Part shown: piece after piece, positions 1 through 64,000 of the stretch | How positions within the stretch are numbered: the stretch's first letter is position 1 | How the letters are laid out: every line of letters starts with the position of its first letter | Notes under the pieces: model-generated | What the model was told of the DNA's origin: nothing | The model's database searches: none | What the model saw: the letters and a program-made list of their open reading frames with translations, nothing else | Assembly (NCBI GenBank): GCA_963762555.1 | Contig: CAVXLO010000032.1 | Span: forward strand, 22,392 to 86,391 | DNA from: an uncultured Verrucomicrobiae bacterium | Lineage (GTDB): Bacteria > Verrucomicrobiota > Verrucomicrobiia > Limisphaerales > UBA8199 | Length of the DNA stretch: 64,000 bases | Reading direction: 5' to 3' | Translations under genes and position numbers: made by a program

Positions 1-1769
1 TATTGGCCGATCAGTCCGGAGACATCGAGGACAAAGCCGCTGCCTGCGACGGTCGAGGGAAGCTTGAACAGGGTGCTGAGCTTGTCGGCAAAGGCATCCG
101 GGCCGCCCATAAGCTGGATCAGCTTTTCGGGAGCCTGCTGCACATGCCAGGTGTACTGCCAGGCGTTGCCTTCGGTGTAATCAAACCCGCTGTCCCCCCC
201 GTGATTCAACTTCAGCGGGTCGAACGGGGTGCGCCAGTTGCCTTTGGTGTCGCGGCCGCGCATGAAGTGGGTTTCGGGGCAGAAGAGGTTGGTGTAATTG
301 TCGGCCCGGCGCGCGAAGAAGGCGGCATCCTCGGTCTTGCCCAGCGCCCGGGCAAACTGCGCGGCGCAATAGTCGTCATAGCAGTATTCCAGCACACGGG
401 AAACACTCTCGCCCTTGATGAGGTCAAACGGCAGATAGCCATACTTGTCATAGACATCCCAATCGGACTTCTGGTGCTTTACCGTCAAAGAGCGCTTGAT
501 ACCCTGGAAGGCGGCCTCGGCGTCAAAGTCGCGGAAGCCTTTCAGGTAGGCGTCCACCAATACGGGGATCGAGTGGTTGGCGATCATGCAGTGGTTTTCC
601 TTGCCCCATAACGTCCAGATCGGCATGTAGCCCTGGGCTTGCTGGTGGGCAACGATCGTCTGGAGGAAGCCGTTCACCCGCTCCGGGACCAGAATCGTAT
701 AGAGCGGATGCGCCGCGCGGTAGGTGTCCCACAATGAAAGCGTCGAGTAATAGGCCTTCCCGGGCGCGGTCATGACCTTGTCGTCAGCGCCGCGATACTG
801 GCCGTCCACGTCGGCAATGTTGTTGGGCTGGATAAAGAGATGATACAGGGAAGTGTAGAAGTTCTCTTTTTGCGCCCGGGAGCCCCGCACCTCGGCGCGC
901 GCCAGCAGTTCGTTCCACGCCGTCGTGGCGGCCTGGCGCACGGCGGCGAAATCCCAACCCGGCACCTCTGCCTGGAGGTTCTTCTTCGCCCCGTCAACGC
1001 TCACCGTTGAGAGGGCCACTTTGACCTGCAAGCACTCGCCGGGCTTGAAATCGAAGTCCAGCACGTAACGCGGCGCCTTTTCCCCCGGGCGGGACGGGAG
1101 CCTGGTGGCAGCCGTGTAGGGATGGTCGAACTGGATGACATAGTAGTAATGGCGCGTGACCCAGGCCCGGGTCTGGTTGTGGCCGGAGATGGTTTGCTTA
1201 TCCTCCAGGTTGACCTCGCTGCGGAGGATATGGGTCGCAAGCGCCTCCTGTTTGCTGACGATGCCGTATTGCAGGTCCACCAGCAGGCGGGCGGGGCTGG
1301 GCGCATGATAGGTATAGCGGTGGAAAGCGACGTGCGGGGAAGCGGTCAGCTCCACATCCACCCCGAAATCGGCCAGCCTCACCGCGTAGTAGCCCGGCTG
1401 GGCCTTCTGCGTCTTTTTGTCGTAGGTGCTGTGATAGTTCCCGCGTTCCGCCGCCCCGGTGAAAGGCTGGAGCTCAATGTCGCCCAGGTCGGGGCATCCC
1501 GTGCCGTTGAGATGGGTTTGTGAGAATCCCCAAATGTTCGTGTCGGCATACATGTAACCGGAACAATACCGCCAATTGCAGTTGCCGCTGTCGGGGCTGG
1601 GTTGAACCAGCCCGAAGGGATAACAGGCACCGGGAAACGTGTGCCCATTGTCGGCGCAGCCGATCAAGGGATTCACATACTGGGTGTAGTCCGTGGATGC
1701 GCCCTGGATGGGGACAACGCTCGCGAACATTATGGCCGCCAGCACCAGCAACTCGTTCTTCAGTTTCAT
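1..1769 (-). CDS. Glycoside hydrolase family 92 alpha-mannosidase, first ~589 codons (3' end lies beyond the window start)
   Basis: My own minus-strand translation from ATG 1769 stays open to position 3. It reads MKLKNELLVLAAIMFASVVPIQGAS (signal peptide) ...YVNPLIGCADNGHTFPGACYPFGLVQPSPD...GFSQTHLNGTGCPDLGD...YYSTLSLWDTYRAAHPLYTIL...YCYDDYCAAQFA...DYTEGNAWQYTWHV, which are typical GH92 blocks. It is absent from the ORF track because no stop lies inside the window. ORF 3..611 (+) is its antisense shadow. Confidence 0.85.
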   Translation of the reverse strand, partial: MKLKNELLVLAAIMFASVVPIQGASTDYTQYVNPLIGCADNGHTFPGACYPFGLVQPSPDSGNCNWRYCSGYMYADTNIWGFSQTHLNGTGCPDLGDIELQPFTGAAERGNYHSTYDKKTQKAQPGYYAVRLADFGVDVELTASPHVAFHRYTYHAPSPARLLVDLQYGIVSKQEALATHILRSEVNLEDKQTISGHNQTRAWVTRHYYYVIQFDHPYTAATRLPSRPGEKAPRYVLDFDFKPGECLQVKVALSTVSVDGAKKNLQAEVPGWDFAAVRQAATTAWNELLARAEVRGSRAQKENFYTSLYHLFIQPNNIADVDGQYRGADDKVMTAPGKAYYSTLSLWDTYRAAHPLYTILVPERVNGFLQTIVAHQQAQGYMPIWTLWGKENHCMIANHSIPVLVDAYLKGFRDFDAEAAFQGIKRSLTVKHQKSDWDVYDKYGYLPFDLIKGESVSRVLEYCYDDYCAAQFARALGKTEDAAFFARRADNYTNLFCPETHFMRGRDTKGNWRTPFDPLKLNHGGDSGFDYTEGNAWQYTWHVQQAPEKLIQLMGGPDAFADKLSTLFKLPSTVAGSGFVLDVSGLIGQ

Positions 1770-1968
1770 GATTGGCGCCAGTTAACATCGCAAACAGTTA
1801 TGCGTCAATCGAATGAGCATCTCTCATGGTTGGAGAACGCTGCAGGTCAATGAGCCTCCGGTGATCGCGAAGGGCTTCCACAAGTCGTTGGTCGAGAGGA
1901 TGCTTACTGCCCCTTCTGCCTTCTGCATTGTCTTCTGCCCCCAATGGCGGCAAGAGCCTGACGAGCAA

Positions 1969-2105
1969 TCATCCCGGCTTGAAGGTGGCGATGATCAGGT
2001 CAAGCCGTTTGCTGGTTTCCTCGGTGGAGAGGTCCCGCCCTTGATGATGAGCCAGCCGTGGTAGCCGATCTGGTCCAGCGCGGCCCAGCCAGCCTTCAGT
2101 CCAGT
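1969..2105 (-). pseudogene. ~45-codon 3' remnant resembling the C-terminus of a xylose-isomerase-like TIM-barrel sugar isomerase/epimerase
   Basis: The minus strand reads ...LKAGWAALDQIGYHGWLII.G and, one frame over, RDLSTEETSKRLDLIIATFKPG*. The ALxxIGYxGWxxIE pattern is typical of that family's end. No gene body exists upstream, because the 613-aa ORF ends there. Confidence 0.25.
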
Positions 2106-3937
2106 ATTCGCGACCGGTAGAAGATTACCGTCGAGCCGCTGTCCGTTGTGTCCGTGAAGGTAACGGTGCTCGTCGTGTTCGTGATTACCAGGTATGGCCG
2201 CCATTCGACCCCCTGCCTGGACTTCTCGATGACGTACTGGAATCCCGGTTCGCCTCGATGGGACCAAACGATGACCCCATCCGGCTGCTGTTCGACCAGA
2301 CTGATTTGTCCACTGGCAAATTGGGGCATCCCGGCTTGCAGGCTGAAGCTCTGAAGGCCGTCCAGAGTGGCCGGCAGCATCAACCCGCCCCCCGCCACAA
2401 CCGTCAGCAGACCGGACTTTCCGAATCTGGCGCCCATGGCCCGAGCTTCCTCGTAGCTGCTGCCCATCCGGGCATCCCACGCACGCACCTGGACGATGGC
2501 GTTTGATCCCGGCGGCACTGTGGGCAGCGCGACGACCTGGGGATAGAAGTAGCCGGCGCTGAAGCCGCCCTTGAAGGCGGAGGGCTGGCCCGCGGGGCGA
2601 AGCAATCCGAGGGAGCACCCGGCATAGAGCTGCGCCACGTAATTCGACCCGTTCAAAGGCGTGGAGCTGTCAATATCCAACACCGGCGCGTCCACGTTCG
2701 TGCCGTAGGTATCAAAGGATTGGTTCGCGAACCGGATCTGGCCACCGCCGGCAACGGTATCGGTCACCACCAGCCGCGCGCCCAGACTCCAGGCATTGCC
2801 GGCGTTATTCTGCACGCGGACCGAGTAAATGCCCGCATCCGTCAGGCCGAGCGAAAGGAACGCCAGGTTCCGATCGGTGGCGCCGTCGAGTCCGGCGCCG
2901 TCCTTGAACCACTGATAGCTCAGGGGCGGAGTCCCCGCCCCGACAACGCTCAAATTGTAGTAGCCGCCCACGCCGACCGTGTCGCCGTACGGCTGCCAAA
3001 GGATCACCGGCACGGCGGGCGCCTCCACTACCAGCGAAACGGGCGCGCTGGTGACCGCCCCAAACGGATTCGAGATCACGGCCTGGTAAGTCCCGGCCTG
3101 ATTGGTTGCCACCGATTCCAAAGTCAGGGTGCCGGTCGGTTGCACGGCCAGCACCGCGCCGTTGAAATACCAGGTATAGGTCAGCGGCGCCGAGCCCTTG
3201 ACTCCCACAGAGAATGCCGCCGTGCCTCCTTCGATCACGCTAGTGGAGGTGGGCTGAGTGACAAGCTGCGGCGGGGCGGTGATGGGAACGACGCTGAAGG
3301 CATCCATTTGCATGTAACCACCCAGGTTTTCGAACTTGATGCGCGTAGTGGTGTTGCTCGCATAAGCGGTGAATTCCGCCCAATGCCAGAACCAAGTCTC
3401 GTCGGCAGGGATGCTGGCCAAGCCGATCTCCTGTCCGTCCCATGTCACGCGAATCGGCCCCGCCGCCCCGGTGAGGGCGAAGCGAATGGCGTGGTTTTGC
3501 CCCGGCACCGTAGCGAAGTCCTGCCAGATTTGTGCGCCCGTCGTAAGGGCCGGCCAGGTGGTTCCGTCGGCGCCTCCGGAATAATTGACATAGGGGCCAA
3601 TTTGGCCGGACATGCCCCAGTATTGCGCGCCGACAACCCCCGTGCCTTCCCAACTCGGTTCCCGGAGCAGGTTCCCCGGCACCGGGATGCTGGCGCTTGA
3701 GACCGAGTTGTAACCCCAATAAATGGACACGTCGCCCACGGCGTCGGCGGATACCGCACCCGCCAGGTAGTAGGTCTCCCCGCCGGTCACACTGAAGCCC
3801 AGGTAGTTCGTGCCTTTAGCTACCAGCGTCAGCGCCTCGACCGCCGCGCCGCGGTAAACCGCCAGGATCACTTCCGGCACAAGGCTGCGTTCCCGAAGAA
3901 GCCGATCACCCCGTTCACTGGCGCCTGCCATTTCCAC
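2096..3937 (-). CDS. 3' segment of a ~1,750-aa secreted repeat protein: two Ig (I-set-like) modules plus a C-terminal beta module
   Basis: 613-aa ORF. It has two Ig-like modules (...QPTSTSVIEGGTAAFSVGVKGSAPLTYTWYFNG...AGTYQAVISNPFGAVTSAPVSLVV and ...LSYQWFKDG...AGIYSVRVQNNAGNAWS). The last ~70 aa end in IFYRSRILD*. Its first residues (...VILAVYRGAAVEALTLVAKG...) complete the repeat unit cut off at the end of ORF 3868..7305. Confidence 0.7.
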   Translation of the reverse strand: MEMAGASERGDRLLRERSLVPEVILAVYRGAAVEALTLVAKGTNYLGFSVTGGETYYLAGAVSADAVGDVSIYWGYNSVSSASIPVPGNLLREPSWEGTGVVGAQYWGMSGQIGPYVNYSGGADGTTWPALTTGAQIWQDFATVPGQNHAIRFALTGAAGPIRVTWDGQEIGLASIPADETWFWHWAEFTAYASNTTTRIKFENLGGYMQMDAFSVVPITAPPQLVTQPTSTSVIEGGTAAFSVGVKGSAPLTYTWYFNGAVLAVQPTGTLTLESVATNQAGTYQAVISNPFGAVTSAPVSLVVEAPAVPVILWQPYGDTVGVGGYYNLSVVGAGTPPLSYQWFKDGAGLDGATDRNLAFLSLGLTDAGIYSVRVQNNAGNAWSLGARLVVTDTVAGGGQIRFANQSFDTYGTNVDAPVLDIDSSTPLNGSNYVAQLYAGCSLGLLRPAGQPSAFKGGFSAGYFYPQVVALPTVPPGSNAIVQVRAWDARMGSSYEEARAMGARFGKSGLLTVVAGGGLMLPATLDGLQSFSLQAGMPQFASGQISLVEQQPDGVIVWSHRGEPGFQYVIEKSRQGVEWRPYLVITNTTSTVTFTDTTDSGSTVIFYRSRILD

Positions 3938-6900
3938 CAGAGGCTCTTGGCCGCCCTCGCACCCAAATGCGCCGGCTCACCCGGCTCCATCGTGGCCCCG
4001 ATCACGGAACGACGGTCGGTGGAATTCTGAGCTTTAATGACCTGGGCCAAGGCAAAGTCGTCGTTCGTGGGCGGCCCGAACGGCTCGACGCTCACTGACA
4101 AGTCAACGGCCCACCGCCCGGAATACTGGAAGTGATACACCGTCCCTTCCTCGGCCAGGAAACAGTACACCCCGTTGTCGGCCGGGACCACCCGCACGGC
4201 CGTCAACCGGTCCAGCGTCGGGCCCGTATAAATCACCATGGGGCCGCCCGGCCGGGATCCCGGCGAGAACCAAACCCGGCCCGTGAGTGGCGCCACCCAC
4301 GAAAACCAGATGGTATTCGTGGCTCCGGGGTTCGGCTCATTCGGCTCCAAGGTGCAGGCCATCGGGTCCCCATGAACCGTGACGTTCGCGCCCTCGAGGT
4401 GAACGCTGTCAGCGAAATCGTCGTTCGAAGCCGCAGTGTAAAGGATAGTTTGAAGCGTGAGGCCACCGGCCTTCGCAAAGGCGCCATCCACTTGGATCAC
4501 CAATGAGTCTCCGGCCCGAACCATCACCTCCAGGGGTCCGGTGCAGGAGAAACCCAGCGACTGAAGCTGGTCCAAAGCCATCCCGCGGTAAAGCGCGCAC
4601 ACGACGCTGTTGCTCAGGCCGGCGGCTGAAACGCGCAACAGGCCGGGTTCCGGCGCAGTGTAAGTCCACCACAGCGTGCGCCCCGCGGCATCGCAGGAAG
4701 TCGGGCGCGGTTCCCCCGGCTCGGACGAGGCGATCGAATTATCGGCGAGGACGAAATTGGTCAGGCCGGTTAACTCCAGCCGGCCGGCGAAGGCGTCATT
4801 GACCGGAATGTTCGGCAACGCCGTGAAGCTGTACGTCCCGGCGATGGTCCCGTAGAGCCCATAGGACTGGTAAGACCCGGAGATGCCGCCGCTGAACCGG
4901 AAATAGAAAGTCATGCCCGCGTAGGCTCGGAAGGCGATGCTGCCAAGATACATGCCCGATCCGCTCCCACTCCGGCTGGAAGTGATCATCGGCGCAACGA
5001 TGGCAGTGAGGCTCGAAACCGATGGCCCGGCGTAAACCGCAGCCTGGACAGTCATCCCGAGGCTGTCCGCGGTATTGAACGAGAAGTCGCCTGTCGCCGG
5101 GGCCGTCCACCGCCACCAGACCGATGCGGAGTTCTCGGACGCGCTCACCGGTTCGCCGGGTTCGCTGTTGGCGGAATTATTCGTGCCGCTGAAGCTTCCG
5201 GCGATGCCGGACAATTCGATGGCATTGGCGAAGTCATTGTTCCAAGGCGGTGGCAAAATGGAGAGGCGCACGGGACCTTGGTATCCGGACATCGCATCCA
5301 TCGCGATGTAGTAACGCTGGCCCTGGTTTACGCGGGCGACCGATGTGTATGCCGTCGTGAGCGCCACCAGGTTGGTCAGGGCATCCCCGCTGTAAACCAC
5401 CATGATCGGACCCGACTGGCTGCCCGCCGTTGAGAATTGGATGTCCCCATTCCACGGCGACACCCAGGTGAACCAGACGGAGCCCTTGGCATTGGCGTTC
5501 AGGTGGACCGGCTCCCCCGGCTCATGCGTGGCGAACGCCGTGGTGCTGTCGGCACTCGCCACCGCGTCGGGCAAGGACGGCAACTCCAGGGCGTTCGTGA
5601 AATCATCATTCGCCGGGCTGACCCACACGGTGTTCGTGTCGGACAGGCGCAGTTCACCCAGGCTGTTGGTGCCGTACGCGCTGAAAGCATAAAGCCCGGG
5701 CACATTCGTCGCCCACACCAGATGCCACGGTGGACTCCAGCCGGAAGCCACCGTATTGCTCGCGTTCATCACCAGCTCCAAATTGGCCAGCGGATGGTCG
5801 GTTTCGTAATTCGTGACCACGAGTTCCACAGGCTGAGTGACCAGCACACGCGTGGCCGGTGGGGGACTAACGAAGCGGAGCGTCGTGAGGCTGAACTGCG
5901 CGGTTAGGGCGCCGACTAAGCTGATATTGCTGTCAATCGCAATGAAATACGTTGTCCCGGCGTCGGCGTCGAAGCCCATCTCCATCGGCGCGGCGCTGGC
6001 GGTGGCGGAGGCAACCGCAACCAGGTTGCTCAAGTCTGTGCCCGTATAGACCGCTACCCTCGGCTGCGAAGGGCTGGACGTGATCCTGATGCTGGCCCGG
6101 CCGGAATAGGCCGGAGTCCAGCTCCACCACAAGGACCTCGCCGCCGTCTTGCTCGCGTGCGCCGGTTCGAAGGCTTCCGCGCTCGCCAGCGCATTGGAGC
6201 CGGTTAAGCTCGCACTGACGGCACCCGCCGGGATGGGGAGGGCATCGGCGAAATTGTCATTGGGGGGAATAATCGTTACCCAGACCACCGGCGATTCCCG
6301 CCGTTCGCCCAACGAGTTGGTGGCCACCGCGCTCAAGTTCGTCCGACACGGCATGCCAGGCGTCCAATCGAAGCTAAACGGCGCTTCGGTCGCACTCCCC
6401 AGCCAGTTGCTTGACGCGAAGTAATCCACCTGCGTCAGGACGCGATCGGTTTCCGTATTGGCGACCGCCAGGCGATACGGGCGTCCAGAGGGGATCCGCG
6501 CTTCTGCCGTCGGCTGTGTCAGAAGCAAGGTCGCCAGGTTCAGCCGGAGAGTAAGAGGCCCGGTTCCGTAGGGATAGCGCTCGTCCACCGCAATCTGGTA
6601 GGAGAGGCCCGCCTGGACGGGAAACTCCACCACGCGGTTGGTGCTGGTCATGTTGCTCGCTACCAGGCTCAGGTTGGTGAGCGTATCGCCCAGGTAAACC
6701 GCCCATCTGGTTCTTGGCACGTAGCCCACATTGGTCACAGTGAGTTGCGCGGTGCCGTCGTAGGGCGCCAGCCAGGACCACCACATCGAGTGGCGGGCTG
6801 CCAACCCGGCATGTGCCGGCTCGCCCGTTTCGGCTGTCGCATACGTGTTGGTCCCCAGCGCCACGACCTGGAGGCCGCTGACAGCCAGGCGATTAGTGAA

Positions 6901-7014
6901 CGCATCATTGGAAGGCGGGATCGTCTGGCCCACGCCGGTGAAAGCAGACAAGGAAACCACGCACCAAAGCCATGCCACTCTCACCCTGGCAGCCGCCGAA
7001 GAGATAAGCTTCAT
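3868..7014 (-). CDS. 5' segment of the same secreted repeat protein: seven ~115-aa NDxF...WWxW modules (pre-peptidase-C-terminal-like) interspersed with Ig-like modules
   Basis: ORF 3868..7305. I place the start at ATG 7014 (MKLISSAAARVRVAWLWCVVSLSAFTGVGQT, a signal peptide). Seven modules begin PSNDAFTNRL / PNDNFADALP / ANDDFTNALE / NNDFANAIEL / VNDAFAGRLE / SNDDFADSVH / TNDDFALAQV. Each contains E(P/T)GEPxH ... S(L/V)WW(S/R/K)W ... VY(T/S/A/R)G...L. Confidence 0.7.
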   Translation of the reverse strand: MKLISSAAARVRVAWLWCVVSLSAFTGVGQTIPPSNDAFTNRLAVSGLQVVALGTNTYATAETGEPAHAGLAARHSMWWSWLAPYDGTAQLTVTNVGYVPRTRWAVYLGDTLTNLSLVASNMTSTNRVVEFPVQAGLSYQIAVDERYPYGTGPLTLRLNLATLLLTQPTAEARIPSGRPYRLAVANTETDRVLTQVDYFASSNWLGSATEAPFSFDWTPGMPCRTNLSAVATNSLGERRESPVVWVTIIPPNDNFADALPIPAGAVSASLTGSNALASAEAFEPAHASKTAARSLWWSWTPAYSGRASIRITSSPSQPRVAVYTGTDLSNLVAVASATASAAPMEMGFDADAGTTYFIAIDSNISLVGALTAQFSLTTLRFVSPPPATRVLVTQPVELVVTNYETDHPLANLELVMNASNTVASGWSPPWHLVWATNVPGLYAFSAYGTNSLGELRLSDTNTVWVSPANDDFTNALELPSLPDAVASADSTTAFATHEPGEPVHLNANAKGSVWFTWVSPWNGDIQFSTAGSQSGPIMVVYSGDALTNLVALTTAYTSVARVNQGQRYYIAMDAMSGYQGPVRLSILPPPWNNDFANAIELSGIAGSFSGTNNSANSEPGEPVSASENSASVWWRWTAPATGDFSFNTADSLGMTVQAAVYAGPSVSSLTAIVAPMITSSRSGSGSGMYLGSIAFRAYAGMTFYFRFSGGISGSYQSYGLYGTIAGTYSFTALPNIPVNDAFAGRLELTGLTNFVLADNSIASSEPGEPRPTSCDAAGRTLWWTYTAPEPGLLRVSAAGLSNSVVCALYRGMALDQLQSLGFSCTGPLEVMVRAGDSLVIQVDGAFAKAGGLTLQTILYTAASNDDFADSVHLEGANVTVHGDPMACTLEPNEPNPGATNTIWFSWVAPLTGRVWFSPGSRPGGPMVIYTGPTLDRLTAVRVVPADNGVYCFLAEEGTVYHFQYSGRWAVDLSVSVEPFGPPTNDDFALAQVIKAQNSTDRRSVIGATMEPGEPAHLGARAAKSLWWKWQAPVNGVIGFFGNAALCRK

Positions 7015-7427
7015 AACGTTACTCCTATTCGAGCGGCATAATACTCGATCTACCGAAAGCTCACATTCCCGTTCCAGAGCCCGCTCGAACTGCGAGCAAT
7101 AATACCAGGAACCGTCAAGCGACTGCAAGCCCCATTCGGCGCCACGACCTGAGGCTCGAGACGTAGCCCGGGCGCTCTCGCCCGCGAGTCGGCGAGGGCG
7201 TCTCGCCTCGCCATTCCTTGGGTGCGGGCGGCAAGACGCCGCCATCCAGATCCGCTGTGGACCACTTTGTTCGATTAACCAGGCAGGCCCGATGCCAGCC
7301 GACAAAACCGCATTGGGGCGCCGCGTGAGGGCACACGGCCTACAGGGCGCTGGCCCCCCGTTGTAGGCCGCGTGCCCTCACGCGGCGTTCGGGGCTCCGG
7401 GCCGGGGCACGGGGACAGGGGACGAAT

Positions 7428-9014
7428 TCAGGCCTCGACGGATTCCTGGAGAGAAGTTTGGAGGAGCAGGATGTTTTCGAGCATGGTCCGCAGGAGTTGT
7501 TTCTGGTCGTCGGAGAGTTGCAGTTGGAGCAGGCGGCGGGTGTCGTGATCGAGGCTCTCGACCGGGGGCTGCATTTGGCGGCGCAGGCCATTGACCAGGG
7601 CACGGCCGGCGCGCGTGGACGCGGTGGACGGAGAGCGGGAGCGGAGCAGTTCGGCCTCGAGGCGTTTGCGTTCGCACTGTTCGAGTTGCAGGGCTGACTG
7701 GAGCTTAGCCACGGTGAGGTCGCTTTGCTGTCCTTGCTCGTGGAGTTGGTGTTCGATCTCAGCGAGGCGCTGGTGATCGTCCTGCTCGGCGGCGAGGTGG
7801 CTTTTGAGCTCGTCATGGAGTTGCTGCATTTGGGCGGCCAGGGTGGCGGCGCGTTGCTGGCTGCGGCGACGTTCACCGCGCTCAGTCTCCAGCTCGGCGG
7901 TAGCTCGTGCCAGGGAAGAGACGGTGGTGCGGAGGCGGCTTTCAAGCTCAAGGAGTTGGTCCTGCAAGGCCGGCTCGTCTGCGCTGGGAGCCGGCGCGGG
8001 GGCGGGCGGTGGCTGGCTTTGGGCCTGGGCACGTTGGAGCTCCTCGGCGCTCTGGGCCAGGCGCTGCTCCAGTTCGTGGAGGCGGGCTTCGGATTCGGCC
8101 CGGGCCTGTTGCTCGGCGGAGAGCCGGCTATTCAGCTCGTCGCCGGCCTGGCGGGCCTCGGCGAGCTGCGCTTCCAACCGGGTGCGCCGAGCCGTCTCCT
8201 CTTCCAGGGCGGCGGTGGCCTGCTGGGCAGTTGAGCTGGCGGCGTGAAGCTGTTCGTCCCGCTGTTGGAGATGAGCCCGGGCGCGCCGGAGGTCCGCAGC
8301 GCTTTGACTCAGGCGTTGCTTGAGTTCCTGGAGGCGGTCGTCCGAATTGGCTGGAGCCGGTTGTGCGGGGGGAGCGCCCGGCGCCAGTTGACGCTGGTTC
8401 AGAGGCTCCCGTGTGGCTACGGGAGACGGCTCCGGCGCGGCCGCTGGGGCGGTGGCTGGCAGCTCGGGCCGGGGAGCCGGTTCGGCAGGGATGCGCAGGA
8501 AGATGTCGGGGATGCTCTCGAGGTCGAGCGGAGTGGTTGCCCGCGTCCCGCGCCGCGCTGGGCTTAAGGCTGGCTGGGGAAGGCCGACCGCGCGGATTTC
8601 GGACTGGGCGACGGGAGGAGGTTTGACGTCGTGAAAGGCAATCGCCCACCAGTATCCGGCTTGTCGCTGGAGCGTAACGGCGACAGCAAACGAAGTGCCG
8701 TCTTTTCGCCGGGCAAGGGCGAAGAGCCGGGGCGGCGGCGCGCTGTCAAAGTCGGGGAGGCCCTGGTCCGGCACAAGTTGTTGCCGGATTTTATCGGCCC
8801 CGGCCAGGAGCAGGAACTCCAGTGGCTGGCCGACGAGTTCGGCCGGTTCCCGCTGGAACAGAGCGGCACAAATGGGCTGCGCGGCCACGATGAGCCCGGC
8901 CTGGTCAATCGCTACGGCGATCTCACCCCGCTCAAGCTCGGGCGGGGGATTACCGTCTGGCTGGATGGCGGCGGACCCAGCGGTATCGAACGGTGGTTTA
9001 GATAGGGACAACAT
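7428..9014 (-). CDS. PAS-domain protein with a long coiled-coil region and no recognisable output domain
   Basis: 528-aa ORF. The N-terminal ~125 aa are PAS-like (...IAVAIDQAGLIVAAQPICAALFQREPAELVGQPLEFLL...RKDGTSFAVAVTLQR...). About 300 aa of Q/A/E/R/L-rich heptad sequence follow, with repeated RL(S/A)QSA(A/E)(D/E)L(R/Q)RA(R/Q)A. Confidence 0.6.
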   Translation of the reverse strand: MLSLSKPPFDTAGSAAIQPDGNPPPELERGEIAVAIDQAGLIVAAQPICAALFQREPAELVGQPLEFLLLAGADKIRQQLVPDQGLPDFDSAPPPRLFALARRKDGTSFAVAVTLQRQAGYWWAIAFHDVKPPPVAQSEIRAVGLPQPALSPARRGTRATTPLDLESIPDIFLRIPAEPAPRPELPATAPAAAPEPSPVATREPLNQRQLAPGAPPAQPAPANSDDRLQELKQRLSQSAADLRRARAHLQQRDEQLHAASSTAQQATAALEEETARRTRLEAQLAEARQAGDELNSRLSAEQQARAESEARLHELEQRLAQSAEELQRAQAQSQPPPAPAPAPSADEPALQDQLLELESRLRTTVSSLARATAELETERGERRRSQQRAATLAAQMQQLHDELKSHLAAEQDDHQRLAEIEHQLHEQGQQSDLTVAKLQSALQLEQCERKRLEAELLRSRSPSTASTRAGRALVNGLRRQMQPPVESLDHDTRRLLQLQLSDDQKQLLRTMLENILLLQTSLQESVEA

Positions 9015-9386
9015 AGCGGGGGCGGGACTCCGGTCTTGGCATACAGCACATAACGTCGCGACTCAACACTGCCGGCCGATAAACCCCCGGACTAACAGGA
9101 GCTGCTCGGCCCAGTAGCCGGTCAGCAGCCCGCCTGCCAAGCTCGCTTACTGGACACAAACTCAAAGAGCATCGGTGAACAAGCCCAAAAGGCCATGGTG
9201 CTACCGAGCCGGAGAAACCGGAATTAGGATAGGGTGCCTCACTTTTGGGCAGGAGTCATCGCACGGAGGCTGCCTCCGTTAGATCCGGCTCGCGGGTATG
9301 AAACGGCTGGGGCAAGCGTTTCGCTCGCTACGAACAGACCTCACCCCCATGCTTGACTGCGATTGGCTCGGGGATAGTCTCCCCCC

Positions 9387-9638
9387 ATGAAGGCCAGGCC
9401 AAACGCGTCCGCCGCTGAAGAATTGGAGGGGGGTTCGATGCTGCGCGAACCAGCATCGGCCGGCCCGCTCGTCACGGACGACGGAATGGACGTCTCGTTA
9501 CTGGAAGATAGCCTGGCAAAAACACCCTGGGAGCGGATGCAGGCCAACGACGATGCGTTGCGCTTCGCCGATTCGCTCCGCGCCGCGATGGAGAAACGCA
9601 ATGCAAAACCTCAGCGAACTGACGCGCAGGCTCGTTGA
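9387..9638 (+). CDS. Small protein upstream of, and overlapping, the nucleotidyltransferase gene (possible cognate TA partner)
   Basis: 83-aa ORF (...SLLEDSLAKTPWERMQANDDALRFADSLRAAMEKRN...). It overlaps the ATG at 9601 of the next gene. I saw no HEPN Rx4-6H motif. Confidence 0.4.
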   Translation: MKARPNASAAEELEGGSMLREPASAGPLVTDDGMDVSLLEDSLAKTPWERMQANDDALRFADSLRAAMEKRNAKPQRTDAQAR

Positions 9639-10087
9639 GGCGCAAGTCGAGTTCGTCTTGATCGGGGGATTTGCCGCGGTGGCGCACGGCGTTACTTTGG
9701 TCACGCGTGACCTGGACATCTGCTGCCGGTTCAGCGAGGCAAATCTGATGCGCATCCAGCAGGCGTTCGCAAATCTGCACCCGGTGCACCGTTCGCGACC
9801 GGATCGGCCCCTGGCGCTGACGCCCGGGCAGTGCGCGGGCCTGGAAAACCTCTATCTCAAAACCGATTTGGGGATTGTTGATTGCCTCGGCGAAGGTACT
9901 GGGCGTCGGTGACTTCGAGAGTGTCCTGGAGCACAGCGTTGAACTGGAACTACCCTTTGGCAACTGCCGGATTCTCGACCGAGAGGCCCTGATCCGCGCC
10001 AAGGAAGCAATGAATCGCGACCACGACCGGATCACCGTAAGACAACTCAGAGAAATCAAGAGACGCCAATCCCCACCAACACAGTGA
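9601..10087 (+). CDS. Pol-beta-superfamily nucleotidyltransferase (MNT/AbiEii-like), one frameshift as assembled
   Basis: From ATG 9601: MQNLSELTRRLVEAQVEFVLIGGFAAVAHGVTLVTRDLDICC, which is the GG..A..HG....T.DLD nucleotidyltransferase signature. The frame breaks near 9893 (...IVDCLGE / VLGVGDFESVLEHSVELELPFGNCRILDREALIRAKEAMNRDHDR...) and continues in ORF 9875..10087. Confidence 0.6.
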
Positions 10088-10314
10088 TGGCGCCAGGACG
10101 GATCTTCACCAACACATGGACCATGCAGAACAACGGCACCACTCCCTGGTCGCCGACGGAGAGCGGCTACACCTTGAATGCGTCAGGCACGGACAGGCCT
10201 TTCCCGGCCAGGCCGGTTACCGCTGACGCATCGCGCCTCTTAGGGCGATCCGCGGTTTCCCGAATTTCAGCGTTTCAGGCTTCCGCACCGTGGTCTCTTG
10301 TCAGTGGTCCGTAG
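10084..10314 (+). pseudogene. Possible fragment of an Nbr1-FW-like (Ig-like) domain protein
   Basis: 76-aa ORF. Only the first ~30 aa (GRIFTNTWTMQNNGTTPWSPTESGYTL) resemble the F.K.W...N.G...W pattern of Nbr1_FW domains. The rest is low-complexity. Confidence 0.2.
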
Positions 10315-10366
10315 TCCCAATTCGCTTCCTGCTTGCCGTTTGTCATTCCCCCTGCCTCACTAGGTC

Positions 10367-10609
10367 ATGAAAAAACGCGACTCCGCGTCGTCTTCGGGTG
10401 CCCCGGCACAACTTGGTTGTGAGTATGTTTACGGCCATTGCCCCCTCCTCGAAGGCGTCCGCATAGCCCTCGAGATGACCCCCTCACAGATCAAAGGCGC
10501 GGCGGCTTACTCCGGCCGCGCCCGCCAAGCCTGGCTCGCCGGCCGCCGCTACGCCCTGCTGGACCTCCTCCACTTCATCAACGACCTCCGGGCCAGAGCG
10601 GGCCAATAA
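10367..10609 (+). CDS. Hypothetical protein
   Basis: 80-aa ATG-initiated ORF in an otherwise empty interval. I recognise no family. Confidence 0.25.
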   Translation: MKKRDSASSSGAPAQLGCEYVYGHCPLLEGVRIALEMTPSQIKGAAAYSGRARQAWLAGRRYALLDLLHFINDLRARAGQ

Positions 10610-10798
10610 CACCGCAAGCGGCTGCGGAGCGCGGAAGCGGTCCGGGAGATTACGCTGGGGGCCAGCACGGCTTAATGTGAATCGCGATGCGGGAATGGCG
10701 CCGACTTTCCTGCCTCCGTCAGAAAGGACTTGGATCGCTTTCGTCAGTGCTGTGGTTACTCTCGCGCTGGTGCATCATTTGGCAACCTCGCCTTTGCC

Positions 10799-12620
10799 TT
10801 AGCTCGAGCCGCGCACCGAACCAGCCTGCCGCAACGGAAGGCGGGCGTCCGCATTCGCACGGTCCCGCAGCAGGTTCTCGGCGGCGGCCTGGGGCCTTCC
10901 CTCCGATTCGAGCTCCTGGGCGCGCGCACGGATGAGGCCCACGGCTGACTGGATCTGCCTGGAGCGCCTTATCCAGAGCTTCCTGCGCGCCTTGCTCCTC
11001 GCCGAGATCAAGGCAGCGGAACGCCAGTCGCGCATAGCCCTGGGCGTCGTGTGGGAGTGCCTCCGCCGCCAGGCGCTCGCGGCGGGCCCAGGTGTCCAGC
11101 CAGGCTGCCCGCCGGCGGCCGTCGGAGAAGTAGCGCGGGCCGAGTTGCTGAAGATGTTCCGCATAAGCCTGCCGGCGCTGCTCCTCGGTCCAGGGGCGCG
11201 TGTCAGGGGCCAGGCCGGATCGCCACACCTGTTCGGCCAGCGCTTGCGCAATCTTCTGGTGTCCGCCGATGGTTGGATGGACATGGTCCAGGTACCAGTC
11301 AAAGCCGGGGATGGAATCCGGCGCCTCGGCGGCGATGAGCGTTGCGGCGTCCACCAGGGGCGTGCCGGTTTCTGCGGCCACACGGGTGAGGATTTCCTGG
11401 AAGCCGGTGAGGATGCGCAACGGGCAGACATCCTGTTCCTTGGCCCTGATATAGTATTGGAGCGCTTCCGGCTTGCGACCCAGTTGGTCGAGCGTGCGCG
11501 CGATGCGGTAGTCGAGCAGGGCGTATTCGGAGTCAATCGCTTCCGCCTTGTGGTAGTAGCCCAGGGCGGCGGGCGCGTTGGTGAGTTCGGCGGCGGCGCC
11601 GGCCTCGAAGGCTTCCTGCCAGGCGAGTTCCTGGTCGGGGGAAAGGCCGGGCCTTCGCCGCGCCGAGGTGGAGGTCCCAACCGACCAAGGCATATCGGTG
11701 GAAGCTGGAGTTAGCGAGCCGCCAAGAGGGGCTCCGGCCACGCAGGCGGGCCGGTGTTCGGATTTGAAAGGCGGGCAATCGCGCAGGTTGACCCCGAGTT
11801 TGACCAGGATCATCGGCACCCGGGCGGCGCGGCAATCGGAAACCATTGTGCGCACTGAATCCTCGAATTGCGCGGTGACTCGCTCGCGCCAGGCATCGTC
11901 CCGATGGTAGGAGGCATACCCGCTGGCCTGATCGAGCTTGGCATTGACCTCGGGTGAGAGTTCCACCTTTTGGCCAGACGTTCGGTTCCCCATCCAATGG
12001 CGCGCGAGGTTCACGAGCCGGAGTGAATAGGCGGCGTTCTCCAGCTTTGCGCGCAGGGGGGAGCGCGTCTTGATGGCCTGGTAGGTGCGGTCCTCCAGGA
12101 ATTCGTTGTGCCCGGTCGCCAGGATCACCAGGTCGGGCTGGTAATGCAGAACCTCCTGGACGAGCGGCACCAGCCGGTAGCTGGCATAAGAGACGCCGCC
12201 GCAGTTGATGACTTCGTATGAGTGCGCGGGGTCTGCGGCCGCCAGCTCCATTTGTAGCCATTCGCAGAACGAGGTCTCACCTTCATAAGGGCGGCCGCAC
12301 ACGGTCGAACCGCCAAAGCAGAAGACGCGAAAGGCGTTGGCCGGCTTGGTGACGGGAAATTCCTGCGGATTGAAGTACGGCTCGCGCGCCCTGGCTGTGC
12401 GATAGACCGGTCCCTCCCGCACGAACAAGGGCAGCCGCTGGTTGAACCCGCTCAGTGCGTCGGTATTCTCCTCGGGCCGGCCTACGCCGACAAGCCGCAA
12501 GCCGCCTTCGGCCAGGACGAAGGGCAGGATCGCCAGGAAGACCGCGGCCACGCGGAACGCTGTCGAGCGCCATCGTCGGCTGCGACCGCCGCTTCCAGAG
12601 ATTGCGTTCGAATCGTCCAC
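10799..12620 (-). CDS. SGNH/GDSL-like hydrolase fused to C-terminal TPR repeats (one probable frameshift near 10948)
   Basis: ORF 10719..12620. It has an N-terminal TM helix, then FRVFCFGGSTVCG ... VINCGGVSYASYR ... DLVILATGHNEF (SGNH blocks), then TPR-like helices. After ...ALDKALQADP the sensible continuation (SAVGLIRARAQELESEGRPQAAAENLLRDRANADARL...*) lies in the frame of ORF 10799..11680, so the likely stop is 10799. Confidence 0.55.
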
Positions 12621-12769
12621 GAATATGCTAAGACTGATCGCGCTGCGGTGTGCGCAGCGCTAATTATCGGGCGAATTTACCATGAGCTATATAGACAGTC
12701 CATCGCGCAGCGGCGCCGGTGTGGAGGGTGGCCACGCCCTGTCACGGCCAGCGCGACGGCGGGGTAACT

Positions 12770-12887
12770 CCCTCTCCTCCACTGGAGGAGAGGGGCGGGG
12801 AGAGGAGGCCCCATGTTTTGAACCCGACTGAGCCCACCAGACCTTTGGAGCATACACGAACCCCTCTCCCCGCAAGCGGGGAGAGGG
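12770..12887. repeat. Two CCCTCTCC-N-GGAGAGGG type GC hairpins (REP-like)
   Basis: 12770..12794 reads ccctctcctcc-actg-gaggagaggg. 12862..12887 reads ccctctccccgc-aa-gcggggagaggg, a perfect 12-bp stem. Confidence 0.7.
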
Positions 12888-12982
12888 AAGCGCCCGGCAA
12901 TGCGCGGCAACAGGGCCAAGCCGTTCCAGCGGAAAGTCGGTCGGCGCGGTTTGAGGCTTCCAGGCTGGCCCGGACGGGACTG

Positions 12983-13759
12983 GTGATCGGCTTGTTGATC
13001 ACCGTGGGTGTGCTGACGGTGAACGTCTGGCTCTCTGCCCGCCTGACCGAGGATCTGCGGCGGGGAAGCCGGGAGCACGCATTCTGGGTGGTCTGCCAGC
13101 CGGGGCATTCAGCCGCCGAACGCGCTGGCGCGTTTCTGCAGCTTGCGGCGGCGGGCAACAAAGAGTGGCGCAGCGCCGATCTGCGTAATCTGAACCTGGC
13201 CGGGGCCATGTTGGGCGGGGCCGATCTGTCTTTTGCGCTGTTTAACGATGCCAACCTTGCGGGCGCGAATCTGGCCGGCGCGCGAGTTTTCAAGGGCTCG
13301 TTCGAGCAGGCGGACCTGAGGGGGGCCGACCTCAGCGATGCGGACCTTTCGGAGGCGCAGTTGTATCGGGCCGACCTCCGGGGAGCCAGGCTTCGCCGCG
13401 CGAAGCTGCGTGCGGCCTACTTGCAGGAAGTGCAGGCGGAAAAGGCCGACCTTACACTGGCCGATCTCTCGGATGCAATTTGCCCCATGGCGAGCTTCGC
13501 CGATGCGAGAATGAACGGGGCCAATCTGAGCGGAGCCAACCTCGAGGCGGCGGTCTTGCGCGGGGCTAATCTCTCGCTCGCCCGGTTGGATGGCGCTCAT
13601 CTGAAAGACGCGGATTTCACCAACGCCAACTGGTGGCGATCGCTCGGCCTGACTGTAGAACAGATCAACCTGCTCCAGAAGAAATTCGCGCCCGCCACCA
13701 ACGCTGAGCCGGCGCTGAAGCTCGACTACGACAAGTGGGTCCAGAGCTGGCCGCGCTAG
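12983..13759 (+). CDS. Membrane-anchored pentapeptide-repeat protein
   Basis: ORF 12719..13759. The first ~85 codons run through the REP hairpins, so I prefer the in-frame GTG at 12983, just before the TM helix IGLLITVGVLTVNVWLSA. The body is classic A(D/N)LxG pentapeptide repeats (ADLRNLNLAGAMLGGADLSFALFNDANLAGANLAGA...ADLRGADLSDADLSEAQLYRADLRGARL...). Confidence 0.75.
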   Translation: MIGLLITVGVLTVNVWLSARLTEDLRRGSREHAFWVVCQPGHSAAERAGAFLQLAAAGNKEWRSADLRNLNLAGAMLGGADLSFALFNDANLAGANLAGARVFKGSFEQADLRGADLSDADLSEAQLYRADLRGARLRRAKLRAAYLQEVQAEKADLTLADLSDAICPMASFADARMNGANLSGANLEAAVLRGANLSLARLDGAHLKDADFTNANWWRSLGLTVEQINLLQKKFAPATNAEPALKLDYDKWVQSWPR

Positions 13760-13788
13760 TGTGGTGTCTCAGAATTGTGCTGACATAT

Positions 13789-13891
13789 CCCAAAGCGCCA
13801 GAGGACTGGCGTAGTCCAGGACGCTTCGCGGTCGCCGGCGCTGGGGAGCCCGCGAAGCGTCTTGGACTGCGCCAGTCCTCTGGCGCTTTGG
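13789..13891. repeat. ~100-bp imperfect inverted repeat between convergent genes (REP/terminator-like)
   Basis: ccaaagcgccagaggactggcgtagtccaggacgcttcgcgg ... ccgcgaagcgtcttggactgcgccagtcctctggcgctttgg. The arms are ~42 nt with a few mismatches. The repeat starts 30 nt after the pentapeptide gene stop. Confidence 0.7.
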
Positions 13892-14054
13892 CCCCCCTGC
13901 AAGACCAGCCTGTGGAAGTATAAAAACAGAGCTGCGCCCCTCTCGACCGGCCCTGCATAGAACTCCCGTTTCGTGCCCCCAAAGAGGACCCAGTCTGCCG
14001 TGAAGCCGCCGGTCCGACCGCGCGTAGGCAGAGGGCCGCTCTCGGTGGCCGCCG

Positions 14055-15344
14055 TCAAACGGCAAGGCTCTGGCGCACGCGGGTCATAGTCTCGCGCTGG
14101 AATCGAGTGACGACGTCGCGGGCCGCGGCGGCTTTGGCGCGCGCCGCAGCCGGGTCTTGCGCTATCGCCAGCACTGCCGGCACAAGGCGCTTGATATCCT
14201 CCTCGTGGTCCAGGTCAAAGAGCCAGTTGCCCAGGCCAATATCACGCCACATGTAGCCCTTGCTGGTTTGCTCGGCGAACCGGCAGACGATGGCGGGCAC
14301 GCCCTGGCCGATGCACAGGATGGGCGAGTGCATCTCGTTGCCGAAAAGCCCGGCCGAGCGAACGTATGTGCTCAGTGCTTCGTCGGGCAGCCAGAAGTCT
14401 TTGCGCCACACCACACCCTGGCGCACCTCGGGTGGCAGCTTGTCCAGGAGCATTTCCTTGCCGACGGCCATCTGGCTCTCGTCCTCGGGACACAGGAGAA
14501 CCTTCAGACCGGCCTCACGCACGACGGCGCGGATGGCCTCACGGAGCGGCGCATGATCATGCTCTTTCGTCGCCTCATTGCGCGCGTGCTTGCGCTTGTC
14601 TTCGGCGGTCATCGCTTTGCCGCGGATTTCCCAATACGGCGTGTAGCGCAGCCGGGGAATGCAACAGAGGAACCTGCCTTCCACCAGCCCATGCGCCCGG
14701 AGGAAGGTCTCGGCCGCCTCGTCGTCCCGCAGGTCGCAGGCGAATGCGCCGTCCGGGGCGAACGCCATCACCGGGCACCGCACCCCTTCCGCCTTGGCTC
14801 TCCCCAGCGAAACCGAATCGCGGAAGAAGACAAAGCGCGCCTGGCTCAGCAGGGACCTTTGCGCGCTCCCCAAACCGCCGTACGTGATGGCATAGACGCC
14901 AAAGGGCTTCTTCGTATGCTGCACGAAGTCGGCTACGTCGCGATACGCCACCAGCATTGGGCCGGAGCCATGCAGCAGGAAATCGCACCACTTGACCGCC
15001 TCGGCCAACTCCGGGTTCGCACCCCGCCCGTCGGGGCCGAGGCTGCCCTTGACGATACGGAGGTTGGGGAAGCGGCGGCGCAGCATGACCGCCACCTCCT
15101 GGGAAAGGTCGGCTGAGGCCCAGAGCCGCGTTTCGGCTTCGGGGATGTATGTCTCAAGTAGGGCCAGGACCCCCGGCGTGTGTGCTATATCGCCGATGTT
15201 GGCGACCTGCCAGGATGACCTCAAAAGGATGCGTGGCCCGCGCTGGTCGGCTGCCCGTAGCGAGGAAATCAAGGCAGCCGCCAGAACGGCCTGAAGAAAG
15301 GCGCGGCGATCCATTAGTCCTGATCCGGCAGGCAGTGTGTCCAT
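14055..15344 (-). CDS. Polysaccharide pyruvyl-transferase-family protein with Tat-type signal
   Basis: ORF 14055..15479. The likely start is ATG 15344 (TGAaATG coupling to the upstream gene) or 15314. The sequence MDRRAFLQAVLAAALISSLRAADQ looks like a twin-arginine signal. ILLRSSWQVANIGDIAHTPGVLALLE...FLLHGSGP resembles the PS_pyruv_trans N-terminus. Confidence 0.5.
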   Translation of the reverse strand: MDTLPAGSGLMDRRAFLQAVLAAALISSLRAADQRGPRILLRSSWQVANIGDIAHTPGVLALLETYIPEAETRLWASADLSQEVAVMLRRRFPNLRIVKGSLGPDGRGANPELAEAVKWCDFLLHGSGPMLVAYRDVADFVQHTKKPFGVYAITYGGLGSAQRSLLSQARFVFFRDSVSLGRAKAEGVRCPVMAFAPDGAFACDLRDDEAAETFLRAHGLVEGRFLCCIPRLRYTPYWEIRGKAMTAEDKRKHARNEATKEHDHAPLREAIRAVVREAGLKVLLCPEDESQMAVGKEMLLDKLPPEVRQGVVWRKDFWLPDEALSTYVRSAGLFGNEMHSPILCIGQGVPAIVCRFAEQTSKGYMWRDIGLGNWLFDLDHEEDIKRLVPAVLAIAQDPAAARAKAAAARDVVTRFQRETMTRVRQSLAV

Positions 15345-15345
15345 T

Positions 15346-16321
<976 letters not shown>

Positions 16322-16586
16322 GTGTATTAACAAGACTAGACGAAGATAGACACGGATTCCACGGATTGTCACGGATAGCCGGGCCTCAATCCCTGGAACT
16401 TCGTGGAATCCGTGTCACCTTGAGGTGGGTCCTCATAGCTGTGCTGGCAGTCGGTGTATTTGAACGTCTCCCAGGTGCGGATCGGCTGACGGGGCGTCAC
16501 GGCGTCACAAGCCAGGTTGGCACGTAGCGGAGGTGTTTCCGGCAAGTGAGGCTTGTTTTCCGTTATCTCTCGCGTACTATTTTGCC

Positions 16587-16850
16587 ATGATGTTTCCGCT
16601 TTCCGCCTACATTGACGCCGCCCTGGAACTGGCGCGCTACGATAAGCTGGAAGACGGCTCGTTCGCTGGCGAAATCCCCAAGTTGAAAGGCGTGGCCGCG
16701 TTTGGGCCGTCGTTGCGGGCATGTGAAGACGAGTTGCGCTCCACGCTCGAGGACTGGATTCTCGTTGGCCTGAAGCTCGGGCACAAACTTCCCGTACTGG
16801 CCGGCATTGACCTGAACAAGGTGCGACATGGCCGGCTGGCGACCCATTAA
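16587..16850 (+). CDS. hicB: HicB-family antitoxin (UPF0150 N-domain type)
   Basis: From ATG 16587: MMFPLSAYIDAALELARYDKLEDGSFAGEIPKLKGVAAFGPSLRACEDELRSTLEDWILVGLKLGHKLPVLAGIDL. It overlaps the next ORF by 23 nt. Confidence 0.7.
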   Translation: MMFPLSAYIDAALELARYDKLEDGSFAGEIPKLKGVAAFGPSLRACEDELRSTLEDWILVGLKLGHKLPVLAGIDLNKVRHGRLATH

Positions 16851-17058
16851 GCGGCGCGAATTCATCCGCCGCCTCCGGGCGCTCGGCTTTGAGGGGCCTT
16901 TCTCCGGCACGCGGCATCAGTTCATGGTGTCCGGCCAGCACCGGCAGACCATTCCTAGCAATCCTGAATACTCTATCCCACAGACCCGGATTCTGCTCCG
17001 GCAGGTTGAATCCATTCTGGGCCGCGCGGTTTCCTTGGACGAATGGGATTCCCTCTGA
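16828..17058 (+). CDS. hicA: HicA-family mRNA-interferase toxin (YcfA-like)
   Basis: 76 aa: MAGWRPIKRREFIRRLRALGFEGPFSGTRHQFMVSGQHRQTIPSNPEYSIPQTRILLRQVESILG. This fits the K.RE...L...GF.....G(S/T).H......tiP pattern. Confidence 0.7.
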   Translation: MAGWRPIKRREFIRRLRALGFEGPFSGTRHQFMVSGQHRQTIPSNPEYSIPQTRILLRQVESILGRAVSLDEWDSL

Positions 17059-17158
17059 GGGTTTTCGACCTTGAGTTTGAGGTACGATTGGAAGCCACCC
17101 AGAACCAGCAGTCCACTCGGCGAGGCATCGCATGTGACCTTCCTGCTATGTAAATGCT

Positions 17159-17887
17159 CTACGGATACTCCGCCCGGAAGAACTGCCCGCCGCTCAAGGG
17201 CGAAAGCGTAACGTGGTTCTCCGCGCCGACCTGGGTGACCGCATTGGTGACGGTGGTCCATGGGCCCCCGGCGAGATTGGTGGTCTGGCACAGACTGGGG
17301 CACCATACCGGCCAGGCAACGAGAGCGCCTGCGTGGCTGAGGCGGGAAATCCGCACTGCTGGGGCGTATGGATAATAAGACCACGTGTCGTAGAAGGTAA
17401 CACTGCTGTTGTAGCCGCCCCAAACAATCATTTGGCTGCCTGTCCACACCGCAGTATGCCAATAGCGCGCAGGGGGTTCGCCTGTGGCGGGCAGCGCCGT
17501 CCAACTGTTGGCCACCAAGTTGTAGCGCCCGCCGGTGTTCAGCCCGTAAGAACCGTCCGGCCCATTATAACCGCCCCATAAGACCATCTCGCTGCCTGTC
17601 CACACGGCAGTGTGCGCAACGCGGCCGCCAGGCGCTCCGATCGTGGGCAAGGCCACCCAAGTGTTGGCGAGGGGATCGTAGCGCCCGCCGGTGTCCGGGT
17701 AAAAGGGACTGAGGCTGCCGTTGTAACCGCCCCAGACAATCATCTGACTTCCTGTCCACACTGCCGTGGGTCCCTCGCGCGCGGTGGGCGCGCTGTTGGT
17801 GGAAAGCTCCCACCAGGCGTTGGCCAGTGGGTCGAAGCGCCCGCCGTCGTTGAACCAAAAAAAGCGGTCGCTATAGGTACTTTCCAC
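17159..17887 (-). CDS. Kelch paralogue A, fragment 3/3: blades 5-7 and the C-terminal module
   Basis: ...FNDGGRFDPLANAWWEL...WHTAVWTGSQMIVWGG..., then TWSYYPYAPAVRISRLSHAGALVAWPVW...TTNLAGGPWTTVTNAVTQVGAENHVTLSPLSGGQFFRAEYP*. Confidence 0.75.
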   Translation of the reverse strand: MESTYSDRFFWFNDGGRFDPLANAWWELSTNSAPTAREGPTAVWTGSQMIVWGGYNGSLSPFYPDTGGRYDPLANTWVALPTIGAPGGRVAHTAVWTGSEMVLWGGYNGPDGSYGLNTGGRYNLVANSWTALPATGEPPARYWHTAVWTGSQMIVWGGYNSSVTFYDTWSYYPYAPAVRISRLSHAGALVAWPVWCPSLCQTTNLAGGPWTTVTNAVTQVGAENHVTLSPLSGGQFFRAEYP

Positions 17888-18317
17888 CCCAGATGATCAT
17901 CTCGGTACCGGTCCAAACTGCAGTGTGCGCGCTACGTGCGGTGGGCGCGTCGGTGGTCGGCACAGCCGTCCAAACGTTAGCCAGGGGATTGTAGCGCCCG
18001 CCTGTGTTCAAGAAGCCGCTGTCGTTCCCCCCGCCCCAGATGATCATGTCGCTACCCGTCCACACTGCGGTGTGGCCGACACGCCCGGCGGGCGCACTCG
18101 TCATGGGTAGTGTCGTCCAACTGTCGGCCGCCGGATCGTAGCGCCCGCCTGTGTTCAAGAAGCCGCTGCCGCCCGACCCGCCCCAGACGATCATTTCGCT
18201 TCCAGTCCATACCGCCGTGTGAAACCCGCGCCAGGCGGGCGCGCCGGTCGCGGACACTGCCGCCCAACTGCTGGCTATCGGGTTGTAGCGCCCGCCGTTG
18301 TCGAATGCCATAGCCAA
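17871..18317 (-). CDS. Kelch paralogue A, fragment 2/3: blades 2-4
   Basis: (M)AFDNGGRYNPIASSWAAVSATGAPAWRGFHTAVWTGSEMIVWGG... The fragment ends at a frame break near 17880. Confidence 0.75.
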   Translation of the reverse strand: MAMAFDNGGRYNPIASSWAAVSATGAPAWRGFHTAVWTGSEMIVWGGSGGSGFLNTGGRYDPAADSWTTLPMTSAPAGRVGHTAVWTGSDMIIWGGGNDSGFLNTGGRYNPLANVWTAVPTTDAPTARSAHTAVWTGTEMIIWGGKYL

Positions 18318-19101
18318 CTCCGCCCCAGACGATCATCTCGCTCCCAGTCCATACCGCCGTGTGGGCATAGCGCGCGATGGGGCTGGGCGAGTGGTCAGCG
18401 CGCTGCGCCCAAATACCCAGAGGCAGTTTGACGAGAACAGCCCCAGCATCAAAGATGTAGCTGCCATAGGCGGTCTGGGTGAAGGCATTCCAGCCCGGAC
18501 TGCCGGTGAGATTGCCGGCGATGGCCTCGGTGGAACGGGAACCGTCGGTCCTGACGTAGGTGCCGAAGACCTGGATGGTCGAGCGGACCCCGGGGATCAT
18601 GCCGATGAGGGCAGCGGGGAAGCTGAAGGTGTAGGGACCAGTGTCATTGAGGGGAGCCAGGTTGGCGCTGCCGAGATATACCAGACTGCCGTTGGTGCCG
18701 TTGGCCAACTGCCACAAGCTGCCCGACTCGACCGCCGACGGACCAAGCACAATGGCATAGTTGGGCTTGAACCCGCTGGCGAAGGTCAGCAGGCTGCGGC
18801 CTGAGGCGGAGACGCCCGAAATGGCCTGGCAGCGGTAGTCGCCCTGGTCGTTGAAGCCGGAGGTGTCGGCAAAGCCGCCCGGGCCGGACTGAATATACAG
18901 GACCAGCACGTCATTCATGCTGCCGACAACGGTGAGCGTGCCGGAGATGTTGGTGCCGTCATCAGTCAAGGTGAGCGTGCCGTTGCCGATGGCGCCGCCG
19001 AAGCCGGTGTCGCCGTTGCCGCGGTATTGGTCCGCGCGTGCGGGCCAGGCCGCCATTAGGACAGATGCGGCCAGGAGGAGGAATTGCGTCGTCGTTTTCA
19101 C
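18052..19101 (-). CDS. Kelch paralogue A, fragment 1/3: signal peptide, ~270-aa N-domain and blade 1
   Basis: It begins MKTTTQFLLLAASVLMAAWPARADQYRGNGDTGFGGAIGNGTLTLTDDGTNISGTL... and runs to ...YAHTAVWTGSEMIVWGG. Sense is lost after ~18310, where the frame of ORF 17871..18317 takes over. Confidence 0.75.
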   Translation of the reverse strand: MKTTTQFLLLAASVLMAAWPARADQYRGNGDTGFGGAIGNGTLTLTDDGTNISGTLTVVGSMNDVLVLYIQSGPGGFADTSGFNDQGDYRCQAISGVSASGRSLLTFASGFKPNYAIVLGPSAVESGSLWQLANGTNGSLVYLGSANLAPLNDTGPYTFSFPAALIGMIPGVRSTIQVFGTYVRTDGSRSTEAIAGNLTGSPGWNAFTQTAYGSYIFDAGAVLVKLPLGIWAQRADHSPSPIARYAHTAVWTGSEMIVWGGVGYGIRQRRALQPDSQQLGGSVRDRRARLARVSHGGMDWKRNDRLGRVGRQRLLEHRRALRSGGRQLDDTTHDECARRACRPHRSVDG

Positions 19102-19119
19102 AGTCGCTAGTTCACTGCA

Positions 19120-21066
19120 TCAGGGAGACTCCGCCCGGAAGAATTGGGTGCCGCTCAGCGGCGAAATAGTGACATGGTTCTCCGCGCCGACTTGGGTGAT
19201 CGCATTTGTAACGGTGGTCCACTCGCCCGCGGCCAGGTTGGTGGTCTGAGACAGGCGCAGGGTTGGGTACCACACCGGCCAGACGACGTCGGCGCTGAAA
19301 GGGCTTAAGCGGGCAATTCGCACTGCCGGAGCGTATGGAGAATAGGACCAAGTGTCAGAAAGGTACTGACTGCTGCCACCGTCTCCCCCAAAGAGGATCA
19401 TCTCGCTCCCGGTCCACACCGCCGTGTGAAAATAGCGGGCGACAGGCGCGTCGGCGCTCGGTACCGCCGTCCAACTGTTGCCCACTGGATTGTAGCGCCC
19501 GCCGTCTGCATAGGGGGTCCCGTTGTTGAACCCGCCCCAGACGACCATCTCACTGCCGGTCCACACCGCTGTATGGTACTGGCGCGGGCCGGGCGCGCCG
19601 ATAGTGGACAGGGCCGCCCAGCGATCGGCGGCTGGATTGTAGCGCCCGCCGTTATTGAGATAGCGGCTAGTGCTGGCGTTATATCCACCCCAGGTGATCA
19701 TCTCGGTCCCCGTCCAAACCGCCGTGTGCGAAAAGCGCTCGCTGGGCGCGCCGTTAGTCGGTATTGCCGTCCAAGTGTTGGCTGCGGGATCGTAGCGCCC
19801 GCCGTCGTTGTAATAGCCTCTAACCTTCGCTCCACCCCAGATGACCATCTCGGTACCCGTCCACACCGCGGTGTGACCACTGCGGGCAGCGGGCGCCCCA
19901 GTGGCGGTCACTATAGCCCAACTGTTAAGAGCCGGATTGTAACGCCCGCCGTCGTTCAACTGGCCGGTGAACGTAGAGAAGATGTATCCATATCCGCCCC
20001 AGACGATCATCTCGCTGCCCGTCCACACCGCTGTGTGGTAGTCACGCCCAGTGGGCGCACCGGTCGTCGGTAGTGACGCCCAACTGTTGGCTGTTGGATT
20101 GTAGCGCCCGCCATCGTTGGAGTAGCCGGTGCCGCTCATTCCGGCCCAGACGATCATCTCGCTGCCTGTCCACACTGCTGAATGGTTTAGCCGCTTGGCC
20201 GGCGCGCCGATGGTAGGCAAGGTCGTCCAAGTGTTGGCCGCGGGATTGTAGCGCCCCCCGTCGTTTAAGGCACCCCCCCCGTTCTGTCCGCCCCAGACGA
20301 TCATCTCGCTCCCTGTCCACACTGCTGTATGATAACGGCGCGCGACCGGCGAACTGCTAGAGGTCCGTTGTGCCCAAAGGCCGACGGGCAGTTTGATGAG
20401 GACGGCGCCAGCGTCGAAGGTGTAGCCGCCATAGGCCGTTTGGGTGAACGGGTTCCAGCCTTGGGTGCCGGTGAGGTCCCCGGCGATGGACTCGGTCGAG
20501 CGGGAGCCGTCAGTCCTGACATAGGTGCCGAAGACCTGGATGGTCGAGCGGACCCCGGGGATCATGCCGATGAGGGCGGCTGGGAAACTGAAGGTGTAGG
20601 GACCGGTGTCGTTGGGGGGAGCCAGGTTGACGCTGCCGAGATTTACCAGGCTGCCGTTGCCGCCGTTGGCCAACTGCCACAGGCTGCCCGACTCGACCGC
20701 CGATGGACCAAGGGCGATGGCATAGTTGGGCCGGAACCCGCTGGCGAAGCTCAGCACGCTGCGGCCCGAGGCGGAGACGCCCGAGATAGCCTGGCAGCGA
20801 TAGTCGCCCTGGTCATTGAAGCCGGCGGTGTCGGCAAAGCCGCCCGGGCCGGACTGAATATAGAGCACCAGCACATCGTTCATGCTGCCGCCGACGGTAA
20901 GTGTGCCAGAGATGTTGGTGCCGTCATCGCTCAGGGTTAGCGTGCCGTTTCCGATGGCGCCGCCGAAGCCGGTGTCGCCGTTGCCGCGGTATGGATCCGC
21001 TCGTGCGGGCCAGGCGGCGAACAACCCCAGGGCCGCGAGAAGGAGGAATGGAATGGTGCTCTTCAT
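19120..21066 (-). CDS. Kelch paralogue B (648 aa), the only uninterrupted copy: signal peptide, N-domain, 7 blades, C-terminal module
   Basis: ORF 19120..21222. I moved the start to ATG 21066 (MKSTIPFLLLAALGLFAAWPARADPYRGNGDTGFGG...) by analogy with the paralogues. I count seven H(T/S)AVWTG..M..(W/F)(G/A)G motifs. It ends QFFRAESP*. Confidence 0.85.
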   Translation of the reverse strand: MKSTIPFLLLAALGLFAAWPARADPYRGNGDTGFGGAIGNGTLTLSDDGTNISGTLTVGGSMNDVLVLYIQSGPGGFADTAGFNDQGDYRCQAISGVSASGRSVLSFASGFRPNYAIALGPSAVESGSLWQLANGGNGSLVNLGSVNLAPPNDTGPYTFSFPAALIGMIPGVRSTIQVFGTYVRTDGSRSTESIAGDLTGTQGWNPFTQTAYGGYTFDAGAVLIKLPVGLWAQRTSSSSPVARRYHTAVWTGSEMIVWGGQNGGGALNDGGRYNPAANTWTTLPTIGAPAKRLNHSAVWTGSEMIVWAGMSGTGYSNDGGRYNPTANSWASLPTTGAPTGRDYHTAVWTGSEMIVWGGYGYIFSTFTGQLNDGGRYNPALNSWAIVTATGAPAARSGHTAVWTGTEMVIWGGAKVRGYYNDGGRYDPAANTWTAIPTNGAPSERFSHTAVWTGTEMITWGGYNASTSRYLNNGGRYNPAADRWAALSTIGAPGPRQYHTAVWTGSEMVVWGGFNNGTPYADGGRYNPVGNSWTAVPSADAPVARYFHTAVWTGSEMILFGGDGGSSQYLSDTWSYSPYAPAVRIARLSPFSADVVWPVWYPTLRLSQTTNLAAGEWTTVTNAITQVGAENHVTISPLSGTQFFRAESP

Positions 21067-21071
21067 AGTGT

Positions 21072-21113
21072 GTAGTCCGCAGTCCGTAGTCCGTAGTCCG
21101 TCGTCAGTAGTCC
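21072..21113. repeat. Heptanucleotide array (GTAGTCC)n, 6 units, filling the Kelch C/B intergenic spacer
   Basis: gtagtcc gcagtcc gtagtcc gtagtcc gtcgtca gtagtcc. It lies between the stop of gene C (21120) and the ATG of gene B (21066). Confidence 0.9.
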
Positions 21114-21119
21114 AGTTCG

Positions 21120-21785
21120 TTAGGGATACTCCGCTCGGAAGAACTGGCTCCCGATCAGGGGCGACAGGGTGACGCGGTTCTCCGAGCCGATCCGGGTGAC
21201 CGCATTGGTGACGGTGGTCCATTGGCCCGAGGCCAGGTTAGTAGTCCGGCACAGGCGCAGCGTGCTGGACCACACCGGCCAGGCAACGTCGGCGCTGTTG
21301 GGACCGGACCGCGACATCCGCACCGCAGGCGCGTAGGGATAATAGGACCACGTGTCAGACAGGCAACCGCTATCGCCGTATCCTCCAAAGAGGATCATCT
21401 GGCCGCCGGTCCACACCGCCGTGTGATGGTAGCGGGCGGGGGGCGCGCTCGTGCTCTGCACTGCCACCCAACTGTTGCCCGCCGGGTTGTAACGCCCGCC
21501 GTCGTTCAAGCAAACACCGCTGTGGTATCCGCCCCAGACAATCATCTCGCTGCCAGTCCACACCGCAGTATGCGCATAACGTGCGCCGGGGGCGCCCGAG
21601 GTCGCCACCGCCGTCCAGCCATTGCCCGCGGGACTGTAGCGCCCACCGTCGTTTAGATAGACCGAACTGCCGCCATAGCAGTATCCACCCCAGACGATCA
21701 TTTCACTGCCCGTCCAGACCGCTGTGTGATTAACGCGTGCGGCGGGCGCGCCGTTGGTGGGTAAAGCCGTCCAACTGTTGGCCAT
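21120..21785 (-). CDS. Kelch paralogue C, fragment 4/4: blades 12-14 and the C-terminal module
   Basis: ...GDGARYNP(M)ANSWTALPTNGAPAARVNHTAVWTGSEMIVWGG... to ...TTNLASGQWTTVTNAVTRIGSENRVTLSPLIGSQFFRAEYP*. Confidence 0.75.
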   Translation of the reverse strand: MANSWTALPTNGAPAARVNHTAVWTGSEMIVWGGYCYGGSSVYLNDGGRYSPAGNGWTAVATSGAPGARYAHTAVWTGSEMIVWGGYHSGVCLNDGGRYNPAGNSWVAVQSTSAPPARYHHTAVWTGGQMILFGGYGDSGCLSDTWSYYPYAPAVRMSRSGPNSADVAWPVWSSTLRLCRTTNLASGQWTTVTNAVTRIGSENRVTLSPLIGSQFFRAEYP

Positions 21786-22791
21786 GGGATTGTAGCGCGC
21801 GCCGTCGCCATAGGTACTTCGTGTTGTTGCATCCGCCCCAGACCATCATCTCGCCGTCCGTCCAGACCGCCGTGTGACCATAGCGCGCGGCGGGCGCACC
21901 GTTGGTGGGTAGGGTCGTCCAACTGTTGGCTGCCGAACTGTAGCGCCCGCCGTCGTTTAAGTACCCGCCGCTGTTACCTCCGCCCCAGATGATCATCTCG
22001 TTGCCCGTCCACACCGCTGTGTGCCGATAGCGGCCCGCAGGCGCGCCGTTGGTAGGCAAGCCCGTCCAGTTGTTGGCCGCGGGATTGTAGCGCGCGCCGT
22101 CCCCATAATAAGTGAAGTTCAGGTTTCCACCCCAGACGATCATTTCGCTGCCTGTCCAGACCGCCGAGTGAAAATAGCGCGCGGCCAGCGCGCCGCTGGT
22201 GGGCAGAGCTGTCCAACTGTTGGCCGCCGGATTGTACCGCCCACCGTCGTTGAAATAGACGACGCCGTTGTATCCCCCCCAGACGATCATTTCGCTGCCG
22301 GTCCACACCGCCGTGTGATCGTAGCGGGCGGGGGGCGTGCCAGGCACTGCCATCCAACTGTTGGCCGCCGCGTCGTAGCGCGCGCCGTCGTTCAGGTCTC
22401 TGCTGCCGTCGTATCCGCCCCAGACAATCATCTCGCTGCCCGTCCACACCGCCGTATGTCCCCAGCGCGCAGCCGCCGCTGTGGTAGGCAGGGCCGTCCA
22501 ACTGTCGGCGGCTGGATTGTAGCGCCCGCCGTCATTCAAAAGGCCGCTGCTGCCGGATCCACCCCAGACCATCATTTCGCTGCCGGTCCACACTGCCGTG
22601 TGATAAGAGCGCGCGGCGGGCGCACCCGTCATTGGTACCGCCGCCCAACTGTCGAGCGTGGGATTGTAGCGCCCGCCGTCGTTTAAACACTGCCGCCCAC
22701 TCCGCCCCAGACAATCATTTCGCTGCCCGTCCACACCGCCGTGTGGTACCCGCGTGCGGCGGGCGCGCCGTTGGTGGGTAAGGCCGTCCAA
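21730..22791 (-). CDS. Kelch paralogue C, fragment 3/4: blades 6-11
   Basis: The sensible part runs from ...CLNDGGRYNPTLDSWAAVPMTGAPAARSYHTAVWTGSEMMVWGG to ...GHTAVWTDGEMMVWGGCNNTKY. The break is near 21818. Confidence 0.75.
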   Translation of the reverse strand: MDGLTHQRRARRTRVPHGGVDGQRNDCLGRSGRQCLNDGGRYNPTLDSWAAVPMTGAPAARSYHTAVWTGSEMMVWGGSGSSGLLNDGGRYNPAADSWTALPTTAAAARWGHTAVWTGSEMIVWGGYDGSRDLNDGARYDAAANSWMAVPGTPPARYDHTAVWTGSEMIVWGGYNGVVYFNDGGRYNPAANSWTALPTSGALAARYFHSAVWTGSEMIVWGGNLNFTYYGDGARYNPAANNWTGLPTNGAPAGRYRHTAVWTGNEMIIWGGGNSGGYLNDGGRYSSAANSWTTLPTNGAPAARYGHTAVWTDGEMMVWGGCNNTKYLWRRRALQSHGQQLDGFTHQRRARRTR

Positions 22792-23273
22792 CTGTTGGCC
22801 ATGGGATTGTAGCGCCCGCCGTCATTGAAATAGCCGCCGCCGTTGCTTCCGCCCCAGACGATCATCTCGCTGCCCGTCCACACCGCCGTGAGCGACTGGC
22901 GCCCGGGTGGCGCGCCGCTGGTGGGCAGGGCCGTCCAACTGTTGGTCGCCGGATCGTAGCGCCCGCCGTCGTTGAAAAAGACGTAGCCGTTGCTGTAGCA
23001 ATATCCGCCCCAAACGATCATCTCGCTGCCCGTCCACACTGCCGTGTGGTGCTGGCGTGCGGCGGGCGCGCCGTTGGTGGGTAAGGCCGTCCAACTGTTG
23101 GCCACGGGATTGTAGCGCCCGCCGTCATTGAAATAGCCGCCGCCGTTGCTTCCGCCCCAGACGATCATCTCGGTGCCTGTCCATGCCGCGGTGTGATATT
23201 CACGTGCTGCGGGAGCGCCGGTGGTGGGCAGCGGCGTCCAAGCATTGGCCACGGGATCGTAACGCGCCGCCAT
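22683..23273 (-). CDS. Kelch paralogue C, fragment 2/4: blades 2-5
   Basis: (MA)ARYDPVANAWTPLPTTGAPAAREYHTAAWTGTEMIVWGG... The break near 22688 falls at a tttaaa run (GGSV / LNDGGRYNP). Confidence 0.75.
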   Translation of the reverse strand: MAARYDPVANAWTPLPTTGAPAAREYHTAAWTGTEMIVWGGSNGGGYFNDGGRYNPVANSWTALPTNGAPAARQHHTAVWTGSEMIVWGGYCYSNGYVFFNDGGRYDPATNSWTALPTSGAPPGRQSLTAVWTGSEMIVWGGSNGGGYFNDGGRYNPMANSWTALPTNGAPAARGYHTAVWTGSEMIVWGGVGGSV

Positions 23274-24075
23274 CGTTGAAATAGCTGCTGCTGCCGTGGT
23301 CTCCGCCCCACAGGATCATCTCGCTGCCCGTCCAGATTGCTGTGTGCATAGAGCGCCCTGCCGGTGAGTAGGGCCGCTGCGCCCAAACGCCCAGGGGCAG
23401 CTTGACGAGAACCGCTCCGGCATGAAAGGTGTAGCTGGCATAGGCAGTCTGGCTGACAGGGTTCCAGCCTTGGGTGCCGGTGAGGTTGCCGACGATGGCC
23501 TCGGTCGAGCGGTAGCCGTTGGTGGAGACGTAAGTGCCGAAAAGCTGGAAGGTAGAGCGCACGCCCGGGATCATGCCGATCAGGGCCGCCGGGAAGCTGA
23601 AGGTGTAAGGGCCGGAGTCGTTGAGTGGCGCCAGATTGATGCCGCCCAGATACAACAGGCTATTGGTGTCCCCATTGGCCAACTGCCATACGCCCCCCGT
23701 GCCCCCTGCCGCCGGAGCCAGGGCGATGGCGTAGTTGGGCTGGAATCCACTGGCGAAGGTCAGCAGGCTGCGGCCCGAGGCGGAGACGCCCGAAATGGCC
23801 TGGCAGCGGTAGTCGCCCTGGTCGTTGAAACCGGAGGTGTCGGCGAAGCCGCCCGGGCCGGATTGAATATAGAGCACCAGCACGTCATTCATGCTGCCGC
23901 CGACGGTGAGCGTGCCGGAGATGTTGGTGCCGTCATCAGTCAAGGTGAGCGTGCCGTTGCCGATGGCGCCGCCGAAGCCGGTATTGCCGTTGCCGTGGTA
24001 TTGCTCCCCTTGCGCTGGCCAGGCCGCCAGCAACAAAAGGGCATTGAGAAAGAGGAATCTGCTAATCGTCTTCAC
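23200..24075 (-). CDS. Kelch paralogue C, fragment 1/4: signal peptide, N-domain and blade 1
   Basis: MKTISRFLFLNALLLLAAWPAQGEQYHGNGNTGFGGAIGNGTLTLTDDGT... to ...MHTAIWTGSEMILWGG. The frame breaks near 23270. Confidence 0.75.
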   Translation of the reverse strand: MKTISRFLFLNALLLLAAWPAQGEQYHGNGNTGFGGAIGNGTLTLTDDGTNISGTLTVGGSMNDVLVLYIQSGPGGFADTSGFNDQGDYRCQAISGVSASGRSLLTFASGFQPNYAIALAPAAGGTGGVWQLANGDTNSLLYLGGINLAPLNDSGPYTFSFPAALIGMIPGVRSTFQLFGTYVSTNGYRSTEAIVGNLTGTQGWNPVSQTAYASYTFHAGAVLVKLPLGVWAQRPYSPAGRSMHTAIWTGSEMILWGGDHGSSSYFNDGGALRSRGQCLDAAAHHRRSRST

Positions 24076-24140
24076 GGTGTGAGGGTTTAGGATTCACGAT
24101 ATGCGGTTTGCGATTGGTCGGTAGTCAGCACTTCATTGGG

Positions 24141-25214
24141 CTACGGATACTCGGCCCGGAAGAATTGCCTGCCGCTTAGCGGCGAAACGGTGACGTGGTT
24201 CTCGGAGCCGTCCTGAGTGGCTGCATTGGTGACGGTAGTCCATTGGCCGGAGGCAAGGTTAGTAGTCTGGCACAGACGCAGAGGGCTGGACCACACCGGC
24301 CAGGCGACGTCGGTACTGGTGGGGCTGGAGCGGGAAATCCGCACTGCCGGTGCATAGGGATAATAGGACCAGGGGTCAGCGAGGTAAACACCGCCGCCCT
24401 TAGATCCTCCAAATACAATCATTTCGCTGCCCGTCCACACCGCTGTGTGAAAGTAACGAGGGGCGGGCGCGCCGGCGGTCGGCATTGCCGCCCAACTATT
24501 GGCTGCGGGACTGTAGCGCCCGCCGTCGTTTAGCAAGCTGCCGTTGTGATAGCCGCCCCAGACGATCATTTCGCTACCTGTCCAGATCGCCGTGTGTCCA
24601 TAGCGTCCGGCAGGCCCGCTGGAGGCGGGCAGGCTCACCCAGCCATTGGCCACCGGATCGTAGCGTCCGCCGTCGTCGAAATAGGTGGCGGCGCCATTCC
24701 ATCCACCCCAGACGATCATCTCGCCGCCCGTCCAGACCGCCGTGGGGTAAAAACGCGCGGAGGGAGCGCCCGCGGTCGGCACTGCCGCCCAACTGTTGGC
24801 CGTCGGATTGAAGCGTCCACCGTTGTTTAAGTAGCCGGTGGTCGCGTTGTATCCGCCCCAGACGATCATCTCGCTGCCGGTCCACACCGCCGTGTGCGCA
24901 TAACGGGCGGCGGGCGCGCCAGTGGTGGGCACCGCCGTCCAAGCATTGCCTGTCGGATTATAACGCCCGCCGTTATTGAAATAGCTGCTGCCTTGCCCAC
25001 CCCAGACGATCATCTCGCTACCGGTCCAGACCGCGGTATGATTCACACGCGCGGCAGGCGCGCCGGTTGTTGGCACCGCCGTCCAACTGTTGGCCACCGG
25101 ATTGTAGCGCCCGCCATCGTTGAAGAGGCTGCTGCCTAGCCCACCCCAGACGATCATCTCGCTGCCCGTCCATATCGCCGTGTGATACTCACGGGCGCCG
25201 GGCGCACCGGTCAT
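24141..25214 (-). CDS. Kelch paralogue D, fragment 2/2: blades 9-14 and the C-terminal module
   Basis: MTGAPGAREYHTAIWTGSEMIVWGG... to ...TTNLASGQWTTVTNAATQDGSENHVTVSPLSGRQFFRAEYP*. A short third frame (SDGGRYNPTANAWSVMN) bridges 25258..25215. Confidence 0.75.
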   Translation of the reverse strand: MTGAPGAREYHTAIWTGSEMIVWGGLGSSLFNDGGRYNPVANSWTAVPTTGAPAARVNHTAVWTGSEMIVWGGQGSSYFNNGGRYNPTGNAWTAVPTTGAPAARYAHTAVWTGSEMIVWGGYNATTGYLNNGGRFNPTANSWAAVPTAGAPSARFYPTAVWTGGEMIVWGGWNGAATYFDDGGRYDPVANGWVSLPASSGPAGRYGHTAIWTGSEMIVWGGYHNGSLLNDGGRYSPAANSWAAMPTAGAPAPRYFHTAVWTGSEMIVFGGSKGGGVYLADPWSYYPYAPAVRISRSSPTSTDVAWPVWSSPLRLCQTTNLASGQWTTVTNAATQDGSENHVTVSPLSGRQFFRAEYP

Positions 25215-25217
25215 GGT

Positions 25218-27164
25218 TCATGACCGACCAGGCGTTGGCGGTCGGATTGTAGCGGCCCCCGTCAGACAGTAGTGGCTGCCCGTAGCCATATCATAGTAAT
25301 ACCCACCCCAAACGATCATCTCGCTGCCGGTCCAGACCGCGGTATGTTCGGAGCGCCCCGTTGGCGACGGGAACGCGGTCCAAGCGTTGGCTATCGGGTT
25401 GTAGCGCCCGCCATCATTCAGGGAGACGGGGCTGCCTCCGCCCCAGATGATCATTTCGCTGCCGGTCCACACCGCCGTGTGCAAAGAGCGCGAGGTGGGC
25501 ACGCCGTTAGTAGGCAGAGTTGACCACGTATTCGCCACCGGATTGTAGCGCCCCCCAGTGTTGAGATAGAAGGCGTTCCAATTTCCTCCCCAGATGACCA
25601 TCTCACTGCCGATCCAGACCGCGGTGTGATTACAGCGAAAGGTAGGTGCACCAGTGGCAGTCAAAGGGGTCCAACTGTCGGCGGTTGGACTATAGCGTCC
25701 GCCGTCGCTGAAATAGGTGCTACCGTTGCGTCCACCCCAGACGAGCATCTCGCTGCCCGTCCATACCGCCGAGTGTAACTCGCGCGCGACAGGCGCGCCA
25801 GCAGTTGGCAGGGCTACCCAACTATTGGCCGTTGGACTGTAGCGCCCGCCGTCGTTCAAGCGGCTGCCGTTGTATCCGCCCCAGATGATCATTTCCGTCC
25901 CGGTCCACACCGCCGTGTGCCACTGTCGGGCGGTCGGCGCGTTGGTGCTTGGGAGCGCGGTCCAACTGTTGGCCGTTGGACTGTAGCGCCCACCGTCGTT
26001 CCGGTAGCTGCCGTCGTATCCGCCCCACACTACCATTTCACTACCGGTCCACACTGCCGTGTGCCGATAACGTGGGGCAGGCGCGTTGGTCGTGGGCAGG
26101 GCTGCCCAAGTGTTGGCCGCTGGATCATAGCGCCCACCGTCGTTCAAATAGCCTCCATTAGATCCACCCCAGACGATCATCTCGGTGCCGCTCCAAACCG
26201 CGGTGTGACCAGCGCGGGCAACGGGCGCACCGGCGGTCGGCAGCGCGGTCCACATATCGGCCGCGGGGTTGTAACGGCCACCATCACTGAAGTAGCTGGC
26301 GCCGTCCCAGCCGGCCCAGACGATCATCTCGCTGCCCGTCCAGATCGCTGTGTGTGAGAAGCGTGCGGCGGGAGAATAACCTGGCCGCTGCATCCAGGCA
26401 CCCCGGGGCAGTTTCACCAGGAGGGCGCCAGCATCAAAGGTATATTCGGCGTACGCGGTTTGGGTGAAGGGATTCCAGCCCTGAATGCCGGTGAGGTCCC
26501 CGGCGATGGCCTCGGTGGAGCGGTAGCCGTTGGTGGAGACGTACGTGCCAAACACCTGGATGGTCGAACGGACGCCGGGGATCATTCCAATGAGAGCAGC
26601 CGGGAAGCTGAAGGTGTAGGGGCCGGAGTCGTTGAGGGGCGCCAGGTTGACGCTGCCCAGGTACACCAGGCTGTTGCTGCCACCGTTGGCCAACTGCCAC
26701 AGGCCGCTCATGCCGGCCGCCGCCGGAGCCAAGGCAATCGCGTAGTTAGGCCGGAACCCGTTGGCGAAGGTCAGCAGGCTGCGGCCTGACGCGGAAACAC
26801 CCGAAATAGCCTGGCGGCAGGCGTCGCCCTGGTCGTTGAAGCCGGAGGTGTCGGCAAACCCGCCCGGACCTGACTGAACATAGAGGACCAACACGTCATT
26901 CATGCCCCCTCCGACGGTGAGCGTGCCGGAGATGTTGGTGCCGTCGTCGGTCAAGGTGAGCGCGCCGTTGCCGATGGCGCCGCCGAAGCCGATGTCGCCG
27001 TTGCCGTGGTATTGATCGGCTCGCACCGGACCAGCGGCGAGCAGCCCTGCGGCGGCGAAGAGGGCGCCCAACCTGATTCGACTCACCGCCGGTCGCTCCC
27101 TTACAGGTCTGGCGGTGGCGGCCTTGGATTCAAAATGCACGAGTACAGCAGCCCTGGTTTTCAT
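25218..27164 (-). CDS. Kelch paralogue D, fragment 1/2: signal peptide, N-domain and blades 1-8
   Basis: 648-aa ORF. The paralogue-like signal peptide starts at an in-frame GTG at 27086 (VSRIRLGALFAAAGLLAAGPVRADQYHGNGDIGFGG...), so the ATG at 27164 may be too far upstream. Sense is lost after ...VWGGYYYDMATGSHY (~25258). Confidence 0.75.
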   Translation of the reverse strand: MKTRAAVLVHFESKAATARPVRERPAVSRIRLGALFAAAGLLAAGPVRADQYHGNGDIGFGGAIGNGALTLTDDGTNISGTLTVGGGMNDVLVLYVQSGPGGFADTSGFNDQGDACRQAISGVSASGRSLLTFANGFRPNYAIALAPAAAGMSGLWQLANGGSNSLVYLGSVNLAPLNDSGPYTFSFPAALIGMIPGVRSTIQVFGTYVSTNGYRSTEAIAGDLTGIQGWNPFTQTAYAEYTFDAGALLVKLPRGAWMQRPGYSPAARFSHTAIWTGSEMIVWAGWDGASYFSDGGRYNPAADMWTALPTAGAPVARAGHTAVWSGTEMIVWGGSNGGYLNDGGRYDPAANTWAALPTTNAPAPRYRHTAVWTGSEMVVWGGYDGSYRNDGGRYSPTANSWTALPSTNAPTARQWHTAVWTGTEMIIWGGYNGSRLNDGGRYSPTANSWVALPTAGAPVARELHSAVWTGSEMLVWGGRNGSTYFSDGGRYSPTADSWTPLTATGAPTFRCNHTAVWIGSEMVIWGGNWNAFYLNTGGRYNPVANTWSTLPTNGVPTSRSLHTAVWTGSEMIIWGGGSPVSLNDGGRYNPIANAWTAFPSPTGRSEHTAVWTGSEMIVWGGYYYDMATGSHYCLTGAATIRPPTPGRS

Positions 27165-27240
27165 TGGCGCTCCATCTTTGTCTTATCGGGTGGGCGGCGT
27201 CAAGGCTTTTGTGGAACATTGTGCCAGGGGGCCAGGGGGT

Positions 27241-27374
27241 CAGGGCTGTTGACAAAGTCCGCCCTGGGAGCGCCGGCATCCTTGCCGGCACCTGGGAAAA
27301 GCGGAAATATGCCGGCAAGGATGCCGGCGCTCCCAGGGATCTCGCTGTTTGGCCGACTTTGTCAACGGCCCTGG
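27241..27374. repeat. Nested palindromic element related to the core of the 155-bp MITE-like repeat
   Basis: cagggctgttgacaaagtc-cgccctgggagcgccggcatccttgccggca ... tgccggcaaggatgccggcgctcccaggg ... gactttgtcaacggccctg. The inner arms share CCTGGGAGCGCCGGCATCC(C/T)TGCCGGCA with the copies at 48.8 and 60.4 kb. Confidence 0.8.
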
Positions 27375-27494
27375 CCTACCCTTCAATCCGTTGTCCCTGA
27401 TGCGCTTTCATTAACCCGGCTTTACTGGGGGAATCCGAGCCACCCTGAGGCCACCCTGAAGCGCCCCTCAGGCTTACTGGTGGCCAACCGGTAG

Positions 27495-27593
27495 GCACCC
27501 TGAGGCTACCCTGAGGCTACCCCGAGGCTCCACCTGGGCTACCCTGAGGCTCCACCTGGGCTACCCTGAGGCTCCACCTGGGCTACCCCGTGA
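27495..27593. repeat. 11-bp-period tandem array (9 units), alternating ctaccctgagg / ctccacctggg
   Basis: gcaccctgagg ctaccctgagg ctaccccgagg ctccacctggg ctaccctgagg ctccacctggg ctaccctgagg ctccacctggg ctaccccgtga. Two further degenerate units lie at 27441..27462. Confidence 0.9.
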
Positions 27594-27619
27594 CCAGATC
27601 TTTGCCGGACTGCCGGAAC

Positions 27620-45443: not shown

Positions 45444-46874
45444 ATGGCTCAACGCATCGTCATTGACCCCGTGACCCGCATCGAGGGCCACGCCAAGATC
45501 AGCATTTTCATGGACGACGCCGGCAACGTGTCCGACGCCGAGTTCCACGTCGTCGAGTTCCGCGGGTTCGAGAAGTTCTGCGAGGGCCGGCCCTACAGCG
45601 AGATGCCCGGCATCACGCCGCGCATTTGCGGCATCTGCCCGGTCAGCCATCTGCTGGCCTCGGCCAAGGCGGGCGACGCCATCATGGCCGTCAACATCCC
45701 GCCCGCCGCCGACAAGCTGCGCCGGTTGATGAACCTCGGCCAGATGATCCAGAGCCACGCGCTGAGCTTCTTCCACCTGAGCGCGCCGGATTTCCTGCTC
45801 GGCTGGGACACGCCGCCGGCCAAGCGGAATGTGTTCGGGCTGATCGCCTCCAACGCCGACCTGGCCCGCGCCGGCATCCGCCTGCGCCAGTTCGGCCAGG
45901 AGATCATCCAGATGCTCGGCGGCCAGAAGATTCATCCCGCCTGGGCCGTGCCCGGCGGCGTGCGCAGCGCCTTGACCGAGGAAGGCCGCGCGCGCATTCG
46001 CGCCTGGCTGCCCGAAGCCTATGCCACGACCAAGACGGCCTTCGACCTCTTCAAGAAGGTGCTCGACACCCACAAGAAGGAAGTCCAGATCTTCGGCAAC
46101 TTCCCCTCCCTGTTCATGGGCCTGGTGGAGCCGGACGGCACCTGGGAACACCACGGCGGCAAGCTCCGCTTCACCGACAGCAGCGGCAGCATCATCGCCG
46201 ACCAACTCGACCCGCAGAAGTACTACGAGTACATCGGCGAGTCGGTGCAAACCTCCTCCTACCTCAAGTCGCCCTATTACAGCCCGCTGGGGTTCCCGGA
46301 CGGCATGTATCGCGTCGGGCCGCTCGCCCGGCTCAACGTCGCCGAGCAAATGGGCACGCCCAAGGCGGATGCCGAGTTGAAGAAGTTCAAGAAGCTCACG
46401 CGCGGGCGGAGCGCGGTGACCTCGTCCTTCCTGTATCACTACGCGCGGCTGATCGAAATCCTCGCCTCCATCGAGCGCGTGGAAGCCGCGCTGGACGACG
46501 CCGACCTGCTCAGCGAGGACCTGCGCGCCGACGCCGGCATCAACAGCCTCCGCGGCGTCGGCGTCAGCGAGGCCCCGCGCGGCACGCTGTTCCACGATTA
46601 CACCGTGGACCGCGACGGCCTGCTCAAGAAGGTCAACCTCATCGTCGCCACCGGCCAGAACAACCTGGCGATGAACCAGACCGTCGCCCAGATCGCGCGG
46701 CATTACATCCGCGGCGACAAGATTCCCGAGCCGATGCTCAACCGCGTCGAGCACGGCATCCGCTGCTACGACCCGTGCCTGAGCTGCTCCACGCACGCCG
46801 TCGGGCAGATGCCCCTGCACATCCGGCTTATCGGCCCGGACGGGACGGTCCTGAACGAGATCGCGCGTGGCTGA
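45444..46874 (+). CDS. hoxH: HoxH, [NiFe]-hydrogenase large subunit (group 3d-like), intact
   Basis: 476 aa: [19 protein letters not shown]... It has the N-terminal Ni-binding motif [10 protein letters not shown] and the C-terminal motif DPCLSCSTH. Confidence 0.9.
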
Positions 46875-46962
46875 GGCCGCTGGGTCTCAGAGAGCGAACA
46901 GTCCAGGCTCGCCGTAGTCCTGCCGTTACCCCGCCATCACCGCCATACGGTGCCAGGCATTT

Positions 46963-46988
46963 CCCTCTCTCTGCTCACGAGGAGAGGG
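46963..46988. terminator. GC hairpin of the CCCTCTC..GAGAGGG family between convergent hoxH and the GH172 gene (possible bidirectional terminator)
   Basis: ccctctct-ctgctcacga-ggagaggg lies ~90 nt after the hoxH stop and ~70 nt after the GH172 stop. There is no flanking T-run, so terminator function is inferred only. Confidence 0.3.
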
Positions 46989-47058
46989 AGCTGCGCCAAA
47001 GTCGTGGTGGTACTGGCAAGAAACGCCTTTATGCGGAATTCCGCAGAGGGGGGGCGTC

Positions 47059-48689
47059 TCAGTCGTAAAGTTTGGGGTCTTTGCGCCAGTCCTTGTCCTT
47101 GTCCCAACCGTATTCTGCCACGCGGGGACGGCGTTCGCGCAGGCGGACCGATTCGATGCCAAGGTAGTAGCCGGTGGATTGGTGATTCTTGCCCACACAT
47201 TCCAGCCGCAGCGTGTAGTGGCCCGGGCTCAGGCCAGAAGTCGAGCAGGTGAAACTCCTCATTGGCAACCTTGGCGGTGTAGAAATCCATCGGTTGACCG
47301 AGCTTCACGCCGTTGAGGAAGGCCTGGTATTGACCGAAGTCGGGAGCCTTGGTCATGTTCAACAGGAGCCGCAAAGGTTCCTTCTGTTTCACCTCGAACG
47401 GGACCTCCAGCCAGGCGCCCTCGGCCTCTTTGGGCTTGTAGAGCAGTTGCGGGCCGTCATAGAAATCGAGGCGCTGGGCGATGACCTCGCCCGGCGCCAT
47501 GGTGCTGGCTGTCGGCGAAGTCCCGGGCATAGGCCGTCACCCGTTCGAGGCTGGGGAGCTTGCGCTCCCGGGCGTCGGGTGCGCGCGCGGTGAAAGTCGG
47601 CTGGCCGGTCTGGTACCAGAAGGCGACGCTGGCATAATCGTCTTCGCGCTCGTTCCAGCTCATGGATCTGTGGTCGGGGTTTTCGTCGGGGGGAATCCAG
47701 CCGAAGTGCTCGAAGGTGACCTTGATGCCCTTGTTGAAGACGATGGGGTCGTTCAGGTGCCAGCGATAGGCACTGGTATGCCCGCCCACAATGCCCCACT
47801 GGTCAAAATAGGGCACGCCGAAGTAGGGGGTGCTGGATTGCTTCAAGCCCCAGGCGCAGAGGAAATAATCCTCCGTGCCGGTGCCCCAGATGGATGGCTT
47901 GGCCTCGCCGTCAATGTAAATCTTCTCATCCCCCTCGCCAAACCACGAGGGGCTGCGGGTGCGCACCGCCAGGACCGTCCCGACATAATGGCCCTTGCCC
48001 TTGGTGTCCAGCAGCACGTAATCCTTCCCATGCTCGACCGGATACTCCTGGCGGTATTGGGCGTAGAAATAGGGCGTGTCTTTGGGAATCTTGTCCTTCT
48101 TGATCCAGTCAATGTTGTAATAGAGCAGGCTGATGGGCTTGTCGCTCTGGTTGACGATCTCAATCCGGGCTGACTTCCGAAACGGCATCTGCCAAAAGCA
48201 GTTGTAGGCGTCCCCATCATCCACGATCACCGGCAAGCTCACCACCTCGCGGCGTTGGCCGAAGCAGTTCGCGAAGAAGTCGCCCACCGGCGCCTCGACT
48301 GCCGGCCGCGGATTGCCATCCCAATACATTCGCAAGAGCATTTCCTGGTGATTAGCCGAGCCTTGTTTGGCCCAGTTCTGCGGTTCCGGCCCAAGGAAGG
48401 TGATCCAGATATGGGTGATGACGCCGGGCCCCTTTTCATCCAGCAGCACGTGGGTTTGGCCCGGGGCAACGCGGAAGTTGTCCCAGTTGCTCTGCTCATC
48501 CAGATCGCCGCGCGGCTCGGCTTTGGGATTGAGCTTTTGTTCGCCTCCGCGACGCACCTCCCCGACGCGCATGGTGGAGGTGGCGCGCATGGAGCGGCCT
48601 TCTTGAGGTTTGGCGAGGTCATCCAATAGGCCGGCCTGGACCGAAGCCAGCATCGCCAAACCGAGCGGGAGTATGATTATTCGTTTCAT
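47059..48689 (-). CDS. DUF2961 / GH172-family glycoside hydrolase with a C-terminal beta domain (two frameshifts as assembled)
   Basis: MKRIIILPLGLAMLASVQA (signal peptide) ...GVITHIWITF...LRMYWDG...FWQMPFRKSARIEIVN...GEGDEKIYIDGE...IWGTGTEDYF...AYRWHL... These are typical DUF2961 blocks. Breaks near 47520 and 47230 link ORFs 47457..48689, 46937..47530 and 47059..47268. The gene ends ...HYTLRLECVGKNHQSTGYYLGIESVRL...KLYD*. Confidence 0.75.
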
Positions 48690-48796
48690 ATGCGGTCAAT
48701 CGAAGGGCTGGGTGTCGCATTCACTTCACTTCTGCGCGATTCTTCCCCAACCAGGGCACGGCGTCAATCCCGGGAGCAGTGTGCTCGCCGGACGGA

Positions 48797-48952
48797 GCGC
48801 AACTCACGTTATCGGCCCTGGCCCCTGGGAGCGCCGGCATCCCTGCCGGCACCTTGCAACATCGTCCGATTTGAGGTAAATGCCAAAGTGTTCCGCGAGA
48901 GCAGGCCGACAGGGATGTCGGCGCTCCCAGGGGCCGATAACGTGAGTTGCGC
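48797..48952. mobile_element. 156-bp MITE-like palindromic repeat, copy 1
   Basis: gcgcaactcacgttatcggccctgg..cctgggagcgccggcatccctgccggca ... cggcgctcccaggggccgataacgtgagttgcgc. It is nearly identical along its whole length to 60390..60544 and has ~50-nt terminal inverted repeats. Confidence 0.8.
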
Positions 48953-49065
48953 CCCCGCCGGACGAGCGTACCCTGGCGGTACCACCATTTGGACTGCGCC
49001 GGCAGAGCCTGCTCCTTACACGGATTCTCATTGTCTCGAATACTATCTGGATCAGAGAGGCCAAT

Positions 49066-49200
49066 TCCCCCTCACCCTACCCTCTCCCCAAGGAGAGGGA
49101 ACCCCGGGCTGCAGCGCTCGAAAGGTCCGAGCGCTTCAGGTTGGGCGACCGTCTGACGAGGGTGCTCCCTCTCCTTGGGGAGAGGGTAGGGTGAGGGGGA
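49066..49200. repeat. 135-bp inverted repeat whose arms each contain a CCCTCTCC..GGAGAGGG hairpin
   Basis: Left arm: cccctcaccctaccctctccccaaggagaggga. Right arm: tccctctccttggggagagggtagggtgaggggg. The central hairpin is gcgctcg-aaaggtc-cgagcgc. Confidence 0.8.
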
Positions 49201-49592
49201 ACGGGCTTGGCAATCCACAGGACCTATACCAGAGATACAGATCCGTGTAAGGAGCCGGCAATGTCGTGGCGTCGCGTAGCGAGGCACGGACTCGATGGCC
49301 GGCGCTCGCAGCCGGGCGGATCAAACGCCGCTACGCGACGCGATGACCACCCCCTGGCCGGCTACCCGCAAGACAGGAATTGGCCTATCTCGAGCAGGGG
49401 GAGAGCAAGGGGAAAGCTCTCTCCCCTGCCCGGCCAGAGCAACGTCCCTCTCAGCCTCTCACGTCTCGGCCACGGTCCTCGCCACACATCTTCATGCGTA
49501 TTTGCATCCCGGCTCAAGCTGCTAGCATGGTCAAGCCCGATGCCAGTGTTATGAGGGGCGGTCAAATGAATCGCTTGCAAACATGAAGGGCG

Positions 49593-50441
49593 ATGATGTC
49601 CTGTTCGACAGCACAGGTTGAGAAGACAATTGTCCGAAGTCATCGCAGCAACGTCGCGGCGGCTTTCACGCTTATCGAGTTGCTGGTGGTGATCGCGATC
49701 ATTGCCATCCTGGCGGCACTGCTCCTGCCGGCGCTGACCAAAGCCAAAGCCAAGGCCCAGCAGATCAACTGCGCCTCGAACATGAGGAATTGGTCACTTG
49801 CGCTGGTGATGTACACCGGCGATAACAACGACACGATTCCCTTCATGGCGGAATCCATTGGCACCCAACCCGACGGCACGCGTTACCCGTTTGCTTTTGA
49901 CCTCCTTGCGCCATACGTCGCCAAGAATACCGGGGGCAATTACAGCGCATCGTCCGTTTACAATTGGGCGGCGCGCAAATGCCCTGGCGGCAATTTCGGG
50001 CCGGAACCCTTTGGCAACAACACGGGACCGGACAACTGGAATTGTTGGATCGGGGTCAACTACGGGGGATATCAAACAGCCAAGAAACTTGGCGGCATGT
50101 TTTATTACCACGTTACGAGCTCCGGCGGGCTGAACCCCGCCTTGAAATGCGCGCGGATCAAGAAGCCTGCGGATGCGATGGCGTTCATGGATACTCTCTG
50201 GTACTATGTCTATTCCCCGGCCGAGTCGAATATGAAATTTGACGCGGACTCGGACGGAGATGGGATCAACGACTCCATGGCGCAATACAAGCCATTCAGC
50301 CATGGCCGGCCTACAGTGCATAATAACGGCGCTAACGTTGGGTTGCTGGATGGGCATATCGAGCGGGTCCCTTACAAGAAGCTGTGGAGAATTGACTCGT
50401 CGGGCAACGCGATCCACTCGTTCTGGTGGCTCGAAGATTGA
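49593..50441 (+). CDS. Prepilin-type N-terminal cleavage/methylation protein with DUF1559-like C-domain
   Basis: ...[52 protein letters not shown]... and ...[17 protein letters not shown]. This is the type IV pilin-like N-terminus plus the H-x-G-x-N...DG(H/S)V motif seen in Planctomycetes/Verrucomicrobia DUF1559 proteins. Confidence 0.8.
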
Positions 50442-50514
50442 GCTCCCGACGCGGGAAGAGCCGCGGCACAAAGTCCCCCGCGCGGCGCTCAGTACATTCG
50501 GGAGCGAGAAGAGC

Positions 50515-50900
50515 CCATTCCTTTCAGTTCATGAACCGTGGCGACCCATCTTCGTCTGCCTCCGGCGAGGAAAGCCTGGTGGAAGGCCATTTTCCTGGAC
50601 GACCGTGACCGTGAGCTGGAAGTGTGGTGCCTAGGGTGCGAGGAGTTCCGGCAGGAACTCCTGGCCCAGGCGAGCGAATTGGCTGTTCGGGAGCACCGGC
50701 GGGGAAGACATCCCCCGGTCGGCGCAGCAGAAGGCAGAGCGGATTGTGCAGGAGGAGTTGGGGAAGTTCGGGTGGGGCGTGCCAGATGAACCTGCGATAG
50801 TCAGTGCCGGCAAAAGTGGGCCTTTTGGCGAGGTCTGAAGAAAGGCCGACAGCAGGCAACGGGATGGAAGCAACGCTGCACAAGTGCCTGGCAATCTAAG
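50515..50900 (+). pseudogene. Decayed, internally deleted IS200/RAYT-like (Y1 HUH) transposase remnant
   Basis: Across shifting frames I read HSFQFMNRGD (compare YHVMNRG), then ...AIFLDDRDREL (the conserved IF.DD.DR..F block), which joins directly to EEFRQELLAQASE...EH.G...RSAQQKAERIVQEELGKFGWG, resembling the C-terminal half of these proteins. The HUH/Y catalytic core between them is missing. The family assignment is from memory. Confidence 0.4.
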
Positions 50901-50994
50901 ACTTGTGTCATCCATAGGCAAAGTCGTGGAGATAGGTTGTTCTGGTAACCCCCGGATGTCCGATGCTCGACCACTCCGGGGTCTGTCTTGCACT

Positions 50995-51169
50995 GTGACC
51001 AGGTAGTGACCATGTAGTCACCAGGTAGTGACCATGTAGTCACCAGGTAGTGACCATGTAGTGACCAGGTAGTGACCAGGTAGTAGAGCTACTACATGGT
51101 CACTACCTGGTCACTACATGGTCACTACATGGTCACTACCTGGTGACTACATGGTCACTACCTGGTCAC
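50995..51169. repeat. 175-bp palindrome built from 11-bp tandem units (8 units, 10-nt centre, 7 inverted units)
   Basis: Left arm: gtgaccaggta gtgaccatgta gtcaccaggta gtgaccatgta gtcaccaggta gtgaccatgta gtgaccaggta gtgaccaggta. Centre: gtagagctac. Right arm: tacatggtcac tacctggtcac tacatggtcac tacatggtcac tacctggtgac tacatggtcac tacctggtcac. The outer four units (44 bp) of the two arms are perfectly complementary. Confidence 0.95.
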
Positions 51170-51496
51170 AGGGGGATAGAGGGGCGCGTGCCGGTCAGGG
51201 GCGTCTCGGAAGAGAATGCCCCGAACCCTCTCCCAAAAACGGGAGACTGCTTGCGATTGCCCCTCCCGATCCCCAACGGAGAATGCCGATTAGGGGCGGG
51301 TGCCCGCTACCCACCCCTTCTTCCCGCCAGTGGCAACTGGGGAAATAATCAATGCAATTGCCAGAAACGCCGCAAGCTATGGGTTCACCCGTTTATTGCG
51401 TCAGGGGCCGAGCGGGTCCTACAGCATAAATGAGAAGCGAACCCCAAATCGCTAGCTCGCATCCGGTATGGAGTCGGCGGGGTGGAACTCACAGCT

Positions 51497-52396
51497 TCAG
51501 GTGGAACCCCGGCGGCTGGCGGGAGGGTCCCCGGTGTATCGGCGGAAGACGGTGCTGAAATACTGGCTGGAGTTGAAGCCCGCGGCCAGGGCGACCTCGG
51601 TGATGGTGCGACGCGGATCTTTCAGCAGCTCCATGGCCTTCTCGATGCGCATTCGTTGCAGGCAGTCGTTCGGCGTGAGCCCCAGTTCCGATCTGAACAA
51701 CTGGAACACGCGCGCGCGGCTGAAGCCGAGATGCTGCACCAGGTCGGGGATGCGGACTGGCTCCGCACAATGCTGGCGCAGGTACTCAACCCCGGCGGCG
51801 ACGATCTCCTTCGGCCCCCCGGGCCGGACCGACATCTGGCGCGAGGCCTCCAGCACTATGGCGCAGACCAGCGTGCGCAGGGCCGCGTCCGCGTCCAGCC
51901 GGCGCGGCTCTTCCCAATACGCCGCGATTTCCTCCTTCAGCCAGCGCAGCAACCAGCGGAGGGCCGGGCTGACCGGGCGCATGGTAAAAGCGGAACTCTG
52001 AAGCAAGGACTGGATCCGGGCCAGGTCCGGGCCGGTGAACGGCGTGCCCTGGGCGGCATGCCGGTGGCCGGGGTTCAGAGCCAGACCGCAAATCGTCGCG
52101 GGAGCCCGCACGCCGTGAGCGCCTCGATGCTCAGCCCGGGGCGGGACCACCAGGAAATGGCCGCCGTGCAGCTCGACGGTGTGCCGCCGCTTGAATTCGT
52201 AGGCCGTGGCGCCCTCCAGCACCAAGAGCAGCTCATAGCTCGCATGCGAATGCCAGGAAATGTGGCTGGCGCGGTGGATGGCAACCATGCCGGCATACGC
52301 GAGCAGCGGCAGTCCGATGCTCGTGCCGGGGATTTGCTCCGGGACATTCAGGAGCGGCATGTTCAAAATTGTATCGTGGACTATATCGCAAGACAA
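51497..52396 (-). CDS. AraC-family transcriptional regulator (cupin plus HTH)
   Basis: 299 aa. The C-terminus is ...IPDLVQHLGFSRARVFQLFRSELGLTPNDCLQRMRIEKAMELLKDPRRTITEVALAAGFNSSQYFSTVFRRYTG. The gene is divergent from the sugar-acid cluster. Confidence 0.85.
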   Translation of the reverse strand: MSCDIVHDTILNMPLLNVPEQIPGTSIGLPLLAYAGMVAIHRASHISWHSHASYELLLVLEGATAYEFKRRHTVELHGGHFLVVPPRAEHRGAHGVRAPATICGLALNPGHRHAAQGTPFTGPDLARIQSLLQSSAFTMRPVSPALRWLLRWLKEEIAAYWEEPRRLDADAALRTLVCAIVLEASRQMSVRPGGPKEIVAAGVEYLRQHCAEPVRIPDLVQHLGFSRARVFQLFRSELGLTPNDCLQRMRIEKAMELLKDPRRTITEVALAAGFNSSQYFSTVFRRYTGDPPASRRGST

Positions 52397-52475
52397 CTCT
52401 GGGATAGGCTGCGAATCTAGGCGCGAATGAGCCGGGTGGCTGCCGCTATAAGCGCAATTAAACTAAATAGAATAT

Positions 52476-52653
52476 ATGAAGAAATGTGCAGCAGTGTTAA
52501 CGCTGGTCGTCGCAGGCGCAAACCAACTCGCTGAGCGCTGGCCTGACCACCACCTGGGCCGGAACGGATATCCCGGGAACCGATTTGGTTACCTCGACCG
52601 ACAATCCCATCAGCCTCGACAATGCCGCGGTGTTCTTCCGCCTGCGCCAGTAA
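52476..52653 (+). CDS. Possible ~58-aa secreted mini-protein ending in the FFRLRQ module (needs one frameshift)
   Basis: MKKCAAVLTLVVAGA (signal-like), then one frame over TNSLSAGLTTTWAGTDIPGTDLVTSTDNPISLDNAAVFFRLRQ*. This is weak evidence. Confidence 0.2.
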
Positions 52654-52766
52654 CGACCGGTTGAGAGACCGAACATCGGCTTTGGGTTCGCCCAGAATTG
52701 ACGCTCCAGCGAAGGTCACCGATCCTCTTTTTGCCGCGCCGGCCTGCCATGGGGCGGCGCGGGCTT

Positions 52767-54100
52767 ATGAAGCAGCTTAAACTAATCTTGCTTGGCCGTA
52801 ATTCGGAGCCGCGGGCCCTCCGAGCCCGGAGGCTGGGAATATTCCTGCTCGTCGCCGCGCTGGCGGCGGGCGCGGTCCGCGCCGCCGCGCCGCTCGGGAG
52901 CGTGCCCGGCACCGTAATTGCCGCGAGTTCGAACGCGAGCACGGTGTTTCTTGGTTCGCCCAGCCTGGCGATTTTACCCGGGGGCGCTTACGCCGCCAGC
53001 TACGACATCGGAGGGAAAGAATCCGCGCGCCGGCCACACGGCGATCTGCGCCTCGAGCGACCGCGGCAAGAACTGGACGCAGCTTGCGGAGCTGACCGCC
53101 CAGCACTGGAGCAACGCTCTTCACGCACCGGGACGCGCTCTGGCTGATCGGCGTGTCAACGAAAGGCGGCCACATCCAGCTCCGCCGCTCGACCGACGGC
53201 GGGCGCACGTGGACCGCGCCGGCGGATGGAAAATCCGGATTGCTGGCCACGGATGGCAAATTTCATTGCGGTCCAACGCCGGTCATTGTCCACGCGGGGC
53301 GGGTGTGGCGCGCGTTCGAGGAATTCGCGCCGACGGGCAACGCCCGCATATTTCGCGCATTCATGCTCTCCGCGCCCGCCGACGCCGACCTGCTGGACGC
53401 GGCAAGCTGGACTCGCAGCAGCGCGATTGCGTGCCAGGCGCGAGTGGCTCAACGTCCGAACCCCGTCGTGGCTCGAGGGCAACGCGGTTGTCACTCCGTC
53501 CGGAGCTATGGTGGATATCCTGCGGGTCGAATCGCATCAGGCTGCCGGCGGCGAGCCGGGAATTGCCCGGGTGCGAGCCCGGAACATCCCGCGCTTTGAG
53601 GCGGCGGCGATGCTGGAGATCTCGGCGGACGGCCGCGAGGCGCACTTCGAGCCCGCCCGCGGGTTTATCCATTTCATCGGCGGCGAATCGAAGTTCACGA
53701 TCCGTTTCGATCCGGTCTCCCGCCGTTACTGGAGCCTGGCCAACAAGATCACCAACCGCCGGTCCGGGGAACGATTGGGAACACAGCCCGCATCACCAGC
53801 GCAATGTCATCGCGCTTGACGTCATCTGCCGATCTGCGCGACTGGCAGGAACACTACCGTCTCCTGCGCTACGCCGAAGGCTCTATGGTGGTGAAAGCCG
53901 GCTCGCGGGTCGGTTTTCAATACCTCGACTGGCAGTTCGACGGCGATGATATCATCGCGGTATGCCGCACGTCGTGGGACGGCATAAACTATCACGACGC
54001 CAACTACATCACCTTTCACCGCCTCAAGCATTTCCGCACCCTCACCCTGGCTGACTCGCCGCCGGACCTGGCCGGCGGAGCTGCCAAATCAGACACCGGA
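52767..54100 (+). CDS. BNR/Asp-box sialidase-like glycosidase, heavily frameshifted as assembled (at least 5 breaks); 3' end uncertain
   Basis: Joined reading: MKQLKLILL...LVAALAAGAVRAAAPLGSVPGTVIAASS...YDIGGKES / ...GHTAICASSDRGKNWTQLAELTAQHWS / TLFTHRDALWLIGVSTKGGHIQLRRSTDGGRTWTAPADG...RVWRAFEEF... / ...WLEGNAVVTPSGAMVDILRVES...FIGGESKFTIRFDPVSRRYWSLANKITN / ...HQRNVIAL / SSADLRDWQEHYRLL...FQYLDWQFDGDDIIAVCRTSWDG... It has two Asp-boxes (SSDRGKNW and STDGGRTW). Confidence 0.55.
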
Positions 54101-54107
54101 GCGATTC

Positions 54108-55337
54108 ATGGACCGCATTACCAAGAGCTGTTCGACCTACGCATGGATCGTATTGGCGCTGCTGTGGCCGGTGGCGATGTTGAATTATCTCGACCGGCAG
54201 ATGGTTTCCACCGTGCGCGCCTCGATCCGCGCGGACATTCCGAGCATCGCCAACGACGAGCAGTTCGGGATCCTGATGGCGGTCTTCATGTGGGTGTATG
54301 CGTTTCTAAGTCCCATCGGTGGTTACATCGCGGACAAGTTCAACCGCCGTTGGACGGTCATCGGGAGCCTGGGCGTCTGGTCGCTGGTCACGTGGCTGAC
54401 CGGCCATGCGACGACCTACGGGCAGATGCTCACGTACCGGGCGGCGATGGGGATCAGCGAAGCGTTCTACATTCCGGCGGCATTGGCGCTCATTGCGGAT
54501 TTTCACTCGGGCCGCACGCGCGCCAAAGCCATCGGCATTCATCAAACGGGGATTTACGTCGGCCTCGCGCTCGGCGGCATCGGCGGCTACATCGCCGACC
54601 TGAGCTCCTGGCGGAATTGCTTCACCTGGTGCGGCGGGGCGGGGGTCCTTTATGCGATCGTGCTGATGCTGACGTTGCGCGATGCGGAACCGCAGGACTC
54701 ACCCGAACAAAAAAGGACCGTGACAGTCATCGAAACACTGCGTGCGCTCTGGACCCAGCCGGCATTTTGGATTCTCGTGGTTTACTTCACGCTGCCGGCC
54801 ATCGCCGGCTGGATGGCGAAGAACTGGCTGCCGACGTTTCTGGCGGACCGGTTCAATCTCAAGCAGGGCCCGGCGGGGTTGTCGGCCACCGGCTACATCC
54901 AACTGGCCTCGCTGGGCGGAGTGCTGCTCGGCGGGGTGGTGGCCGACTGGTGGAGGCGCGCCACGGTCCGCGGGCTGATCTACACCAGCGCGCTCGGGGT
55001 GCTGCTGCTGGTGCCGGCGTTGCTGGGGCTCGGCTATGCGTGGAGCCTGGGGGCGGCCATCGCCTTCATGCTCTTGTTCGGCCTGGGCTGGGGATTCTTC
55101 GACTGCAATAACATGCCGATCCTGTGCCAGATTGCGCGCCCCGAACATCGCGCCACGGGCTACGGCTTCATGAATCTCGTGAGCATCAGCGTCGGCGCCG
55201 TCGCCACGGTCGCCCTGGGCTGGATGCGCGATCGCGGCATCACCTTTTCAATCGCGTTCGCGGCGGCCGCGGCGGTGGCATTGGTGAGCGCCGCGCTGAT
55301 CTTATTGGTGAAACCGAAAGCGGGAAATGTTGAATGA
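54108..55337 (+). CDS. MFS transporter (anionic sugar / sugar-acid type)
   Basis: 409 aa with multiple TM helices: ...WPVAMLNYLDRQMVSTVRASI...PIGGYIADKFNRRWTV...YRAAMGISEAFYIPAALALIADFH... Confidence 0.8.
   Translation: MDRITKSCSTYAWIVLALLWPVAMLNYLDRQMVSTVRASIRADIPSIANDEQFGILMAVFMWVYAFLSPIGGYIADKFNRRWTVIGSLGVWSLVTWLTGHATTYGQMLTYRAAMGISEAFYIPAALALIADFHSGRTRAKAIGIHQTGIYVGLALGGIGGYIADLSSWRNCFTWCGGAGVLYAIVLMLTLRDAEPQDSPEQKRTVTVIETLRALWTQPAFWILVVYFTLPAIAGWMAKNWLPTFLADRFNLKQGPAGLSATGYIQLASLGGVLLGGVVADWWRRATVRGLIYTSALGVLLLVPALLGLGYAWSLGAAIAFMLLFGLGWGFFDCNNMPILCQIARPEHRATGYGFMNLVSISVGAVATVALGWMRDRGITFSIAFAAAAAVALVSAALILLVKPKAGNVE

Positions 55338-64000: not shown

Follow-up and report, generated by a model that had tools for sequence, protein, structure and literature searches.

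Our study identified four tandem genes, A to D, that encode modular proteins built from Kelch beta-propeller units, within a 64 000-nucleotide stretch of DNA (the window). They form part of a genuine and conserved cassette in a genome of Limisphaerales-type, soil-type Verrucomicrobiota. Taken as a whole, we lean slightly towards a reading in which this cassette and a downstream partner gene encode exported, non-catalytic binding scaffolds, and the frame breaks that interrupt three of the four genes are indel errors of the assembly.

Organization of the locus

The genes are co-directional on the minus strand in the order D, C, B, A. A preliminary description had proposed a tandem array of four paralogous secreted Kelch genes separated by 18–65 nt, and both its gene boundaries and its spacers were confirmed.

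24141..27164, minus strand: gene D, with signal peptide, N-domain, 14 Kelch units and C-domain; about 980–1006 aa when repaired
24076–24140: spacer C/D, 65 nt
21120..24075, minus strand: gene C, with signal peptide, N-domain, 14 Kelch units and C-domain; 985 aa when repaired
21067–21119: spacer B/C, 53 nt
19120..21066, minus strand: gene B, uninterrupted single frame, 648 aa
21066–20998, minus strand: signal peptide of gene B
20997–20371, minus strand: N-domain of gene B
20370–19351, minus strand: seven Kelch units of gene B
19350–19123, minus strand: C-domain of gene B
19102–19119: spacer A/B, 18 nt
17159..19101, minus strand: gene A, with signal peptide, N-domain, 7 Kelch units and C-domain; 646 aa when repaired

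All four products follow a common plan of signal peptide, N-domain, Kelch units and a C-domain of ~75 aa. This shared architecture had been recognized previously, although with an N-domain of ~270 aa rather than the ~210 aa found here (mature residues 24–232 of gene B). Splitting the proteins at the ...WGG motif gave 7, 7, 14 and 14 blade units for A, B, C and D, a total of 42 and the same count as reported earlier; the strict motif H[TS]A[VI]W overlooks a small number of degenerate units (PTAVW and LTAVW, for example).

The product of gene B is identical to database protein P0007, and gene A is 71 % identical to gene B over its full length. Genes C (over its full length) and D each share 71 % identity with P0001, an intact homologue of 994 aa. 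Gene D was reconstructed as 1006 aa from two ORFs (25218..27164 and 24141..25214); on sequence context its start is probably GTG 27086 rather than ATG 27164, the former being preceded by AAGGGAG in the position of a ribosome-binding site. Database searches returned many intact homologues of ~640 and ~990 aa. They also returned an intact four-gene array (634/986/606/657 aa) on contigs L001 and L002, which derive from two separate JGI metagenome samples. Genes A to D are four old tandem duplicates of one gene for a modular protein, for which we infer export by the Sec route.

The preliminary description regarded the blade DNA as near-identical and the locus as prone to recombination and misassembly. 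Our comparisons did not bear this out, as the paralogues are 70–75 % identical at the DNA level over kilobases, the blade copies are 60–91 % identical to one reference copy and the 10 kb contains only two exact repeats of at least 60 nt. An array whose existence, or whose gene and blade numbers, resulted from repeat collapse or mis-joining would be consistent with the packing of 42 similar units into 10 kb, with a 7-nt imperfect tandem duplication at one break in gene D and with an assembly that clearly contains errors. Such a chimera is nevertheless very unlikely, because the paralogues are no more similar than stated above. Moreover, the N- and C-domains are complete in every gene, the units number exactly 7 or 14, as in the intact ~640- and ~990-aa homologues, and independent metagenomes likewise contain arrays of four genes that combine 7- and 14-unit members. 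The concern over misassembly and recombination is therefore largely unfounded.

Frame breaks

Three-frame reading confirmed that only gene B is uninterrupted, with two, three and two breaks in A, C and D, respectively, as follows.

18306, minus strand: gene A, one additional A
17882, minus strand: gene A, extra base in GGAAAGTACCTAT
~23265, minus strand: gene C, one additional G
22685–22687, minus strand: gene C, loss of one base in a TTT/AAA run
21816–21819, minus strand: gene C, extra T in AGTACCTAT
25262–25267, minus strand: gene D, loss of 1 nt near these positions
25212–25218, minus strand: gene D, 7-nt insertion AACCATG, which together with the preceding loss restores the frame

Removing these seven small indels yielded proteins of 646 (A), 985 (C) and 1006 aa (D) with no further stops, and the blade consensus residues are retained downstream of every break. 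Elsewhere in the window, breaks of the same kind and equal density cut through individual Pfam domains of HoxE/F/U-like hydrogenase genes that are unrelated to the array. There, 2Fe-2S_thioredx is divided between frames at profile positions 2–91 and 77–140, NADH_4Fe-4S is divided at positions 1–41 and 37–83, and the HoxU-like domains are spread over three different frames. Breaks also affect the partner gene as well as a TSP3 gene and a giant gene, both upstream, giving a rate across the window of roughly one break per 2 kb, with an uneven distribution in which 7.3 kb of the giant gene is free of breaks. As repair leaves no defect and unrelated hydrogenase genes are broken to the same extent, we think it most likely that the seven breaks in A, C and D reflect indel errors of assembly, not pseudogenization.

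The earlier implication that the integrity of gene B alone carries biological significance was not upheld. It would require A, C and D to be truly frameshifted pseudogenes in a decaying array, a reading that we consider improbable. It draws on the two to three breaks in each of these genes, on deposited gene calls that are truncated likewise (P0037, P0122 and P0270) and on documented disruption of highly repetitive Kelch-like propellers, including a frameshifted one from a Verrucomicrobia bacterium that is described in passages of Pereira & Lupas 2022 (PMC9218822). However, lesions are equally frequent in the HoxE/F/U-like genes and also affect the partner, TSP3 and giant genes. The repaired genes show no added decay in the form of nonsense codons, deletions or loss of the blade consensus, and the orthologous arrays are intact. 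At the observed rate of breaks, an unbroken gene of 1.9 kb is unremarkable.

The 9-mer AGTACCTAT is common to two breaks, which is odd for random error and counts against the artefact reading, as does the uneven spread of the breaks. The same extra T occurs within it in both A and C, and it is absent from the rest of the window. In gene A the zero-frame codon following CTA is the stop TAG, resembling stop-stimulated +1 sites, and two other breaks lie within short A/T runs. These features would suit programmed +1 frameshifting at the 9-mer or phase variation at the runs. We nonetheless regard biological switching as the least probable explanation, given that the gene C site has no stop, the runs are just 3 nt long, the remaining five breaks have no motif in common and unrelated genes are broken as well. 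Furthermore, the 120 best homologues are all in frame, and none carries a loop that would require such a shift. Assembly error thus remains our preferred account of the breaks.

Propeller fold and proposed function

The assignment to the Kelch-repeat beta-propellers (Pfam clan, PF24681/PF01344/PF13415) is based upon repeated motifs of ~44–56 aa that score above the Pfam gathering thresholds in gene B. PF24681 gave 216.6 bits (cut-off 50), PF24981 143.1 (50), Kelch_3 89.6 (22) and Kelch_1 66.5 (20.1), and all of these matches are confined to aa 212–575. The preliminary reading of 7- and 14-unit proteins as single and double propellers was supported by a structural model of P0011, a 14-unit homologue, which contains two confident segments (241–569 and 594–908) separated by a dip in confidence at 570–593; this fits two propellers joined by a low-confidence hinge. 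A Foldseek search with the P0011 model, which is 67–70 % identical to the proteins studied and stands in for the window proteins in this comparison, found the Kelch domains of KLHL12, LZTR1 and SAKe6, with TM(target) of 0.72–0.79 and E-values of 1e-14 to 1e-16.

Median pairwise blade identity is 59 % in A, 61 % in B, 67 % in C and 65 % in D, and ~63 % across blades, as calculated by global pairwise alignment with the first, incomplete unit left out. Variability is highest in the loop after WGG and at the two residues preceding HTAVW, and the same residues are conserved in all blades. The preliminary description knew of no described function for this domain combination, and none was found in Pfam, NCBIfam, the PDB or the literature. 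By analogy and domain co-occurrence, A to D most likely bind ligands outside the cell; relatives of the Kelch propeller bear dockerin or SLH domains. They would serve, beyond the cytoplasm, as multivalent scaffolds without catalytic activity that bind either glycans or proteins. Two hypervariable loop positions per blade would confer specificity, and the four paralogues may supply a small repertoire of binders.

An enzymatic role, as NanM/YjhT-type sialic-acid mutarotases or galactose oxidase-like radical copper oxidases, is suggested by the JGI name 'N-acetylneuraminic acid mutarotase' given to many homologues, by weak matches to TIGR03547, PRK14131 and Pfam NANM, and by the Pfam description of Kelch_3 and Kelch_4 as 'galactose oxidase, central domain'. 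We judge this role to have little likelihood. The matches are to blade repeats over short stretches of 48–75 aa, not to the full length. Blades that are this similar and share the same conserved residues indicate structural conservation rather than one asymmetric active site, and the 14-unit forms and the fusion to adhesion-type modules are better suited to binding proteins. Membership of the NanM/YjhT sialic-acid mutarotases was rejected, as all scores fall below the NCBIfam and Pfam family cut-offs (TIGR03547, 44.9 bits against 256.35; PRK14131, 36.9 against 416; NANM, PF24996, 43.1 against 45).

Flanking domains and predicted export

The N-domain has 607 cluster representatives at E≤1e-3 and gave no match to NCBIfam models when taken from the window. 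Its AlphaFold2 model is all-beta (pLDDT 91.7), with 4jpq, a putative carbohydrate-binding protein, as the closest PDB match (TM 0.41); on this model it is an undescribed beta-sandwich module. Elsewhere, the N-domain is surface-anchored through PEP-CTERM or T9SS signals or lies within giant Ig-rich proteins, and it is found alongside PEP-CTERM, Por_Secre_tail, Ig I-set, CHB_HEX_C, CBM20 and F5/8-C domains. Stand-alone homologues are ~245 aa long and end in PEP-CTERM in 29 of 47 aligned members. In the P0011 model the C-domain consists of seven beta strands.

No PEP-CTERM was found in gene B with Pfam or NCBIfam, and the C-termini of A to D end in ...QFFRAE(Y/S)P without a hydrophobic tail, which does not correspond to exosortase cargo, with its C-terminal PEP motif, transmembrane helix and basic tail; of the proteins with this N-domain, just the stand-alone homologues bear PEP-CTERM. 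The C-terminal sorting domains of T9SS cargo, Por_Secre_tail and CHU_C, were not detected in gene B at E≤1; only P0175 and P0171, two further N-domain proteins, carried such a domain. As A to D carry no recognizable surface anchor or outer-membrane secretion signal, periplasmic residence is equally possible.

The partner gene

Downstream of the array lies a conserved, undescribed partner gene, which the preliminary description overlooked together with the modular nature of the N-domain.

15346..16321, minus strand: partner gene, predicted secreted protein of ~300–320 aa, with one frameshift near 16196–16203
16533..16850, plus strand: UPF0150/HicB-like ORF between gene A and the partner gene (PF21748, E 1.2e-26)

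The partner gene lies ~840 nt downstream of gene A, whereas on L001 only 73 nt separate the partner from the final Kelch gene; the UPF0150/HicB-like ORF is probably an insertion that does not belong to the cassette. A tblastn search with the intact L001 partner (12048..13007) gave 75 % identity at 16203..15349, residues 16–46 matched in another frame at 16288..16196, and the Viterbi frame switch fell at 16188/16189. At ~65 of 84 loci, and for 67 of the top 120 protein matches, the partner lies next to the propeller or is fused with it, and it shares contigs with at least seven further Kelch homologues. In other phyla it forms the N-terminal part of a fusion with this propeller type, so it probably works physically with the propeller.

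The partner may act as a co-factor of the propeller or possibly as a SurA/parvulin-like chaperone. The latter is a weak idea drawn from sequence resemblance: Rotamase_2 matched 8 of 19 members of the partner family, all below the cut-off (best E 0.0085), hhalign against the parvulin domain covered 31 columns (E 0.003, probability 10 %), and a sequence search of the PDB found no match to the partner. A broader proposal, that Kelch proteins and partner form an undescribed, widespread extracellular two-component module in which a dedicated SurA/parvulin-like partner folds, holds or presents the large, recently amplified propellers and the N-domain is a new surface-display fold, is speculative and unlikely. 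Its parts occur fused or split in Verrucomicrobiota, Acidobacteriota, Planctomycetota and Gammaproteobacteria. If true, the hypervariable blade loops would be diversifiable binders, for example in polysaccharide capture or in cell–cell or cell–matrix adhesion, and the N-domain fold would be common to PEP-CTERM and T9SS cargo.

Comparison with known systems

NanM is an enzyme of ~350–390 aa with a single set of six blades. Like A to D, NanM/YjhT (COG3055; TIGR03547, PF24996) is a bacterial Kelch propeller that is located in the periplasm or secreted, and it is the source of the automatic JGI name of many homologues; A to D differ in having 7 or 14 near-consensus units and two extra domains, whereas NanM is without such flanks. 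The eukaryotic, substrate-binding Kelch domains of KLHL12 and LZTR1 and the designed SAKe6 proteins are binding platforms that use the loops of one face. They are the closest structural matches of the P0011 propeller model, but this group is six-bladed, cytosolic and attached to BTB/BACK, is only 21–26 % identical to the model and shares no evolutionary or functional link with A to D apart from the fold.

Small PEP-CTERM surface proteins, which are exosortase cargo, share the N-domain as stand-alone homologues, although A to D are without PEP-CTERM. P0148 matched floc_PepA (flocculation protein PepA, NF033554) over aa 97–237, past the sorting signal, with an E-value of 2.5e-10 and a score of 40.6 bits, below the cut-off of 80. 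The partner is secreted and ~300 aa long, like the periplasmic chaperones of the SurA/PpiD/PrsA type, and the parvulin domain of a SurA-like protein encoded in the window aligns with the partner's C-terminal motif ...PGDVSAVIETPGGFLLYVA; in contrast to these chaperones the partner has no match at a curated threshold, so the likeness is one of resemblance only.

Another parallel is with the highly repetitive propellers surveyed by Pereira & Lupas 2022 (PMC9218822). The survey's passages on Kelch, Verrucomicrobia and repetitiveness contain no N-/C-domain architecture, tandem array or partner gene, and propellers are handled there singly, whereas A to D form a tandem array. The Verrucomicrobia case in those passages is a disruption, while in A, C and D we read the breaks as probable assembly errors. 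As defined there, a propeller is highly repetitive when median pairwise blade identity exceeds 60 % over consecutive blades; by our alignment method, which differs from that of the survey, B, C and D exceed this value and A is borderline. In addition, A to D contain whole multiples of the blade number that is usual in the family, as do the surveyed propellers. We place the propellers of A to D among those termed 'highly repetitive, recently amplified'.

Organization and conservation of the Kelch array

The array comprises four tandem genes for secreted Kelch propeller proteins, which are transcribed from the minus strand in the order D, C, B, A.

24141-27164, minus strand: gene D, 1006 aa once repaired, 14 units
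21120-24075, minus strand: gene C, 985 aa once repaired, 14 units
19120-21066, minus strand: gene B, one open frame, 648 aa, 7 units
17159-19101, minus strand: gene A, 646 aa once repaired, 7 units

The intergenic spacers D/C, C/B and B/A were 65, 53 and 18 nt, respectively, and cutting the proteins at the WGG motif produced 7, 7, 14 and 14 units (individual Kelch blades) for A, B, C and D, giving a total of 42. The likeliest start of gene D is GTG 27086, with AAGGGAG ahead of it. All four proteins carry a typical Sec signal, in which K/R and a hydrophobic stretch are followed by ARA|D, AQG|E or VRA|D. Kelch families were the sole Pfam families on protein B (aa 212-575; PF24681, 216.6 bits), and its first ~210 mature residues and last ~75 residues had no Pfam or NCBIfam match. 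Scanning 15-28 kb for promoters and terminators returned the same counts as the shuffled expectation, and an Rfam scan of the whole window at the gathering threshold returned zero matches.

The tandem array of secreted Kelch paralogs proposed in the preliminary description is real and conserved, with its 7/7/14/14 units and with intact equivalents in L001 and L002, contigs from two separate JGI metagenome samples that encode proteins of 634, 986, 606 and 657 aa separated by spacers of 20-53 nt. Copy number among relatives ranged from one to four. The same description had warned of misassembly, but the independent intact four-gene arrays, together with the many homologs that are intact at about 640 and 990 aa, make repeat-collapse misassembly unlikely. 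Nor was the blade DNA near-identical, as had been supposed: nucleotide identity between aligned paralogs was 70-75 %, blade copies were 60-91 % identical to one reference copy, and only two exact repeats of at least 60 nt were present within the array. The first is an 80-nt tract of N-domain DNA shared by A (18929-19008) and C (23903-23982), for which 0.001 occurrences are expected by chance; the surrounding A/C alignment is otherwise 85 % identical, and the tract is a candidate for short gene conversion. The second lies between blades C03 and C05 of gene C, which are 94 % identical at the protein level. Amino-acid identity between paralogs was highest in the N-domain (81-90 %), with values of 71-82 % in the C-domain; the blades had a median identity of 63 %. 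In the N-domain, identity at third codon positions is no more than 69-79 %, and the duplicates are therefore old.

Frame breaks

The reading frame changes twice in A and three times in C, and D exits its frame and re-enters it within about 50 nt. Seven small corrections, made by taking at each break the frame that continued the blade consensus, restored proteins of 646, 985 and 1006 aa for A, C and D.

Gene A: +1, +1
Gene C: +1, -1, +1 (or -2)
Gene D: -1, +7 nt

The repaired genes contained no nonsense codon, and the consensus was kept downstream of every break. A codon-usage Viterbi frame track placed same-strand frame switches throughout the window, and at least a dozen breaks were located outside the array, compared with the seven in A, C and D. 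Several of the switches had independent confirmation, as listed here.

41720-42247 and 41922-42332, plus strand: HoxE-like gene, one 2Fe-2S_thioredx domain in two frames (profile 2-91 and 77-140, respectively)
HoxF-like gene: one NADH_4Fe-4S domain split (profile positions 1-41 and 37-83)
HoxU-like gene: three domains, each in a different frame
Partner gene (encoding a secreted protein downstream of the array): one break compared with an intact ortholog
28004-29235, minus strand: TSP3-repeat gene, two breaks
Tail of the gene with the 2536-aa ORF: at least four breaks inside 600 nt

The frame breaks are not specific to the array locus and are best explained by indel error of the assembly, which is the simplest reading. 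It had been noted that only B was uninterrupted; the breaks in A, C and D (2, 3 and 2) were confirmed, but unrelated genes of the window are equally broken and, if the breaks are assembly error, the status of B as the sole intact copy is therefore biologically meaningless.

The 9-mer AGTACCTAT was found just twice in the window when both strands were counted, at 17881 and 21818 on the minus strand. Both sites are frame breaks, one in gene A and one in gene C, and each is cured by removing the final T, which suggests a context-dependent consensus error or else coincidence. The lack of a motif common to the other breaks, and the fact that the homologs are all in frame, make programmed frameshifting at AGTACCTAT very unlikely; analysis of k-mer enrichment near the frame breaks likewise found no convincing shared motif. 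Truncated N-domain ORFs elsewhere were considered as recurrent biological truncation and rejected, as nearly every gene is fragmented in the contigs that carry them (L083 and L084, from other assemblies). Errors also cluster, since a 7.3-kb stretch of the giant gene is unbroken and its C-terminal continuation then runs through four or more frames in some 600 nt. Before repeat genes in metagenome-assembled genomes are called pseudogenes or phase-variable, their frame breaks should be weighed against how often ordinary neighbours are broken.

N-domain and C-domain

A full-library phmmer search with the N-domain recovered 607 cluster representatives at E<=1e-3. Stand-alone forms (about 245 aa) bear a PEP-CTERM tail, other forms are joined to a T9SS sorting domain or contain up to three copies, and the domain's neighbours in other proteins included Ig I-set, CHB_HEX_C, Fn3_assoc, CBM20 or F5/8-C domains. 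Among the database proteins P0121 (1403 aa), P0132, P0136 and P0142, the domain reaches three copies in one protein that also has seven Ig I-set domains, and it is present in proteins of 1200-1800 aa with CHB_HEX_C and Fn3_assoc repeats. The AlphaFold2 model of the N-domain was all-beta (pLDDT 91.7, from a 47-sequence alignment), its closest solved structure being 4jpq, a putative carbohydrate-binding protein, with a TM of only 0.41; a sequence-profile search of the PDB gave nothing meaningful. From these contexts, the all-beta model and the absent PDB match, we therefore conclude that the N-domain is an unannotated but common extracellular beta-sandwich module, with neither a Pfam model nor a close solved fold.

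The C-domain has seven predicted strands and no family match. In a relative on L083 (7453-9615; ENA ERZ25039558 contig_38934), a Kelch gene of this family has a transposase gene (PF21804) between its N-domain and C-domain, which suggests disruption by an insertion sequence in what is a very noisy assembly.

The partner gene

The array of L001 is followed on its downstream side, after 73 nt, by the gene for a 319-aa secreted protein. The ortholog of this protein in the window, and an ORF lying between that ortholog and gene A, are as follows; the relatives have only the 73-nt spacer at this position.

15346-16321, minus strand: partner ortholog, 75 % identical to the L001 protein, one frame break
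16533-16850, plus strand: ORF of the UPF0150/HicB-like antitoxin family, probably inserted

Of 84 loci retrieved through their resemblance to the Kelch protein, about 65 contained the partner sequence, which either came next after the Kelch gene on its downstream side or was joined in frame to the propeller, just upstream of it. The partner sequence formed the N-terminal ~120-290 residues in 67 of the 120 best protein hits, and shared contigs with at least seven further Kelch homologs. The family comprised 928 hits, each annotated 'hypothetical' and without a Pfam domain; the sole resemblance was a faint parvulin-like motif at the C-terminus, and the partner profile had no match in the PDB. 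This pattern of fusion and fission is good evidence for a functional, and probably physical, partnership with the Kelch proteins, and the gene-fusion link renders a physical partnership testable.

Other features of the window

Further genes were observed in the window.

28004-29235, minus strand: secreted protein, two bacterial TSP3 repeats and then a ~100-aa module ending (F/Y)FRG
29239-38370, minus strand: giant secreted protein, 2536-aa ORF with Laminin_G_3, CarboxypepD_reg and SdrD_B; its C-terminal continuation (29239-30900) is spread over four or more frames in some 600 nt
41720-46871, plus strand: Hox-type NAD-linked [NiFe] hydrogenase gene set, HoxE/F/U/Y/H-like
58891-58987, plus strand: tRNA-Pro(CGG) called by ARAGORN, 97 nt, where bacterial tRNA-Pro is usually shorter
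59148-60002, minus strand: PIN-domain ORF (59598-60002), then after one stop a same-frame 149-codon ORF without a family match

The Hox set contains the domains 2Fe-2S_thioredx, Complex1_51K, NADH-G_4Fe-4S_3, Oxidored_q6 and NiFeSe_Hases, and at least six frame breaks cut single Pfam domains within it. The PIN-domain ORF and the 149-codon ORF may be a toxin-antitoxin pair. A '...FFR...' sorting domain common to protein B and the TSP3 protein was rejected, as their C-terminal modules had no significant similarity.

Predicted function and comparison with known propellers

The superfamily is extracytoplasmic, as judged by the dockerin or SLH domains of propeller relatives and the surface anchors of N-domain relatives. 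Variability is focused on a length-variable loop after WGG and on the two residues preceding HTAVW. Judging from the sequences, we consider a binding scaffold that is multivalent and non-catalytic more likely than an enzyme, because the same residues are kept in every blade, variation is limited to two loop positions and the unit number doubles. The Kelch proteins would bind ligands in the extracellular space or periplasm, the paralogs might provide a small repertoire of specificities, and the partner could act as a co-factor or chaperone. Because the family cut-offs were missed by a wide margin, the JGI label 'N-acetylneuraminic acid mutarotase' was rejected. No characterized bacterial member was found in the literature, in agreement with the earlier remark that this domain combination is not known to have a described function. 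Large secreted proteins of unknown role are numerous in soil and freshwater Verrucomicrobiota. Our study has defined a conserved cassette of propeller paralogs and a partner.

The family is uncharacterized yet of a known kind, that of repetitive Kelch propellers, and what is new lies in its architecture, in the N-domain module and in the linked partner gene. The AlphaFold2 model of P0011, a 14-unit homolog 67-70 % identical to the window proteins, was confident across 241-569 and 594-908 with a low-confidence hinge between, and fits two seven-unit propellers. In the full-length model a shallow alignment left the N-domain poor (pLDDT 20-38), and the separate N-domain model was used instead. Foldseek matches were Kelch domains, including KLHL12, LZTR1 and the designed SAKe6 (TM 0.72-0.79, relative to the target). 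With median blade identities of 59-67 %, proteins A-D sit at the threshold that Pereira & Lupas (PMC9218822) set for 'highly repetitive, recently amplified' propellers, among which a frameshift-disrupted Kelch-like propeller of a Verrucomicrobia bacterium is included.

Follow-up and report, generated by a model that had tools for sequence, protein, structure and literature searches.

Long palindromes and quasi-palindromes of E. coli form hairpins in replication and are cleaved by SbcCD. Long, highly similar and spacer-less palindromes make up the most recombinogenic class, and their instability is expected (PMC7999016). Bacterial minisatellites (VNTRs) are head-to-tail arrays that change by slipped-strand mispairing. 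Units of 11 bp are known from parC of plasmid R1, a site of 159 bp in which two sets of five direct iterons, each iteron bound by one ParR dimer, are separated by a 39-bp promoter region (PMC2241845), and from the CarH-type operator, which has three 11-bp direct repeats (PMC9304148). Inverted arms built of short tandem repeats that snap back are found in the Drosophila FB and Galileo foldback transposons (PMC3688188). Finally, REPs are imperfect palindromes of 20-40 bp with a stem of 5-13 bp and a GTAG or CGTC tag, which are present in many copies, can be reiterated in tandem and occur in Verrucomicrobia (PMC3733652). Here, we analyzed a locus in a 64-kb stretch of DNA (the window) whose form is that of a minisatellite combined with a long palindrome. 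Each of the two is of a known kind, and the combination is unusual.

The locus is a near-perfect inverted repeat of 179 bp (50993-51171) in non-coding DNA, and it contains 15 copies of an 11-bp unit with the consensus GTSACCAKGTA. The coordinates of the features are collected in Table 1. Eight direct units, a 10-nt centre and seven reverse-complement units had been reported in the initial annotation, and exact pattern matches were obtained at all 15 units, eight on the plus strand and seven on the minus strand. Identical arrays were returned by Tandem Repeats Finder and by the repeat finder. Three unit types were distinguished, A (GTGACCAGGTA), B (GTGACCATGTA) and C (GTCACCAGGTA), the last accounting for only 3 of the 15 units. 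From its outer end inward, the left arm reads ABCB-C-BAA, and the right arm likewise reads ABCB-BAB. The outer four units of both arms are perfectly complementary over 44 bp, as claimed before, or over 46 bp when the CT/AG by which the palindrome reaches 2 nt past the units on each side is counted. The inner units had been described as shuffled; the inner arms do differ, but the difference amounts to the insertion or deletion of a single 11-bp unit, the fifth of the left arm, and a G/T substitution in the innermost unit. The remaining difference is a central A·G pair (A51087/G51088), the sole unpaired pair at the centre, so only 2 of the central 10 nt are left unpaired.

Table 1. Features of the palindrome locus and its surroundings in the window.
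Feature	Coordinates	Strand
Prepilin-type N-terminal methylation-domain gene, convergent with araC; product identical to protein P0244	49596..50441	+
Gene remnant, frameshifted and 3'-truncated, from an internally deleted multi-copy gene	50470..50786	+
Left unique flank, GC 0.55, no homolog, without credible ORF	50787..50992	
Left arm: CT + 8 direct 11-bp units (50995-51082; A B C B C B A A) + GTAGA	50993..51087	+
Centre GTAGAGCTAC, holding the 4-nt palindrome AGCT; axis between A51087 and G51088	51083..51092	
Right arm: 7 reverse-complement units (51093-51169; minus strand, from outer end inward A B C B B A B) + AG	51088..51171	-
Right unique flank, GC 0.60, no homolog	51172..51396	
Terminator-like small hairpin with T-rich tail, 44 nt past the araC stop codon	51436..51453	-
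AraC-family regulator gene, 287 aa from Met; 3' end toward the palindrome	51497..52360	-

Higher-order periods were revealed by Tandem Repeats Finder, namely 22 bp (B-C) in the left arm, with 96% matched, and 33 bp in the right arm. When the direct array is aligned with the reverse-complement array, their identity is ~75%. Every unit carries an identical 5-bp site, since GTCAC is GTGAC read on the opposite strand. GTAG occurs nine times and CTAC eight times within the palindrome. The arms open with 5'-TGTGAC and close with GTCACA-3', which gives TG...CA termini. The G+C content of the palindrome is 0.50, against 0.635 for the window (flanks in Table 1). Elsewhere in the 64 kb, the consensus has no exact match and two matches with one mismatch; the expectation was 1.63 matches per shuffle, and a total of 17 was not attained in any of 100 shuffles. 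The palindrome is a real feature and not a product of chance.

The palindrome lies in the convergent intergenic region 50442-51496, 550 nt from the stop codon of the prepilin-type gene. A sister protein (P0124, 97% identical) of the product of this gene is encoded on a 51.8-kb contig. The initial annotation had placed the palindrome upstream of the AraC regulator, ~330 nt from the araC start. Because araC is on the minus strand, the palindrome is in fact 3' of the gene, 326 nt beyond its stop codon and ~1.2 kb from its start. The encoded protein combines a cupin/AraC-binding domain at the N-terminus with an HTH_18/HTH_AraC domain at the C-terminus. The proposed link with this regulator was not supported, given the position of the array and the conserved terminator-like hairpin that araC has of its own. 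Half-sites of AraC-family proteins are typically ~17-20 bp, which is longer than the 11-bp unit. The unit motif, even with one mismatch, was not found in the divergent promoter region 52361-52917. With the array 3' of araC and the motif missing from that promoter region, the palindrome is not a credible AraC-family operator, as judged from sequence.

Those homologs that carry a name come from Verrucomicrobia. In the closest relative, L023 (AraC 89% identical), the araC hairpin is kept together with ~100 nt of the 3' tail, and the homology ends at 51397. In the five araC relatives, the upstream genes are conserved and the downstream DNA is different in each. The palindrome is surrounded by a 610-bp segment (50787-51396) that is bordered by a truncated gene remnant on one side and by the conserved araC 3' tail on the other. 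No homolog of this segment was found in any of the fetched loci or in plasmid or phage collections, and it holds no credible ORF. Since the DNA downstream of araC differs in every relative and nothing homologous to the flanks was found, there is no empty site to compare with. A flank motif, GGGGATAG, is common to the high-GC contig L015, which is within chance for the number of comparisons. Analysis of the neighbouring ORFs with Pfam gave a prepilin-type domain, AraC, DUF2961, DHDPS and others; genes for partition or for small DNA-binding proteins were not detected among them.

The gene remnant had been annotated as a decayed RAYT/IS200-like gene ~95 nt from the palindrome. It is indeed a remnant of an internally deleted multi-copy family; however, its homology ends at 50786, 207 nt from the palindrome, and no family was assigned to it by Pfam, NCBIfam, PDB sequence search or exhaustive HMMER (short fragments only). 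It consists of an N-terminal piece (...FQFMNRGD / KAIFLDDRDRELE) fused to WCLGCEEFRQELLAQ...GWG and is without any catalytic core. Its N-terminal motif is one that we take to be typical of IS200/RAYT-type tyrosine transposases, and the label of a decayed RAYT is plausible on the basis of this motif. Positions 50581-50786 show 80-86.5% DNA identity to short genes of three metagenome contigs (L025-L027), which are internally deleted as well, with an N-terminal MARKLRVQYPGAIYHVMTRGDRREAIFLDDHDRELF... joined to a C-terminal ...EELRQELLAQVSELAGPEHRGEE...GWG... Protein P0247 has exactly the same junction as the remnant, RDRELE-x-WCLG-x-EE; the copy in the window is additionally frameshifted and cut off. 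The deleted gene (N-terminal ~45 aa plus C-terminal ~110 aa) was observed in varied contexts (50470-50786 of the window; L025 2420-2911; L027 1573-1968; P0247), with at least two distinct deletion junctions and with one copy beside a DDE-transposase gene. This suggests that it is a non-autonomous derivative of a mobile gene.

The capacity to form a hairpin or cruciform, which had been proposed before, was supported by the inverted repeat itself and by predicted folds. The RNA fold has an energy of -178.6 kcal/mol (z = -15.2) and the DNA fold of -100.3 kcal/mol (z = -18.4), and in neither case did any shuffle equal it. Both folds have a stem of ~80 bp, continuous except for an 11-nt bulge and one internal mismatch, and a tip consisting of a 6-bp stem with a 4-nt loop. 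Thus, a single-stranded DNA or RNA form of the palindrome should adopt a very stable hairpin. The palindrome is non-coding. In both arms, each inward frame contains 3-6 stop codons and the outward frames are nearly open; no family was assigned to the outward ORFs. The predicted hairpin together with the inward stops would impede incoming transcription, translation and replication. The number of units would be prone to change in a hairpin-forming array, and nothing points to selection for any of these effects. The helical repeat of DNA is ~10.5 bp, so 11-bp units drift by ~4 bp over eight units, and the strict phasing on one face of the helix suggested in the initial annotation was overstated. 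The statement that the locus is not a CRISPR array was confirmed, since the 11-bp units are contiguous and have no spacers, whereas a CRISPR array was taken to have repeats of ~23-50 bp and unique spacers of similar length.

The locus resembles the long palindromes of E. coli in its adjacent inverted arms of ~84-95 nt, which are ~98% identical, in having essentially no spacer and in its very stable predicted hairpin; replication stalling and recombination are the expectation from that type (PMC7999016). In contrast to these palindromes, the arms are an 11-bp minisatellite, which provides many alternative registers, and, unlike the engineered ones, the palindrome is natural and chromosomal. With bacterial minisatellites it shares head-to-tail units, single-base variants, the 22-bp period and a unit indel. 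It differs from ordinary minisatellites in that two opposed arrays abut as a palindrome.

The distribution of the unit was examined in several collections. Among species-representative genomes (one genome per species, 185,579 species; source not recovered), two adjacent units were present in three short arrays, in records named Longimicrobiales, Acidimicrobiales and Nocardioides, and none of the genomes titled Verrucomicrobia has even two adjacent units. A metagenome scan for unit arrays returned 15 contigs with a G+C content from 0.42 to 0.70, several of which are rich in microsatellites and eukaryotic-looking. The scan of a viral collection returned one contig, which was already among these 15; three control patterns gave 0, 0 and 0 matches against 1 for the real pattern, a comparison with no statistical power. 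The palindromic arrangement was seen at 0 of 18 other distinct unit loci, and the palindrome is the sole case of abutting inverted arrays in ~237 kb (the window and the fetched loci). The genes beside the short unit arrays in other phyla have no common neighbour, and the literature search for the 11-mer yielded primer sequences only. Given the many 11-bp arrays in databases, coincidental unit arrays elsewhere are unremarkable by a rough, uncalibrated estimate. We conclude that GTSACCAKGTA does not appear to be a conserved family and that the palindrome is probably private to its lineage. In the high-GC contigs, the unit arrays adjoin other short arrays (L002 1706-1742 and 1781-1830; L009 632-685 and 1146-1221; L015 62-104 and 123-217), which differ in sequence: 8-bp ACGGGTTG, and 11-bp GCCACGGTTTT and CCGCCCGATCC. 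The presence of unit arrays beside other arrays in unrelated contigs indicates that short-unit arrays tend to cluster.

The palindrome is most likely a by-product of replication errors and not a regulatory device. The specific reading that we prefer, to which we give an even chance, is that an 11-bp minisatellite grew by slippage and was then inverted by a strand switch, without demonstrated function. According to this scheme, an 11-bp motif in decaying intergenic DNA would first have been amplified by slipped-strand mispairing into a tandem array. The array would have acquired three single-base variants, and two-unit blocks would have been duplicated too, giving the 22-bp B-C period. In the second step, replication or break repair would have switched strands where the array ends, at the short palindrome AGCT, and the resulting inverted copy would have given a perfect palindrome. 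In the third step, slippage would have added or removed one unit and a G/T substitution would have arisen. We infer the order of these events, the strand switch and the absence of function; what was observed is the anatomy of the locus, the near-identity of its arms, its uniqueness and its lack of conservation, and the thermodynamics are those of the predicted folds. Both arms have the same order of units, apart from an exact 11-bp indel and a single substitution, and this suggests that the inverted duplication was recent and that slippage came after it. The palindrome is present in a single copy and sits in unconserved, decaying DNA at a synteny breakpoint. Moreover, the other 11-bp arrays and long palindromes of the window suggest that this genome tolerates and generates such structures.

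For arms of ~84 nt with almost no spacer, instability is expected, so the survival of the palindrome could hint at selection or protection. Its persistence argues for either a recent origin or protection. We consider the former more likely, given how little the arms differ and given that relatives lack the element. There are two counterpoints to neutral slippage. The 11-bp period is common to all three intergenic arrays of the window, which could reflect a protein or structural constraint, and GTSACCAKGTA is also tandemly repeated in a few unrelated contigs. If an origin by slippage and strand switch is correct, the locus is a clean natural case of a bacterial chromosome turning a minisatellite into a near-perfect palindrome and tolerating it, which would be of modest interest for genome instability and for quality control of assemblies.

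Other explanations were weighed against this origin. An unlikely one is a protein-binding array, in which a small dimeric protein (ribbon-helix-helix, ParR-like) would coat the units, each centred on GTSAC, a pseudo-palindromic pentamer. It is equally unlikely that the two opposed nucleoprotein blocks so formed would serve as a centromere-like site, a silencer or a barrier to replication or transcription. The length of the unit and the overall size, two blocks of 11-bp units in ~160-180 bp, resemble parC of plasmid R1 (PMC2241845). In addition, the same 5-bp site (GTGAC/GTCAC) is present in every unit, and the 11-bp period recurs in all intergenic arrays of the window. However, the parC blocks are direct and flank a promoter next to parM/parR, whereas the blocks described here are inverted and abut at a 10-nt join. 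The scan found no promoter-like site in the palindrome, and neither par genes nor other genes for partition or small DNA-binding proteins were detected nearby. The array also exists as one copy and was conserved in none of the relatives examined. A ParR-parC type centromere was rejected for the mismatch in orientation, promoter content and neighbouring genes. The motifs of some other DNA-binding systems were also compared. That of the CarH-type operator appears not to fit. A CRP-like site was rejected because the spacing in the window is GTGA-N8-TCAC rather than N6, and a matS-like site because GTGAC/GTCAC are separated by 6 nt rather than 3 nt. A replication terminus or fork trap was rejected as well, as the GC-skew profile has no switch at the palindrome.

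Slightly less probable is a mobile element, either a foldback-type miniature whose arms consist of transposase-binding units or a REP/BIME-like cluster once served by the neighbouring gene. Several observations are in line with it: the TG...CA ends, the terminal inverted repeats (50993-51087 against 51088-51171), the remnant of a multi-copy, internally deleted gene 207 nt off, and the likeness to the inverted arms of Foldback and Galileo, which are built of transposase-binding tandem repeats (PMC3688188). GTAG/CTAC recur in the array, and GTAG-tagged REPs are known in Verrucomicrobia, e.g., in Opitutus terrae (PMC3733652); the B-C and C-B junctions can make 5-bp stems, and the remnant is a possibly related gene nearby. 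Against a foldback element, there is no target-site duplication (the flanks are TGCAC and GGGGG) and no second copy in the 64 kb or among the species-representative genomes. FB and Galileo are eukaryotic, kilobase-scale, multi-copy and flanked by target-site duplications, whereas this is a single element of 179 bp. As for REPs, their copies number from tens to thousands and usually alternate in orientation, and the 11-bp unit is confined to one locus. A REP/BIME was rejected on these grounds and because the 11-bp unit is not self-complementary: it makes no stem-loop by itself, and only junctions with the scarce type C give the 5-bp stem. The remnant has neither the HUH/Y1 core of a cognate RAYT nor repeats on both sides, as no repeat was found on its other side; it breaks off before the array is reached, and homologs of the remnant elsewhere lack any such 11-bp array. 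Furthermore, REP/MITE status would suit another palindromic family of this genome, present three times in the window, better than the 11-bp array.

Just as improbable as a mobile element is a selected transcription barrier, in which the hairpin in read-through RNA would act as a bidirectional terminator, an RNase III site or a stabiliser of 3' ends. The addition that inward stop codons would end translation is given the same low probability. This explanation fits the location between convergent genes, the very stable predicted RNA hairpin, the 3-6 stops in each inward frame of both arms and the fact that the plus-strand gene has no canonical terminator behind it. However, the flanks of the palindrome, AGGGGGAT on the plus strand and AGTGCAAG on the minus strand, have no T run, so neither arm is followed by the U-tract of a canonical terminator. 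The scan for intrinsic terminators found no site at the palindrome and only that of 51453-51436, i.e., the conserved small hairpin that araC already has. The distance from the stop codon of the plus-strand gene (550 nt) is also unfavourable. Moreover, the palindrome is missing from relatives, which argues that it has not been long maintained by selection. The best Rfam score for the palindrome was 47.4 bits, to a microRNA precursor model with a threshold of 100; such sub-threshold microRNA matches on both strands are expected of any long hairpin, and the gathering score was reached by nothing in the window.

Still more doubtful is that the locus represents a functional nucleoprotein or mobile device new to bacteria, with opposed 11-bp blocks, dimer-coated or with foldback ends, that belongs to a wider class of period 11. 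This possibility follows from the period shared by the three arrays of the window and by several arrays of high-GC contigs, where the arrays neighbouring the unit arrays have a different sequence and the same 11-bp period. The three intergenic tandem arrays of the window (27442-27588, 41547-41599 and the palindrome) are all of period 11 and differ in sequence. The likeness of their units (8 of 11 positions) is not significant after rotations and strands are taken into account. The shared period may be a sampling effect or may reflect a structural or protein rule, and in the latter case the palindrome would matter more. The array at 27442-27588 (ACCCTGAGGCT / CCACCTGGGCT) has ~13 copies and the one at 41547-41599 (TCCCCCTGTAA) has ~4 copies; they are located ~280-290 nt upstream of the starts of minus-strand ORFs of 648 aa and 337 aa, respectively.

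The least probable explanation is an artefact of assembly or library preparation, a foldback chimera or a mis-resolved tandem array, which comes to mind because assemblies often go wrong at palindromes and at short tandem arrays and because the source is a contig of 88,576 bp assembled from a metagenome; yet each flank is unique, differs from the other and leads into genuine genes, for which close homologs exist, the centre must have been present in reads, and the ~75% identity between the forward and reverse arrays probably leaves no long exact words to confuse the assembly graph. In particular, a simple foldback chimera is unlikely: it would mirror the flank, but neither flank mirrors the other, and an indel and a substitution distinguish the arms.

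Several other repeats and features were noted in the window, which is rich in long hairpin-forming DNA. Palindromic repeats of ~140-175 bp with a nested structure form a family at 27238-27376, 48788-48961 and 60388-60546, with GGGCGCAACTCACGTTATCGGCCC as the outer and CCCTGGGAGCGCCGGCATCCCTGCCGGC as the inner arms. Two of the copies are 94% identical, the third shares the inner arms only, and the family is absent from the fetched relatives. More long palindromes, with arms of 26-47 nt, are located at 7319-7387, 13790-13891, 49060-49206 and 16349-16416; the one at 49060-49206 has a motif of the CCCTCTCCCC...GGGGAGAGGG type. ARAGORN reported a 97-nt tRNA-Pro (CGG) at 58891-58987, inside a long plus-strand ORF (57954-59489). 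Rfam gave no tRNA at the gathering threshold in the window, and the call is probably a false positive or an unusual gene. Tandem arrays of 7 bp, ACTTCGG in ~16 copies and GTAGTCC in 6 copies (15740-15845 and 21072-21113), both overlap long ORFs. Finally, runs of ~147-bp repeats, matching at 65-77% and numbering up to 13 copies, extend over several long minus-strand ORFs in the region 17986-26354 and presumably encode a repeated protein domain.
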